Source of the DNA: Polyangiales bacterium
GTDB taxonomy: Bacteria; Myxococcota_A; Polyangia; Polyangiales; Ga0077539
NCBI GenBank assembly: GCA_044229975.1
Contig: JBGARZ010000004.1
Location: 384,001 to 448,000, forward strand
Reading direction: 5' to 3'
DNA: 64,000 bases
Below, piece by piece: positions 1 to 64,000 of the stretch. The position numbers and the translations under genes were made by a program. The first letter of the stretch is position 1. The number at the start of each line of letters is the position of its first letter. The notes under the pieces were generated by a model. The model did no database searches and was not told the DNA's origin. It worked only from the letters and a program-made list of their open reading frames with translations.

Positions 1-558
1 CGTGACGGGGCGATGCTCGTGCTGGGGGGCGGCGACACCAACGCCTTCACCGGCCCCTTCCTGGGCGACGCGTGGCGCCTCGACGTCGCGCTCGGGCAGT
101 GGTCGCGGCTGGACCTCTCCGGCGACGCGGACGAACTCGGTGGGCGCATCAGCCACGCCCTGGTCGCGCGCGAGGGCGGCTGGGTGACCGTCGGCGGCCA
201 TGACGACGGTGCGCTGGGCAACCGCAACGACGTGCTCGCGCTCACGGACGACGGCGTGGTCACCCGGAGCCGCGTGGGCGACACGCTACAGACGCCGGGC
301 AACGGGTTCTGCGACTTCCCCGCGGACTTCGCGGCGATCGACGACACCTCCCCGGAGCGCCGCAGCGCCTTCGTGCTGGCCGTCGATGCGCCACGGCAGC
401 GGGCGATCGTCTACGGCGGCAAGACCGACTGCGGAACCGCCAGCGACCTCTGGTCACTCGACCTGCGAACGCTGACGTGGACGGTGCTCCGGGCCGCCAC
501 CGACGGCCTGTCGTGCGGCCGCACCGGGCGCGAGCGCTGCGTCGGCCTCTGCGGCTGA
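1..558 (+). CDS. Kelch-repeat (beta-propeller) protein, C-terminal part, truncated by the window edge
   Basis: Frame open from base 1; repeated GG...D.W.L.L....W kelch units (VLGGGD..GDAWRLDV..QWS; VYGGK..SDLWSLDLRTLTW). Confidence 0.7.
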   Translation, partial: RDGAMLVLGGGDTNAFTGPFLGDAWRLDVALGQWSRLDLSGDADELGGRISHALVAREGGWVTVGGHDDGALGNRNDVLALTDDGVVTRSRVGDTLQTPGNGFCDFPADFAAIDDTSPERRSAFVLAVDAPRQRAIVYGGKTDCGTASDLWSLDLRTLTWTVLRAATDGLSCGRTGRERCVGLCG

Positions 559-615
559 CGCTCCGTCGAACGGGCTGATCCCGCTGGAGCGGTCAGCAGC
601 TCCGACGCCCCGGCG

Positions 616-927
616 CTATCCGACGAACGCGACGCCCTCGCGCAGGAGGTCGAGCCATCGCTGCCGGTCGGGGGTCGGCACCGAGAGCCACTCCCTGAAC
701 ACCCTTCCCGCCGGAGCGAAGTCCTGGCCGACGCCGGCCGCGATGAGCGCCGCGACGCGGGCCTTCGGCAGCTTCACCACCAGCCCCGACCCCTTGTAGT
801 CGACCAGCGCCAGGAACTCCTTCCCGACGCGGAGGCAGCGGCCGTTCATGATGGTGCCCTCGACGACGCGAGGGTCGGCGGCTCGAAGCTCGGCTGCGAG
901 CTCCCAGAAGAGTTCTTCGTCGGTCAC
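616..927 (-). CDS. Small hypothetical protein (TfoX-N/YjbR-like fold possible)
   Basis: C-terminal 103 aa of ORF 616..2061; GTG at 927 with GAGGA upstream, GTGA overlap with the sigma-factor stop; GLVVKLP...FREW pattern. Confidence 0.6.
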   Translation of the reverse strand: MTDEELFWELAAELRAADPRVVEGTIMNGRCLRVGKEFLALVDYKGSGLVVKLPKARVAALIAAGVGQDFAPAGRVFREWLSVPTPDRQRWLDLLREGVAFVG

Positions 928-2195
928 GTCGTTGTCCTCATGGTGGTGGTGTCGATGCCTCCGAGCGCCTCGATCCGTCCGCGGATCTGGGCCCGCTCGT
1001 GAGCGTTGCGCGCGGCCTGCTCGGCCCGTCGCAGCGACGACCGCGCCTCCTCCTGGTGCCCCATCTCCGCGAGGAGCGTTCCACGCACGACGTGGACGTA
1101 GGGGCAACCAGCCGGGTCGACGGTGGCGTCGCGCTCCAAGAGGCGCAGCCCCGCCGCGGGACCCCGGGCGCGCGCGACCGCGAAGGCCCGGTTGACGCGC
1201 ACCGTCGGCGTCGGACGGTGGCCTTCGAGGAGCGCGTAGAGGTCCGCGATCTCCATCCACTCCGTGTCTTCCGCGCGGCGCGCGCGGCAGTGCACGGCGG
1301 CGATCGCGGCCTCGATCTGGTGCGGTCCCGGCCGCCCGAGGGCGAGCGCGCCGTCGAGGATCGTGGTCGCGGCGACGATCGCCTCCCGGTCCCAGCGCCC
1401 GCGGTCCTGCGCGGGAAGCGGAACCGACTCGCCGTTGCGATCGCTTCGCGCGCCGCGACGCGCGTCGTGGAGCAGCACGAGCGAGAGGAGCCCCGCCGCC
1501 TCGGCCTCGTCGGGAAACGCGGCGACGGTCGAGCGCGCGAGCCCGATCGCGAGGCGACACAGGTCGGCCCGGATGGGGGCGTCGTCGCGCGCCGACCAGT
1601 AGCCCTCGTTGAAGAGCAGGTGGATCGTGCGCAGCACCGCGGCGATGCGATCGCGGCCGTCGCCCGCCGCCACGCCGTCGCAGTCGCCCCGCTCGCGCAG
1701 CCGGGAGCGCGCCCGCGCGAGGCGCTGCTCGACCGCGCGCGGTGCGACGAGGAAGGCCGCCGCGATCTCCAGCGTCGACAGCCCCACCACCGTCGCCAGC
1801 GCGAGCGCCGCGCTCTCGCCCTCGTCGAGCACCGGGTGGCAGCAGGCGAAGAGGAGACCGAGGAGCTCGTCCTTCCACCCCCGCGCGACGGCCTCGTCGG
1901 CCACGGCGACGCGCGCCCACGGGCTCCATTGTGCGAGGGTCTCCAGGGCGTCCTCGCGGGGCGCCTCTCGTCGCCCCCGCCGAAGACGGTCGCGGTGGCA
2001 GTTGGTCGCGACGGTCACCAGCCACGCTTCGGGAGAGTCGGGAGCGCCGCGCTCGGCCCATCCCCGCAGCGCGCGCTCGACCGCGTCGTGCACGGCGTCC
2101 TCCGCGTCGGGGACGCTGCGGGTGAGCCTCAGCGTCTTCGCGAGCACGCGGGGGTAGAGCAGACGCAGCGCCTCCGCGTGCGCGGCCGGGCTCAC
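924..2195 (-). CDS. ECF RNA polymerase sigma factor with C-terminal extension (DUF6596 type)
   Basis: DAEDAVHDA...AWL region 2, LLFACCHP, LFNEGY, QIEAAIAAVH; GTG start overlaps the YciI stop, the usual pairing. Confidence 0.85.
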   Translation of the reverse strand: MSPAAHAEALRLLYPRVLAKTLRLTRSVPDAEDAVHDAVERALRGWAERGAPDSPEAWLVTVATNCHRDRLRRGRREAPREDALETLAQWSPWARVAVADEAVARGWKDELLGLLFACCHPVLDEGESAALALATVVGLSTLEIAAAFLVAPRAVEQRLARARSRLRERGDCDGVAAGDGRDRIAAVLRTIHLLFNEGYWSARDDAPIRADLCRLAIGLARSTVAAFPDEAEAAGLLSLVLLHDARRGARSDRNGESVPLPAQDRGRWDREAIVAATTILDGALALGRPGPHQIEAAIAAVHCRARRAEDTEWMEIADLYALLEGHRPTPTVRVNRAFAVARARGPAAGLRLLERDATVDPAGCPYVHVVRGTLLAEMGHQEEARSSLRRAEQAARNAHERAQIRGRIEALGGIDTTTMRTTT

Positions 2196-2554
2196 GGGCC
2201 CCGCCGCCAGGTCACGGGGCGCACCTCGACGACGTGCGAACGATCGGGACAGAGCCGCCGCGCCCGCGCGATGGCCTCGTCCTCGCTCGCGCAGTCGACG
2301 ACGTAGAAGCCGACGAGCCACTCCTTCGTCTCGATGTACGGACCGTCGGTCACCTCGTGCGCCCCCACGCCGGGTCGTACGGTGCGCGCCGTCGGGGCGT
2401 CGTCGAGGCGGGCGACGAGGTGCAGCTCGCCGCGCGCCGACGCCTCGGCCTGGACCGCGCGGTGACCCGCGAGCGCCGCCCGCTCCTCGAGCTCCGGGAT
2501 GGGCTCCGACGGGGGCGCCATGCGGTAGATGAGCAGCGCGTAGGTCACCATCAC
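2192..2554 (-). CDS. YciI/DGPF-domain protein
   Basis: VTDGPYIETKEWLVGFYVVDC...VEVRPV signature. Confidence 0.9.
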   Translation of the reverse strand: MMVTYALLIYRMAPPSEPIPELEERAALAGHRAVQAEASARGELHLVARLDDAPTARTVRPGVGAHEVTDGPYIETKEWLVGFYVVDCASEDEAIARARRLCPDRSHVVEVRPVTWRRGP

Positions 2555-2626
2555 GTGGGCGCGACGATACCAGCGCGCTCGGGCGGGGCGTCGAACGACA
2601 CCACGTTGCGCGGCGTCGTCATCGCT

Positions 2627-2965
2627 TCATGCCTTCTGCCAGAGGGCGATCGCGGCGCCCCCGGGGTCGCGCACGACGACGAACTCGCCGGCCGGCCCAC
2701 GTGTCTTCGGCGCGATGATCTGGGCGCCCAGCCCGACGGCCTTCGTACTGGCGGCGTCGACGTCGTCGACCTGGACGTAGGGGAGCCACGCCGTCGCGCC
2801 GTCCTCCGTGGGGCGGAGGCTGGCGAAGGGGCCCTTCTCGCCGACGAACATCGTCATGCCCCCGGGGCCCTCGGTGGTCTTCCACCCGAGGAGCCCCTCG
2901 TAGAAGGCCGTCGATTCGGTGGGCTTGCTGCTGCTGTTGTGAAACCAGACGAACGCGTCGGACAT
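2627..2965 (-). CDS. VOC/glyoxalase family protein
   Basis: MSDAFVWF..FYEGLLGW..WLPYVQVDDVDA..RDPGGAAIALWQ; AAGGAG RBS. Confidence 0.9.
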   Translation of the reverse strand: MSDAFVWFHNSSSKPTESTAFYEGLLGWKTTEGPGGMTMFVGEKGPFASLRPTEDGATAWLPYVQVDDVDAASTKAVGLGAQIIAPKTRGPAGEFVVVRDPGGAAIALWQKA

Positions 2966-3108
2966 GGACCTCTCCTTCGAGGACGGGCTCCCGGGATGGG
3001 GCCTCGTGAGGGGAGACGTCCGGGGTCGACCGACTACGACAGGGGGTCGCGACGATTTCTGGGGAGCACCCGGACGCCGCCCTCGCACCTCGAAGCTCCG
3101 GTGGCGAG

Positions 3109-3444
3109 CTACGGCTTGCCGAACAGGCCCTTGAGATCGTCGACGATGCGACGTGCGAGGGCCTTTCCTGCGGGTGAGATCCGCGTCCAGGGGACGCCTT
3201 CCAGGGTCGCCACGACCCCGACGACGGCGTTGACGTTGAGGCGTTCGGGGAAGCGCTCGACGTAGCGGCGGCACACCTCGTCGGCGCCGAGGCGCTCGAT
3301 CTGGTCGACGGTCGTGATGCCGAGGGCGGCGAACTCGGGGAGGGTCACGGGCCCGAAGTTCACGACGTCGGCGAGGGGCGTCGGTTCGCCGGGTCGTCGT
3401 TGGGCGAGCGCGCGGGTCCGTGCGTCGGGTCGCTTCGTGGTCAC
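3109..3444 (-). CDS. TfoX C-terminal-like helix-hairpin-helix protein
   Basis: NFGP....FAALGITTVDQIERLGA...ATLEGVPW pattern. Confidence 0.6.
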   Translation of the reverse strand: MTTKRPDARTRALAQRRPGEPTPLADVVNFGPVTLPEFAALGITTVDQIERLGADEVCRRYVERFPERLNVNAVVGVVATLEGVPWTRISPAGKALARRIVDDLKGLFGKP

Positions 3445-4229
3445 CGCGCACGCTCCCGGAAGAACGCGGCGCTGGCCTCATCCGCCGGGAACATGAGCTC
3501 GACCCGCAGCTCCGACGCCGTGACCTCGACGGCCGTGTCGAAGCGGAGCACGGTGGAGACCGTACGGACGAGGCGTCCGCCGATGCGAAACCGGGGACAG
3601 ACGACCGGCAGATCCGTCGGGGCCGGGCGCTCGGCGGGGAGCGCGTGCTCCGCATGGGCCTCGGCGCGACGCAGCAACGCGAGCACCTCGGGGTCGGCCG
3701 TCTGCCGTGCCTCGCGGCGCAGGCTGTCGACGCCCGCCCACGCAACGTCCTCCCAGTTCTCGACCATCTCCCGGAAGGGCCCCGGCGCGAACCACAGGTC
3801 GATGACCGCCTCGGGCGCCATGGCGCAGAGTCCGGGGAAGAGCGCCTCCGCGGCCCGGTTCGCCGCGAGCGCCCGCAACCCGCGTGCGTAGACCCACGCC
3901 GGAAAGGGGTCGTGGGTGCGAAGCACGCGCTCGATGACGTCCGCGATGGGTTGCATCGCCGCCGCCGAGAGCGCGTGCGCGGGATACTCAGGGGCGAGCC
4001 CCGCGGCGCTCAGCAGCGCGTTGCGCTCGCGAATGGGTACGTCGAGCGCGGCGGCGAGGCGAAGCACCAGATCCCTGCCAGGTCGAGAGCGGCCCGTCTC
4101 CAGGAACGAGAGGTGGCGCGGGGTGGTGCCCGCCTGGGTCGCGAGGAGGAGCTGCGAGAGGCCGCTCCGTCCCCGCCAGTGACGCAGATGCTGTCCGAAT
4201 GGGTTCGACGGTCGGGTGTCCTTCGCCAT
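3441..4229 (-). CDS. XRE-family HTH regulator with MmyB-type ligand-binding domain
   Basis: FGQHLRHWR..LSQ..RHLSFLETGRSRP; HDPFPA; ELRVELMFPAD. Confidence 0.9.
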   Translation of the reverse strand: MAKDTRPSNPFGQHLRHWRGRSGLSQLLLATQAGTTPRHLSFLETGRSRPGRDLVLRLAAALDVPIRERNALLSAAGLAPEYPAHALSAAAMQPIADVIERVLRTHDPFPAWVYARGLRALAANRAAEALFPGLCAMAPEAVIDLWFAPGPFREMVENWEDVAWAGVDSLRREARQTADPEVLALLRRAEAHAEHALPAERPAPTDLPVVCPRFRIGGRLVRTVSTVLRFDTAVEVTASELRVELMFPADEASAAFFRERAR

Positions 4230-4252
4230 CGCGGGACGGTATCGCGAGGGCG

Positions 4253-4651
4253 TCATCGACGGAGTGCGACGAGCATCATCGCGAGGCCGACCCAGCTCGC
4301 GACCCAGAGTGCCGAGCGCAGCCCGGGAACCCCCGAGAGGTACGCCGGCACGTACAGCACGCGCGCGACCAGGAACCACGCCGCGCCGACGCTCGCGGAC
4401 GCCGAGGGCGTGCGACCCGCCACGTGCAGGAGCGCGACCGTCAGGAAGACCGGCAGCGCCTCGTGAAGGTTGCCGAGCGCACGCTCGGCGCGGGACCCGA
4501 GGTGCGAAATCGGAGGTTGGACGTCGCGCGGCCCGAGCGCGATGCGGAGGCGTTCGCCGACGCCGGGGCCCGCGAAGAGATAGCGGAAGGACGCAGGAAG
4601 CAGCGTCTGCGCGACGAACAGAGCAAGGACAGCGAGGATCCATCGGGTCAT
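4253..4651 (-). CDS. MAPEG family membrane protein
   Basis: RAERALGNLHEALPVF...ARVLYVPAYLSGVP. Confidence 0.85.
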   Translation of the reverse strand: MTRWILAVLALFVAQTLLPASFRYLFAGPGVGERLRIALGPRDVQPPISHLGSRAERALGNLHEALPVFLTVALLHVAGRTPSASASVGAAWFLVARVLYVPAYLSGVPGLRSALWVASWVGLAMMLVALRR

Positions 4652-4774
4652 TCCCAGAGGATGCAGGGGGCGCGGAGCCACGCGCGATTCCCGAAGCGGG
4701 AGTCGCGCCGCGGATGACGCCCGCCGCTCGTCGTCCCGCGACGAAGGGGCGCGGGAAGGCCGCGCGGTGACGGG

Positions 4775-5557
4775 TCAGTGCCCGGCGGCCTCGTCCTCCA
4801 GCGCGACGAGGCGCGCGTCGATCTCCCCCAGCAGCTCCTCGGCGGCCTCGGCGCCGATGGCCCCCTCGCGGTGTGCGTGCTGCGCCGCGTCCTTCTCGAC
4901 GAGCAGGAGCTGCCGCGCCAGCGCGTGACGCTCCTCGCGCCGGAGCGCCTCGTGGGCGAGGTGCATCGCGCGCAGGTGCTCGTCGCTGGCCGCGAGCCGT
5001 TGGTTGTACTCGTCGCGGAGCTCGGTGAGCACCGCGTCGGACAGTCCGCCCTTCCCGGCCGCCTGCTGGAGCGCGGCGAGCGCGGCGGTCGTCGCGCGCT
5101 GCTCCCCCCGCACGACCTCGTAGCGAACCCGGTCGGTGCCCGCCGCGACGAGCCCGAGGCGCCGCAGCAGCGGGGCCATGGTGAGGCCCTGCCCCAGGAT
5201 GGACACCACCACCACGCCGAAGGTCATCGTCACGATCAGCTCGCGGTGCGGAAGCGACCGCGGCAGCGCCAGGGCGAGCACCATCGAAAGCCCCCCGCGC
5301 AGCCCGCCCCAGGTGAGCACCGCCGCCCACGACGCGGGGAAGCGCTCGCGGGTGCGCCGCAGCGCGAGGCCCACGAGCGCCACCACCACGCCCCGGGCGA
5401 TGGTCACGGCGACGAAGGCCACGAGGATGGGCCTCCAGGCGTGCAGCAGCGCGCCGAGGCGCACCTCGAAGCCGATGAGCAGGAAGACCACCGAGTTGAG
5501 CGCGAAGGCGACGTACTCCCAGAACGACTCCACCGCGAGGCGCGTCGACGGCGACAT
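4775..5557 (-). pseudogene. 5'-truncated duplicate of the CPA1 Na+/H+ antiporter (C-terminal 260 aa only)
   Basis: Near-identical to 21389..22171; begins at the internal Met (MSPSTRLAVESFWEY); lacks the TDP-motif N-terminal half. Confidence 0.85.
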
Positions 5558-5584
5558 GCGTGATCTCGACCAGTTCAACCGGTG

Positions 5585-5632
5585 GAGATGGCGGCCCGAC
5601 CATCCGTTGTCCTGCAACCAGCGGTTGCACCC
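5585..5632 (-). ncRNA. nhaA-I-like RNA motif (putative Li+-I riboswitch), copy 1
   Basis: Minus strand GGGTGCAACCGCTGGTTGCAGGACAACGGATGGTCGGGCCGCCATCTC, 5' of the antiporter ORF. Confidence 0.7.
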
Positions 5633-5737
5633 TGCCGTGGCGTCGGCGGGTCGTCCATCACGGCGGCGGGCGCGGCATGTCACCGCGTGCGTTTCCTTTG
5701 CGCGCGGCGCGCGTTCGGTGTTTGTCTCGACGCGCCG

Positions 5738-6217
5738 ATGCCACGACGTCACACGCGACCGCCGCAGCCCGGGAGGCGCCACGGGACGCCCTCCCCAGAG
5801 GCGATCGAGCCGATGCTGGCGCCGTGGGTGCCCGACCCGCAGGACCGTGCCTTCGTGGCCCGCTGCCTCGGCGACGAGGGCCCGCCGCACCACCGCGGAT
5901 CGACCCTCGCGCTGCTGATGCTCCTGCAACGCGCCCTCGACCGCGTCCCGCCGGTCTCCACGGCCGCCCCAGCCGAGCCGATGGCGTCGCTCCCGCTCCG
6001 CGTCCCGCCGCACGTCCGCGAAGCCCTCGACCCCGACGAGCGCGAGTACCCGCTCGCGATGCCGACGGCGGCGCTGCGGCGCGCGTTCCCCGACGACAAC
6101 GACCTCGCCTTCGTGGCCGAGAGCCTCGCCGACGGGCCGCCCCACCACGCGCTCGCCAACGCGCTGATGGTGGCGATGCTCGACGAGCTGCTGCGCCGCC
6201 TCGGGGACGCGCCGTGA
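5738..6217 (+). CDS. Hypothetical protein with a duplicated GPPHH motif
   Basis: Coding-like GC3 bias; GTGA overlap with the next gene; start uncertain. Confidence 0.65.
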   Translation: MPRRHTRPPQPGRRHGTPSPEAIEPMLAPWVPDPQDRAFVARCLGDEGPPHHRGSTLALLMLLQRALDRVPPVSTAAPAEPMASLPLRVPPHVREALDPDEREYPLAMPTAALRRAFPDDNDLAFVAESLADGPPHHALANALMVAMLDELLRRLGDAP

Positions 6218-6852
6218 CCCCGCTGCCCCCGTCCCTCGGCCGCACCTTCGTGCTGGCCGCGGGCGAGCTCGGGTTCTTCTCCGCGTCGAAGATCTTCGTC
6301 CGCGAGACCGCCGAGGCCTACGGCCACGAAGGGGTGATGGCGCTCCGCGAGCAGCACGGCCGGGAGTACTCGGTGCTCGACGCGGTGGCGTCCTGTTACC
6401 TCGACACGGGCGCGACCCCGGAGCCCGACCCGGGCGCCGCGGCCGACGCCCTGCGCTCCGCCTCCCGCGTGCTCGTCGTCGGCCTGGAGGCCGACGCGCT
6501 CGACCGCCTCGCGCCGCTCCTCCCGCCGGTGCCGACGGGGCTCCTGCTCCAGCGCTCGATCGGCCCGGTGGACTGGGACCGCGTGCTCGCCAACTACGCC
6601 GGCCGCTTCGTCGGCGTCCCCTTCGACGACCTCCAGCGCTGGGCGGGCGCGCGCGCGGCGCTGCTGACCTTCGTCTACGGCACCGCCGGGTCCCTCGCCC
6701 ACGTCTCGTCCGAGTGGCTCCGGGTGCTCGGCCCGGACGTGCGCCCGCAGTTCCGCTCGCTCCTCGGATGGAACCTCCTTCCGACCGGCCCCGACGTGTA
6801 CCCGCGCTGGCTCGCGGACGTGAGCGTCGACACCTTCTCGGCGCTGGTGTAG
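6214..6852 (+). CDS. Hypothetical protein
   Basis: GTG at 6214 overlaps the upstream stop; ends 3 nt before the permease; globular composition. Confidence 0.7.
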   Translation: MTPLPPSLGRTFVLAAGELGFFSASKIFVRETAEAYGHEGVMALREQHGREYSVLDAVASCYLDTGATPEPDPGAAADALRSASRVLVVGLEADALDRLAPLLPPVPTGLLLQRSIGPVDWDRVLANYAGRFVGVPFDDLQRWAGARAALLTFVYGTAGSLAHVSSEWLRVLGPDVRPQFRSLLGWNLLPTGPDVYPRWLADVSVDTFSALV

Positions 6853-6855
6853 CCG

Positions 6856-8184
6856 ATGGCGCTCCGGCAGATCGTGCCGCCCGCCCTGCTGCTCGCCACC
6901 CTGGTCGCGCAGGCGCTGCTGCCCGATCTCCGGCTGCTGCTGGTGATGACGGGCGCGGCCCTGTGCTGCCTCGCCTGCTCGCTCACCGGCATCGCCACCA
7001 CCGAGGCGCTGCTCACCGAGGTCCCGTGGGGCGTGCTGGTCATCCTCGTGGGCCTCGGGCTGCTCGCCGAGCTCCTCGCGGCGGGCCAGGTGTTCGGCCC
7101 GCTCGCGGCGCGGGCGGCGCGGGCGAGCGGCGGGCACCCGCAGCGGCTGCGGCTCGCGTTCGCGGTCGGGATGTACGCGGTCTCCGGGCTGGTCAACAAC
7201 CTCACCGCGCTCGTGCTGGTGCTCCCGGTGCTGCTGGTGCTCCTGCGCGCTGGCGACGCGCGGCCCCGCACCGTGCAATGGACCGTCGGGACGCTCCTCG
7301 TCGCCTGCAACCTCGGCGGCGCAGCGACCCCCATCGGGGACTTCCCGGCCATCCTGCTGCTCTCGCGCGGGAGCATGCGCTTCGGCGACTACCTCGCGCG
7401 CGCCCTGCCCGCCACGGCCGTCGCGCTCGGGCTGCTCCTGGCCGCGGTCACGCTCCTCGCGCGGCCCGAGCGCAACGTGGCCGACGACCCGCTCGCGCGC
7501 CGCCTCTCGCTCGCCGTGACCGCCGCGCTGCACCGTCGCGTGAGGCCCTCGGTCGCGCTGGTGCGCCCCGCGCTCGCGGCCCTCGGCGCGATGCTCGCCG
7601 CGTGGACCTTCCTGCCCGAGCGCCTGCACGTCGGCCCGGCGCTCGTGTGCTGGGTCGGGGTGTGCGGCGCGCTGCTGGCCCGCGGCCGACAGGGCGAGCG
7701 CCTCGCGCGCACGAAGGTCGACGTCGAGGCCGTGCTCTTCCTGCTGGCGCTCTTCGTGATGGTGGCGGCGGTGCGCCGCGCGGGGGTCTTCGAGGCGCTC
7801 GGCGAGTGGCTGCTGCACCTCCCGCTGGCGCCGAGGGGCCGGCTGGTGGTGTTCCTCCTGCTCGCGGGCGTGCTCACGGGGCTGTTCTCCGCCGGGCCCG
7901 GCATGGCGGCGCTGCTCAACGTGGGCGAGGCGCTCACCCGCGAGCTCCCCGGCCCCGCGGTGTACGTCGGCCTGGCCCTCGCGGTGTGCGCCGGGAGCTC
8001 GCTCTTCCTCACCGCGGCGACGTCGGGGCCGCTCGCCCAGGCGCTCGTCGAGCGCGCCGACCTGCGCGACCAGGAGGGGCGCCCGGTGCGCTTCGGGTTC
8101 GTGTCGTTCCTGCCGGTGGGGCTGCTGTCCTTCGCCCTCATCGAGGGCGTGGCGATCGCCTACGGGATGCTCGCGACGCGATGA
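6856..8184 (+). CDS. ArsB/NhaD/SLC13 (IT superfamily) permease
   Basis: SGLVNNLTA, NLGGAATPIGDFPAIL motifs; many transmembrane segments. Confidence 0.85.
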   Translation: MALRQIVPPALLLATLVAQALLPDLRLLLVMTGAALCCLACSLTGIATTEALLTEVPWGVLVILVGLGLLAELLAAGQVFGPLAARAARASGGHPQRLRLAFAVGMYAVSGLVNNLTALVLVLPVLLVLLRAGDARPRTVQWTVGTLLVACNLGGAATPIGDFPAILLLSRGSMRFGDYLARALPATAVALGLLLAAVTLLARPERNVADDPLARRLSLAVTAALHRRVRPSVALVRPALAALGAMLAAWTFLPERLHVGPALVCWVGVCGALLARGRQGERLARTKVDVEAVLFLLALFVMVAAVRRAGVFEALGEWLLHLPLAPRGRLVVFLLLAGVLTGLFSAGPGMAALLNVGEALTRELPGPAVYVGLALAVCAGSSLFLTAATSGPLAQALVERADLRDQEGRPVRFGFVSFLPVGLLSFALIEGVAIAYGMLATR

Positions 8185-9155
8185 ACCCCTGGGTCGCTCT
8201 CACCGGCGGGGCCCTCCTGCTCTACTTCGGCGCCGAGTGGTTCGTCGGCGGCGCGTCGGCGCTGGCGCTGGCCTTCCGGGTGCCGCAGATCCTCGTCGGG
8301 CTCACGGTGGTCGCCTACGGCACCTCGGCGCCGGAGATCATCGTCGGGGTCCACGCCGCGCACGCGGGACACGGCGGCGTCGCGCTCGGCAACGTGGTCG
8401 GCTCCAACATCGCCAACGTCGGGCTCATCCTGGGCGCGGCCCTCCTCGTGCGCGCCGCCCGCGTCGACGGCGCCCTGCGCTCGCGCGAGCTGCCCGTGCT
8501 GATGGTCAGCACCGCGCTCGTCCCGCTGGCGCTGCTCGACGGGGTGGTGAGCCGCGTGGAGGGCGCCGCGATGCTCGCGCTGGCGGTGCTCTACACGGGC
8601 TGGATGGTCCGATCGTCGCGCTCCGCGTCGGCGGTCGCCGCGGCGGAGGCGGGCGCCGTGGCCGCCGAGGAGGCGTCCGACGCCGCGGGCGCGCCGAGCC
8701 CGGAGGGTCCGCGGAAGGCCGCGCTCACGGCCGCGGCAGGGCTCGGCGTGCTGCTCATCGGCGGCAACCTCTTCGTCGACGCGGCGGTGCTCGTGGCCCG
8801 CTCCCTCGGCATGAGCGAGCGCCTCGTGGGCCTCACCATCGTCGCCGTCGGAACCTCCCTCCCCGAGCTCGTCACCAGCGTCATCGCGGCGCGCCGCGGT
8901 CACTCCGACATCGCCATCGGCAACGTCGTCGGCTCCAACATCTTCAACGTCCTGCTCTGCCTGGGCGCCGCGTCCGCGGTGGCTCCCGTGCGGGCTTCGT
9001 TGGGCTCCATCGCCGTCGACCTCGTCGCGCTCGGCGGCATGACGGCGCTGATGGCGTGGTTCCTTCGGAGGGAGCAGACGCTGTCGAAGGCGGAGGGCGC
9101 CGTGGCGCTCGTCGGCTACGCGGCGTTCACGGTCATCGCGATCGCCCGGGGGTGA
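8181..9155 (+). CDS. Ca2+/Na+ antiporter (CaCA/YrbG family)
   Basis: Two alpha repeats GTSAPE..GNVVGSNIAN and GTSLPEL..GNVVGSNIFN; ATGA overlap. Confidence 0.95.
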   Translation: MNPWVALTGGALLLYFGAEWFVGGASALALAFRVPQILVGLTVVAYGTSAPEIIVGVHAAHAGHGGVALGNVVGSNIANVGLILGAALLVRAARVDGALRSRELPVLMVSTALVPLALLDGVVSRVEGAAMLALAVLYTGWMVRSSRSASAVAAAEAGAVAAEEASDAAGAPSPEGPRKAALTAAAGLGVLLIGGNLFVDAAVLVARSLGMSERLVGLTIVAVGTSLPELVTSVIAARRGHSDIAIGNVVGSNIFNVLLCLGAASAVAPVRASLGSIAVDLVALGGMTALMAWFLRREQTLSKAEGAVALVGYAAFTVIAIARG

Positions 9156-9249
9156 CGCGGGGGCGCCGACGCCCCGGGGCGTCGCGGGCCGATCCGTGAG
9201 CCCACCACCGATCGTGTGTGGTAGTGGCGTCATCACTTCCAACTCCCAC

Positions 9250-9296
9250 GGGTGCGGCCTCGGCCGCAGGACAACGGATGGTCGGGCCGCCATCTC
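9250..9296 (+). ncRNA. nhaA-I-like RNA motif (putative Li+-I riboswitch), copy 2
   Basis: GGGTGCGGCCTCGGCCGCAGGACAACGGATGGTCGGGCCGCCATCTC, 30 nt before nhaA; stem covaries with the other copies. Confidence 0.75.
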
Positions 9297-9325
9297 TACC
9301 GGCAACGTGACCGGCGAGAGCGACC

Positions 9326-10735
9326 GTGCCCGATCCCCACGACCCGACGTCATCGACTCCCCCGGAGGCCTGGGCTCCCCTCGTCCGGCTGCGGCGCTTC
9401 GCCCGCCGCCCGGTCGCGCGCTTCCTCCAGGTGGAGGCGGCCAGCGGCGTCCTCCTGCTGGTCGCCGCCACCGTCGCGCTCGTGTGGGCGAACTCCCCCT
9501 GGGCCGCGAGCTACGCGCGGTTCTGGCACGCCCCGGTCGGCATCCGTCTGGGACATCGGGCCTTCGAGCGACCCATCGAGTGGTTCGTCAACGACGCCCT
9601 CATGGCGGTCTTCTTCTTCGTGGTCGGGTTGGAGATCCGCCGCGAGATCGATCACGGCGAGATCTCCGCGTGGCGGCGCGCGGCGCTCCCGGCCGCCGCG
9701 GCCCTCGGCGGCATGGTGGCGCCGGCCCTCATCTACCTCGCGCTCGCCGGCGCCCCGTCCGCCCGCGCGGGCTGGGGCGTCCCGATGGCAACGGACATCG
9801 CCTTCGCCGTCGGCGCGCTGGCCCTGCTGGGGCGGCGGGTGCCCCCCGCGCTGCGCGTGCTCCTGCTGGCGCTCGCGGTGCTCGACGACCTCGGGGCGAT
9901 CGTGGTCATCGCGCTCGCCTACTCGTCGGGCGTCTCGGCCGCGGGCCTGCTCGTCGCGGCGCTCGGGCTCGGCGGCATCCTGGCGCTGCGGCTCTTCGGG
10001 GTGCGCGCGAAGGCGCTCTACGTGGCCCCGGCGCTCGTCGTCTGGGCTGGCACCTACGCGGCGGGCGTTCACCCCACGATCGCGGGCGTGGTCGTGGGCC
10101 TCGTGACGCCGGTGCGGGCGTGGCTCGGGACGAGCGGCTTCGTCCGGGGCGTGCGCGTCGAGCTGACCCGCCTGTCCGCGGCGGACGACGGCGAACTCTC
10201 CACCCACGACGTCGCCCTGACGCTGCGCCGGGTCGACGTCATCCGCCGCGAGGCGGTGTCCCCCGCGGAGGGCCTGATCGAGCGCCTGCACCCGTGGGTG
10301 GCGTTCGTGATCATGCCGCTCTTCGCGCTCGCCAACGCCGGCGTGGCCATCCGCGGCCCGTCCCTCGACCGCGCGTCGACCACCATCGCCGCCGGGGTCG
10401 CGATCGGGCTGCTCGTCGGCAAGCCCGCCGGGGTGCTCGCAGCCAGCGCGCTCGCGCTGCGCCTGCGCGTCGCCGCGCTCCCGCGGGGCCTGGGCGCGCG
10501 CCACCTGCTGGTCCTGGGCGTGGTCGCGGGCGTGGGCTTCACGATGTCCCTGCTGGTCGCGCAGCTCGCGTTCGCCGACCCCGTGAAGCTCAACGCCGCG
10601 AGGCTCGGCGTGCTCGCCGCGAGCGGCGTCGCGGCCCTGCTCGCGCTGGCGCTGGGCCGCGCCCTCCTGGCCGTGCGCGCGCCGGACGGAGCCGCCCGGA
10701 GCGTCGAGGAGGCGGAGGCGTCCACCGAGCTCTGA
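9326..10735 (+). CDS. nhaA: Na+/H+ antiporter NhaA
   Basis: VNDALMAVFFFVVGLEIRRE, GWGVPMATDIAF, LAVLDDLG, GVGFTMS. Confidence 0.95.
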   Translation: MPDPHDPTSSTPPEAWAPLVRLRRFARRPVARFLQVEAASGVLLLVAATVALVWANSPWAASYARFWHAPVGIRLGHRAFERPIEWFVNDALMAVFFFVVGLEIRREIDHGEISAWRRAALPAAAALGGMVAPALIYLALAGAPSARAGWGVPMATDIAFAVGALALLGRRVPPALRVLLLALAVLDDLGAIVVIALAYSSGVSAAGLLVAALGLGGILALRLFGVRAKALYVAPALVVWAGTYAAGVHPTIAGVVVGLVTPVRAWLGTSGFVRGVRVELTRLSAADDGELSTHDVALTLRRVDVIRREAVSPAEGLIERLHPWVAFVIMPLFALANAGVAIRGPSLDRASTTIAAGVAIGLLVGKPAGVLAASALALRLRVAALPRGLGARHLLVLGVVAGVGFTMSLLVAQLAFADPVKLNAARLGVLAASGVAALLALALGRALLAVRAPDGAARSVEEAEASTEL

Positions 10736-10753
10736 CGCGCCCGCGTGGTGAGG

Positions 10754-11839
10754 TCACGTCGGCGGGGGCGGGGCGGCGGTCGCTCGCGGGACGCGCTGCA
10801 CGTACACGGTCTGGGTCGGGTAGGCGAAGCCGATGCCGCGCTCGTCGAAGCGGCGGAAGATCGTGAGGAGGATCTCCTGCTGCGCGTCCATGTGGACCGT
10901 GTAGTCCGGGTCGAGCGCGTAGTAGACGACCTCGAAGTCGAGCGACGACGCGGCGAAGGACTTGAGGTGCGCGCGGTCGAAGCGGGTGCGCGGCGTCGCC
11001 TCGACGGCCTCGCGGACCATCCCCGGGATCGCCGCGAGCTGCTCGGCGGTGGTCTGGTAGAGCACCCCGAAGGAGAGCACCACGCGGCGCTCGGCGAGAT
11101 GCTTGTAGTTGTGGAGGCGGCTGCGCAGGAGGTCGCCGTTGGAGAACACGATCTGCTCGCCCGACAACGACCGCACGCGGGTGGTCTTCAGGCCGATGTG
11201 CTCGACGGTGCCCGCGAGCGAGTCGACGACGATGAAGTCGCCCACGACGAAGGGTCGGTCGAGCGCGATGGACAGCGACGCGAGGACGTCGCCCAGGACG
11301 TTCTGCACCGCGAGGGCGACGGCCACGCCGCCGACGCCGAGGCCCGCGAGCAGCGAGCCGATGTTCACCCCGAGGTTGTCGAGGAGGAGGAGCAGCAGCA
11401 GGGCCCAGAGCACGGCGCGCGCGGCGAAGGTCGCGAAGGTGGCCGTGGTGCGCGCGGCGCCCTCCCCGTCGTCCCCGGCGACGTGGGCCGCGATCACGTG
11501 ACGGATCACGGCCTGTCCCCAGAGGCCGATCTGTAGCGCGAGGGTGACGACGAAGAGCCCGCGCAGCAGGGCGTGGATGGACGGGGGCAGCGACAGCATC
11601 GTCGCGGCGACGAAGAGCGCCGCCGCCCACAGGAACCACCGCCGCAGGCCCGTCGCCAGCTCCCCGGCGAGCGCGATGAACTTCGCGTCGCTCGTCGCCG
11701 CGAGGGAGGTCAGACGCCGGACCGCGACCCGGCGCGTCGCCGCCAGGGTGACCAGCAGGGCGATCGCGACCACGATCGCCCACGCCCAGCTCGCCACCGT
11801 GTTGCCCTCGAACTGATACTCGAACATCCGCATCGGCAC
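10754..11839 (-). CDS. Small-conductance mechanosensitive channel (MscS family)
   Basis: LLAGLGVGGVAVALAVQN..DRPFVVGDFI..GTVEHIGLKTTR..FAYPT. Confidence 0.95.
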   Translation of the reverse strand: MPMRMFEYQFEGNTVASWAWAIVVAIALLVTLAATRRVAVRRLTSLAATSDAKFIALAGELATGLRRWFLWAAALFVAATMLSLPPSIHALLRGLFVVTLALQIGLWGQAVIRHVIAAHVAGDDGEGAARTTATFATFAARAVLWALLLLLLLDNLGVNIGSLLAGLGVGGVAVALAVQNVLGDVLASLSIALDRPFVVGDFIVVDSLAGTVEHIGLKTTRVRSLSGEQIVFSNGDLLRSRLHNYKHLAERRVVLSFGVLYQTTAEQLAAIPGMVREAVEATPRTRFDRAHLKSFAASSLDFEVVYYALDPDYTVHMDAQQEILLTIFRRFDERGIGFAYPTQTVYVQRVPRATAAPPPPT

Positions 11840-11884
11840 TCCTCCTCCTTCGACTCCCTCCGCCGGTACCCCGCCGCGCGGCGG

Positions 11885-13126
11885 CTATGCGTTGGCGGGC
11901 GGGGCCGCCGCCCAGGAGTTCGCGGCGACGACGTCGGACGACGAAGCGTCGTGGCGCCAGGTCGCCGCGAGCGCCTCGACCACGGCGCGAACCGATCGGC
12001 TCCGCGCGAAGGTCACCCGCTGCCGCTCGGACGACGTGCCCCCCTTGATCAGCCGCTCGACCAGGCCGAGCTCCCGCGCGCAGCCGAGGGTCCGCGCGGT
12101 CGGGTAGAGGGACGCGACGAGCGCCTCGGCCTCGCTTCGCAGCCGTCGGGTGTGGCCCTCGTCGTCCACCAGGAGGTCCGCGTCGAGGCCCCAGCGCGCC
12201 GCGCGCCACTTGTTCTCGCGGAGGCGCCACTGCGCCGGCCGGGGCGGCGGCTCCCGGGCGTCGATGCGCGCCGTGACATCGGCGGCGAGGCACTGCACCA
12301 ACGCGACGAGCGCCAGGGTGTCCTCCATCGACGACGGCACATCGCAGACCCGGACCTCCAGCGTGCCGAAGCGCGGGCTCGGGCGCAGGTCCCACCAGAG
12401 GTCCTTGGGGGACGTGACGGCGCGGCTCTGACGGAGCCGACGGTAGAGGCCGACGAAGTCCGACCAGTCGGCGAAGACCGGCGGCGTCCCGGCCGTGGGC
12501 TGGCTCTCGAACACCGTCGCCCGCGCCGACGAGAGGCCCGTGTCCTCGCCGTCCATGAAGGGCGAGCTGGACGACAGCGCGAGCAGCATCGCGAGGTGCG
12601 GCAGCATGCCGTTCATCACCGCGACGGCGTGGTCGCCGTCGCGCATCCCCACGTGGACGTGGAGGCCGAAGATCGCGAGGCGACGGGCGATCCACTGGTT
12701 GCGGTCGATCAGGGTCTGGTACCTGGGCGACGGGTACGCGAGGCGCTCGTGCGAGCGGGCGAAGGGGTGCGTGCCCGCGGCCACCACCTCGACGTCGCAG
12801 AGCTCGGCCGCGACGAGGACCGCCTCCCGCGCCGCGCGCAGGTCGCGCTCGACCTCGGCGAGCCCTGGGCAGATGCCCGTGCGGAGCTCGAGCATCGACT
12901 GGAAGATCTCCGGGGCGACGCGCTCCTCCATCCCCTGGATGGCCGCGAGCAGCCGGGGAGCGGCCGGGCACAGGTCCTTGGTGCGCCAGTCGATGAGCTG
13001 CACCTCGGCCTCCACGCCGAGAGTGAGCACGCCCGCGCTCTTGAATTCGAGGCGCTCGGACTCGTCGCCCGGGTCCCCGGTGGGGGTCCCGATGGATGGG
13101 TTGCTGGTGCGAAGGGGCTCATGCAT
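11885..13126 (-). CDS. YbdK-family carboxylate-amine ligase (glutamate-cysteine ligase 2)
   Basis: TLGVEAEVQ, FGLHVHVG, LALSSSSPF, WWDLRPSPRFGTLEVRVCD, ENKWRAARWG. Confidence 0.9.
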   Translation of the reverse strand: MHEPLRTSNPSIGTPTGDPGDESERLEFKSAGVLTLGVEAEVQLIDWRTKDLCPAAPRLLAAIQGMEERVAPEIFQSMLELRTGICPGLAEVERDLRAAREAVLVAAELCDVEVVAAGTHPFARSHERLAYPSPRYQTLIDRNQWIARRLAIFGLHVHVGMRDGDHAVAVMNGMLPHLAMLLALSSSSPFMDGEDTGLSSARATVFESQPTAGTPPVFADWSDFVGLYRRLRQSRAVTSPKDLWWDLRPSPRFGTLEVRVCDVPSSMEDTLALVALVQCLAADVTARIDAREPPPRPAQWRLRENKWRAARWGLDADLLVDDEGHTRRLRSEAEALVASLYPTARTLGCARELGLVERLIKGGTSSERQRVTFARSRSVRAVVEALAATWRHDASSSDVVAANSWAAAPPANA

Positions 13127-13222
13127 CACGCGAATCTCCTCTCGTGGGTGGTCCAGGTCGCTTCGGTCGACCGTCGGGCAGGCCGGCGGCCGCAGACCAG
13201 ATCTACCCCCCGGGGTCTGGCG

Positions 13223-13262
13223 TAGAAAATTTCGAAAAGTCGTACGGATGTTTCGATGAAAC
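13223..13262. promoter_or_regulatory. Putative LysR (NhaR) binding region in the divergent promoter
   Basis: AT-rich island with overlapping T-N11-A boxes TAGAAAATTTCGA and TCGAAAAGTCGTA. Confidence 0.45.
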
Positions 13263-13309
13263 CGACGAGAGGCTGGCGCGCCGTCACGCCTCGTACGATG
13301 CTCCGCCCG

Positions 13310-14275
13310 ATGCCCTCCCGAGCCATCGACGCCGACGAGCAGGCCCCCCAGGCGTGGCTCAACTACCACCACCTGTTCCACTTCTGGGTGGTGGCGCGCG
13401 AGGGTGGCATCTCCCGCGCGGCCGCGCGACTGCGCATCACCCACTCCACCCTCTCCACGCAGGTCGCCGCGCTCTCCGACGCCCTGGGCTCACCGCTGTT
13501 CGAGCGGCGCGGTCGGGGGCTGTCGCTCACCCCCTTCGGCGCCGACGTCCTCGCCCGCGCCGACGAGATCTTCCGCGCCGGCCACGAGCTGCTCGACCTC
13601 GCGCGCGGCCACGACACCCGCCGCCGCGCGCTCTTCCGCGTCGGCGTCATCGCCGCCGTGCCGCGCACCGTCGCCTGGCAGCTGCTCTCCCCGGCCATGG
13701 CCGGCGAAGAGCGCGCCACCGTCCGCGTGGTGCACGACCGGCTGGAGCCGCTCCTCGACGCCCTCGCGCTGGGGCGGCTCCACCTCGTGCTGGCCGACCG
13801 ACCGCCCCCGCAGGGCGGCGCCCTCCGACTGCACGCCCACCGCCTCGGCGAGAGCGGCGTCGCGCTCTACGGGGCGCGGCGCCTCGCGCGGAAGTGGGCG
13901 CCGCGGTTTCCTGGCCGCTTCGACGGCGCGCCGCTGCTCCTGCCGGTGGAGGGCTCCTCCCTCCGGCGCGACATCGACCGCTGGCTGGCCGAGCGCGACA
14001 TCGCGGTGCGCGTCGAGGGAGAGTTCGACGACGCCGGGCTGATGCGCACCTTCGGCCTCGGGGGCGCCGGGCTCTTCCCGGTGCGCGAGGCGCTCGCCGC
14101 CGAGGTCGAGGGCTTCGCGGGGGTCACCCGGGTCGGGCTGCTCGCGGGCGTCACCGAGGCCTACTACGCCATCACCGCCGAGCGGCGCATCCGCCACCCC
14201 TCGTCCGTCGCCGTGGTGGAGTCGGGGCCGCGGCAGTTCAAGCCGATCCGCCGTCGATCGGCCCCTGCGACGTAG
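13310..14275 (+). CDS. nhaR: LysR-family regulator, NhaR-like
   Basis: WLNYHHLFHFWVVAREG HTH; GEFDDAGLMRTFG; ITAERRIRHP are NhaR-type features. Confidence 0.8.
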   Translation: MPSRAIDADEQAPQAWLNYHHLFHFWVVAREGGISRAAARLRITHSTLSTQVAALSDALGSPLFERRGRGLSLTPFGADVLARADEIFRAGHELLDLARGHDTRRRALFRVGVIAAVPRTVAWQLLSPAMAGEERATVRVVHDRLEPLLDALALGRLHLVLADRPPPQGGALRLHAHRLGESGVALYGARRLARKWAPRFPGRFDGAPLLLPVEGSSLRRDIDRWLAERDIAVRVEGEFDDAGLMRTFGLGGAGLFPVREALAAEVEGFAGVTRVGLLAGVTEAYYAITAERRIRHPSSVAVVESGPRQFKPIRRRSAPAT

Positions 14276-14443
14276 CGCCGACCCGTCGGTCGCATCGACG
14301 GGTCGCGTCGATGTTTCGCACCCCAGGGCCGTCGCCAACGGCCGCAAGCTACGCGGCGGCGTCGTCGCGATGGGAGCACCAACACACCACACCCCTCCGT
14401 GCGCCGACCGCGCCCGGAGCGCTCCCCCGCGGAGGTCGGCCCG

Positions 14444-15880
14444 ATGAAGTCACCCCCCGACGCCGCCCGCGGCGAGGTCATCCGCACGGACATCCCGGCG
14501 CGCCTCGACGCGCTCACGTGGTCGCGCTGGCACCGGCGCGTCGTCGTCGCGCTGGGCATCACGTGGATCCTCGACGGCCTGGAGGCGAGCCTCATCGCCA
14601 ACCTCGCGCCGACGCTCCAGGACGCGCGGACCCTCGGGCTGCGGGTCGCGCAGATCGGCCTCGCGAACACCGTCTACCTCGCGGGTCAGGTGCTCGGCGC
14701 GCTGCTCTTCGGTCACCTCACCGACCGCTACGGCCGCAAGCGGCTCTTCCTCGTCACGCTCGGCCTCTACCTCGGCGCCACGGCGGCGAGCGGCGCCGCC
14801 CCGAACTTCCCGGCGTTCCTGCTGTGCCGGCTCCTCGCGGGCGCGGGCATCGGGGGCGAGTACTCGGCCATCAACTCCGCGATCGACGAGCTCATCCCGG
14901 CGCGCCTGCGCGGCCAGGTCGACCTGGGCATCAACGGCAGCTACTGGATCGGCGTCGCGCTCGGCGCCCTGCTCACCCTGGTGCTGCTCGACCCGGCGCG
15001 GGTGCCCGTCCACCTGGGCTGGCGCCTCGTGTTCGGGCTCGGGGCGGTGCTCGGGCTCGTGATCCTGCTCGTGCGCCGGGACGTCCCGGAGAGCCCGCGC
15101 TGGCTCCTCATGCACGGCTTCGTCCGCGAGGCCCGGGCGACCATGGACCTCATCGAGTCGCGCGCTCGCGGCCACGGCGCGTCGGCGGCGCTCGCCGTGC
15201 GGGAGGTCGAGATCCGCGTGACGGGCGCGGTCGGCGCGGGCCACGTGATGCACGCGCTGCTGCGGCGCTACCCCCGGCGCTCGGCGCTCGGGCTCGTGAT
15301 GATGGTCGCGCAGGCGTTCTTCTACAACGCGATCTTCTTCAGCTACGGGCTCATCCTCCAGCGCTTCCACCACGTGCGCGCCGACCGCGTGGGGCTCTAC
15401 ATCCTCCCCTTCGCGGCCGGAAACTTCCTCGGCCCGCTGCTCCTCGGCCCGCTCTTCGATCGCTGGGGACGCCGCGTGATGATCCCCGCGACCTACGCCG
15501 CCTCCGGGGCGCTGCTGCTGCTCACGGGCGCGCTCTTCCGCGCGGGCGTGCTCGACGCGGTCACGCAGACCCTCGCGTGGTCGGTGGTCTTCTTCTTCGC
15601 CTCGGCGGCGGCGAGCTCGGCGTACCTCACGGTCAGCGAGCTCTTCCCGGTGGAGGTCCGCGGCGTCGCGATCGCCCTCTTCTACGCCGTCGGAACCGCC
15701 GGCGGCGCCGTCGCCCCGTCGCTCTTCGCGCGGATCGTCGAGGGCGGAGACCCGACTCGCCTGCTCGCGGGCTACGGGTTCGCCGCCGCGCTCATGCTGA
15801 TCGCCGCGGCCGTCGCGCGCCGCCTCGCCGTGGACAGCGAGGGACGCTCCCTGGAGGAGCTCACGCGGGACGGCGCGTGA
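14444..15880 (+). CDS. MFS transporter (sugar-porter-like)
   Basis: GHLTDRYGRKR, GGEYSA, PESPRWL, SELFPVEVRG; GGAGG RBS. Confidence 0.9.
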   Translation: MKSPPDAARGEVIRTDIPARLDALTWSRWHRRVVVALGITWILDGLEASLIANLAPTLQDARTLGLRVAQIGLANTVYLAGQVLGALLFGHLTDRYGRKRLFLVTLGLYLGATAASGAAPNFPAFLLCRLLAGAGIGGEYSAINSAIDELIPARLRGQVDLGINGSYWIGVALGALLTLVLLDPARVPVHLGWRLVFGLGAVLGLVILLVRRDVPESPRWLLMHGFVREARATMDLIESRARGHGASAALAVREVEIRVTGAVGAGHVMHALLRRYPRRSALGLVMMVAQAFFYNAIFFSYGLILQRFHHVRADRVGLYILPFAAGNFLGPLLLGPLFDRWGRRVMIPATYAASGALLLLTGALFRAGVLDAVTQTLAWSVVFFFASAAASSAYLTVSELFPVEVRGVAIALFYAVGTAGGAVAPSLFARIVEGGDPTRLLAGYGFAAALMLIAAAVARRLAVDSEGRSLEELTRDGA

Positions 15881-15937
15881 CCTCACCCTCGACCCGATCC
15901 CCACCCCGGAGCCCGCGTCGGTCGGGGCGGGTCGCGA

Positions 15938-17806
15938 TCACCCGCCGGGATGCGTCGTGAGTGCGGAGTGCTCGCCGGTCTGCGACGCGCGCGGGTCGCT
16001 CGTCACCTCGAAGCGGAGCAGCACGCCGACCACGTCGTTCATCGAGAGGACGCCCAGGAGGTGCCGCCGCACGGGGTCATCGACCACCATCATCAGCCGC
16101 ACCCCGAGCCGGTTCATGGTGACCAGCGCGGCGCGCAGGCTCTGCTGCGGGACGAGCGTGCCGCGTAGCCGGGCGTGCTCGGTGATCGCCTCGGCGCCCC
16201 GCCCCTCGGCCTGCAGGCGGCGCAGGCGCGCCTCCGTCACCACGCCGACGAGGGAGCGGTCGGGCCCCAGCACAGGGATCGTCTCGAAGGGCAGGCCGGC
16301 GAGCGTCGCGAGGGCCGCGTCGACCGTGTCCGTGGTCGCGAGCGACACCACGTCGGACTTCATGGCGTCGCCCACGCGGTGCGACGTCAGCGCGGGTGAC
16401 GCGAGGTGCGTCTGCGGCATGTGCCGACCGTCCTGTTCGAGGAGGGCGTCGTAGATGGGCGTCGGACTCCGGGCGCGCGCGGTGACGTACGCGACCGCGT
16501 TGGCGACCATCAGCGGGAGCACCAGCTTGTAGCTCCCGGTCATCTCGAACACGATGAGGATGCTCGTCATGGGCGCGCGCACCACCGCCGCGAAGAAGGC
16601 CCCCATGCCGACCAGCGCGAAGGCCCCGAGCTGCGTGTCCGAGTGCATGAGCACGTGGCGGTCGACCTCGCCCATCAGCCCCCCGAGCATCGCTCCGACG
16701 AAGAGCGTCGGCGCGAAGATGCCGCCCGCGCCGCCGCTGGAGTACGACGCGATGGTCGCGGCGAACTTCGCCACGAAGAGCACCGCCATCACCTTCACCG
16801 GGAGGTTTCCCCGTAGCCCGACCACCAGCGTCTCGTAGCCGCCGCCCGCGACGCCCAGCGTCCCGACGAGCTCGAACGCGGCGAGGGCGATGAGCCCCGT
16901 GAGCAGACCTCCGACTGCGGGGCGCGCCCAGGGCGGGATCTTCGTGAGGTCGCGGAAGGCGCGGCGGGTGCTCAGCAGGCCCTGCGAGAAGGCGTGGCCG
17001 AGGAGCCCCGCGATGACCCCGAGCGCGGCGAAGACGAGCAGCGACGAGGCGTGCGTGAGCCCGTAGGAGCCCGGCACCGCCAGGACCGGGCGCTCGCCGA
17101 GGATCGAGTGCTCGACCGCGGCGGAGAGGGCCGCGGCCACGACCACGCCTGAGAGGACGGTGGTGTCGAGGCCCCCCACGAGCTCCTCGATGACGAAGGT
17201 GACGGCGGCGATGGGCGCGTTGAAGGCCGCCGCGATGCCCGCCGCCGCGCCGACCGGGATGAGCCGCCGCTGGTTGCTGGGCGAGAGCGCGAAGAGGCGG
17301 CCGAGCGCGCTCGCCACCGTCGCGCAGATCTGCACGGTGGGGCCCTCGCGACCGAGGGAAGAGCCGGTGCCGATCTGTAGCGCCGCCAGGACGAACTTCG
17401 CGGCGCCGTCGCGGTTGCGCAGCCGACCCGCGCGCGCGCCGTACACCCACTTCACCTGCGGGATGCCGCTGCCGCGCGCCTCCGGGGCGAAGCGGTGCAG
17501 CGCCGCGCCCGCGACGAGCGCACCCGACGCCGGGACCACGATGAGCCCGACGACGCGCGTGACCCCGCTGGCCTCGGTGACGCGCGCGAGGAAGGTCGCC
17601 TCGACGAGCCGGATGAAGAGGTGGAAGCCCACCGCCGCGAGGCCGCAGGCCGCGCCGACGGCGATGGTGAGCCCGAGCAGGCGGTTCTGCTCCGAGGGGG
17701 TGGCCCGCTCGACGGCGCGGAGCAGGAGGCGGTTGAGGCGCGCCCCGGCGCGCGAGGCGAAGCCGATCAAGGGACGACGGTCGGGGCTCGGAAGGGACGG
17801 GCGCAT
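15938..17806 (-). CDS. ClC chloride channel/H+ antiporter with CBS domains
   Basis: GSGIP, GREGP, GGIFAP motifs plus C-terminal CBS pair. Confidence 0.95.
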   Translation of the reverse strand: MRPSLPSPDRRPLIGFASRAGARLNRLLLRAVERATPSEQNRLLGLTIAVGAACGLAAVGFHLFIRLVEATFLARVTEASGVTRVVGLIVVPASGALVAGAALHRFAPEARGSGIPQVKWVYGARAGRLRNRDGAAKFVLAALQIGTGSSLGREGPTVQICATVASALGRLFALSPSNQRRLIPVGAAAGIAAAFNAPIAAVTFVIEELVGGLDTTVLSGVVVAAALSAAVEHSILGERPVLAVPGSYGLTHASSLLVFAALGVIAGLLGHAFSQGLLSTRRAFRDLTKIPPWARPAVGGLLTGLIALAAFELVGTLGVAGGGYETLVVGLRGNLPVKVMAVLFVAKFAATIASYSSGGAGGIFAPTLFVGAMLGGLMGEVDRHVLMHSDTQLGAFALVGMGAFFAAVVRAPMTSILIVFEMTGSYKLVLPLMVANAVAYVTARARSPTPIYDALLEQDGRHMPQTHLASPALTSHRVGDAMKSDVVSLATTDTVDAALATLAGLPFETIPVLGPDRSLVGVVTEARLRRLQAEGRGAEAITEHARLRGTLVPQQSLRAALVTMNRLGVRLMMVVDDPVRRHLLGVLSMNDVVGVLLRFEVTSDPRASQTGEHSALTTHPGG

Positions 17807-17870
17807 GCGGTGGTCGCTCTTCGGTGGAGGGCCCTGCGCCCGCGACGGCGCTTGCCCTAGCACCGTTTAC

Positions 17871-18913
17871 TTGGTGATCCAATCATCGACCGGCGCGCCG
17901 CCGGTCACCGAGCGCGCGCTCGCTGCGGACGGTCACGTCCGAGGTCGCTTCGGGCGCGATGAAGTTCCCCCGCGACGCTCGCGAACCGACGGCCGCAAGG
18001 GAGGGGGCGGCATCTTCGATCGCTGCGGGCCGACCCCTCCCGGAATCTAGTTGGAGTTCCAATCTTATTGCACTAGACACGGTTGCCATGGGACTTCTGG
18101 GACGACGCGCGGTGTGGTCCGGGCCCCCTCCGGGCGGCGGCGAGCGGGGGCGGCGCGGCCTGAACGGCGGAGACTTCATTGGAGATCAAGGGACGATCGG
18201 GCATCCTCGCGCCCAAGGTGGCAGAGCCGACGGACGAGACGAGCGAGTTCCCCATGGGCCCGGTGCTGGATCTCCTCCGGGAGTGGTGGGCGCTCGACCA
18301 CGCCATCGAGCAGACGTCCCGGCGCATGGCGTCGCGGCTCGGGGTCACGGCGCCCCAGCGCATCGCGCTCCGCGTGATCGGGCGCTACCCCGGCATCGGC
18401 CCGGGCGCGCTCGCCGAGCTGCTCCACCTCGACGCGGGCACCATCTCGGCGACGATCCGACGCCTGGAGGAGATCGGCTTCGTGAAGCGACGGCCCTCCA
18501 CCCAGGACCGTCGACGCGTGGCGCTCGGGCTCACCGCCAGGGGGCGGGCGCTCGACGTCGACGACGAGCACACCATCGAGGGAGCGCTCGGCCGGGTGGT
18601 CGCGGGGGTCCCTGCGGCGGACGTCGCCGTGATGCGGAGGTTTCTCGCGCGCTTCGCCGAGGAGCTCGACCGGGAGCCGCTCGACGTCGCGGCGCCCAGG
18701 CGGGCCCGATAGGGGCTCAGCCGCGTCGGCCCAACCAGTTCAGGAGTCGACAGAGCGGGCCGTCCTGCTCGGGACGGCTCGGCGCCGCCGAAGCGCTCCC
18801 CTCGAAGCGAAACACCGTCACGCTGACGACCCCACCGGGCATCACCAGCACCTCGCGTCGCGCCGGCTCGGAGCGCTCCGCAGATCGAGGATCGGATCTC
18901 ATTGGGCCTCCAA
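17871..18913. promoter_or_regulatory. Set of TTGG-N4-CCAA palindromes (putative MarR operators) at 17871, 18051, 18179 (imperfect) and 18902
   Basis: TTGGTGATCCAA, TTGGAGTTCCAA, TTGGAGATCAAG, TTGGGCCTCCAA, all intergenic around marR. Confidence 0.6.
18254..18712 (+). CDS. MarR-family regulator
   Basis: GVTAPQ..L..IG..LAELLHLDAGTIS..RRLEE.GFVKR..DRR..LTARG; start uncertain (GTG at 18218 possible). Confidence 0.9.
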   Translation: MGPVLDLLREWWALDHAIEQTSRRMASRLGVTAPQRIALRVIGRYPGIGPGALAELLHLDAGTISATIRRLEEIGFVKRRPSTQDRRRVALGLTARGRALDVDDEHTIEGALGRVVAGVPAADVAVMRRFLARFAEELDREPLDVAAPRRAR

Positions 18914-19037
18914 GTACATCACACATCGGCGGCGATGTCGCGCCGCGCGTGTCGGGGGAGGGGCGCGTCCCCCTGGCCGCGCCACCGGGTCGCGCGAGCC
19001 GCCCCTCCCTCTCCCCCAACCCGAAGGTGAGCGCCCG

Positions 19038-21251
19038 ATGAGCCGCGTCCTGATCGTCTCCAACCGCCTCCCCATCACGGTTCGCACGGGCGCCGACGGC
19101 GTCGTCGTCGAGCGCAGCAGCGGCGGCCTCGCGACGGGCCTCAAGTCCGTGCACGAGGACGGCGGCGGCGCGTGGATCGGCTGGCCCGGCTCGACCGGCG
19201 CGCTGACCGACGCGCAGCGACTGGCGCTCGACGAGCGCTTCGCGGCGCTGCGGGTGGTCCCCGTGGCCCTCTCGGACGCGGAGATCGAGCAGTACTACGA
19301 GGGGTACTGCAACGGCGTGCTGTGGCCGCTGTTCCACTCCTTCCCCAGCCAGCTCCCGCTGGAGACGGCGGACTTCTCGCTCTACCGCGAGGTCAACCAG
19401 CGCTTCGCCCAGGCGGTCGCGCGGCAGTACCAGCAGGGCGACCTCGTCTGGGTCCACGACTACCAGCTCATGCTCGTGCCGAGGATGCTCCGCGAGCTCA
19501 TCCCCGACGCGATCGTCGGGTTCTTCCTCCACATCCCCTTTCCGTCGCCCGACACCCTCCGCACGCTCCCCGCGCGCGAGGCGATGCTCGACGGCCTCCT
19601 CGCGGCCGACCTCATCGGCTTCCACACCGCTTCGTACATGCGCAACTTCGTCTCGTCGGTGCTGCACGTGCTCGGCGCCGGCGCCGACGTCGACCGCGTC
19701 ACCTGGGAGGGACGCGTGGCCAACCTCGGGGTGTTTCCCATGGGCGTCGACGCCCACGCCTACCGGCGCCTGGGCGAGTCGCCCGAGGTCCGCGCGCTCG
19801 CCGAGGAGTTTCGCGGGGCGCCCGACGAGCGGGTGCTCGTGGGCATCGATCGCCTCGACTACACCAAGGGCATCCCGCGCCGGCTGCTGGCCTACGAGCG
19901 CCTGCTCGCCGACCACCCCGAGCTCCACGGGCGCGTCCGCCTCGTGCAGGTCGCGGTGCCCTCGCGCACCAACGTCGAGGCGTACGCCGACTTCCGTCAC
20001 CAGGTCGACGCGCTCGTCGGGCGCATCAACGGCCGCTTCGGCTCGCCGCGCTGGTCGCCCGTCCACTACGTGTACCGCGGGCTCTCCGAGCAGCACGTGG
20101 CGGCCCTCTACCTCGCCGCCGACGCGCTCCTCGTGACGCCCATCCGCGACGGCATGAACCTCGTCGCCAAGGAGTTCGTCGCCACCCGCGCGGATGAGGA
20201 CGGCGTGCTCGTCCTGAGCGAGTTTGCCGGGGCCGCCGCCGAGCTCGCCGAGGCCGTGCACGTCAACCCCTACGACGTCGAGCGCTCCGCCCTCGCCTAC
20301 CACCGCGCGCTCGTGATGCCCGCGCCCGAGCGGCGGGCGCGCATGCAGACGCTGCGGCAGCGGGTGTTCTCCTACGACGTCCACTGGTGGTCGCGGGCGT
20401 TCCTCGGTCAGCTCACGCGCAGCGGGCACCGGCCCGACCACCACCCCGCCGAATACTCGCGCCCGGCCGACATCGCACGCGCGACGGCCGACCTCGTCGC
20501 AGCCTCGGTGAACGGCCCGCTCGTCCTGCTGCTCGACTACGACGGAACCCTGGTGCCCATCGCCGCGACGCCCGACCTCGCGCGCCCGGACGACGCCCTG
20601 TGCGCGCTGCTGGCCCGGCTCGCCGGGCGGCCCAACGTGCAGGTCCACGTCGTGAGCGGCCGCGGGCGCGACGTGCTCGACGGCTGGCTGTCGTCGCTCC
20701 CCATCGGGCTGCACGCCGAGCACGGGCAGTGGTCCCGGACGCCCGACGGCGCCTGGGCGGAGATCGAACGGCGCCCGGACCAGTGGCGCGCCCGCGCCCT
20801 GGAGATCTTCGAGGACTTCGCGGCGAGGACGCCCGGGTCGCTCGTCGAGCAGAAGCGCTCCGGGCTCGCGTGGCACTACCGCATGGCCGACGCGGAGTAC
20901 GGGCTCCTCCAGGCCAACGAGCTCAAGGCACACCTCGCGTCGCTGCTCTCCAACGCGCCCGTCGAGGTGCTGTCGGGGGACAAGGTCGTCGAGCTCCGAC
21001 CCTTCGGCGCGCACAAGGGGCGCGTGGCGAACGCCGTGCTCGCCCACGCCTCGGCGGACGCCGTGGTCGCGGCCTTCGGCGATGACAGCACCGACGAGGA
21101 CATGTTCGCCGCGCTCCCGCCGACCGCCCGGACCTTCCACGTGGGGGCCGCGGCGAGCCGCGCGCGGCTGCGGCTGCGATCGTTCGAGGACGTACGATCG
21201 ATCCTGACGCGGCTGGCGGACGCGGAGGGCGCGCCCTCGGGCGATCGGTAG
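19038..21251 (+). CDS. otsAB: Bifunctional trehalose-6-phosphate synthase/phosphatase
   Basis: [42 protein letters not shown] domain LDYDGTL..GDD.TDEDMF. Confidence 0.95.
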
Positions 21252-21388
21252 CAGCTGCGAGAGCGCTCGACCGCGCTCAGGTCGCGGCGGCGTCGTTCGT
21301 TTTCGGGGCGAGCCCGGCGCTGGGAGGGCGGCGAACCCGGGGAAGGGTCACGGGCCCGACGCTCACGACCTCGCTCAACGGCGTCGGG

Positions 21389-22951
21389 TCAGTGCCCGGC
21401 GGCCTCGTCCTCCAGCGCGACGAGGCGCGCGTCGATCTCCCCCAGCAGCTCCTCGGCGGCCTCGGCGCCGATGGCCCCCTCGCGGTGTGCGTGCTGCGCC
21501 GCGTCCTTCTCGACGAGCAGGAGCTGCCGCGCCAGCGCGTGGCGCTCCTCGCGCCGGAGCGCCTCGTGGGCGAGGTGCATCGCGCGCAGGTGCTCGTCGC
21601 TGGCCGCGAGCCTCTGGTTGTACTCGTCGCGGAGCTCGGTGAGCACCGCGTCGGACAGCCCGCCCTTCCCGGCCGCCTGCTGGAGCGCGGCGAGCGCGGC
21701 GGTCGTCGCGCGCTGCTCCCCCCGCACGACCTCGTAGCGAACCCGGTCGGTGCCCGCCGCGACGAGCCCGAGGCGCCGCAGCAGCGGGGCCATGGTGAGG
21801 CCCTGCCCCAGGATGGACACCACCACCACGCCGAAGGTCATCGTCACGATCAGCTCGCGGTGTGGGAGCGAGCGCGGCAGCGCCAGGGCGAGCACCATGG
21901 ACAGCCCCCCGCGCAGCCCGCCCCAGGTGAGCACCGCCGCCCACGACGCGGGGAAGCGCTCGCGGGTGCGCCGCAGCGCGAGGCCCACGAGCGCGACCAC
22001 GACGCCCCGGGCGAGGGTCACGGCGACGAAGGCCACGAGGATGGGCTTCCAGGCGTGCAGCAGCGCGCCGAGGTGCACCTCGAAGCCGATGAGCAGGAAG
22101 ACCACCGAGTTGAGCGCGAAGGCGACGTACTCCCAGAACGACTCCACCGCGAGGCGCGTCGACGGCGACATGCCAGTTCGCGCGCCGTAGTTGCCGCAGA
22201 GCATCCCGGCCACGACGGTCGCGATGACCCCGGATAGGTGCACGCGCTCGGCGAGGGCGAAGGAGCCGTAGGCCGCGATGGTGGTGAGGGTGATCTCGAG
22301 CATCGGGTCCTCGATGCGCTGGGTGGCCTTCGAGGTCGCGTAGCCCACCGCGGCGCCGACGAGCAGACCGCCGCCGACGGTGCGCGCGAAGGTGACGCCG
22401 ACCTCCGCGGCCGAGAGCGACTCGCCGCTGACGAACGCGAGGACGAGGGAGAACACCACCACCGCCGTGCCGTCGTTGAGCAGGCTCTCGCCCTCGATGA
22501 GCACCATCAGCCGCCGCGGCGCGCCGAGCGACTTGAAGAGGCCGACCACGGCGATGGGGTCGGTGGCGGCGAGCAGCGCGGCGAAGACCAGCCCCTGCGC
22601 GAGGGTGAAGCGCTCGACCAGGTGCAGGGTGTTGGTCACCGGCACGAGGATCAGCGCGGTGAGGGAGATGGCGACGACGAGCCCGGGGACGGCGAGCGCG
22701 TGGATGGCCAGCTTGTTCGCCCAGAACTTCTTGAAGTCGAGGTGGAAGGCCGCCTCGAAGACCAGGCCCGGGAGGAAGACGGCGTAGAGCAGCTCGCGGG
22801 TGAGGTGCGGGGGCGAGAGGGCGTGCGTGGCGCCGAGCGCGAGCCCGGTGACCACGAGGGCCACGGTGTAGGGCGTGCGGAGCGCGCGCGCGACCAGCGC
22901 GACGGCGGTCGCGACGAGGAAGAGCGCGACGAAGATGAGCTCATGACCCAT
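21389..22951 (-). CDS. CPA1-family Na+/H+ antiporter (NhaP/NhaK-like)
   Basis: AATDPIAV, IEGESLLNDG, WGGLRG. Confidence 0.95.
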   Translation of the reverse strand: MGHELIFVALFLVATAVALVARALRTPYTVALVVTGLALGATHALSPPHLTRELLYAVFLPGLVFEAAFHLDFKKFWANKLAIHALAVPGLVVAISLTALILVPVTNTLHLVERFTLAQGLVFAALLAATDPIAVVGLFKSLGAPRRLMVLIEGESLLNDGTAVVVFSLVLAFVSGESLSAAEVGVTFARTVGGGLLVGAAVGYATSKATQRIEDPMLEITLTTIAAYGSFALAERVHLSGVIATVVAGMLCGNYGARTGMSPSTRLAVESFWEYVAFALNSVVFLLIGFEVHLGALLHAWKPILVAFVAVTLARGVVVALVGLALRRTRERFPASWAAVLTWGGLRGGLSMVLALALPRSLPHRELIVTMTFGVVVVSILGQGLTMAPLLRRLGLVAAGTDRVRYEVVRGEQRATTAALAALQQAAGKGGLSDAVLTELRDEYNQRLAASDEHLRAMHLAHEALRREERHALARQLLLVEKDAAQHAHREGAIGAEAAEELLGEIDARLVALEDEAAGH

Positions 22952-23006
22952 GGCGACAATGCCCCAGAGAATCGTGTGGGATGGATAGGACGGAGGCGAG
23001 CGACAT
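22941..23006 (-). CDS. Putative 21-aa leader peptide (MSLASVLSIPHDSLGHCRHGS)
   Basis: ATG immediately after the riboswitch platform; stop overlaps the antiporter start by 11 nt. Confidence 0.35.
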   Translation of the reverse strand: MSLASVLSIPHDSLGHCRHGS

Positions 23007-23033
23007 GCGTGATCTCGACCGGGTCAACCGGTG

Positions 23034-23081
23034 GAGATGGCGGCCCGACCATCCGTTGTCCTGCAACCAGCGGTTGCACCC
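23034..23081 (-). ncRNA. nhaA-I-like RNA motif (putative Li+-I riboswitch), copy 3
   Basis: Core identical to copy 1; 5' of the intact CPA1 gene. Confidence 0.75.
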
Positions 23082-23196
23082 TGCCGTGGCGTCGGCGAGT
23101 CGTCTATCACGGCGGCGGCGGGCGCGGCACCATGATCGGTCGGAGGGCCCCAACCCCCCCACCACGCGCGCGAGGGCGGACGAAATCGCGGACGGC

Positions 23197-23224
23197 TGAA
23201 ACCTTCCCGAAGCCCCGGTCGTAG
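23197..23224 (+). promoter_or_regulatory. Putative ECF promoter TGAAAC-N17-CGTAG
   Basis: AAC/CGT ECF pattern about 50 nt before the precursor ATG; resembles the sites at 26031 and 29213. Confidence 0.5.
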
Positions 23225-23272
23225 GCCCGTCGCAGCCGGTCGGGTACCGGCTCACGAAGGAGCAGAGAGACC

Positions 23273-23701
23273 ATGAACAACGACATCCGCGCGAAGCTTC
23301 TGGTGATGGTGACCGCCGCCCTCGGTGGCGCCGCGATCGAGGGCTGCGCGAGCAGCGCGCCGCCCGCGACGGCCCAGCCCATGGCATCGAGCAGCGCGGG
23401 CGGTCAGGCCGCGAGCTGCGGTGCTCACGCCAGCGCGGGCGGTCAGGCCGCGAGCTGCGGCGCGCACGGTGCGGCTCCCGTCGCGCCGGTGGCCGCACAG
23501 GCCGCGAGCTGCGGCGCCCATGCGCCCGCCGCCACGCCGACCCCCGAGACGGCCCAGGCTGCGAGCTGCGGGCAGACCGGGAGCTGCGGCGCCTCCAACA
23601 CCGCCCACGCCCCGGGCACCACCGCCGCGATGCCCGCCACTCCGGCGGCGATGCCTGCCCCCGCCACCACGGCCGCGGCTCGTCCCCGCGCCACGCGCTG
23701 A
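23273..23701 (+). CDS. Putative MNIO RiPP precursor, lipoprotein with five SCG motifs
   Basis: Signal peptide ending IEG-C25; QAASCGAH x3, QAASCGQ, TGSCGA; directly upstream of DUF692; AAGGAG RBS. Confidence 0.8.
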   Translation: MNNDIRAKLLVMVTAALGGAAIEGCASSAPPATAQPMASSSAGGQAASCGAHASAGGQAASCGAHGAAPVAPVAAQAASCGAHAPAATPTPETAQAASCGQTGSCGASNTAHAPGTTAAMPATPAAMPAPATTAAARPRATR

Positions 23702-23708
23702 GCGACCG

Positions 23709-24542
23709 GTGGCGCGCGTCGAGGGCGTCGGCCTGGGCTTGCGGGCCCCGCTGTTTCGCGACCTGATGTCGCGGGCGCCCCCGGCGTTGCGCTGGGTCGA
23801 GGTCTCTCCCGAGAACCACCTCGGGCGCGGCGGGTTCTTCGAAGCGATGCTGGCGGAGACCCGCGCGCGCTTCCCGGTGGTGACGCACGGCGTGAGCCTC
23901 GGGCTCGGCGATCGTGAGCCGCCGGCGCGCGACCTGCTGCGCGCGATGCGGGGCTTCCTCGAAGCCGTGCAGACGCCCTGGCACAGCGATCACCTCTGCT
24001 TCGGCGCGGTCGACGGCGCCCACCTCCACGACCTGCTCCCGCTGCCATTCACGGAGGAGAGCGTTCGTCGCGTGGTGAGCCGGGTGCGGCTCCTCGAAGA
24101 CGCGCTCGGCCTCCCCATCGCCGTCGAGAACATCTCCTGGTACGCGCACCCCGGCGAGGCCGAGATGGACGAGGCCGACTTCCTCCACGAGATCACCGCG
24201 CGCAGCGGCGCCCTGCTGCTGCTCGACGTCAACAACGCCTACGTCAACGCCCGCAACCACGGCACCGACGCGCGGGATTTCATCCGGCGCATCCCCGCCG
24301 ACCGCGTGGTGCAGATGCACGTCGCGGGACACCTCGTGGGCGCCGACGGCTCGCGCATCGATACGCACGGCGAGGCCGTCTGTGACGACGTGTACGCGCT
24401 GCTCGCGGAGGCCCTGTCGCGCACCGGTCCGGTGCCCGTGCTGCTGGAGCGCGACGGGGGCTTTCCTCCGTGGGAGGAGCTCGCCGCGGAGATCGAACGC
24501 CTCGACGCCATCGTGCGCGCGTCGGCGGAGTCCGCGCCGTGA
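23709..24542 (+). CDS. DUF692 multinuclear non-heme iron oxidative enzyme (MNIO; MbnB/TglH/ChrH/BufB family)
   Basis: GVGLGLR, EVSPEN, HGVSLGLG, SDHLCF, DLLPLP, ENIS, LLLDVNN, HVAGH, IDTHG, LLERD. Confidence 0.95.
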   Translation: MARVEGVGLGLRAPLFRDLMSRAPPALRWVEVSPENHLGRGGFFEAMLAETRARFPVVTHGVSLGLGDREPPARDLLRAMRGFLEAVQTPWHSDHLCFGAVDGAHLHDLLPLPFTEESVRRVVSRVRLLEDALGLPIAVENISWYAHPGEAEMDEADFLHEITARSGALLLLDVNNAYVNARNHGTDARDFIRRIPADRVVQMHVAGHLVGADGSRIDTHGEAVCDDVYALLAEALSRTGPVPVLLERDGGFPPWEELAAEIERLDAIVRASAESAP

Positions 24543-25270
24543 GCGGGCTCGACGCGCAGCAGCGGGCCATCGCGCGGCTGACGCTCGGGGCCGAGCTCGA
24601 CGAGGCCGCGCTGGCCTCGCTGGGTGGCGATCGCGCGCGCTGGCTGGTGTACCGCGACCTGGTGCGCAACCGCCTCTGGGGACTGCTGCTCGAAGCGTTG
24701 CCGCGCACCTTCGCGGCGGCCGGGAGCGAGCGCTTCGGCGGGTGGTTTACCCGCTACCTCGACGAGGAGGCGCCGCGCACGCACTTCGTCCGCGAGGTGG
24801 CGCCGGCCTTCGGTCGGTGGGTGCGCGCGGCGGAGGCCGACGGGCTCGCGGCGCCGTCGCCATGGCTGCCCGAGGCGCTCTCGCTCGACCTGGCCGAGCA
24901 CCACGTCGGGCTCTCGGCGGCGCGCGTCGACGAGTCACGGCTGACCGACTTCGCGATGCACCTCCCAGCGGCCCTCGATCCGACGCACCAACGGTTGCGC
25001 CTCTCGTGGACCCCAGCGGGCGCTTCCGAGGGGCGGGCGTTGCTCCTTCACCGTCACCCGGTGCGGCACACCGTGGAGACGCTCGCGCTCACGCCCATGG
25101 CGGCCGACGTGCTCGACGCGATGGACGACGGGGTGACGCCCGCGGCCGAGGCCGTGCGCGCGGTGCTGGCGCGCGGCGACGTGGTCGCGGGGTCGGCCTT
25201 TGTGGAGAGCTTCGCGGGCCTGCTCGCCGAGCTGATGGAGCGCGGCGTCTTGCGGGGCTCGCTGCGGTAG
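24539..25270 (+). CDS. MNIO partner protein (DUF2063/HvfC/BufC-like, RRE-type N-terminus)
   Basis: RWLVYRDLVRNRL..LL..ALPRT..F..Y..F..W pattern; GTGA overlap with DUF692. Confidence 0.8.
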   Translation: MSGLDAQQRAIARLTLGAELDEAALASLGGDRARWLVYRDLVRNRLWGLLLEALPRTFAAAGSERFGGWFTRYLDEEAPRTHFVREVAPAFGRWVRAAEADGLAAPSPWLPEALSLDLAEHHVGLSAARVDESRLTDFAMHLPAALDPTHQRLRLSWTPAGASEGRALLLHRHPVRHTVETLALTPMAADVLDAMDDGVTPAAEAVRAVLARGDVVAGSAFVESFAGLLAELMERGVLRGSLR

Positions 25271-25271
25271 C

Positions 25272-25982
25272 TCAGGAGGCGTGGCGGAAGGCCGTGAGGT
25301 CGACGCGCACGCGGATGTCGTTGCTCACCTTGAGGCGCAGCAGCGCCGGGACGCTGATGCCGTAGTCGGTGAGCGCGAGGTGAAACTCGCCCTGCACACG
25401 GAGCATGTCGGCGTTGATGCCGATGCCCTCCATCCCGGCGTACTCGCCCGAGAGCGGGATGAGGCGCACCGTCACCGGGACGGTCACATCGTGGGTGACG
25501 CCGTGCAGGGTGAAGCGCCCGCGCACGCGCGCCGCGGTGGGGCGGTTGGCGACGATGGGCGTCGCGAGGGTGGTGCCGGTGAGCTCCAGCGTGATGCTCG
25601 GGTGGTGGGCGGCGTCGAGCCAGCTGTCGCCGCGGAGGTGCTCGTCGCGGAGGTCGACGCCGGTGCGCAGCGTGGTGGCCGTGACCTCGACGCGCCCGGA
25701 GAGCTGTCGCGAGGGGTTGGCGAGGTCGACGGTGAAGCCTCCGGCGGTGGAGGTGGAGATGCCATCGACGGTCTCGAGCGGCGCGTCGGAGGTGAAGAGC
25801 ACGCGCGACTGACCGTTGGTGCGGAGGTCGAAGCGCTGCACCCCCGTGGGCGCCGCGGCGGGCGCGGTCATCGCGGGAGGCGCCATCATGGTGGGCGTCT
25901 GCTGCGCGCTGAGCGGAGCGGCCGCGGCGAGCAGGGTGACGGCGAGAAACGATGCGAGGCGGGGGCGTTGGGCGAGCTTCAC
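25272..25982 (-). CDS. YceI-family periplasmic lipid/polyisoprenoid-binding protein
   Basis: Signal peptide; LRTGVDLRDEHLR..WLDA..HP.I; G.FTLHGVT; DYGI. Confidence 0.9.
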   Translation of the reverse strand: MKLAQRPRLASFLAVTLLAAAAPLSAQQTPTMMAPPAMTAPAAAPTGVQRFDLRTNGQSRVLFTSDAPLETVDGISTSTAGGFTVDLANPSRQLSGRVEVTATTLRTGVDLRDEHLRGDSWLDAAHHPSITLELTGTTLATPIVANRPTAARVRGRFTLHGVTHDVTVPVTVRLIPLSGEYAGMEGIGINADMLRVQGEFHLALTDYGISVPALLRLKVSNDIRVRVDLTAFRHAS

Positions 25983-26030
25983 GGGGGACCTCCGACGTGT
26001 TGGTGGGACGCTGCGATTCGCGCGTCGGCC

Positions 26031-26060
26031 ACGTCTACGTCGGGGGCATTGAACGGTTAC
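26031..26060 (-). promoter_or_regulatory. Putative ECF promoter GTAAC-N16-CGTAG
   Basis: GTAACCGTT-N12-CGTAGACGT, flanks identical to the site at 29213. Confidence 0.65.
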
Positions 26061-26092
26061 TCACGCCTCGGTGATGGTCGCCGTCGCCGCGC

Positions 26093-26341
26093 TCACCCCC
26101 GTCGCCACGCGCGAAACGCCTCCAGCACCGCCGGCGGCACCGACGCGACGGGGCGCTCGCTCCCTCCTGCGCGCGCGGCCGACACCGTCGCGCGAACCTG
26201 ATCGACGTACTCCCGGCACGCCGAGCAGATCACCAGGTGCGCCTCGAAGCGCGACCGCGCGTCGGGGCCCAGGTCGCCCTCCAGGTAGTCGGTCACCGCC
26301 TCGACGAGGTCGCGGCAGGCGAGGTCGTCATCGTTCGTCAT
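26093..26341 (-). CDS. Zinc-finger anti-sigma factor (zf-HC2)
   Basis: C..LVE.VTDYLEG.L....FEAHL..C..C. Confidence 0.9.
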   Translation of the reverse strand: MTNDDDLACRDLVEAVTDYLEGDLGPDARSRFEAHLVICSACREYVDQVRATVSAARAGGSERPVASVPPAVLEAFRAWRRG

Positions 26342-26996
26342 CGTTGCCCTCGTCCATGAGCCGCTCGACCACGCGGCGCACGCGCGACCGCGCCCGGTGC
26401 AGGATCACCCGCTCGTTGGCGGCGCTCAGCCCGAGCGCCTCGCACGCCTCGCTCGCCGTGCAGCCCTCGACGTCGCGCAGGGTCATCACGGCCCGCTGCG
26501 CCGTCGGCAGCGCCGAGATCGCGTCGCCCACCCACGCCAGCAGGCGCTTGCGGGCGAGGTGGTCCTCGGGCGACGTCGACCAGGGACGCGGCGCCGTCGC
26601 CCAGTGCCCGGGCCAGCGCGGGTGGTCGGCCGGCAGGAAGCGCGCGGGCTCGACCGCGTAGTCCTCGTGGGGCTCCGCCACCAGGGGGTGCCGCGACTCG
26701 CGGACGGCGCGCGTGCGTGCGCGGTGCACCACGATGCTGAAGATCCATGAGCGCAGCGACGCGCGGCCCTCGAAGCCGTCGAGCCCGCGCAGCACCGCGA
26801 CCCACGCCTCCTGCGCGACCTCCTCGGCCATCGACCGTTCGCCCACGAACGCTGCCGCGAGGCGCACCATCGCCCCGTGGTGGCGCGTCACCAGCTCCGC
26901 AAACGCCGCCTCGTCACCGTCCCGCAACGCGGCCTTCCAGCGCTCGGCCTCGCGGGTGTGGTCTGCCCCGTCCATCGTGGCGTCTGACGAATCCAT
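26328..26996 (-). CDS. ECF RNA polymerase sigma factor
   Basis: GDEAAFAELV, AEEVAQEAW, FEGRASLRSW, LP..QRAVMTLRDVEG..E.C..L..N.RV.LHRAR. Confidence 0.9.
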   Translation of the reverse strand: MDSSDATMDGADHTREAERWKAALRDGDEAAFAELVTRHHGAMVRLAAAFVGERSMAEEVAQEAWVAVLRGLDGFEGRASLRSWIFSIVVHRARTRAVRESRHPLVAEPHEDYAVEPARFLPADHPRWPGHWATAPRPWSTSPEDHLARKRLLAWVGDAISALPTAQRAVMTLRDVEGCTASEACEALGLSAANERVILHRARSRVRRVVERLMDEGNDDER

Positions 26997-27140
26997 GGGC
27001 CGCGTCGCCGCGGATGGTCGTGCCTCCCGCCGTTCGCGCGCTACCTCCGCGACCACGAAATCGAACGCGCGTGTGTAACGCCTGACGGTCGTTCCGAGAC
27101 TCCAGACGACCTGATCCCTCGTGTCCCGCAAAGGAGTCCC

Positions 27141-27830
27141 ATGCGATCTGCTTCTCTCCGACGTCTGTCTCCCTACGGCTCTCTCGCGTCGCTGCTGCTC
27201 GCGAGCGCCTTCGTCGTCCCCGGCTGCGGCGACGACACGCCCTCGTCCGCCGCGACCACCACGGACGTCCCGGCGTCCCCACCCGACGCGGGTTCGATGG
27301 CCCTCGATGTCGCCATGGTCGTGGACGTCGCGACGGTCGACGTGGCCGTGATGGACGGGGGCGCTCTCACGACGGACATCGGTCGCGACGCGGGCTCACC
27401 GGCGACGCTGGCGCCGGGCCCGCAGACGCCTCCGTCCTCGGGGCGGGTCGACATGGAGGCGTGGATCGCCGCGGGCCACTACCGCGCGTGGCACTGCGAG
27501 CCGACGCCGCACGCGTCCCGCCCGGGGTCGCCGCACGGCACCAACCGCATCTGCTCCAACGACCTGCTGAGCGGTTCGACGGGCGACGGCCCCTACCCCG
27601 TCGGCGCCGCGGCCGTGAAGGAGCTGTACGGCACGCCCGGAACGGTGACCGGCTACGCCGTCTACCTGAAGGTCGCGGACGGAACCGACGGCGCCAACTG
27701 GTACTGGTTCGAGCGCATCGGCGCGCGCAACGTCGCCGACGGCCTCGGGGCGAGCGGATCGGCGCGCACCATCTGCGTGGGCTGCCACGCGAGCGCCCCG
27801 CGGGACTTCGTCTTCACCCACGTGCGCTGA
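27141..27830 (+). CDS. Lipoprotein with cytochrome P460-like c-type heme domain
   Basis: Lipobox VPG-C; YPVGAAAVKELY..K....G.NWYW..CVGCH..DFVF. Confidence 0.7.
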   Translation: MRSASLRRLSPYGSLASLLLASAFVVPGCGDDTPSSAATTTDVPASPPDAGSMALDVAMVVDVATVDVAVMDGGALTTDIGRDAGSPATLAPGPQTPPSSGRVDMEAWIAAGHYRAWHCEPTPHASRPGSPHGTNRICSNDLLSGSTGDGPYPVGAAAVKELYGTPGTVTGYAVYLKVADGTDGANWYWFERIGARNVADGLGASGSARTICVGCHASAPRDFVFTHVR

Positions 27831-28177
27831 GCGGCGCCGCGGTGGTCGCCTCGCGGTGGGACGGCGCTCGCCCGCCTTCGATCGTGCTGACGGAGGTGCA
27901 ACCCGTCGGCGTCGCGCACGCCGCGCCGTCGCGAAAGGCGATCTCCGTCCCCTCGTGCGTGCAGAGCGTCGAGTAGGCGAAGTAGCCGCCGGCGTCGCGC
28001 CCGACGATCACCTTCTGCCCGGGTACAGCTTCCACGTCCCGACGGCGTGGTCGGCCGCGCGTCCGCCGCTGAAGGGCGCCGTCGGCATCGATGCGTCCCC
28101 GCAGCCCGCGGCCAGGCCCGCGACCCCCAGCACGCACAGGAACGTCCTGCGCTCCAGGCGCTTCGTGTCTTCGTTCG
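27830..28177 (-). pseudogene. Degenerate Tat-exported Rieske 2Fe-2S lipoprotein
   Basis: ERRTFL + LAAGC leader in one frame, AYSTLCTHEG in another (frameshift near 28020); ACG instead of ATG after GGAGAG; second CxxH box absent. Confidence 0.6.
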
Positions 28178-28214
28178 TGTGGGCTCTCCCGATGTCGTCG
28201 AGCGCGCGCCGCGG

Positions 28215-29171
28215 CTACGGCGCGACCATCGGGCAGTTGACGTTGACGGGCAGCGGACCGGCCACGTTGGCGAGCGCCGTCGCCCAGTCGCGCACGCCGT
28301 CGAAGCCCGCGAGGTTGCCCCGCTGATGGGCCCAGAGCGACGAGTACCCGGGCTGCCCCGGGAGCACCTGCACCACGTTGTGGGTCATGCCTCCGGCCTC
28401 GGTCTGGAAGCCCATGGAGGGGTCGGTGTCGTTGCGGAAGATCACCACGATGCCCGCGCTCGGGACGCGCCCGTTGGCGGTCACCTGGAGGTCGGTCTCG
28501 AACTGCATGAGCGGCGCGATCATGCCGCGCACCCAGGCCCGGTAGCCGGTGACCACGTTGCCCTGGAAGCGCATGGTCGCCGTCGACCCGGCGGGCACCA
28601 CGGCCCAGTCGACGATGCGCGTGGTGAGCGTCGCGGTGGCGTCGCCCTCGGCCACGGCGGCCAGCACGTCGGCCTCGCTGGTGAGCGAGTTGACGTTGTA
28701 CCCGGCGTGGGTGCGCACCTCGGTGATGCGCATGAAGTCGTTGTACCCGGCGTCGCCGGGGATGCCCGTGAGCACCGGGAGCTGCCCCGGGATGCTCTCC
28801 CCGTTGGGGCCGAGGATCACGTACGCGCGGCCGGGCACCACGGGGACGATGTCGAGCGAGTAGTAGGTGACGCGCTCGCCGCCGGGGCCGAACGAGCGCA
28901 CGCCGAAGAGCTGGTCGAAGTTGATGGGCGCGTTGGGGGCGGGCACCACGGGCCGGACGTTGGCCGGGTCAAACACCGGGCCGCTGCGCTTGAACAGCGT
29001 CGCGAAGCTGTCCTGGAAGCGGTCGACGGACACGATCGCCGCCGTGTCGGGGTTGACCGTCGCGCGGTCGGACGTCGTCCCGCAGTGCGCGAGGAAGACG
29101 GTGAAGCAGGCGACGGAGAGGGCGTGACGGGGCGATCGAGGCGTGGCCTTGGCACACATCGGACGGGGCAC
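28215..29171 (-). CDS. Hypothetical lipoprotein with internally repeated PG..GY domain
   Basis: Lipobox-like LAH-C; IPGDAGYNDF and LPGQPGYSSLW; ends VNCP. Confidence 0.7.
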   Translation of the reverse strand: MPRPMCAKATPRSPRHALSVACFTVFLAHCGTTSDRATVNPDTAAIVSVDRFQDSFATLFKRSGPVFDPANVRPVVPAPNAPINFDQLFGVRSFGPGGERVTYYSLDIVPVVPGRAYVILGPNGESIPGQLPVLTGIPGDAGYNDFMRITEVRTHAGYNVNSLTSEADVLAAVAEGDATATLTTRIVDWAVVPAGSTATMRFQGNVVTGYRAWVRGMIAPLMQFETDLQVTANGRVPSAGIVVIFRNDTDPSMGFQTEAGGMTHNVVQVLPGQPGYSSLWAHQRGNLAGFDGVRDWATALANVAGPLPVNVNCPMVAP

Positions 29172-29212
29172 CTTTGGTGTTCGCGAGACCCTCCAGTGAG
29201 CGTCGCGTGCCG

Positions 29213-29242
29213 ACGTCTACGAGCGCGAGCGCCAACGGTTAC
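29213..29242 (-). promoter_or_regulatory. Putative ECF promoter GTAAC-N16-CGTAG
   Basis: GTAACCGTTggcgctcgcgctCGTAGACGT upstream of the 29171 gene. Confidence 0.65.
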
Positions 29243-29478
29243 AACGCTCGTCTCGGCGGCTGCGCTGCTGGGACGGGCGCGGTGGTCATCTACCCGGTCG
29301 GGGCGAGCTGGTAGACGCCGACGACGAAGTAGCCGGGGCCCGTGGAGCGGGTCGTGTCGCTGCGGAGACTCGCAATCGCGGGTGAGGAGTTCGTGGACTT
29401 CGCCCTCGGTGACCGGGGGCATCCGGCGATGCGCCGGGTAGCGCAGGTTGGCCGATCGGGCGATTGAAGCCTCGACGC

Positions 29479-29652
29479 ATGAGCGCCGACCCGCTCCACC
29501 TTCCCCATGACGACGAGTACGCTGAGCGGTTTGCGCGCCTGCCGGACGAAGACCCCGCGGAGTTCTGTGACCTCGCCGCGGCGGTGCCGATCCGATGGGT
29601 CGACGGTATCGGCTGGGTCGAAGATCCCGCGCCCGGCAACGACGCGCCGTGA
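29479..29652 (+). CDS. Small acidic protein, putative antitoxin or its remnant
   Basis: 57 aa, acidic; GTGA overlap with the mazF-like remnant. Confidence 0.5.
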   Translation: MSADPLHLPHDDEYAERFARLPDEDPAEFCDLAAAVPIRWVDGIGWVEDPAPGNDAP

Positions 29653-29773
29653 CAGGTTTGCCCCGCGGCACCGTGCTGCTCATCGATCTCGCGCCTGTCG
29701 TCGGCCACGAACAACAGAGCATCCGCTCCTGCAACGCGTCGACGACGCCCTGCGGTTATTTCTGGGGTTGTAA
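29649..29773 (+). pseudogene. PemK/MazF toxin remnant with internal deletion
   Basis: N-terminus RGTVLLIDLAPVVGHEQQSIRSC joined out of frame to C-terminus LQRVDDALRLFLGL*. Confidence 0.75.
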
Positions 29774-29816
29774 CGGGGGCGCGCCGGGCGGGTGAAGGCG
29801 CTGCTGCGCGGGTGGG

Positions 29817-31166
29817 TCAGCGGTTGGCCCGGCCCGGGCCGCGGCCCGGCACGAAGGACGAGATCATTTCGCGCATCGCGTCCTCGAACTCCGCGTAGTG
29901 CTCGACGGTGCTCGACCCCACCACGGTGTATGCCTCCGCCTCGGTGGTGACGAGGCCGATGATCCAGCGCCGCCGCACGCCCTCATCGGTGGCGTCGTAG
30001 CGCAGGAGCGTTCCTTCGCCCGCCGTGAGGTGCAGCGCCTCCTCGCCAAGCCACACCGTCACGCTGGGGCCCACCACCCGGCGAAACTCGCGCACGTACA
30101 TCTGGTGATCGAAGACGCTCCCCGCCTCGGCGCGCTCGCCGGTCACGTAGAGCGTTCCGTACGAGTACGGGACGGTGAGCCACCGGTCGACGGTCGCGAG
30201 CTCGGCGGCCGCCTCGGCCTGGTTGCGCAGGTACCACCCGGGCGCCACGCGCATCGTGTAGTCGAAGGCGCGGCCCCGCAGCACGCCGCCGGCAACCGCG
30301 GAGACGTGGTCCTCTCCATTGGCGCCGCCCGCGTTGTTGGGCAGCCCCTCGAACGGCAGCAGCTCGAAGCCGCGCATCGCGTCGGACATGCCCTGCCACG
30401 TCTCCGCGGTCGAGCGCGCGTCGGCGAAGCCCATGAGCTGCACCATCTGCGGGCCCGCGACGAAGGCCGCGAGGCGGTAGCGCAGGCGCAGCGAGGCGCC
30501 GCCTCCATTGGGGGCGAGGGTGACCTCGACCTCGGCCAACGGCACGCCGGGGTGCCCCGCGAGCTCGCGGCGGGGTAGCTCGCGCGCGTCGGTCCCGCTG
30601 CCGCGGATGTGCTCGATCATAGTCCGCAGCACCACCGCGGCGTCGCCCACGTGGTCCGGGGCGATGGTCTCCGCGATCACGGCGACGTGCGCGTCGTGGG
30701 CGGGGTTGGTGATCCACTGGTCGTAGAGCTCGTTGGCGGCGTGCGCGGAGGCTTGCGTGTGCGCGATCCACGCGGGCGGCAGCGGCAGGCGGTAGCGGCC
30801 GCGCACGCCGCGCACCTCGCGGGGGTTGGGGTGCACGTACTCGGGCGACCGCGCGGCGAGGCTCGCGAGGGGGCGGTCGAGCGCGCCCGAGAGGACCAGC
30901 AGGCCGAGGGCCTCGCCGACGAAGCACAGCCCGACGAGCAGAAGCGAGGCGACGAGGCGCGCGCGGCCGGGTCGCCCGACGAGGAGCCCGAAGATCGCGA
31001 CGGCGTAGGCGACCTGTATCGCGACGGTCGCCCAGTCGGACGACGCCGCGTGGGTCACGAACGAGAAAAGGGTGCCCACGGCGATGCGGAAGAGGATCCA
31101 GGTGCGTACGCGCTCGCTGCCCTGGAGCAGCGCCCAGGGAGATCCTGGGTCATCGCGCGATATCAC
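29817..31166 (-). CDS. Hypothetical membrane protein with two PsbP/Mog1-like extracytoplasmic domains
   Basis: N-terminal hydrophobic helices, then two similar Y.L.LP..W...D.W domains; start uncertain. Confidence 0.55.
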   Translation of the reverse strand: MISRDDPGSPWALLQGSERVRTWILFRIAVGTLFSFVTHAASSDWATVAIQVAYAVAIFGLLVGRPGRARLVASLLLVGLCFVGEALGLLVLSGALDRPLASLAARSPEYVHPNPREVRGVRGRYRLPLPPAWIAHTQASAHAANELYDQWITNPAHDAHVAVIAETIAPDHVGDAAVVLRTMIEHIRGSGTDARELPRRELAGHPGVPLAEVEVTLAPNGGGASLRLRYRLAAFVAGPQMVQLMGFADARSTAETWQGMSDAMRGFELLPFEGLPNNAGGANGEDHVSAVAGGVLRGRAFDYTMRVAPGWYLRNQAEAAAELATVDRWLTVPYSYGTLYVTGERAEAGSVFDHQMYVREFRRVVGPSVTVWLGEEALHLTAGEGTLLRYDATDEGVRRRWIIGLVTTEAEAYTVVGSSTVEHYAEFEDAMREMISSFVPGRGPGRANR

Positions 31167-31307
31167 CCGCCTCGTGTGCGGTTGGCAATCCAGTGGTCGG
31201 AGCGCGGGGCGCGGATCACAGGTCCAGACGAATCACGTTGAACGACAGCCCCGTGCCGACGATGGCGAAGAGCCTGTCGCCCTCGACGTCGAGGAGCCCG
31301 CCGGCGC

Positions 31308-31517
31308 TCATCGACGGGAGCATGCGGGAGCGGCCGTCGGCGCGATCCACGCGAGGGCGACGAGGGCGACGAGCAGGAGCACCGTCGAGGCCACCTGCCA
31401 GACCGCGCGGGCTTCGCGCGGCTGGGCGAAGCGGTTGAGGTCCAGCAGCAGGGACCGACCGGTGTCGGGGAGAGCGGCGGCGCCCGCCGACGGAGACTCG
31501 ACGCGGTGCTGATGCAT
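31308..31517 (-). pseudogene. Possible fatty-acid-desaturase N-terminal fragment
   Basis: GRSLLLDLNRFAQPREARAVWQVASTVLLL resembles desaturase N-termini; no His boxes follow. Confidence 0.35.
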
Positions 31518-31733
31518 CCCTCGACGCTCCCTTCGCGGGCCTCGCGGCCGGTGTGAGGAAGGGTCAAGAGCAGCCCGCGTGCCCGCGGTTCGCCGCGCTC
31601 GGGAGCCTGAAATTAAGCTGTATTGTGAGGGTCGCGGTCGTGGCCGGTCAGTGGCCGGTCAGTGGCCGGCCGTCGGGCCGCGGGCCCTTCCCTCGACTGG
31701 AACTGCACCCGGCCGCCGTGGTACGCGCGCCCC

Positions 31734-33170
31734 ATGGCACAGAAGATCGTCGATCGACGCAAGCGCAGCGCGGCTCCGGCCCTGGTGGAGTGGATCGGCG
31801 GATCGCTCACGACGCTGGACGGTGAGTCCGCGGTGTTGTGGGTGCACCGCGGCCGACCGGTGGCGCAGCGCCCGCTCGCGGGGGCGACGGTGGCCGACGC
31901 GCTGCGGTCGCTCATCGAGGGCGCGGACGCCGAGCGGCGGCCGACGCGGCTGCGGGTCGACGCGGCGACGGCCGAGGCGCTGGGGCCGGAGGTGGCGGGC
32001 GTCGAGGTGACGGCGGGCGACGTCACGGAGGTCACGCGGCTGCAAGGCATGCTGGTCGACGACGAGCGCATCCCGATGTCCGATGAGCCGTCGATGACGA
32101 AGGGGGGACGGGTTCCGGTTGGCGTGTGGGCGGGGCTCTTCGAGTCGGCGGCGCGGATGCAGCTCGTCGCGCCGTGGCGCAACCTGTCCGAGAACGACCT
32201 GGTGCAAGTGAGCTGCCCCGCGCTCGGGCTCGACAAGGTGGTGGCGTCCATCTTCGATCTCGCGGAGCCCGGTGACGGCACGCGCGGGGTCGCGTGCTTC
32301 GAGAGCCTGGAGGCGTTTCAGGGCTTCCGTCGCGAGGTCGAAGAAGTGGGCGAAGAGGCGTCGGCCAACCTGCCGCGCTTCGTGCTCAACCTGATGACGC
32401 CGCGCTCGCTGGCGCCGGGGCTGGTGCGGGAGATCGCGCAGCACGGACTGCCCGTGGTGGAAAACCGCGCGCCGTTTCTGGTGGGAACGCAGACGACGCA
32501 GGGCGGGGCGCAGGCGTCGCCGCGGCAGGTGTTGCAGGCGTGGGCGGTGATCGAGGCGGTGAGCTGGGTGGCGGGCCGCGAGGCCGACGGCAAGACGCTG
32601 CGCTTCGACGCACTGGATGAGCGCGAGGCGTCGGTGACCTTCGTGGCGCCGATGATTCCGGGGCTGCCGCGGGTGGAGGTGACGCCCGTTCCGGCGGAGG
32701 CGGTGGAGGCCGACGACCGGCCGCCGACGGACGCCGAGGCGCACGCCGAAGAGGTGTGGCTGTGGGCCGAAGGGTACTTCGACGAGCAGGTGGAGAAGGG
32801 GCGCGAGAAGGCGTCGCTGCGGGCCTTCAACACGCTGGTGGACGTGCTGTGCTCGCGGCTGGAGGAGGAAGAAGAAGCAACGCCGCGCCTCGCGGACTGG
32901 GAGGCGGCGGACGTCGAGGTGCTGTGGGCGGCGGTGGCGGCGGACGTCCCGGTGTCGGCGGAGGAGCTGCTGCCGGGCGTGGACGACCTCGTGGCGTGGC
33001 TGCGGTGGTGCGAGGCGACGGGGCGCTTTGCGCTGGGCGAGGTGCTGGCCGAGACGGTGCTCGCGGCGAAGGACGACTTCGCGAAGACCCAGGCGGCGGC
33101 GCGCGAGGAGAGCGAGCTGCGGACGCTGGAGGCGTACTACGCGGGGGTGTTCGGGACCGACGAGGAGTGA
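31734..33170 (+). CDS. Hypothetical acidic protein
   Basis: 478-aa ORF with consistent codon bias; APW..L.E.DL motif. Confidence 0.7.
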   Translation: MAQKIVDRRKRSAAPALVEWIGGSLTTLDGESAVLWVHRGRPVAQRPLAGATVADALRSLIEGADAERRPTRLRVDAATAEALGPEVAGVEVTAGDVTEVTRLQGMLVDDERIPMSDEPSMTKGGRVPVGVWAGLFESAARMQLVAPWRNLSENDLVQVSCPALGLDKVVASIFDLAEPGDGTRGVACFESLEAFQGFRREVEEVGEEASANLPRFVLNLMTPRSLAPGLVREIAQHGLPVVENRAPFLVGTQTTQGGAQASPRQVLQAWAVIEAVSWVAGREADGKTLRFDALDEREASVTFVAPMIPGLPRVEVTPVPAEAVEADDRPPTDAEAHAEEVWLWAEGYFDEQVEKGREKASLRAFNTLVDVLCSRLEEEEEATPRLADWEAADVEVLWAAVAADVPVSAEELLPGVDDLVAWLRWCEATGRFALGEVLAETVLAAKDDFAKTQAAAREESELRTLEAYYAGVFGTDEE

Positions 33171-33337
33171 AGAGGCGTTGATCAACGTCTCCCGTCGGCA
33201 CCGCGGCGGGGCACGTCACGAGATGGATCAACACGTCCTCAGCGGACCCCGCCCGCTGGTTGCGAGCGCAAGAAGGGGTGGTGTAGGGTCGGACCTCGTT
33301 ACCGCACGGTTGTACGAATATCTGGGGAAGCGCCGCC

Positions 33338-34743
<1,406 letters not shown>

Positions 34744-34744
<1 letters not shown>

Positions 34745-35772
34745 TGCGCTCACTCCACCTCGCGCTGCTCTCCCTGGGCGTGCTCGCGGCGCCGTCCCTC
34801 GCCCGCGCGCAGGAGGTCGACGTCGACGCCCTCCAGCGGCGCGGCCTCGCCCTGCGCGAGCAGGGGCGACCCGCCGACGCGCTGGAGCTGTTTCGACAGG
34901 CGCAGGCGCGGCAGCCGGAGCCCCGGACCCTCGCCCGCATCGGGCTCGCCGAGGCGGAGCTCGGTCGCTGGGTCGACGCCGAGCAGCACCTCGGCGAGGC
35001 CCTCGCCGCGAGCCGCGACCGCTGGATCCGCCACAACCGGGAAGACCTCGAAGCCGAGCTCGACACGGTGCGCGGCCACCTCGGGCAGCTGGAGGTCGTC
35101 GTGCGGACGCCCGCCGCGCGCCTCTCGCTCAACGGCGGAGAGCCTCGCCCGCTCCCGCTCCCCGGGCCGCTGCGCGTCGCCGAGGGGACCACCAACCTCG
35201 ACGTCAGCGCCGACGGGTGCGAGGGCGCGCACCGCACCTTCGTCGTGGCCCCGCGGGGCACGGCGCGCGTCGAGCTTGACCTCGTCTGCCGCCCGCCCGC
35301 GGCGCCCGTCTCGGCGCCCGCGCCCGCTCCCCCGGTCGTCGCGCTCCCGACGGCTCTCCCCGCACCGCCGCCGCCGCGACCTGCGCCGGTGGTTCCGCGC
35401 GCCCCGACGCCTGCCCACGGCTCATCGCTGCGCGTCGCCGCGTGGGCGTCGTGGGGTGGTGCCGTGCTCTTCGCGGGCGTCGGGGTCGCCGGCCTCGTGG
35501 TCGGTGGCGCCGCGGCCGACCGCTGGAACGACGACGCCCAGTGCCTCGCCCCCGGCCGCTCGCGCGAGTCGCTCTGCGCGGACGACCGCTCGCTCGCCGA
35601 GACCATGGGGCCGGTCGCGACCGCGGGCTTCGTGGGCGCGGGTGTCCTGGCCGCCACCGGGGTCGTGCTCTGGACGCTCTCCGGTCGATCGGGCGAGCGC
35701 CCCGCCGCGCGCGCCCTCCCGTGCGCGCCGTCGCTCGCCGTACCCTCCGTCCGCTGCACGTTCACCTTCTAA
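34744..35772 (+). CDS. TPR/PEGA-domain exported protein
   Basis: Signal peptide, TPR-like helices, PEGA-like beta domain, C-terminal hydrophobic segments; TGATG overlap with the kinase. Confidence 0.8.
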
Positions 35773-35805
35773 GCTGTCGACCCCGTAGTTGGGAGCACCG
35801 CCCCG

Positions 35806-36630
35806 ATGCCGACGTTCATCATCCACGCACTCAACAAGCCCGCCACCAAGCTGACCTTCGACGCGCCGCGCGTGCAGGTCGGGCGCGACCCCGACTGCGA
35901 CATCGTGCTGCCCGACGAAGCGGTCTCCCGCTCGCACGCCGTTTTCGCGCGCAGCGTCGACGGTCGCTGGTCGCTCCAGTGCGTCTCGGCCACCAACCCC
36001 GTCGTGGTCGACGGTCACGTGGTCACCACCCTCGCGCCCGTGTCCGAGGGCACCGAGGTCCTGGTCGGCGGTGACCATCTCATCATCTTCTCCGAAAACG
36101 CCTTCAAGGCCGACGAGTACATCCAGATCAAGTCGCACTACGAGCGCAAGCGCTGCCCGCAGTGCCGCTGGGAGGGGATGACCTCCTCGCTGCGCGTGCT
36201 GCCGTGCCCGCGCTGTGGGCACGCCGCGCTCGACGCCATCCAGTCCTACAAGGGATCCCCTTCGACGGCGCCGCAGGTCGAGACGGCGGCCATGAAGCCC
36301 GAAGACGCGCGCGCCCTGTTCTCGAAGATCCGGGCCGCGCGCATGAGCTACATCGAGCGCGCCGACGGCAAGGTGGAGGGCGTCACCCGCGCCGAGCTGT
36401 CGGAGTCGCGGGGCGTCACCCTCGGGCCCGGGGACGACCCGGCGCTCAAGGTGTTCGGGCTCCACGTCGGAACGATCACCATCGCCTGGTCCGGTGAGCA
36501 CTTCGAGGCCCGCAGCGGGATGTTGTTTCCCGCCATGCGGGTCAACGGCGAGAAGACGAAGACGGCCCCGCTCCGCAACGGTGATGTCATCGAGGTCGGC
36601 AGCAACCAGTTTCGCTTCGCGACGACCTGA
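35806..36630 (+). CDS. Double FHA-domain protein with central zinc ribbon
   Basis: VGRDPDCDIVL..VSRSHA; CPQC/CPRC; C-terminal VNG...LRNGDVIEVG. Confidence 0.85.
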   Translation: MPTFIIHALNKPATKLTFDAPRVQVGRDPDCDIVLPDEAVSRSHAVFARSVDGRWSLQCVSATNPVVVDGHVVTTLAPVSEGTEVLVGGDHLIIFSENAFKADEYIQIKSHYERKRCPQCRWEGMTSSLRVLPCPRCGHAALDAIQSYKGSPSTAPQVETAAMKPEDARALFSKIRAARMSYIERADGKVEGVTRAELSESRGVTLGPGDDPALKVFGLHVGTITIAWSGEHFEARSGMLFPAMRVNGEKTKTAPLRNGDVIEVGSNQFRFATT

Positions 36631-36635
36631 CCTTC

Positions 36636-37811
36636 TCAGCGCGCGGTCACGCAGCGGAAGCCAAGCCCGCCGTTCTGGTAGTACGACGGCGCGGTGTTGG
36701 CGCCCATGGAGAGCACGCCGCTCGCGCTCGTCACGGCGGTGTACGGCAGGCCGTGGGCGACCACCGCGGGCAGCCCCGCCACCACGCTCGACGCGCTGGC
36801 CGTGGGCGCGCGGTGGTACACGGCGCCGGTGACCGCGACCGAGACGTCCCCGTTGCCGTAGTCCGCGCCGAAGCCGGCCACGGCCGCCGTGCCCGTGTCG
36901 AACGCGCTCGCCTGCCAGCCCGCCGAGAACTCCCCGACGTTGCCGACCATGTCCTCGGCGCCCCAGGCGCTCACGCAGGTCACCGCCGCGCCCGTCGCCC
37001 GTCGCGCGGCCGCGGTGAGGGCGCAGTCGCCGACGGCGGGGGTCCCGCGCGCGGCGGTGATCCACTCCGCGCTCGTCGGCAGGCGCTTGCCGCTCAGCCG
37101 GCACGCCTCCTCGGAGAGAAACCACGACGCCTCGCCGAAGGGCGCCACGCCGCGTCGGCTGAACGCGTACACGGGCGTCGTGTAGTTGCCCGTCACCGGG
37201 AAGCCGCCCGGCAGCGCGGCGAGGGTCGCGTAGCGGTCGCCGCCGCCGTCGGGCTGCGCCGCGAGGCTCGCCTCGAAGCGGTCGATCCAGAAGGCCGTCG
37301 ACCCGGCGCCGACCCGCACGACCTCGTCGAAGCCGCCGTCGGCGAGGGCGCGGCGGCAGTGGGCGCGCCCCACGCTGGAGGGCTCGTAGCCCGTCGGGCA
37401 CAGCGGCGTGCCGACGGCGCTCGCGTAGCGCACGTACGGAACCGTGGAGACCGACTGGTTGCTGGCCACGGTGCGCGACCCGACGCGCACGTCGAAGGTC
37501 ACGTCGCGCCCGTCGAGCAGGCGCCGCGGGCACGCCCCGAGGGGGATCGCCGCGCGAAACGACCCGTCGGCGCGCGGGGTCACGGTGACCGATGGAGAGC
37601 AGAGCGCCGTCGCGCCGCTGCGGAAGTCGAAGGTGAGGGTCTGCGCGCCGGAGACGCCGGTGAGCGTTCCGGCGAAGCTCAGCGTCGAGCCGACCGGGCC
37701 CCCGGGGACCGCGCGCGCGAGCCGCACCGTCACGAACACCGACGCGCTCGCGACCGCGGCGAGGGCCGCCGCGCGCATCCACCAACGGTCGCGGAGGACG
37801 GAGGCGCTCAT
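36636..37811 (-). CDS. Exported FGE-sulfatase/C-type-lectin-fold protein, paralogue 3
   Basis: FWIDRFEAS, ACRLSGKRLPT..EW, DMVGNVGE, GFRC. Confidence 0.85.
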   Translation of the reverse strand: MSASVLRDRWWMRAAALAAVASASVFVTVRLARAVPGGPVGSTLSFAGTLTGVSGAQTLTFDFRSGATALCSPSVTVTPRADGSFRAAIPLGACPRRLLDGRDVTFDVRVGSRTVASNQSVSTVPYVRYASAVGTPLCPTGYEPSSVGRAHCRRALADGGFDEVVRVGAGSTAFWIDRFEASLAAQPDGGGDRYATLAALPGGFPVTGNYTTPVYAFSRRGVAPFGEASWFLSEEACRLSGKRLPTSAEWITAARGTPAVGDCALTAAARRATGAAVTCVSAWGAEDMVGNVGEFSAGWQASAFDTGTAAVAGFGADYGNGDVSVAVTGAVYHRAPTASASSVVAGLPAVVAHGLPYTAVTSASGVLSMGANTAPSYYQNGGLGFRCVTAR

Positions 37812-38986
37812 CGGGTCACCACGCAGCGGAAGCCCGCGAAGGGGCCCGCGTAGCTGGGGGCGTAGCGCGCGTCGACGGTGAGCACGCCGGCCTCGGTTCC
37901 CTGGCTGGCGTCGCCGCCGCGGAGCACCATCGCCGGCAGCCCGGTGCCCGTGGTGCTGGCGCCGTCGACGATCAGCGTGCCCGCGAAGCCCGCGGTGGAG
38001 TCCTGCCCGAAGGCGGCCGGCCAGGTGCCGAGGCTGGCGCCAGGGTCGGTGCTGAGCAGCGCGTACCAATCCTCGACCATCTCTGCGACGCCGCCGATCA
38101 TGTCGCGCGCCCCCGCGGCGCTCGCGCAGCCCGCGCTGTCCGCGGCGCCGTAGCCGAGGCGCAGTCCGTCCCCCGTGGTACGGCAGGTGCCGCCCGTGCC
38201 GTCGCTGGCGCCCGGGTCGGGCGTGCCGCGCGCCGCGAGGAACCACTCCGCCATGCGCGGCAGCCGCTTGCCGCTCGCGCGACACGCCTCGTGCGCCTGG
38301 AACCAGGTGAGGTAGCGCGACGGACCGACGCCTTCGACCGAGCGCGCGTAGGCTGCGGCGCTCCACTGGCCGTCGTCGGGGAAGCTGGCGGGGTAGTCGT
38401 CCTCGATGGCCCCGAGGCGACCTCCCACGGCGTCGGCGGACGTCCACACGCCGGCCTCGAAGCGGTCGATCCAGAACGCACCCTCGCCCGCGCCGACCCG
38501 CACCAGGTCGTCGAAGACACCCGCGCGCAGCTCGCGGCGACAGAGCACGGCGTCGGCCGCGGCGGCGCGCTCGTACCCGACGGGGCACTCGGGCACGCCT
38601 GCGCGGTCGGCGTAGCGGGCGTGCGGCACCGCGTCGATGGCCTGGTCGCGCACGAGCACCACGCCGTCCGCGGACACGTCGTAGCGCACGTCGCTGCCGT
38701 CGAAGTAGCCCCGGCACGCGCCGAGCGGGACCTCCACGTCGAGGTGCCCCGCGGCGTCCGGGGTCGCGGCGACGGTGACCACGCACGGGTCGCTCCCCGC
38801 GCGGCGAAACTCAAAGCGCAGCGACGCGGGCCCTGTCCGGCCGGTGAGCTGGCCCGACCACGAGAGCACCGCGCGGGTCTCACCGCCGGTCACGGCGTTG
38901 GCGACGCGGTACGACGCGAGCGAGGCGCCGAGCACGAGGGCGGCCGTGGCGAGGGCGCGCGCGACGGGCTTCCAGGGTGACGTCAT
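37808..38986 (-). CDS. Exported FGE-sulfatase/C-type-lectin-fold protein, paralogue 2
   Basis: FWIDRFEA, ACRASGKRLP..EW, DMIGGVAE, RGG, GFRC; ATGA overlap. Confidence 0.85.
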   Translation of the reverse strand: MTSPWKPVARALATAALVLGASLASYRVANAVTGGETRAVLSWSGQLTGRTGPASLRFEFRRAGSDPCVVTVAATPDAAGHLDVEVPLGACRGYFDGSDVRYDVSADGVVLVRDQAIDAVPHARYADRAGVPECPVGYERAAAADAVLCRRELRAGVFDDLVRVGAGEGAFWIDRFEAGVWTSADAVGGRLGAIEDDYPASFPDDGQWSAAAYARSVEGVGPSRYLTWFQAHEACRASGKRLPRMAEWFLAARGTPDPGASDGTGGTCRTTGDGLRLGYGAADSAGCASAAGARDMIGGVAEMVEDWYALLSTDPGASLGTWPAAFGQDSTAGFAGTLIVDGASTTGTGLPAMVLRGGDASQGTEAGVLTVDARYAPSYAGPFAGFRCVVTR

Positions 38987-40185
38987 CGGGGCACCACGCA
39001 GCGGAAGCCGCTGAGGTTCGTCCCGCCGATGACGGCCACGTACGCCGAGATCAGGTAGCGGCCCGCGAGGGCGCCGTCGCCCACGGCGCCGCCGTATCGG
39101 ATGGCCGTGGGGACACCGCGCCAGAGCATGTTGTTGGAGCGCCCGCCGAAGTTGTAGACGTTGTAGGTCCTGGCCTGGTTGACGGTGGCGACCTCGGGCC
39201 AGACGTTTTCGTAGGGGACGCGAAACCCGATGGACCACTGGTCGGTCCACTCGATCGCGTTGCCGATGAGGTCTTCGGCGCCGTACGCGCTGCGACACGA
39301 GGGGCCGAGGCCGGTGGCGCGGACGGCGGTCCCATTGGTGCGGCAGCGACCGCTGCTGCCGTCGTCGCCCCCGGGGTCGAGGGTGCCGCGCGCTGCGAGG
39401 TAGAGCTCACCCAGGGTCGCGAGGCGCTTGCCGGAGGCGTGGCACGCGACCATGGCCTGGAGCTGCGTGGTGTGCCGCGAGGGCAACACCCCGGTGCGGC
39501 TGAAGGCGTACTCCAGCGCGCTGCCGCTGGCGTCGTCGAGGAAGCCCGCGACGTGGTCGGTGGGCGTCGCGTAGGCGTTTTCGGGCGCTGGCCCGACGAG
39601 GCCGGTCTGTCGCCCGGAGCCGTCGGCGTTTTCCCAGAGGCTCGCCTCGTAGCGATCGACCCAGAACGCCGAGGTGCCGGTGCCAACGCGGACCACCTCG
39701 TCCGACGCGCCGCCCGCCAGCGGTCGCGTGCAGCGCACCTGAACGGCGCTGCCGGGGTCGCGGGCATAGCCCAGCGGACACTCCGGGACGCCCGCCCGCT
39801 CGGCGTAGTGGGCGTAGGCGACGGGGTTCACCGCGGCGCCCGTGATGAGCATCGTGGTGCCGAGGGAGACGTCGTAGGTCACGTCGCTGCCGTCGAAGAG
39901 GGACGCGGGGCACTCGCTGGTCGGGAGGTCGGCCTCGAAGTCACCGTCGGCCGCGACGGCGACGTCGACGGTCGCCGAGCAGCGCGACGCGCCGCCGGAA
40001 AAGAACGTGAACTGGAGGCGCTGCGTCCCCGTGGCGCCCGTCAGACGACCCCGGAGGGCGAGGCCCGCGCGGGTCTCTGCCCCCGTGATGGCCTGCGCCC
40101 GGCGCTCGACCGCCAGCACCCCGAGGGCGCTCAGCGCCGCCACGACCGCCCCCTGCACCCACAACGAACGCCACGCGCCCGTCAT
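38983..40185 (-). CDS. Exported FGE-sulfatase/C-type-lectin-fold protein, paralogue 1
   Basis: FWVDRYEAS, ACHASGKRL, DLIGNAIEW, GFRC; ATGA overlap. Confidence 0.85.
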   Translation of the reverse strand: MTGAWRSLWVQGAVVAALSALGVLAVERRAQAITGAETRAGLALRGRLTGATGTQRLQFTFFSGGASRCSATVDVAVAADGDFEADLPTSECPASLFDGSDVTYDVSLGTTMLITGAAVNPVAYAHYAERAGVPECPLGYARDPGSAVQVRCTRPLAGGASDEVVRVGTGTSAFWVDRYEASLWENADGSGRQTGLVGPAPENAYATPTDHVAGFLDDASGSALEYAFSRTGVLPSRHTTQLQAMVACHASGKRLATLGELYLAARGTLDPGGDDGSSGRCRTNGTAVRATGLGPSCRSAYGAEDLIGNAIEWTDQWSIGFRVPYENVWPEVATVNQARTYNVYNFGGRSNNMLWRGVPTAIRYGGAVGDGALAGRYLISAYVAVIGGTNLSGFRCVVPR

Positions 40186-40778
40186 CGGAGCCACCCCCGG
40201 AGGGTCACGCCATCGCTCGTCCCGCTGACGCGGGCGTGCCAGGTCATCCGCAGCTGCAAGCGCACCGAGCCCGCGGAGCCCGCGGCCGCCGAGCTCACGA
40301 AGTCGCCCGTCATCAACGGACCCGCATCGGGAACGATCAACACATCGGGCACATCGGGCACATCGGGCACATCGGGCACATCGGGCACATCGGGCACATC
40401 GGGCACATCGACGACGGGCGGCACATCGACGACGGGCGCGTCGCGCACGTCGACGCCGGGGGCATCAAGGGTCGACGAAACGTCGGGCGTTGCGGTCGCG
40501 TCGATTGCTTCGGGGACATCAGGGACATCGGGCACATCAGGGGCGTCGGCGGCGTCGGTCGCGTCCACGACGGCGACCTCCGTGACGTCGATCGCGGCGT
40601 CGGACTGCGCGTCGATGACGGGCGCGTCGGTGGTGCTCGTCCCACCATCCACGGGTGAATCGATGGTGACGGTGGGCACGTCGGTCGCGCCGCCTGCGTC
40701 GCCCACGTCGGCGCCCGGCTTCAACGAAAAGCAGCCTGTGAGGGCGACCACGATCACCATGCCGCACCGCGGACTCAT
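40182..40778 (-). CDS. Asp/Val/Pro-rich lipoprotein
   Basis: Lipobox LTG-C; (DVP)n linker; coupled to the first FGE paralogue. Confidence 0.75.
   Translation of the reverse strand: MSPRCGMVIVVALTGCFSLKPGADVGDAGGATDVPTVTIDSPVDGGTSTTDAPVIDAQSDAAIDVTEVAVVDATDAADAPDVPDVPDVPEAIDATATPDVSSTLDAPGVDVRDAPVVDVPPVVDVPDVPDVPDVPDVPDVPDVPDVLIVPDAGPLMTGDFVSSAAAGSAGSVRLQLRMTWHARVSGTSDGVTLRGWLR
40341..40410. repeat. 9-bp tandem repeat (CACATCGGG)x7 plus partial
   Basis: Perfect repeat encoding DVP on the minus strand. Confidence 0.95.
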
Positions 40779-40880
40779 CTCACCCTCCCGGTGTTCATCG
40801 TGGTTCCGCTGATGTGAGGCTATCTCCCCAACCCCATGCGGCGTCAAGAGAATCAGGAAGAAGGGAGATGCACGGGATGG

Positions 40881-41807
40881 TCAGCGGGTGAAGCGGTACC
40901 AGCCGAAGGACGCGCGCTCCAGCGAGCCGTCCTTGAGCATGGCCTTCACTCGCGCGGGGGTGTGACCCATCGCCTTCAACTCGGCCATCGTGTGCTCCGG
41001 AGCGGGAGCCGGAGCGGCGACTACGATGGGCGCGGCGGGCTTCTTCGCGACGGGCTTCTTCGCGGCGGTCTTCTTCTTCGCGGGTGGTGGCGGTGGTGAC
41101 CCGCCGAGGTCGATGCCGAAGATGTCCGACAGCGTGGCGTCGTCGGCCTGTAGCGCCGCGCGCACGCTGCCCTTCTTGGTGACCTTGGCGGTGGCCTCTT
41201 CGACGAGGTCGAGGTGGCTCACGCCGCGCAGCGTGAAGAGCATCTCGGGCTTCGTGTCGAGGCGCGCGCCGACGCCGTAGAGCACCGCCGCGCAGTGCTT
41301 GCAGAGCGACGCCCAGTCGGGGCACGAGCACTTGAACTTCACCTCGCCCGCGAGCGGGATGAGCCCTGTTCCGGGGTGGGCGATGACGTCCATGACGGCG
41401 TCGGAGAGCTTGCCCTGGAGCAGCGACAGCGCCGACCCGACCTTGCCCGCGCACTGCGCGCGGACGGCCTTCCACTTCGCCTCCGTCAACGGCGCGATGG
41501 TGATGCGAACGTCGTACAGCTCCGACCCGCTGACCACGGCGTTGAGCTCGCCCTTCGTGATGCCGAGGTGCACCACGCTGCCGTTGCGGGCGTAGGTGCG
41601 GCCGCGCGGCAGGCGGTTGGCGAAGTCGGCCTGCTTCTCCAGCGCGTCGCACCAGCGCTTGCCCCACGCGCTGCGGGCGATGGTGCGGCCCTCGATGACC
41701 ACGGGCTCGACGACGAGGCCCTTCTTCGCGCGCTTCTGCATCGCCGCGGCGGCATCCTTGCGACGCTGCGCGACCGGAACATACGGTCGCCACTCGAAGT
41801 AGCTCAT
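40881..41807 (-). CDS. SWIM zinc-finger protein
   Basis: NRLPRGRTYARNG; CSCPDWASLCKH; LFTLRGV. Confidence 0.9.
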   Translation of the reverse strand: MSYFEWRPYVPVAQRRKDAAAAMQKRAKKGLVVEPVVIEGRTIARSAWGKRWCDALEKQADFANRLPRGRTYARNGSVVHLGITKGELNAVVSGSELYDVRITIAPLTEAKWKAVRAQCAGKVGSALSLLQGKLSDAVMDVIAHPGTGLIPLAGEVKFKCSCPDWASLCKHCAAVLYGVGARLDTKPEMLFTLRGVSHLDLVEEATAKVTKKGSVRAALQADDATLSDIFGIDLGGSPPPPPAKKKTAAKKPVAKKPAAPIVVAAPAPAPEHTMAELKAMGHTPARVKAMLKDGSLERASFGWYRFTR

Positions 41808-41852
41808 GGGCCGCGAGGAGAGCTCTCGCGAGGCAGGGGCGTCAAGGGGCGG

Positions 41853-44603
41853 TCACTCCTCCAGCGCCCGCGCGAGGTCGAGCGACACCGTCTTCAGCAG
41901 CTCCGCGTCGGTCATCGACGTGAGCATCGCGGCGCCGCCGTCGCCCGCCGACGAGAGCAGGGCATCGGCCACCGCGCGCTTCTCGGTGAGCATGGCGTCG
42001 ATGCGCTCTTCGAGGGTTCCGCGGCAGACGAAGCGGTGCACCAGAACGTTGCGGCGCTGGCCGATGCGGTACGCGCGGTCGGTGGCCTGGTTCTCGACGG
42101 CGGGGTTCCACCAGCGGTCGAAGTGCACGACGTGCTGCGCGGCCGTGAGGTTGAGCCCTGTCCCACCGGCCTTCAGCGACAGCACGAAGAAGGGCACCGC
42201 CGGGTCTTCCTGAAAGGTCTTCACCAGCTTCGCGCGCTTCGCCACCGGGGTCGCGCCGTGCAGCACCAGCCCCGGCGCGCCAAACACCGTCCCCAGAAAC
42301 TCCGCCAGCGGTGCGGTCATCTCCTGAAACTGCGTGAACACCAGCGCCTTCTCCCCGCGCTCGGCGATCACCTCCGCGATCTCCCTCAGCCGCGTGAACT
42401 TCCCGCTATCGGTTGGCGCCCAGAGCCCGTCACCGGTGAGCTGCGAGGGGTGGTTGCACACCTGCTTGAAGCGCATGAGCGCCGCGAGCACCACGCCGCG
42501 CCGCTTCGTCTCACCGTCCCCCGCGATGGAGTCCATGGCCTCGCGAAGCTCGTCGACCACGGCTGAGTAGAGCTTCGCCTGGGTAGAAGTGAGCGCGCAG
42601 TACGCGGTGAGCTCGGTCTTGTCGGGGAGGTCGGCGACGACGGAGCGATCGGTCTTCAGTCGACGCAGCATCCACGGTCGTACCAGCGCGCGCACGGGTG
42701 CCCACGCACCGGCGCCGGACTCCGTCGCGCGGCGGGCGATGGCGCTGAAGGCCTTCGCGGTACCGAGCAGTCCCGGTTGCAGGAAGTCGAAGAGGGACCA
42801 GAGGTCGCCGGCGCGGTTTTCGACGGGCGTTCCGGTGAGCGCGAGGCGCGCGCGGGCCGCGACGGACTTCACGGCGCGGGTCTGTCGGGTGTCGGCGTTC
42901 TTGATGGCCTGGGCCTCGTCGAGGACGAGGAGGTTCCAGGTGGTGGAGCGCAGCCAGGCGATGCGGGTGAGCGTGCCGTAGGTGGTGAGGACGACGTCGA
43001 CGTGGTCGAGCGGGGGGCCGTCGTCGAGCTGCGCGCGGGGCATGGTGGAGGGGTGCGCGATGGTCACGCGCAGCGACGGGGCGAAGCGCTCGAACTCGCT
43101 CTTCCAGTTGCCCAGCAGCGACGCCGGGACCACCAGCAGGTGCGGCGGAGACTTCTCCTTGCGCGCGCGTTGTCGCTTCTCCAGCACGAGGAGCGCGATG
43201 ACCTGAACCGTCTTCCCGAGGCCCATGTCGTCGGCGAGACATCCGCCCAGGCCCAGGCTCGTCACGAACCATAGCCACCGCAGACCTTCGCTCTGGTACG
43301 GGCGCAGCGTCGCGCGCAGCTCAGCGCCAGGGTCGGTGTCGCCGAGTCGCGCCGGATCACGCAGCCCCGCGAGCATCTCGCGCAACCACGGTCCTGCCTC
43401 GACGCGCTGCCAGCTCGCGGCTTCGTCGGCTGCATCGTCGGTCGTCGCGGTGGTGTTGGACGCGCCCGCGAGGAGTCGCAGCCCCTCGTGAAATGGAACA
43501 CCGTGACGCGCGTCGCGTTGGAGCGAGCGCCAGCGATCGAGCACCTCCTTGAGGCGATCGTGGTCGACCTCCACCCATCGACCGCGCAAGAGGACGAGGC
43601 CCGAGGCGTGGCGGAGCGAGGCGATCTCCTCGTCGGTGAGAATGGTGTCGTCGTCGAGCGCGACGGAGACGTTGAAGTCGAGCAGGGCGTCGGCGCCGAC
43701 GTGCGATTTGCCGGTGGTGCCGACCGAGACCTGAACGCGCGGACGCGGCGGATGCTGCGGTTTCCACCAGTCGGGCAGGCGAACGATGACGCCCGCTTCT
43801 TCGCAGGACTGCACCTGCTTCAAGAACGCGTGGGCTTCGGCGGGGGTCCAGGCGAGGGGGTGGAAGATCTCCTCGGAGTCGACGAGGGCGCGGATGAAGG
43901 GTGAGCGTTCGGCGGCGCGCTCGACGGGCGCGAGGAGCGCGGCGAGGCGGGTGCGGTCGCGGGCGCCGGCGTACTCCTGGAGGGCGCGCCCGAGGGGGAG
44001 GTGCTGGACGGTGGCGGCGGCGGTGACGCCGGCGGTGTAGGTGGCGAGGAAGGCGAAGGGGTGGGCGTCGTCGCGCTTGCGCTCGGCGAGGTGGAAGCAG
44101 ACGCGGCCGACGGTGTTCCAGAGGGGGCTGTGGGCGCGGAGCCAGTCGAGCGCGGGGCCTGTGTGGGCCGTGAGCGCGGCGCGGGCGGCGCGGGTGAGCG
44201 CGTGCCAGCGGTGGGTGATCCAGTCGGCGGAGGCGTGCTCGGCGCCGGGCATCGGGGGGACGCGGGCGAGGAGCGCGGCGACGGTGTCGGGGGAGAGCGG
44301 GACGTCGAGGTGGGCGCGGTCGGCGTCGAGGTCGGGGAGCGCGCAGAGGCGGGTGACGAAGGCGCGGGCGAGGTCGCGGAGCCAGGCGTAGCTGGCAGGG
44401 AGCGCGGTCGCGGGCTCGGCAGCGCCGAGGAGCAGGTGGGCGTGGTCGACGCCGTGGGCGAAGTGGCGGGCGAGGCGACGGGCGGTGGGCTCGTCGGGGG
44501 CGGCGGGCTCATGGGGCGCGGAGGGGCGGAGGTAGAAGGACCCGTCGGGTGCGAGCACGGGGACGAGCGAGGAGGGCGGGGGAGGGGGCTTGGCGGGGGT
44601 CAT
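41853..44603 (-). CDS. SNF2-family helicase/ATPase
   Basis: LADDMGLGKT, LDEAQAIKN, LTGTPVEN, SLKAGGTGLNL, QATDRAYRIGQ; start uncertain (44603-44705). Confidence 0.95.
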   Translation of the reverse strand: MTPAKPPPPPSSLVPVLAPDGSFYLRPSAPHEPAAPDEPTARRLARHFAHGVDHAHLLLGAAEPATALPASYAWLRDLARAFVTRLCALPDLDADRAHLDVPLSPDTVAALLARVPPMPGAEHASADWITHRWHALTRAARAALTAHTGPALDWLRAHSPLWNTVGRVCFHLAERKRDDAHPFAFLATYTAGVTAAATVQHLPLGRALQEYAGARDRTRLAALLAPVERAAERSPFIRALVDSEEIFHPLAWTPAEAHAFLKQVQSCEEAGVIVRLPDWWKPQHPPRPRVQVSVGTTGKSHVGADALLDFNVSVALDDDTILTDEEIASLRHASGLVLLRGRWVEVDHDRLKEVLDRWRSLQRDARHGVPFHEGLRLLAGASNTTATTDDAADEAASWQRVEAGPWLREMLAGLRDPARLGDTDPGAELRATLRPYQSEGLRWLWFVTSLGLGGCLADDMGLGKTVQVIALLVLEKRQRARKEKSPPHLLVVPASLLGNWKSEFERFAPSLRVTIAHPSTMPRAQLDDGPPLDHVDVVLTTYGTLTRIAWLRSTTWNLLVLDEAQAIKNADTRQTRAVKSVAARARLALTGTPVENRAGDLWSLFDFLQPGLLGTAKAFSAIARRATESGAGAWAPVRALVRPWMLRRLKTDRSVVADLPDKTELTAYCALTSTQAKLYSAVVDELREAMDSIAGDGETKRRGVVLAALMRFKQVCNHPSQLTGDGLWAPTDSGKFTRLREIAEVIAERGEKALVFTQFQEMTAPLAEFLGTVFGAPGLVLHGATPVAKRAKLVKTFQEDPAVPFFVLSLKAGGTGLNLTAAQHVVHFDRWWNPAVENQATDRAYRIGQRRNVLVHRFVCRGTLEERIDAMLTEKRAVADALLSSAGDGGAAMLTSMTDAELLKTVSLDLARALEE

Positions 44604-44750
44604 GGGCGGCGGGGTGGCGGGGACTGTGACATGCGAGGAGAGGAGGGAGGCGACGGCTGGGATGTTGGGAGACGGCGGGCGGATGGAAGCGGGAGCAGTC
44701 GGCACCCGATTCTAGGCTCTGGTTACTCTGTGCCCTGCCATTCGATCGCT

Positions 44751-45008
44751 TTACAACACTCGATATCGCCCGCGATCAAGTTGTTCGAACAGCGCATCGC
44801 CGGTTTGGGCGCACCTGCACGCTCCCTTGTTGGTGTGATTCCGACAGTGGTCGGATGGCAACACCCACGTCTGTTGAGACTCCAGCTCCGGGAATGCAGC
44901 CACGAGGGCAGCCCGGATATCCGCAGGAGTCACTTCCTGACCACGGAGCGAATGTATCGCTTGGGCCAGAGGGGCATGGAACTTACTGACAGCTTCCACG
45001 AAGCTCAT
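44751..45008 (-). CDS. Small hypothetical cassette protein
   Basis: 85 aa, LPSDHC.N..C.C..LFE..RGRY; follows attC 45113-45203. Confidence 0.65.
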   Translation of the reverse strand: MSFVEAVSKFHAPLAQAIHSLRGQEVTPADIRAALVAAFPELESQQTWVLPSDHCRNHTNKGACRCAQTGDALFEQLDRGRYRVL

Positions 45009-45112
45009 TGCTCGCCCCCGGGCATCGTTGATTGATTGAACTCCATATCGCCGCCCATTGCTCCGTTACCCTCCGCGATCATCTCGCTGCGTATCCGTGG
45101 CTCGCCATGGCT

Positions 45113-45203
45113 GCCCAACGGCTGGCCGATGTGCCGCCGCAATGAACCAGCCGTTCGTTCCTCTGGCCAAGCGTGAGCGGTCGGCACCATCGGCTTGTTA
45201 GGC
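45113..45203 (-). other. attC site 1 (91 bp)
   Basis: Minus strand GCCTAAC-AAGCCGATGGTGCCG...CGGCACATCGGCCAGCC-GTTGGGC. Confidence 0.85.
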
Positions 45204-45219
45204 TCCAACGACTGTGGAG

Positions 45220-45999
45220 TCATGCTTCTGGGATTCCCAAAGGAGTTTCACGAAGAAGTCTGGCGACTTGACCGTAGAGTTGCTCCCGCTGTTCGACCTT
45301 GTCTTTCCCATGATGAAGCCGTCGGTGGCAGCTAGGGCACAATGCCACCGCGTTTTCGACTGTGTCCGAGCCTCCGTGAGCCAGTTGTCGAACGTGATGG
45401 AGTTCGAAGTACGGTTCGTCGTCATTTGTCAGAAACGCAGACGGTGCGTGACACAGCTCGCATAGACCCTTCGCGTCGCCCAGCACCCAAGCCTTTACAA
45501 GTGGGCATCTTTCGTACGTAGCGCGGGTCGCAGACGAACGCTTCGCAGGCGTCTTTTGGCCTTTCGGCCGTGGCAAAGACAGCTTCCGCAGGCATTGAGC
45601 CCTCTTCTCGAATTCGACGACGTCGTCAGTAGGCAACTCCACGATCAACGGCGCCCGATGAAAGCCAGATACCTCGACTTTTCCAGTCCGATGCGATACA
45701 TGAAGTTTGCCGTTGCCAAGGGTGAGATTCCACCGCTTCCCTCCTGTTGCGGAGTCAGATAGCGTGTCTTCGACAAGGAGTTCGCTGGCGAGAGCGAAAG
45801 GAATCACATGATGGTCACGCGGATCATCTGACTTCGTCCTGTAAACCACTAGATTCGGTCCCGGTTGTGCTCTTGCCTTCGCCTGCTCGATTCTTCGCTG
45901 CAACGTCGCCGGAAAGACCGCAAACCAGTCAGTATTGGCAAGTACGACGTACTCCCCCCTCGCTTCGAGTTCGTCTTTGACTTCGTCGACCACGCTCAT
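45220..45999 (-). CDS. HNH endonuclease, McrA-like C-terminus
   Basis: CELC..F....PYFELHHV..L..GGSDTVENAVALCPSCHRRLH. Confidence 0.85.
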   Translation of the reverse strand: MSVVDEVKDELEARGEYVVLANTDWFAVFPATLQRRIEQAKARAQPGPNLVVYRTKSDDPRDHHVIPFALASELLVEDTLSDSATGGKRWNLTLGNGKLHVSHRTGKVEVSGFHRAPLIVELPTDDVVEFEKRAQCLRKLSLPRPKGQKTPAKRSSATRATYERCPLVKAWVLGDAKGLCELCHAPSAFLTNDDEPYFELHHVRQLAHGGSDTVENAVALCPSCHRRLHHGKDKVEQREQLYGQVARLLRETPLGIPEA

Positions 46000-46141
46000 G
46001 ATCCGCTCAGCTTTCTTGAACGCATGCGTAACTCTTTGGCGGCCAAATCGGTCATTGCCCCGGATCTCGCCGCTGCGGTCTTCCACTCGTGCTCGGACCG
46101 CGATCGGCTTCTCCATGGCTCGCCGTCGCTCGCGATGCGCT

Positions 46142-46232
46142 GCCTAACGGCTGGCCGATGTGCTGCCGCAGTGGGCGCGGCGGGTTGGTGACGGGTGCAG
46201 TGGGAGCGGTCGGCACCATCGGCTTGTTAGGC
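46142..46232 (-). other. attC site 2 (91 bp)
   Basis: Same outer arms as attC1, variable centre; RYYYAAC/GTTRRRY ends. Confidence 0.85.
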
Positions 46233-46267
46233 CAAAGCGCTCGAAGCCATCGCTGAAACACTGCAAG

Positions 46268-48622
46268 TTAGCCGGAGGTGATTTCTAGAAACGACCAAAA
46301 CGCAGGATGGATAGCGAAGATGGCATCGTCATCGCGGTAGTCCTTCGCGATCCAACGAAGTTTTTTCATGTCATAAAACACTGAGTACGAATACAGGATG
46401 CGCCCTCCATCCTCCAACTTGCGTTCGACGACCCCAAGGAACGAGAACCAGAGGAGAATTTCTAGCAGATTAGGGTACTCCTGTTCTGGAACGAGAGTCT
46501 CTCGAAAGCGCTCATAGATCTTCTTTAGTGTGAGGCGATAGGGCGCCCCAAGAAATGCATAAAGGATGTCATTCGCAAGAGGAAAGACGTCGCGAATTTC
46601 CAGCCCAACTTCGTTTCCAAGATCGGCCGAGTACTGGCTAACTGCCTTGTGAACATCATCCAAGGTAATCTTCGTGCGAGACATGTTGACTGCGTTGCTC
46701 TTGCAGTAATTTACCAAGTTAAGGAGGTTGCGTGGCCTCATTAGCGAGAGGTCGATAAGTCGATCGGCACTGCTCTCCCCATCAATGTGCGAAATCGCGA
46801 TCCGATTCCAGCTTTCATCAAAGCTATCAGTCGAAAAGAACCCCGCATTGGCGATGAATCGCCGCCGAAGCAGTTCCTTGAGGAGATCAGGATCAGTCCA
46901 GTCGAGCGAAACGCGGGACTCCTTCCCGCGATCGGGAGTCTGGTCGATGAGAATTTCGAACACGTCATTGCGCAGGAAGACGATTGTATGAACTTCCACT
47001 TTTCCGCGCGCCATGATCCGTTCGATGTCGCGGGTTGCCTCGAGAAGTCCACGTAGAATTACGATGTCGGAGGGCTGCACGCCGCGGGTGGGCCACCCTT
47101 TGTCGATATTGTCGAAGAGAATCCATGCATCTACTTTCAGCGAAAGATACTTGATGAGACGGTCTCGCAGCTTGCGGATGTCGTGGCGATAAACAAGGTG
47201 CGCAATATCCTGAGCATTTAGATTATTATTCGGAGCATGTTGAGATGCTGGACTGTCGCGAAAACGCTCCGTGATTTGCTGTACGAGCTTGAGCATGCGC
47301 TCTGAAAAGTCGCCTTCGCTAACATAGTCGTCCGCGGCATAGAGTTCTGCCAACTCCTGATATGCCTCGTAGAGATCCGTGTTTCCCATGTGGACCGAAC
47401 GGTCCTTCTCTAGCAGTTTGTGGCACAATTCCAAAAGCAACACATACTCCCAAAATGCCTTACAAATGTGTTCTTGGACCGCCTCACCAAAGAAACGAAG
47501 AAGCATGTCCTTGAAGTGCTTCAGCTGATAGCCCTCTGGCTTCAGATCGATAACGATGCGCTTTCGATTCGATCGGATCTTGTTTCGAACCTGGAAGAAC
47601 ATCGCCGTCTTCCCGGATCCCTTCCGGCCAACCACCAGTCGTACACTGCCGTTGACGGCCTTGCTGTAGTGGTCCGTGGGGAGGTAGTAGTCATCGAGGC
47701 GAGACATCTCGTTTTCCGCTGCCGATGCCCCCAGATCGAGGTTGCTCAGAAAGTTCGATGGCCCATCGACTGCAGTCTCGTCTGCATTCTGCAATCCCTC
47801 CATAACACGAGGGGCAAGTTCAGAAATGTATTTATCGATGTCACTTGGCTGCCTATATACGCTAACGAGGTCGCGATAGTCCAGCGGGACGGGATCGTCA
47901 GCCTCTTGAAGAAGAAGTAGTTCCTTTTCGAGGCCAGTCGCGAGGCCAGCAACGAACGCAGCTCGCCAGTTATTGATCTCGAAATCGGTCGATTCTCTGG
48001 ACAGCAAGTGAACAATGACTGCGATCGAAGCTGCTACCCCACGAAATGCCTCTGTCGTGGAAAGCCGTGGCTGCTCCAATGGATCGAAGTTACGAAACAA
48101 GATCTTGGACTTCTTGATCTTAGCGATCGTCCGAATTGAAGCATCGGTCTTCTGGGTCGCCTCAACCACGAAGATCGGCGCCTTCCTATCGATCGGAGTA
48201 TCCGGAAATTTAGCGGGCTCTACGCTCCGAAGTTGGTCGAGAGCCTTCGCGAGTTGCATGGAGTTCGCGTATGCTTGGTAACCGAGAGTATCGAAAACAC
48301 CAAGTCTATTGAGCTCCTTGAGTTGCGGCTGGAGAGCGGAGTTGAGGGTTAGAAACACTCGCTTTTTCCTGCCAATGGCGTAGCCAGCTTCGTAACAGAC
48401 GTTGAAGTTGAGTCGCGTGATGTCAGCGACTACAAAGTCAGCGCGGTCGATTTTTTCGAGGATTGCATCGATGATAAAATGACCAGGGATATCCAACTGG
48501 CGCCAGGTTTCGACGCCATCCCATTGCGCTTGGCTGCGCAAGGTCTGAACGGCAGCTTCGATTGCCTGGCCGATCTGCGCTGGCGCTGAGGCATAGGCTA
48601 CGAAAACCTTAGTTGACTTCAT
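46268..48622 (-). CDS. NDT/TIR-like domains fused to a P-loop ATPase (Sll1717-like); putative defence protein
   Basis: ADFVVADIT..NFNVCYEAGYAIG; Walker A GRKGSGKT; Walker B WILFDNID; FLRND; RPR; visibly lower GC. Confidence 0.8.
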   Translation of the reverse strand: MKSTKVFVAYASAPAQIGQAIEAAVQTLRSQAQWDGVETWRQLDIPGHFIIDAILEKIDRADFVVADITRLNFNVCYEAGYAIGRKKRVFLTLNSALQPQLKELNRLGVFDTLGYQAYANSMQLAKALDQLRSVEPAKFPDTPIDRKAPIFVVEATQKTDASIRTIAKIKKSKILFRNFDPLEQPRLSTTEAFRGVAASIAVIVHLLSRESTDFEINNWRAAFVAGLATGLEKELLLLQEADDPVPLDYRDLVSVYRQPSDIDKYISELAPRVMEGLQNADETAVDGPSNFLSNLDLGASAAENEMSRLDDYYLPTDHYSKAVNGSVRLVVGRKGSGKTAMFFQVRNKIRSNRKRIVIDLKPEGYQLKHFKDMLLRFFGEAVQEHICKAFWEYVLLLELCHKLLEKDRSVHMGNTDLYEAYQELAELYAADDYVSEGDFSERMLKLVQQITERFRDSPASQHAPNNNLNAQDIAHLVYRHDIRKLRDRLIKYLSLKVDAWILFDNIDKGWPTRGVQPSDIVILRGLLEATRDIERIMARGKVEVHTIVFLRNDVFEILIDQTPDRGKESRVSLDWTDPDLLKELLRRRFIANAGFFSTDSFDESWNRIAISHIDGESSADRLIDLSLMRPRNLLNLVNYCKSNAVNMSRTKITLDDVHKAVSQYSADLGNEVGLEIRDVFPLANDILYAFLGAPYRLTLKKIYERFRETLVPEQEYPNLLEILLWFSFLGVVERKLEDGGRILYSYSVFYDMKKLRWIAKDYRDDDAIFAIHPAFWSFLEITSG

Positions 48623-48767
48623 AGTCTGTACAACTCCTTTGCGTTGACTAATTGCACTGGCGGTGGTGAGTAAACAACAATGCGATGGCTTCTAGTTGTC
48701 GTTCGGCATTCAACAGCAGTTTTTCCTGGCCCTCGTCTTGCTCTCGACGTCCGGCCTTCTGTTGACG

Positions 48768-48858
48768 GCCTAACGGCCTGCCGATGTGCCGCCGCATTGG
48801 GCACGGTGGATTGGCAGCGGGTGAAGTGGAGGCGGTCGGCACCATCGGCTTGTTAGAC
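48768..48858 (-). other. attC site 3 (91 bp)
   Basis: Minus strand GTCTAAC-AAGCCGATGGTGCCG...CGGCACATCGGCAGGCC-GTTAGGC. Confidence 0.85.
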
Positions 48859-48968
48859 ATGCCGACCACAGCCTCACGCCGGGCGCTCGTCCGCCAGAGT
48901 CCGTCGCTGTTGCCACCGCGCTCGTTGTCGCCGCCCGTTGTCACCCGAGTTCCTCGTTGTCGTCACTC

Positions 48969-48997
48969 GTTGTCCGTTGTCCGTTGTCCGTTGTCCG
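48969..48997. repeat. Heptamer tandem repeat (GTTGTCC)x4
   Basis: Seen directly, with degenerate GTTGTC units back to about 48909. Confidence 0.8.
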
Positions 48998-49052
48998 CCC
49001 GTTGCTCTTCCGCGGGGCCAATTCACCGCTCAGTGTGTCGTCAATCATTGCC

Positions 49053-49313
49053 CTAGTCAGCGCTGGGTCCAGATGCGACCGCGCGCAACACATCATCACC
49101 AAGAAGATCTGCTGCAACGCGAACGAAGTCACGGATCTGAGCTGGATCACTCGGCGTGCCGTCGGCCAGGATGCCCATATCCGACATCAGGCTGACGGTC
49201 GAGGACTCTCCGCGCTCATTGTATTGCACGACGAATGCTTCGAGAATCTTGTAGGCGTCGCGGAGCGAAACCTGACGATCGAAGATCGGATCATCCAGTC
49301 GTAAGTACCCCAT
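49053..49313 (-). CDS. Small cassette protein, immunity-protein-like
   Basis: 86 aa, GGAGAG RBS, DGTPSDPA..DF motif; lies between attC3 and attC4. Confidence 0.55.
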   Translation of the reverse strand: MGYLRLDDPIFDRQVSLRDAYKILEAFVVQYNERGESSTVSLMSDMGILADGTPSDPAQIRDFVRVAADLLGDDVLRAVASGPSAD

Positions 49314-49337
49314 TGCTGACTCTCCGTAATTTGACCC

Positions 49338-49448
49338 GTCTAACAGAAGCCTTCTTTCGCGCCCGGCCCAGACCACGTTCAGAGATTGCCCCAGCATCGG
49401 TCGCGGTTGCAAGAACCTCGGGCCGGGCGTGAAAGGAGGCCGTTGGAC
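49338..49448 (-). other. attC site 4 (111 bp, different family)
   Basis: Plus strand GTCTAAC..GCCTTCTTTCGCGCCCGGCCC...GGGCCGGGCGTGAAAGGAGGC.GTTGGAC long imperfect hairpin. Confidence 0.7.
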
Positions 49449-49728
49449 AAACTGCGGGGCAGCGCGCCGGAGCGGCACGGTGCTCGCTATGGGATTTGAA
49501 TCGGGACCGAGCCTCCCCAGTGATCGCGGCCGGGGAGGTTGCGCCGCAGTGGCCGTCGGGCGTCGCGTCTGGGTTCTGGGTGCACACCGGGTCTCATCGA
49601 CGTCGACGGGCCTGCCACGAGGCCCCGAGCGCTTGCGGATCGAGCGGGATCGACGGTCGGCGCAAAGCGACCCCAGACCGAGGTCCGAACGGGCCTCGGT
49701 GTGACGACCGCCACGGTGACGGCGACGC

Positions 49729-50937
49729 TCACGACGTGTCTCTCGCGACCGGCACCGTGGCGGTGAGGTCCAAGTCCACCACTGGGGCCAATGACCTCAC
49801 CACGACGAGCTGGCCGACGCCGCAGACCGTGCATTGACCCCGCCGGTGCTCGTCCGTGGGACGTGGCTCCGTGGCCTGTGACCGTGACGGCGTAGCCGCG
49901 GCCTGTTGGAGGGTCCCCAGCAGAGCACGGCACCGCTTCAGGTTCTGCGCCCGGTAGCGGTTCGCGAGCAGTCCGTAGTAGCGAATCCGCACGAAGCCCG
50001 TGGGCAGCACATGCAGCAGGAAGCGGCGGAGAAACTCCCCGCCATCGAGGGTCATGGACTTCTGCCCGCCGGTGGCGTTGTCCCGATAGCGGAAGGTAAC
50101 GGCCTTGTCGTCCATGGACAGGATGCGTCGGTCGCTGATGGCAACACGATGGGTGTAGCGCGCGAGGTACTTGAGGACCTGCTCGGGAGAGCCGAACGGG
50201 GCCTTTGCGTAGACGACCCAGGCACGATCCCGTTGGGCCTTCAGGAAAGCCGCGAAGCCGGCGGGGGTGGCGAGGTCCGCCGTGGCGCCAGCAAACCGGA
50301 GCGCCCCGGTTCGCTGGGCCTTCTGCAGGAAGGCGAGGAACTTGCCGCGAAACAGACGGGTGAGGACGCGGACCGACAGGAAGAAGTTGTCGCGGCTCGG
50401 CACCCAGCGCGATCCGTCGGGCGCGAGACCGCCGCCTGGGACGACACAATGGACATGGGGATGATGAATGAGGGTCTGCGTCCACGTATGAAGAATGGCG
50501 AGGAAGCCGATGTCGGCCCCAAGGTGCGCGGGGTTGGCCGCGACCTCGAGAAGCGTCTCGGCGGCCGCGCGGAGCAGGATCTGATAGACGAGCTTCTTGT
50601 TGCCCAACGCGAGCGCGGCGACCTCGGTTGGCACCGTGAAGACGACATGGAAGTAGGATACCGGAAGGAGTTCTTCGGCACGTGCTTTGAGCCACTGGAC
50701 GCTCTTGTGACCAAGACACGAGGGGCAATGGCGGTTGCCACAGCCGTTGTAGGCCGGGAGCTCGGTGCCGCATGTGTCGCAGCGATACAGGTGTCCCCCG
50801 AGCGCGGCCGTATGGCAGCGCCCCAGGGTGGAGAGAACGGCGCGCTGTGCCGGGGTGACGCCCGCGCCGCTCCGATCGAGCAGGGCGGGGCCGAACCGAC
50901 GGATGACGTCGCCCAGCGTGGGGGTGTCACCGTGCAT
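49729..50937 (-). CDS. IS91-family (Y2 HUH) transposase
   Basis: Zn domain CDTC..CGNRHCPSC; YFHVVFT; LHTW..HPHVHC; YLARY; IRYYG. Confidence 0.95.
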   Translation of the reverse strand: MHGDTPTLGDVIRRFGPALLDRSGAGVTPAQRAVLSTLGRCHTAALGGHLYRCDTCGTELPAYNGCGNRHCPSCLGHKSVQWLKARAEELLPVSYFHVVFTVPTEVAALALGNKKLVYQILLRAAAETLLEVAANPAHLGADIGFLAILHTWTQTLIHHPHVHCVVPGGGLAPDGSRWVPSRDNFFLSVRVLTRLFRGKFLAFLQKAQRTGALRFAGATADLATPAGFAAFLKAQRDRAWVVYAKAPFGSPEQVLKYLARYTHRVAISDRRILSMDDKAVTFRYRDNATGGQKSMTLDGGEFLRRFLLHVLPTGFVRIRYYGLLANRYRAQNLKRCRALLGTLQQAAATPSRSQATEPRPTDEHRRGQCTVCGVGQLVVVRSLAPVVDLDLTATVPVARDTS

Positions 50938-50950
50938 GACGGCACCCGCG

Positions 50951-51814
50951 CTACGACGTCACCTCCTTGAAGTGTGCGATGGCGTCGAGCGGGCTCCTGG
51001 TGGCGGTCACCAGCTTGCGCTGCACATGCGTGTAGATCGCCGTGGTCGACAGGTTGGCGTGGCCGAGCAGGGCCTGAACCGTCCTGAGGTCGACTCCGGC
51101 TTCGAGGGTGTGTGTGGCGAAGCAGTGCCGAAGCGTGTGAGGCGTCGCATGCTTGGAGAGCCCGGCCGTCACACGGGCTCGCTGGCAGGCCTTCTCGATC
51201 GTCGTCACGTGAATCGGCTTGGTCGGGTTCGCGCTTGGGAACAGCCAGGGGCTGCCGGGAACCTTCGGCCGCTGATCACGCCAGTAGATGCGGAGTTTCC
51301 GTAGGAGAACGTCCGAGAGGGGAAGCAGGCGGGGCTTCTGGCCTTTGCCCTGCTCGACGTGGATCAGCATGCGGGCGCTGTCGATGTGCTCGGCCCGGAG
51401 CGCGACGGTCTCCGTGATCCTGAGGCCCGCGGCATAGGCGGTGAGCAGCGCCATGCGATAGACGATCTGGGGGACCGCTTCGATGAGGCGAACGACCTCC
51501 TCCTGACTGAGGACGACGGGGAGCGAACGCGGTTTGCGGCCGTAGGGAATCTGCTCGACCGGCCAGGCCACCTTCAGGGTCACCCGGTAGAGAAACTTCA
51601 GTGCACAGACCGTTTGATTGAACCGCGACCACGACGTCCCCGCGTCGAGCAGGTGGAGCTGGTAGCGGCGCACGTCCTCGGCACCGAGCACATCCGGTGA
51701 GCGCCGGTGGAACGTCGCGAAGCCGATGACGCAGTGGACGTAGGTCTCGATCGTGCGGGGCGAGTAGTTCCGGAGCTTGAGATCGTCGATCATCCTCTGG
51801 CGTAGAATCGTCAT
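50951..51814 (-). CDS. Tyrosine recombinase with N-terminal SAM-like domain
   Basis: LRNYSPRTIETY; AGLRITE; GKG; HTLRH; LLGH; TTAIYTH; no IntI-specific insertion. Confidence 0.95.
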   Translation of the reverse strand: MTILRQRMIDDLKLRNYSPRTIETYVHCVIGFATFHRRSPDVLGAEDVRRYQLHLLDAGTSWSRFNQTVCALKFLYRVTLKVAWPVEQIPYGRKPRSLPVVLSQEEVVRLIEAVPQIVYRMALLTAYAAGLRITETVALRAEHIDSARMLIHVEQGKGQKPRLLPLSDVLLRKLRIYWRDQRPKVPGSPWLFPSANPTKPIHVTTIEKACQRARVTAGLSKHATPHTLRHCFATHTLEAGVDLRTVQALLGHANLSTTAIYTHVQRKLVTATRSPLDAIAHFKEVTS

Positions 51815-52048
51815 GGGAGCCTCCTTGTTGGAAGGCTCCCACGATGACGTCGCCCGCGCGCGGGATCCCCGACGAGCGGACCGAGCTGTCAGGAGAGCAG
51901 CCGCGCCGCAGTCAGTACATCGAAGTGTGCTCGCGCGGACACCACCATGGATGAAGCAACTGGCGAGAAAGGAGCCGAATCGGCATTGCAGACAACTGGC
52001 AAGTAGGGCACGATAGCGATGTCGGTTGAACCACCGCGAAGCGGTTTA

Positions 52049-52176
52049 GTCCAACATCTCAGTAGACTGCCGCCGACTGCCTAAACCCGCAATAGGAGCT
52101 GTTAGCCCGCTGCTGCCTAAACCCCTAATCCACATTGGCGGCACTAGCCCGCCGCTGCCTAATCCCCTCTTAGGCA
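52049..52176 (-). repeat. attI-like site with three CTGCCTAA direct repeats and a TGCCTAA-N7-TTAGGCA palindrome
   Basis: CTGCCTAA(A/T)CCC at 52077, 52113, 52155; palindrome 52156-52176. Confidence 0.55.
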
Positions 52177-52519
52177 TGTCGTCCCGTCCGCCGCCCACCT
52201 GGCGCAACCCGGCCGACGCCTCGACCGACCCCACGGCGGCTCTTCCGCAGCCCCGCTCTGTTGCCCCTCCGACCGACGCCAATGTCGCGCCTCCCCGGGC
52301 CGTCTCTGCGCTCCCGCGCGCCGAGCCTCGCGCGGTGCAACTCCGACTCCCCCTGCTCCCCCACGCGCCCAACATGAACCCGCTCCCCTCCCTTTCGTCC
52401 AAGACCCGCTCTCCGTAGCTACGCCCGTCCTCCTCCCATCGTCAACGCTGTCGCCCCTTCGCCGCCCTCACTCGCCCGTCGCCGCGCCCCCGTGTGAAGA
52501 CCGCGCGTGCTCTCGTCGC

Positions 52520-52703
52520 CCATCCGCATGACTTCGTGTGGTGGCAGTCCCCGGAGCCTACGCCGCGGCGTCAGCGCGCGAGCGAGTGAGCGATCACGTT
52601 CCCGGCCCTCGTCTCTCCGATCCGGAGAGGCCGTGGTTGCGCGCCGCGCTGACGCCGCGGCGTAGGCCCCGGGGACTGCCACCACACGAAGTCATGCGGA
52701 TGG
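52520..52703. repeat. 59-bp inverted repeat (1 mismatch) with 66-bp spacer; MITE/REPIN-like
   Basis: Arms 52520-52578 and 52645-52703; ORFs on both strands begin MVAVPGAYAAASAR. Confidence 0.9.
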
Positions 52704-53047
52704 CCCTCTCGTCTACGATCACCCGCCCGCCCTTCATCTCCCTCGCGTCCGTCGGTGTCCGCAGTCCATCACAAGCGACATCGCCCCCGCCCTGCACGTC
52801 ATCCAGATCTCCGCCGCGGGCGGCGCACCTCTGCGTCGTTCGCACCGACGGCCACGTCCGCTGCTGCGGGCATCGACGCACCCGGTTCGACCGAGCTCCG
52901 CTTCCTCCGTGTCGCGGTGACCGTGGTCCCCGGCATCGACGACGCGCGCGTGCGCCGTGCGCCAGTCGGGCACCGTCGCATGCTGAGCCCTCCCCGGTCG
53001 GAGCACGCGCCCCGACCTCTTCGTCGCCACGCCCGTCTCCGTGGCCG

Positions 53048-53629
53048 TCAGGCGCGGAGCAGCGGCTGGAGGGCGTTGTCGAAGTAGTGCGTGCTCGTGG
53101 CGCCCGCGCCGAAGCTCCGCGCCGAGCGGGCGAGCCGTCGCAGCACGGCGTCGAACTCCGACTCGCTGGTCGGCCGCAGCAACAGCAGCGACCGCAGCAC
53201 CGCCTGGGCATAGCGGTAGAGCGGCGATTGATAGCGGCCGTCGGGTCGCCGTCGCAGCTCGGCGAAGAGCTTCTCGAACTCGGCGTCGCGCACCGTCGGG
53301 ACCAAGGCCGCCGCGAACAACGCCAGCGGCCGCTCGATGAACGCGAACACCAGGTCGTACCCCGGCGGCGGCCTGTCGCCGAACTCCTGCACCACGCGCC
53401 CGCCGCGGAACAACGAGCGCAGCGGCGCGTCACCGAGCGCGTGCAGTGTCATCTCGCCGGAGGCCGCGCCGTGTCGGACGATCCATCCGAGGTCGGGCGC
53501 GGCGGGCCGTCCGTCGCCGTCGGTGGGGAGCATCACCTCCCAGCGGAGCATCTCCACCGGGTCCGTCTCGGAGGCCGAGAGCGCCGCAAGTGAGGTCGGG
53601 TCGACGGTCTGGATGGAGGTGTCGCTCAT
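53048..53629 (-). CDS. Hypothetical protein
   Basis: 193-aa ORF with coding-like codon usage. Confidence 0.65.
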   Translation of the reverse strand: MSDTSIQTVDPTSLAALSASETDPVEMLRWEVMLPTDGDGRPAAPDLGWIVRHGAASGEMTLHALGDAPLRSLFRGGRVVQEFGDRPPPGYDLVFAFIERPLALFAAALVPTVRDAEFEKLFAELRRRPDGRYQSPLYRYAQAVLRSLLLLRPTSESEFDAVLRRLARSARSFGAGATSTHYFDNALQPLLRA

Positions 53630-53714
53630 GCGCTGAAGGAGACATCAGCGGCACGGAGTTCGACAAGCGCACGCGCGCTGCGATTCGGGCAGATGGGTAT
53701 CAGTGACTCAGCCC

Positions 53715-54602
53715 TCACCCCGTCCGCGACGTGCGGACGAAGTCGACGCTGAAGAGCCCGAGCGCGAGCCAGATGCACCCGAAGGCCGCCCAGCGCGCCG
53801 CCGGCATCGGCTCGCCAAACGCGAACACCGCCAACAAGAACTGCAACGTCGGCGACACGTACTGCACGATGCCGAGCGTGGACATCGGGAGCTCGCGCGC
53901 GGCCCGCGCGAACCACACGAGCGGCAGCGCGGTCGCCGGCCCCGACACGGCGAGGAGCGCGAGGGTTCCGGGACCCAGCGCGAAGGCGCCCTGGTGGGTG
54001 GCCGCGAGGCGGGCGAGGTACACGAGCGCGAGCGGCGCGAGCACCAGCGTCTCGACGAGCAGGCCCACCGCGGAGGGAACCGCGGCGAGCTTGCGCAGCA
54101 GGCCGTAGGTCGCGAAGGTCGACGCGAGGACGAGGGCGATCCACGGGAAGGCGGCGCTCGACGCGACGAGGATCGCGACGCCGACGAGCGCGAAGCCGAT
54201 GCTCACCTTCTGCGCGACGCGCAGGCGCTCACGAAACACCACGACGCCGAGCGCGACGTTGACGAGTGGATTGATGAAGTACCCGAGGCTGGCCTCACTC
54301 AGGCGGTGGGTCTGGATCGCGGCGATGTAGGCCACCCAGTTGACGCCGATGAGCACGCTCGACGCGGCGAGCATCGCGCGGGTGCGGCGGTCGCGCAGGG
54401 CGCGCAGTAGGTCGGCGCGGCCGCCGAGCGCGAGCACCAGCACGGTGGCGAGGACGAGCGACCACGCCACGCGGTGCGCGAGGATCTCCACGGGCGACAC
54501 GCCGGTGAGCAGCCGCCAGTAGAGCGGGTTGACGCCCCACGAGGCGTAGGCCGCGAGCGCGAAGAAGAGTCCCGTCGGGGCAGTGGAGCGCGGCGCGGTC
54601 AC
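53715..54602 (-). CDS. rarD: EamA-family transporter RarD
   Basis: EILAHRVAWS, EASLGYFINPLVNV, YGLLRK, LGIVQYVSPTLQF. Confidence 0.92.
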   Translation of the reverse strand: MTAPRSTAPTGLFFALAAYASWGVNPLYWRLLTGVSPVEILAHRVAWSLVLATVLVLALGGRADLLRALRDRRTRAMLAASSVLIGVNWVAYIAAIQTHRLSEASLGYFINPLVNVALGVVVFRERLRVAQKVSIGFALVGVAILVASSAAFPWIALVLASTFATYGLLRKLAAVPSAVGLLVETLVLAPLALVYLARLAATHQGAFALGPGTLALLAVSGPATALPLVWFARAARELPMSTLGIVQYVSPTLQFLLAVFAFGEPMPAARWAAFGCIWLALGLFSVDFVRTSRTG

Positions 54603-54638
54603 GGAGGCGGTGACCGTCTACCACGTTCGACGGGCGCA

Positions 54639-55754
54639 TCACGCGACGCCGTCGCCGCCTCGCTCCACGGTGACCCCGCTCGCGGACAGTTGATCGAGCA
54701 GCCACCGCGCGCCAAACGCCTGCGCCGGCGTCTGAAACCCCGCCGGAAACCCATCCGCCCCGGCGACCGCCGCCGCGCAGATCGCCGCCGCCGCCGCGGT
54801 CACCTCCCCGACGTCGCCGCCCGTCACCAGCACCGCGCGCACCTCCCCGTCGTCCGCCGTCGCCTGCGCCTCCACGGCGAAGCGGGCCGCTCCTCGCGTT
54901 TGCTCGCCTCCGCCTTCGGGCACGAGCCGCATCGCCCACCCGAGGACCGCGCGCAGCCCCGCGCCCACCACCGGCCGTCGCGACAGCCAGCGCAGCGCGC
55001 GCGCAAACGCCGCAAACGCGCCCGGACCCGGCAGCGCCAGCCCCGTTCGGAAGCGCGGCGTCTTCGTCGATCGCGGCGACACGACCGCCTCCACGAGACC
55101 AAACGAGGTCGCGGCGCAGCGCTCGAACGGCGGCGGCAGACTCACCGCCCACCGCTCCGCGCCGACGGGAGCGGGCGCCAGCCGTCCGTCGGTGAAGGTC
55201 CACTCGTAGTCGCCCGATTGCAGACCGCCGAGCAGCGTCCGGAGCGATCCGCGCGACGGCTGCGTGGTCGACGCCACCGTGAGGCGAACGTCCCGGATCG
55301 GGCGGCCCCCCAGCGCCTCGCACGCGAGCACCGCCGCCGCGTCGGACACCACCACGTCGAAGCCGACGCAGCCGATGACGGCCACGCCGCGCGCCCTCGC
55401 TGGTGCATCTCGCGCGATGAGCTGCTGCGCGAACCCAACCTCGCCGCTGATGTCGAGGTAGTGCCGACCTTCGGCGATGGCCGCGTCGAGGACGTGGTGC
55501 CCGTGAACCCCGAACGGGCCCGCGCAGGAGACGACGACGCCGGCCTTGCGAAACGCCTCCCGCAGCGCGACCCCGTCGTCGACGGCGGCCATCGCCCACG
55601 TCGTCCCGTGCGGGAGCTCGGCCGCGAGCGCTTCGAGTCGGGCGCGGTCGCGTCCGACGAGCAGCAACGGCAGGTGCCTCGCGGCCAGCGCGCGCGCGAC
55701 GAGCCGCCCCGTGAAGCCGGTCGCGCCGTAGAGGGCGATCACGGGGGCGGTCAT
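54639..55754 (-). CDS. Saccharopine-dehydrogenase-like oxidoreductase
   Basis: LYGATGFTG, CAGPF, HYLDISGE, GFDVV.SD, GFQTPA. Confidence 0.9.
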   Translation of the reverse strand: MTAPVIALYGATGFTGRLVARALAARHLPLLLVGRDRARLEALAAELPHGTTWAMAAVDDGVALREAFRKAGVVVSCAGPFGVHGHHVLDAAIAEGRHYLDISGEVGFAQQLIARDAPARARGVAVIGCVGFDVVVSDAAAVLACEALGGRPIRDVRLTVASTTQPSRGSLRTLLGGLQSGDYEWTFTDGRLAPAPVGAERWAVSLPPPFERCAATSFGLVEAVVSPRSTKTPRFRTGLALPGPGAFAAFARALRWLSRRPVVGAGLRAVLGWAMRLVPEGGGEQTRGAARFAVEAQATADDGEVRAVLVTGGDVGEVTAAAAAICAAAVAGADGFPAGFQTPAQAFGARWLLDQLSASGVTVERGGDGVA

Positions 55755-55767
55755 CGCGCGCCCCGTG

Positions 55768-56865
55768 TCAGGGGACACAGACGCTCGCGGCGCAACGCTG
55801 GCCGGCCGGGCATGCCCGCCCGCACGTGCCGCAGTGGGCGTCGCTCGTGGTGAGGTCGGTCTCGCAGCCGTTGGTCATGTCGGTGTCGCAGGCCCCGCGG
55901 CCCGCGTTGCAGGCGATGGTGCACGCGCCGGCCGCGCAGCTCGGGGTGCCGCCCGCGCTCGGGCACACGCGCCCGCAGCCCGTCGAGTCAGGACCGCCCG
56001 CGCCGCAGTTGAGCACGTTGGTGGCCGTCATGGTCTCGCACCCGTTGTCGGCGCGCCCGTCGCAGTTGCCGGTGCCCGCCGGGCACACGAGCGGCGACTG
56101 CCGACACATGCCGTCCTCGCACCGCGCCGTGATCCCCACGGGGGGCGTCGGGCACGCGTTGCCGCACGCCCCGCAGTTTGCGAGGTCGGTCGCGGGCGTG
56201 ATGCAGGCGCTTCCGCAGACCTGTTGTCCCGTCGGGCAGGTCACGCACGACCCGGCGACGCAGGCGCGGTTGGGCATGCAGGGCGCGCCGCAGGCGCCGC
56301 AGTTCTCGACGTCGGCGTTGGTGTTGATGCAGCGCGTTCCGCAGAGGGTCTCCCCGGTCGCGCACGCGCAGGTGCCGCCCACGCAGCGCTGGCCCATCGT
56401 GCATGCCCGCCCGCACGCGCCGCAGTGGGCGTTCGAGGAGGTGGTCGGGGTCTCGCAGCCGTTGGTGGTGTTGCCGTCGCAGTCGGCGAAGCCGGCCTCG
56501 CAGGTGAACCCGCAGACGCCGCCGCCGCAGATGCGCTGACTGTTGGCGACCATCGGGCACGCGACGCCGCAGCAGTTGCCCGGCGTCGTGGCGGCGCACC
56601 CGTCGGGGACCACGTCGAAGCCGACGTCGAAGCCGACGTCGACCATGCCCACGTCCTGCACATCGGGCCTGTCCACCGGCGGCGGGCGGTCGATGACCCC
56701 GACGTCGACGACCTCCGCGTCGGGCGACATGACGCACACGTTGTTGACGCAGACCATGCCCACGCCGCACAAGCCACCGCAGGGCCCTCCGTCGAAGACG
56801 GGCGGCGGAGCCTTGTCGGCGCACGCGGCCAGGAGCAGGGCGAAAGCAAAGGGAATCTGGCGCAT
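55768..56865 (-). CDS. Cys-rich repeat lipoprotein (myxobacterial type)
   Basis: Lipobox LAA-C; repeated (H/N)CG.CG..C and CD....NGCET units. Confidence 0.85.
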   Translation of the reverse strand: MRQIPFAFALLLAACADKAPPPVFDGGPCGGLCGVGMVCVNNVCVMSPDAEVVDVGVIDRPPPVDRPDVQDVGMVDVGFDVGFDVVPDGCAATTPGNCCGVACPMVANSQRICGGGVCGFTCEAGFADCDGNTTNGCETPTTSSNAHCGACGRACTMGQRCVGGTCACATGETLCGTRCINTNADVENCGACGAPCMPNRACVAGSCVTCPTGQQVCGSACITPATDLANCGACGNACPTPPVGITARCEDGMCRQSPLVCPAGTGNCDGRADNGCETMTATNVLNCGAGGPDSTGCGRVCPSAGGTPSCAAGACTIACNAGRGACDTDMTNGCETDLTTSDAHCGTCGRACPAGQRCAASVCVP

Positions 56866-57006
56866 CCTCACAACCTACGCCGACGCGGTGGGGGGGCGTC
56901 AACGGTGAGCGCAAATCGCCTGGAGAGTCGGGGATCGACTGCGTGCATCACCCGAAAAACCTCGCTTGTAAGGCGATCTGGTGACGTGTTGTAACCGACG
57001 CTCGCG

Positions 57007-57831
57007 ATGGCAGATCGAGCGGAAGCAACGGCGCGCGACGCTGCCACCACGACCGCACGCTCGGCCGGTGTCCCGCGCATGCGTGTCACCTACCACCCGG
57101 CGTCGTCGCTCAGCGCCCACGAGCGCGACGTCATCTGGGCGCTGCTCTCGCGCTCCGTGCGACGCAACCGCGCCGACTTCGAGGAGAAGCTCGCGCGCAC
57201 CCGCGAGGTGTTTCTCGGGCGCTCGCGTGACGGAACGCTCGTGGCCTTCGGCGCGGTGGACGTCATCGAGGCGGACGTCGGCGCTGGTGTCGAGCCGCTG
57301 CTCTACACCAACTGGGCGGCCATCGATCCGGCGTTTCGCGGCACCAACGTCATCCAGCGCGTCGGCTTCCGTTACTTCCTCCGCGAGCGTGTGCGGCACC
57401 CGCTTCGGCCGATCCACTGGCTCTTCACGGCGTCGACGTACCCGAGCTACCTGCTCCTCGTGCGCAACTACACGACCTACTGGCCACGCGCCGGTGTCGC
57501 GACCCCGACGCGCGTGCTCGCGCTCCTCGACATCGCGATGAGCAAGAGCGAGCGGCCCTCCTGGGACCCTGGCGCCGGCGTCCTGCGCCGCCATGGCGCC
57601 TCGCGCTATCGCGAGGGCGTCGTCGACGACGAGCCCGAGGTGCTCGACCACCCCGTCTTCGGCCCCGCGCTGCGCTTCTACCGCGACCGAAACCTCGGCC
57701 AGGTGGAGGGCGACTCGCTCGCCTGCCTGTGTCCGCTCACGGCCGAAAACTGGTGGTACTGCCTGCGCGTGGCGATGGTCCGCAAGCGACGCGCCCGGCC
57801 TGCGATCAGCGCCCCCGCGGCTCTCCCGTGA
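57007..57831 (+). CDS. Hypothetical protein, GNAT-like fold
   Basis: AAIDPAFRGTNV acetyl-CoA-loop-like motif; FY..RN.G...GD.L.CL. Confidence 0.65.
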   Translation: MADRAEATARDAATTTARSAGVPRMRVTYHPASSLSAHERDVIWALLSRSVRRNRADFEEKLARTREVFLGRSRDGTLVAFGAVDVIEADVGAGVEPLLYTNWAAIDPAFRGTNVIQRVGFRYFLRERVRHPLRPIHWLFTASTYPSYLLLVRNYTTYWPRAGVATPTRVLALLDIAMSKSERPSWDPGAGVLRRHGASRYREGVVDDEPEVLDHPVFGPALRFYRDRNLGQVEGDSLACLCPLTAENWWYCLRVAMVRKRRARPAISAPAALP

Positions 57832-58303
57832 CGCTCGCGCGCAGCGCCTCCAGCGCGCGCTCCATCTCTTCCCGCGTGGGCGACTGCGCTGTCGCCACCT
57901 GACCGAGCATCTCGAAGGCTTCAACCGGGCCCGACGCCACCTTCACCAGCGCCGACTGACCCAACAGAAACAACCCCGCCTTCATCACGCCGCGCACCAC
58001 CGACTGCCACGCCGCGTCGCCCAGCGGGATCGTCACCAGCCGCCGCGCCCTCGGCAGGATGACGTCCATCCCGGCCTTGATCGCCGCGCGCTCCTGCATC
58101 CGCGGCGGGCTCGCGCTCGGCAGCAGGAACTGACACGCCATGATCGTTCCCGACGTCTGTGCGACGAGTCGTTGCGCGACCTCGGTCACGTGACGGATGC
58201 GCTCCGTCCGCGCGGGCGCCTGCCACAGCGTGATCAGCGTGTCGCCCAGCGCGATCGACGCCACGCCGTCGATGCACTCCACCGTCCCCTGGTCATCCGC
58301 CAT
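57806..58303 (-). CDS. Hypothetical protein (STAS/SEC14-like)
   Basis: 165 aa; W..P, PP...ER, VVRGV pattern typical of myxobacterial small sensor-like domains. Confidence 0.55.
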   Translation of the reverse strand: MADDQGTVECIDGVASIALGDTLITLWQAPARTERIRHVTEVAQRLVAQTSGTIMACQFLLPSASPPRMQERAAIKAGMDVILPRARRLVTIPLGDAAWQSVVRGVMKAGLFLLGQSALVKVASGPVEAFEMLGQVATAQSPTREEMERALEALRASVTGEPRGR

Positions 58304-58315
58304 CGCGCGCTCCCC

Positions 58316-59122
58316 TCAGTGGTCGTAGCGGCCCCGCCACAACGAGCCCGCCACCGCGCTCAGCGCCACGGCCACCAGCAGCGCCGTCGCCAGCGCCCCG
58401 CGCACCCGCGGCGAGACCGCCGGCAGCGGTCGTCGCGTCGCCAGCGAGAACAACATCGGCGCGGCCACCAGCACCTGCACGGCGCAGATCACCGTCAGCG
58501 GCCGGGTGAGGTCGTCGTTGACGGTCACGAGGCCCGACACGAGCGCGACGCCCAGCGCGAGCGAGGTGACGGTGGTGACGAGAACACCCCACAGCGACAG
58601 CCGGTAGAGGCCCACGAAGCCCACGAGCAGCCCGATGGCTGCGGCCCCCAGCGCGAGGCTCGCGGGGTTGTGCCCGTGGCGCGCCTCGACGTGCGTGAAG
58701 AGCAGCAGCGTCGGCGCGTCGGCGAGGGCGAGCACCATGAGGAGCTGGAGGGTTCCGGCGTAGGCCGCCGGGCGGAAGTCGGCGCGCTCGGCGGCGGCGG
58801 CGAGCGAGCGGCGGTCGGCGAGCGCGAGGGCAGCGCCGCACCCCAGCACCAGTGGTAGGCCCAACTGCGAATCACTGCGCGTCCCGGCGAACACCAGGAT
58901 CACCCCGAGCACCACGTTGGACCACCATAGCCCTCGCGCGAGGAGCTGCGCTCCGAGGGACGAGAACTGCACCAGCAGCGCGCCCACCACCGGCCCGACG
59001 ACGGGCACCAGGGCCACCGGCTTCACGTCGTTGCCCAGCTTCAACAGGAAGGCCGTCGACGCCGCCAGGGCGGCCAGGCCCGCTGCGGATGATCGCAACC
59101 GCCGTCGCGTCAGGTCTGTCAT
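58316..59122 (-). CDS. Hypothetical integral membrane protein
   Basis: About 8-9 hydrophobic segments; ATGA overlap with the upstream gene. Confidence 0.7.
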   Translation of the reverse strand: MTDLTRRRLRSSAAGLAALAASTAFLLKLGNDVKPVALVPVVGPVVGALLVQFSSLGAQLLARGLWWSNVVLGVILVFAGTRSDSQLGLPLVLGCGAALALADRRSLAAAAERADFRPAAYAGTLQLLMVLALADAPTLLLFTHVEARHGHNPASLALGAAAIGLLVGFVGLYRLSLWGVLVTTVTSLALGVALVSGLVTVNDDLTRPLTVICAVQVLVAAPMLFSLATRRPLPAVSPRVRGALATALLVAVALSAVAGSLWRGRYDH

Positions 59123-59421
59123 CGGAAGGGCCCCTCGTTGTCGGGTGTCGTGTCGACACAACGAACGCCCGCGGCCGGGTCATGGCGGAGGCCGGTGATG
59201 TTCTCCGCCCACAGCTCGCTGTACCCGCAGGCATCGCAGAGCCAGAGGTTGAAGCTCCCCTGCGGGCTCACGCGACCCAGCGAGAAGCGCTGGTTGACCG
59301 ACGGCTGGTGCGTCACCACCGGGAGCGCGACGCCCGTCGCCGACTCGCCCGGCACACGGAACGTGTCGATCACCCAGAGCTTCCGCCCGCCGCACTTGGG
59401 GCACCGCTGCGTGCGCTTCAC
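59119..59421 (-). CDS. Small zinc-ribbon protein
   Basis: CPKCGG...CDACGYSELW. Confidence 0.75.
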   Translation of the reverse strand: MKRTQRCPKCGGRKLWVIDTFRVPGESATGVALPVVTHQPSVNQRFSLGRVSPQGSFNLWLCDACGYSELWAENITGLRHDPAAGVRCVDTTPDNEGPFR

Positions 59422-59448
59422 GCGAGGGACGTTACCCCGCTACCGGCG

Positions 59449-61227
59449 TCAGATGTCGGTGCTGCGCGAGATGTTGATCGGGTCGAGGTAGCGGTACGGC
59501 ACCGCGAGCGATGCGTTGCGCGCGTCGATGCCGCTGGAGATCGCCTGCAACCGCCGACGAAACGCCGCCACCGCCTCGCCCGCCTCGAAGCACACGTCCG
59601 GCGAAAACGCCTGCGACCCGCCCGCCTGCAGGATCGACCGCTTCGTCGGCGCCGAGAGCACCCACACCATGCCCATCTGCGCGAGCGCCGGCTCGGTCTC
59701 GGGCATCGTCTTCCAGAAGTCCTCCGCCGCCAGCGCGACGCCACCCTCGGGCAGCGGCGCGCGCATGTAGCCCGGCGCGTTGGGGATCCATCCGTAGGAG
59801 TCGAACTGCCCGTTGTTGACCGCCGCGTGCTGCGGCCCGGCGCGAAACACCAGGTCGGCCAGCAGCTCGAACAGCTTGTCCTTCGTGGTCACCTGCGAGG
59901 GAAAACCCGGCACGTTGCCGAGCGCCTCGTCGCCCACCTCCGCGAGCCACGCCTGCAGCTCCGGGTCGCCCGCGACGTCCTCGTCGGTGCGGTACCACGG
60001 CGACATCACCGCGGCGACGTAGCGCTCCACGGCCTCGTGCACGGCCAGCGCGTCGGTGCGGTAGTAGTAGTCCGGGAGGCCCTCCTCGACGCCGCGGCGG
60101 CGGAGGTCTTCCTTCAGCGTGCGCTCGGGCCAGCGCCAGGTCGTGTAGCGCATGCGGGCCGCGTCGAGCACGCCGTGAACGCCCGCCGCGAGGCCGCGGT
60201 CGATGGGTCCGTCCATCGCGAGGAGGTTGCCGCGTGCTGCCGAGTCGATGGCGAGGGTGTCCTCGTAGTGGTCGGCCATGAGCTGCCGCACCGGGTGGTC
60301 GGGGTGCAGCCGACGGAACATCGCCACCGCCACCGCCTCGTTGACCATGTGCGTTTCGAGCAGGTGATAGTAGCCCTCGTGCAGGTGCGCGTCGGCCGAC
60401 TGCACATGCGCCCGCGCGCAGAGCCACGTCCACGGCGGCGACGCCGGCGTGAACACCGTGTCGGCCGCTGCCCCCACCGGGTGGAGCTGTATCGCCAGCG
60501 GCATCAGGCGCTCGTCGTCGTCCACCCAGAACCACGCCGTCGGCGCCGTCAGTACCCCCGCGCGGGGACGAAACTTTACGTACTCCTGTATGCGGGTGGT
60601 GCCGAGCTCGGGGTAGTCGCAGCGGTAGAGCCGACGCCCGGCGACGAGGTCGCGCACGCGCCGCTTGCTGCTGATGGAGCCGAGGTAGCGGTCGGCCGCC
60701 TCGACGACGTCGGCGGGGACCGGCGCCTCGCGCGCCCGGTGCCGCCGGATGGACATCGGGTTGACGCCGGTGAGCCGCTGCCGCGCAAACTCCACGTCGG
60801 TGTCCCAGCGCGAGCGCACGAAGTCGGGCTCGCGCATGAGCCGGTAGAAGCGCTCGAACGACGCCTCGCCCGCGCCCCGCGCGCTGAGCGATCGCACGAT
60901 GTTTTCGTTGAAGCGCTTGCGGTAGCGGAGCACCAGCAGCCGGGCCTTCTTGGCGGGCGTGAAGTCGTACTGCGGGTGGAGTTTCTTCGCGTCGCCGAGC
61001 AGGGGTTTCTTCGCCGACTCCAGCGGCTTCGCGAAGCCCGGCAGCGGACGAAACGGCACCTCGAAGCGCGTCGGACTGAGCGGCTGATCGCGCGCGAAGG
61101 TGAGCCAGCCAGGGCGTAGCGAGGCGTCGGGCGGCGGCTCTTCCTGCTGCCAGCGGAGGGTGAGCGCGCGGGCGTGCGCGCGGTCGGGCGGGCACTTCTG
61201 CGGGAGGAAGTAGACGTTGGGATTCAT
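59449..61227 (-). CDS. Lipoxygenase
   Basis: FARQRLTGVNP, PLAIQL, HEGYYHLLETH, QHAAVN, C-terminal Ile. Confidence 0.95.
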   Translation of the reverse strand: MNPNVYFLPQKCPPDRAHARALTLRWQQEEPPPDASLRPGWLTFARDQPLSPTRFEVPFRPLPGFAKPLESAKKPLLGDAKKLHPQYDFTPAKKARLLVLRYRKRFNENIVRSLSARGAGEASFERFYRLMREPDFVRSRWDTDVEFARQRLTGVNPMSIRRHRAREAPVPADVVEAADRYLGSISSKRRVRDLVAGRRLYRCDYPELGTTRIQEYVKFRPRAGVLTAPTAWFWVDDDERLMPLAIQLHPVGAAADTVFTPASPPWTWLCARAHVQSADAHLHEGYYHLLETHMVNEAVAVAMFRRLHPDHPVRQLMADHYEDTLAIDSAARGNLLAMDGPIDRGLAAGVHGVLDAARMRYTTWRWPERTLKEDLRRRGVEEGLPDYYYRTDALAVHEAVERYVAAVMSPWYRTDEDVAGDPELQAWLAEVGDEALGNVPGFPSQVTTKDKLFELLADLVFRAGPQHAAVNNGQFDSYGWIPNAPGYMRAPLPEGGVALAAEDFWKTMPETEPALAQMGMVWVLSAPTKRSILQAGGSQAFSPDVCFEAGEAVAAFRRRLQAISSGIDARNASLAVPYRYLDPINISRSTDI

Positions 61228-61257
61228 GCGGACTCCCTCGAAAGCCGCCGCGCCCGT

Positions 61258-61305
61258 TTGGGAACCGGGGTGCAGGCGCGGGACGCGACCAACCCCGGTT
61301 CCCAA
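61258..61305. repeat. 14-bp perfect inverted repeat in the intergenic region
   Basis: TTGGGAACCGGGGT-N20-ACCCCGGTTCCCAA. Confidence 0.8.
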
Positions 61306-61336
61306 GCGGGCATGACGAAAGTGAACAACTCGTGGT

Positions 61337-63244
61337 TCACGGCTTCTTCCTCGGAGCGTGGTCGCCGAAGCGCGGCAGCCCGAAGGCGCCTAACCCCCAG
61401 CGGCGCAGCGCCTGGAGCTTGCGGATGATCCGCCGCTCGGAGTCGGCCAGCGAGCGGTAGTCGCGCGCGTCGGGCGACAGCGGAACCCCCAGGCTGTGCG
61501 GGTGGCTGCCCGCGTTGAACTCCAGCCGCTCGCACTCGCTGTCGGTGAGCGGCGTGTCCAGCTGCACGACGGCGAGGTCGCGCCACGGGTGACTCTCCTC
61601 CGGCCACGCCATGGTGCTGTTGTACCAGTGCGTTCCGTCGCCCGCGCGCGGCCGGTGAAACTGCGCCTGGAACCTGAACCGCAACGACCGCGCGCCCTCC
61701 AGCCGCCGCTGCAATTCGTGCGTGAGGTAGTCCGACGAGCGCGTCTCGTCGGGTCGCCGCTGGCGGTCCCAGAGGCGCTCGTAGTCCTTCGCGTCGGGCA
61801 ATCCCGTCTCCTTCGCGGTCGGGTCTTCGGGGATCAATCGGTAGCGCACCAGATGGCGCACGTCCGCGGTGTCGACCCAGAGGCGCACCGTCTGCGAGTA
61901 GTAGTGCAGCGTCGAGTAGCAGGTCGGCGCGCGGCGCATGCCCATCACCGCGTCCTCGCGCTTGCGCCAGCTCCCGCGCATCACCGCCGCCGCGAACGAC
62001 AGCGGCAACCACTTCGACAGCACGAACACCCCGAACTCCACCACGTTGGCCACCGGGCTCACGCTGCCGGTGTTCATGCCCATGTCGAAGGGGCTCACGT
62101 CGCCGGGGAGCGCGAGGCGCAGCGCGCAGCCGCGGACGTCGAGCGCGGCCTGGTCGCGCCACGTCACGTTGGAGAAGCGAACCACCGCCGGGAAGGCGTC
62201 GCCCGCGTGGAAGAAGTCGTTGGCGGGGCAGTCGAGGTCGGCGACGACGGTGAAGGTCCCGCGCGCGGCCACCCCCACGACGTGCGTCGAGCGTCGACCC
62301 GACAGGAGGCTCTGCACGGCGAGCATCGGGCCCGTGAGCAGGTCCATCAGCACCCAGCCGTCGGGGCCGCGGCCGATGTCCTCGGCGTACGCGTTGATGC
62401 GCGGTCCAGGGAGCACCTGATTGCCCATCACCAAGAACGCCCCGCCCAGCGTCATCACGAGGCCCGCGAAGGTGCTGTAACGGTCGTTCCAGACGAGCGC
62501 GAAGGTGACGAACCACGCGCCCAGGAAGGCCACCGTCGACGCGGCGTACACCCGCCAGAGCCACTCCTGCTCGGCGCGCAACGCCGACCACGAGAACACC
62601 CCGATGCCGAGCGTCATCGGCGCGAGGAAGCGCAGGTGCCCCGCCGCCGACGCGACCGCCGCCGACGAGAGAGGAGCGTCGAGGGTGAAGCGCAGCACCC
62701 ACTCCGGCGCGAGCAAGAGCAGCAGGCCCGCGGTGACGAAGGCGAAGCCCTGCGCGATCCACAACAGCCACAGGCTCGGCGGGAGCGTGGAGGCCGAGCC
62801 CGAGAGCCGACGCCACTTCGGGGGTTCGGCGTGGAGGGTGAGCGCGAAGAGCAGGTTGGCCATCGCCGGGAGCGCGAGCAGCACCGCGTCGGCGATCACG
62901 AGGTGGTGGCCGCGCGCGAGCCAGTTGCCCTCGACGACGGCCCACACGAGGAAGGTGAGCGCGAAGCCGCGGGCGTAGGTGCGGCGGGCCGCGGCGTCCT
63001 CGCGCATCGCGGCGTAGGCCGAGGTCATCGCGAAGGCCAGGGCGAAGGGCGCGCGTAGCCGAACCGCGTTGGCGTCGAGGGCGGCGTCGACGCCAGAGGT
63101 CACTTCACGGAACGCTCGCGGCCACAAGAACCACGCGACCGCCGACCCCAGAAACAAGAACGCCTGGATGATCCAGACGAGGGTCGCGAGGCGTTGGGTC
63201 GATCCACCGGCCTGCTCCTCGGCGGGCGGTGCCACGGAGTTCAT
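61337..63244 (-). CDS. Multi-pass membrane domain fused to catalase-related (allene oxide synthase-like) domain
   Basis: N-terminal TM bundle; RRSTHVVG, VVRFSN, LDVRGCA, MNTG, YYSQ, RYRLIP, W.E..HPW.DL. Confidence 0.8.
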   Translation of the reverse strand: MNSVAPPAEEQAGGSTQRLATLVWIIQAFLFLGSAVAWFLWPRAFREVTSGVDAALDANAVRLRAPFALAFAMTSAYAAMREDAAARRTYARGFALTFLVWAVVEGNWLARGHHLVIADAVLLALPAMANLLFALTLHAEPPKWRRLSGSASTLPPSLWLLWIAQGFAFVTAGLLLLLAPEWVLRFTLDAPLSSAAVASAAGHLRFLAPMTLGIGVFSWSALRAEQEWLWRVYAASTVAFLGAWFVTFALVWNDRYSTFAGLVMTLGGAFLVMGNQVLPGPRINAYAEDIGRGPDGWVLMDLLTGPMLAVQSLLSGRRSTHVVGVAARGTFTVVADLDCPANDFFHAGDAFPAVVRFSNVTWRDQAALDVRGCALRLALPGDVSPFDMGMNTGSVSPVANVVEFGVFVLSKWLPLSFAAAVMRGSWRKREDAVMGMRRAPTCYSTLHYYSQTVRLWVDTADVRHLVRYRLIPEDPTAKETGLPDAKDYERLWDRQRRPDETRSSDYLTHELQRRLEGARSLRFRFQAQFHRPRAGDGTHWYNSTMAWPEESHPWRDLAVVQLDTPLTDSECERLEFNAGSHPHSLGVPLSPDARDYRSLADSERRIIRKLQALRRWGLGAFGLPRFGDHAPRKKP

Positions 63245-63383
63245 GGCGAACGGTCACGCGTTGCGCGGAGTGGCGTCAACTTTCCGCCCTCCGGTGCGGT
63301 CGTGGTCTTCACCTCGTCCGCGGAAAGGGACTACTGTCGCCGCCCAGCGAGGCTCAGGTCGGACAAGCCCTCGCACCCACCGC

Positions 63384-64000
63384 ATGAGCCGCACCAACCC
63401 GCCGTCCGACGACCGCTACGCCTCCTTCGAGCTGCTGTACCGGTCGAGTCGGACGACGGTGCACCGCGCGCTGCGCCGCGACGGCGTGGCCGTGGTGGTG
63501 AAGTCCTCCACCGAGGGCCAGCGCGACCCCACCGCCCGCCGCTGGCTCCTCAACGAGCACCGCATCCTCCAGGGGCGGAGCATCCCCGGGTCGCTGCGCG
63601 TGCTCGAGATGCGCGCCACGAAGCTCGGGCCCGCCCTGGAGTCCGAGGACTTCCACGGCACCGCCATCGGCCTCGCCGACGCGCGCACCCGCAGCGTCGG
63701 GGCCTTCCTCCCGCTGGCGAGAGAGATCGCCGAGGCGGTGCGCGCCCTCCACGCCGAGGGCATCACCCACCGCGACCTCTCGCCCGGCAACATCATCCGC
63801 CGGCCCGACGGCTCGGCCCTCTGCATCATCGATTTCGGCCTCGCCACCCGCGCGCCCCGCGTCACCCACGACCCCATCAACGCGCGCCACGTCGAAGGCA
63901 CCCTCGGGTTTCTCTCGCCCGAACAGACCGGCCGGCTCAACCGCCCCGTCGACCGACGCGCCGACCTCTACACCCTCGGCGCCACGTTCTTCGCGCTCCT
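63384..64000 (+). CDS. Ser/Thr kinase domain of a large kinase-AAA sensor protein (partial, runs off the window)
   Basis: Read from ATG 63384: VVVK, HRDLSPGN, IIDFG, EGTLGFLSPEQTGRLNRPVDRRADLY. Confidence 0.9.
   Translation, partial: MSRTNPPSDDRYASFELLYRSSRTTVHRALRRDGVAVVVKSSTEGQRDPTARRWLLNEHRILQGRSIPGSLRVLEMRATKLGPALESEDFHGTAIGLADARTRSVGAFLPLAREIAEAVRALHAEGITHRDLSPGNIIRRPDGSALCIIDFGLATRAPRVTHDPINARHVEGTLGFLSPEQTGRLNRPVDRRADLYTLGATFFAL

Follow-up and report, generated by a model that had tools for sequence, protein, structure and literature searches.

We present the analysis of a mobile element in a 64,000-nucleotide stretch of DNA from a Polyangiales bacterium (hereafter the window), in which a tyrosine recombinase (YR) and an IS91-family transposase travel together in the form of an integron gene cassette. 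The element represents a real and widespread variant of IS91 that mimics cassettes, and comparison with its relatives suggests that it likely inserts itself by means of its own recombinase, with the HUH transposase releasing a single-stranded circle.

Extent of the element and its place in the array

The element occupies 49344..52054 on the minus strand (2711 bp), from the TT of a left G|TT site to the G of a right one. On that strand, GTTGGACTAAAC begins at 52055 and GTTTGTCCAAC finishes at 49442, each of these 11-12-mers occurring only once in the window. The original prediction had the element start with GTTGGAC at 52055, as is found here, and end with GTCCAAC; on that side the whole hairpin opened by GTCCAAC belongs to the element, whose boundary is the G|TT at 49344|49343. 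The hairpin can be assigned to the element because an 89%-identical copy in another (Myxococcales) genome has the same hairpin as far as the final GTT, and because two near-identical contigs from other samples (X5, X6) match as far as 49342 and only then pass into different sequence. In a further contig from another sample (X7), G|TTGGGC comes after the right crossover.

Two genes lie within these boundaries. The YR (50951..51814, minus strand; 287 aa) comprises Phage_int_SAM_4 and Phage_integrase domains and shares with IntI an intact RKHRHY set, whereas it is devoid of the IntI insertion and scores 201 bits against TIGR02249, below the cut-off of 265. The IS91-family HUH/Y2 transposase (49729..50937, minus strand; 402 aa) has a zinc-binding domain, HPHVH and YLARY, and matches NF033538 with 416 bits (cut-off 125) as well as PF04986 and PF14319. 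A search of viral contigs gave one match.

The terIS-like left end (52033..52052, minus strand) consists of GGAC (bottom strand GTCC) followed by the hairpin ACCGC-TTC-GCGGT, the same layout as in the left ends of fetched IS91 and IS1294-like elements on sequence comparison; terIS tetranucleotides are named in PMC13181058. The oriIS-like motif GATTCAAATCCCATAG (49487..49502, minus strand) lies about 140 nt inside the right boundary and about 40 nt before the R'' box, with no CAAG or GAAC at the canonical distance, while in the fetched elements oriIS is terminal and followed by CAAG. With the IS91 family (IS91, IS801, IS1294, IS1294b, the ISCR relatives and a subgroup with an upstream YR) the element therefore has in common the Y2 HUH transposase, a terIS with subterminal palindrome upstream of tnpA, an oriIS-like motif downstream of it and the lack of a long target duplication; it differs in that the oriIS-like motif is internal, in a right end formed by an attC-like hairpin at G|TT instead of a terminal oriIS with a directly adjoining target tetranucleotide, and in targets with recombinase-site features.

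The element's own attC-like site spans 49338..49448 on the minus strand. Its R'' box GTCCAAC (49448-49442), which is part of an inverted copy of the left end (49442..49455, minus strand), opens a hairpin with arms at 49420-49439 and 49350-49369 that closes at GTTAGAC (49344-49338), contains the crossover 49344|49343 and is free of extrahelical bases. The bottom strand of this hairpin folds with -30.9 kcal/mol (z -5.0), a stability reached by none of 200 shuffles. It found no match in Rfam, and by BLAST it matches itself alone, with no match to the host attC family of dozens of members on several contigs.

Upstream, the element adjoins an attI-like site (52053..52180, minus strand) with a CTACTGAGATG|TT core, TTAGGCAG direct repeats upstream and no adjacent intI; the CTACTGAGATG 13-mer recurs unchanged at the attI on contig C4, next to the single intI of the host. 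A putative Pc-like promoter motif (TTGACG-N18-TAGCTA; 52416..52445, minus strand), recognised by sequence match, is one of three in the genome, each 296-416 nt upstream of an attI-like site. Behind the element follow, all on the minus strand, cassette 2 (48768..49343), with an 88-aa hypothetical protein and host-type attC3 (48768-48858); cassette 3 (46142..48767), with a 784-aa Sll1717-family P-loop ATPase bearing a weak TIR-like N-terminal match and host-type attC2 (46142-46232); cassette 4 (45113..46141), with a type IV restriction-like HNH endonuclease and host-type attC1 (45113-45203); and a last gene (44751..45008; DUF7225) with no attC behind it. Each of the three host-type attC sites has two extra bases. 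The cassette rule of R'/R'' complementarity, claimed at the outset, holds in 7 of 7 positions in the element and in each of cassettes 2 to 4 (2 of 7 in the attC-less last gene), and this packaging recurs throughout the family.

No intI was matched within 4 kb upstream of the array. The array thus has at least two attC sites without a neighbouring intI, as in a CALIN (PMC4889954); here, in distinction from a CALIN, an attI-like site and a Pc-like motif are kept and IntI is encoded elsewhere in the genome (C4; TIGR02249 412.9 bits, above the cut-off; catalytic residues intact). Seven attI-like sites were found in the host genome, six without an intact intI adjoining, one of them with an intI remnant, and three with a Pc-like motif upstream. 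The element occurs at two, in the window and at the end of contig C2, where the assembly includes 130 nt of an identical left end. Two more copies of cassette 2, 99% and 95% identical, are found on contig C23, which begins at its edge 36 nt into one of them. Apart from the element at its head, the array is a host array of the ordinary kind. Because the host IntI is intact and five of the seven attI-headed arrays have no element at their head, the element is a passenger of arrays and not their builder; the earlier suggestion that it builds or moves the array without IntI is superfluous in view of these two facts, the host-type attC sites and the one site with an intI remnant.

Relatives across phyla, the hairpin and the recombinase

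A scan of species genomes yielded 40 loci, and the left-end pattern recovered 121 stretches, of an estimated 3400, from metagenomes. Among 53 rows long enough for both ends, 30 entered the analysis of layout, each standing for a different GTT-type element whose right end could be recognised; duplicates, non-GTT lineages and rows in which the right end was unclear were set aside. The order of terIS hairpin, YR, transposase, oriIS-like motif, inverted left end, hairpin and crossover is common to relatives from several phyla, a conservation which supports self-integration.

The ungapped hairpin stem has a median of 18 bp in the 30 complete elements and reaches 27 bp in the window, against 8-9 bp in host attC sites (23/23). 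The 5' arm is free of extra bases in 20 of the 30 elements, and in the other ten the gap, judged by eye, is in the spacer or distal stem; in comparison, all 23 host attC sites retrieved by pattern have two extra bases, and between one and three are present in each of 12 flanking attC sites that were checked. The single bulged base noted originally in the end pairing is present here and in one relative (L001) and, by eye, is missing from most others, so that it is no feature of the family. According to PMC4792948, the IntI insertion serves to accommodate the extrahelical bases of attC, and hence the element's site and enzyme are both without their half of a matching pair of features. This agreement of a long-stemmed hairpin with an insertion-less YR is a second argument for self-integration.

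The hairpin also bears on whether the element is an ordinary gene cassette, comprising a captured, non-mobile IS91 remnant and an attC made by the host. Such an origin would agree with its first position in the array and its obedience to the R'/R'' rule, and passive shuffling is raised in PMC12772301 for ISCR28 with an attC after it. The hairpin is unlike the host attC family and keeps its position across phyla, and neither gene is disrupted; the existence of near-identical, multicopy relatives at unrelated sites largely refutes a captured remnant, which we regard as very improbable. In two related genomes, cassette arrays are headed by solo right ends of the element.

RKHRHY is intact in 36 of 37 YRs of the element set, the remaining one being truncated, and the recombinases of the relatives are likewise without the IntI insertion. 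In a tree of 42 rows (15 of 57 were omitted as near-duplicates, long or truncated), the element YRs cluster with IntI against Xer (SH-aLRT 99), a grouping also reported in bioRxiv 10.1101/542381. The tree is compatible with IntI either nested within the element recombinases or sister to them, monophyly of the element recombinases not being rejected (p-AU 0.42). GTT cores are spread over several deep YR branches, while G|ATT and variable cores fall mostly in one nested clade. Among the IntI homologues that have no insertion, this preprint places the IS91 recombinases nearest to IntI; the text of its journal version, in the part available to us (PMC8138268), makes no mention of IS91.

Insertion sites and the integrating enzyme

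The analysis of targets covers 126 distinct left junctions (127 were found and one C|TT end was dropped; the metagenome pattern forced GTT). At least 32 of them lie at attC, near intI or at host-type attI, a lower bound because only 57 flanks are long enough to extend to 1200 nt. They comprise 16 behind an attC in cassette orientation, against 0.5% in shuffles (one of these 16 resembles an element-type hairpin), a further 12 no more than 600 nt from intI, and four at host-type attI-like sites. A downstream attC is detectable after 6 of 19 complete copies and after none in shuffles. In the host genus, all four left junctions seen (window, C2, L001, L196) are at attI-like sites. Integron sites are therefore strongly enriched as targets and are not required, and the family does not share the invariable insertion at attC of IS1111-attC elements.

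At the remaining junctions, G|TT is accompanied by a weak YR-type box, and some of these sites are in tandem repeats. TA is found at -8/-7 in 33 of 105 non-hairpin junctions, compared with a 6% background. In G854, whose left end is identical to that of the window element, all 7 junctions fall within tandem repeats of roughly 40 bp; these are left ends, and right ends were not found there using the window element's right end. The expectation that copies would always be flanked by attC or attI is thus not borne out. Most copies do sit at short motifs unrelated to attC, the outcome that was to count against the proposal; since these motifs are G|TT sites of recombinase type, the idea of insertion by the recombinase survives in a broader form. 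The YR is likewise retained as the likeliest integrating enzyme, while the attC/attI-like range of targets once assigned to it describes the above 32 junctions.

Other regularities were looked for in the same material. A strict target duplication of 2-3 bp, present in three G073 repeat copies and in 4 of 8 G067 copies, was rejected as it fails in L027 and L116, both with GTT at the left and GAT at the right. Backward insertion into attC R'' boxes yielded nothing convincing in the 126 junctions (two are ambiguous); one case, L020, was seen by eye. Empty target repeats in G280 and G075 were, in a pattern search, at control level, and a pattern search in the element's own phylum was noisy save for G854 and G823.

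Several genomes carry multiple copies. G067 has seven full copies and one interrupted copy, and G073 has eight full and one interrupted; neither gave a match spanning the IntI insertion, an absence of IntI that is read mostly from incomplete assemblies. G263, a single 4.94-Mb contig, has three GTT-type copies of 99.8% identity and only an intI remnant. Multicopy relatives reside on two rhizobial plasmids (Mesorhizobium, Bradyrhizobium), the plasmid sequences being what was covered there; their left ends read G|ATT-GAAC and are matched by GTTC-AATC boxes. PMC4889954 records no integrons in 243 alphaproteobacterial genomes. Across 25 carrier genomes, many of them incomplete assemblies, IntI exceeds the cut-off in five, including the unpublished G082. 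Self-integration gains support from these multicopy relatives in genomes where no IntI was found, and from cores that change together with their partner box, as in the rhizobial plasmids and in the lineages of G073, G075 and G280, which use non-GWT sites. The resemblance of the targets to recombinase simple sites, namely the TA bias and the position of the right crossover in the tandem-repeat copies of G073, directly after the G, points the same way.

In G067, G073, G075 and G280, near-identical copies are invariant from GAAC or GGAC onward and differ in the 2-3 bases before it. As GAAC and GGAC are IS91 terIS tetranucleotides and invariance begins exactly there, a cut at terIS by the HUH enzyme is suggested. 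A carry-over of the 2-3 bases left of the tetranucleotide from the donor's right flank failed its control: within-genome matches were 3/5 (G280) and 3/7 (G075), against 3/5 and 2/7 in the cross-genome control. Only the bottom-strand single-stranded circle of IS91 is functional in insertion (PMC13181058), and this is also the strand used in attC recombination. It is therefore plausible, as had been proposed, that the HUH enzyme supplies single-stranded DNA, specifically a bottom-strand circle, because the element's hairpin would fold on that strand; together with the invariant tetranucleotide this lends further support to self-integration.

The predicted sequence of events can be outlined as follows. 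The HUH transposase would release a single-stranded circle of the bottom strand, in which the left end would complete the hairpin and, through its inverted copy, may lengthen the stem. The element's YR would then act on the folded hairpin and join it to double-stranded DNA at G|TT sites, attI among them, presumably followed by replicative resolution, and the copies of the window host would have landed at attI-like sites in this way. No circle junction was found in 8 of the 18 listed runs, all kept as contigs, which drop rare forms, and the runs listed included no RNA carriers. We infer that the family is self-mobile.

Two other enzymes could join the ends. As a parasitic cassette, the element would be inserted by the host IntI at attI, attC or GWT secondary sites, with the transposase amplifying single-stranded circles and the YR merely excising or resolving multimers. 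The host IntI is intact and passes TIGR02249, both host copies and indeed all four left junctions of the host genus lie at attI-like sites, and the junctions behind attC in cassette orientation or close to intI would be explained. All 30 right junctions of GTT-type elements are GTT or GAT, the GWT consensus needed for IntI insertions into genomes (bioRxiv 10.1101/2022.09.11.507474). In a sample of 401 genomes (first three bases free, T excluded at the first), GTT precedes the tetranucleotide in 33 of 34 matches of the GAAC lineage and in 2 of about 53 of the GGAC lineage, as counted by hand among matches not all of which are verified elements; the GAAC figure is an outcome that IntI could give too. 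The window and C2 copies may not be independent insertions, and the C2 copy may have moved jointly with the next cassette, which would be IntI-like. Set against these observations are a hairpin without extrahelical bases, and multicopy relatives at non-GWT sites or with no IntI found, which leave the parasitic cassette tenable for GTT lineages only. We consider it doubtful as an account of the family; insertion by the host IntI is the main rival for the lineage in the window, where we also hold it unlikely, and help from a host IntI is possible for GTT lineages in hosts that have one.

Alternatively, ordinary IS91 rolling-circle transposition might be carried out by the HUH enzyme alone, cutting targets at RYYY|AAC, with the YR as an accessory resolvase and the hairpin as part of the origin. 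The conserved terIS layout, the onset of invariant sequence at the tetranucleotide in four multicopy genomes and two G075 copies that have A-GGAC or A-GGAG directly behind them are in keeping with it. The oriIS-like motif is internal with no target tetranucleotide after it, and for this reason a canonical ori-to-ter circle would be without the hairpin; moreover, the G073 right crossover is two bases off from the position so expected, the L027 and L116 copies fit a G|WT crossover, and a TA bias upstream of targets is left unaccounted for. Transposition by HUH alone is accordingly judged improbable, and insertion by the element's own YR is the reading we favour.

Related systems and implications

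The gene pair is already catalogued, and one cassette-like case is published. ISfinder lists two-gene IS91 members, and ISSod25 and other entries belong to the IS91 subgroup with an upstream tyrosine recombinase. ISShvi3 is named as a YR-bearing IS91-type member in PMC9229058, an attC after ISCR28 is reported in PMC12772301, and PMC7923331 speculates that HUH elements move CALINs. Nothing further came from PMC5737581 and PMC9345347. How YR-IS91 elements end, what they target and by which mechanism they move is described in none of the openly accessible main texts that our searches found.

The element resembles an integron gene cassette in its G|TT boundaries, R''/R' complementarity, bottom-strand hairpin with a longer 3' spacer and location at attI or after attC, and its YR groups with IntI against Xer; it differs in the absence of extrahelical bases from the L stem, in a YR without the IntI insertion, in having its own enzymes aboard, and in relatives that have other cores and can be found where there is no integron. 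IS1111-attC elements and group IIC-attC introns (PMC9229058, PMC7923331) are likewise selfish at integron sites, whereas they rely on other enzymes and interrupt an existing attC; the present element comes with a site of its own and goes in at the crossover point. The CTX phage, as is proposed for the element, combines a folded single-stranded site, a double-stranded target, a tyrosine recombinase and rolling-circle single-stranded DNA (PMC4792948). Its route would nonetheless be distinct from that of the element, which has an encoded recombinase and many targets, as CTX uses the host's XerC/D at one site. It is by XerC/D that CTX phage integrates at dif.

If the element is self-inserting, it links two well-known systems of bacterial gene mobility by a transposition route that would join HUH and tyrosine-recombinase chemistry, would give a function to the unexplained recombinase of an IS91 subgroup, and would constitute a third kind of selfish element entering integrons, here at the expressed first position. 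PMC4792948 poses a chicken-and-egg problem, asking how attC could have acquired its extrahelical bases before IntI had its insertion, or the reverse, and notes that no reliable model accounts for cassette genesis. Very tentatively, the family could preserve a pre-integron system, with an HUH enzyme that supplies an insertion-less YR with single-stranded DNA, in which the YR would integrate a folded site free of extrahelical bases. IntI and attC might descend from such an element, and some new attC sites and arrays might arise from its solo right ends. An insertion-less relative of IntI paired with a bulge-less attC-like site would be the predicted intermediate, and the origin of IntI and attC would thereby be made testable.

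Right ends standing alone

The right end of the IS91-family element (window 49344-52054, minus strand) also occurs by itself at three loci, L193, L194 and L195, where the oriIS-like motif and the attC-like hairpin are present without recombinase or transposase, and at L195 the similarity to the element stops precisely behind the R'' box, GTCCAAC. It is possible that these solo right ends are non-autonomous derivatives of the element. Small cassette-like gene rows are headed by them at L193:7870-8036 (G001:C151), L194 and L195 (G011).

Junctions, left ends and targets

At L155 and L207/L214, the left end of a second element directly follows the hairpin of the first, and such head-to-tail junctions illustrate how a circle junction might appear. 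In several Mesorhizobium copies (L245, L247-L249), one same foreign sequence substitutes for the left end and joins exactly at the terIS tetranucleotide, perhaps representing another element that targets the terIS end.

The copies L221-L228 in genome G067 share a longer target consensus, read by eye as approximately GGATCA-N-CCTTCGCCG|TYA-N4-GGATCT. Tandem-repeat tracts in two further genomes, G854 (L368-L374) and G073 (L203-L213), have been struck repeatedly by these elements.

Array heads and cassette genes in the host genome

Seven attI-headed sites were found in the host genome, G000 (C2:257029, C2:354656, C14:18948, C19:436053, C23:369207, C28:41738 and C4:247878). One of them is a complete integron; at the other six, the attI-like head of the array lacks an intact intI, and the head on C28 bears an intI remnant. 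The Pc-like motif (TTGACG-N18-TAGCTA; window 52416..52445, minus strand) is common to three of these sites and absent from the rest of G000. Immediately upstream of it lies an inverted repeat (window 52520-52703) with 59-nt arms, 98% complementary and 66 nt apart.

Near the element, the cassette genes at window 46268-48622, for an Sll1717-family ATPase with a weak TIR-like match, and 45220-46116, for an HNH nuclease resembling type IV restriction enzymes, look defence-related.
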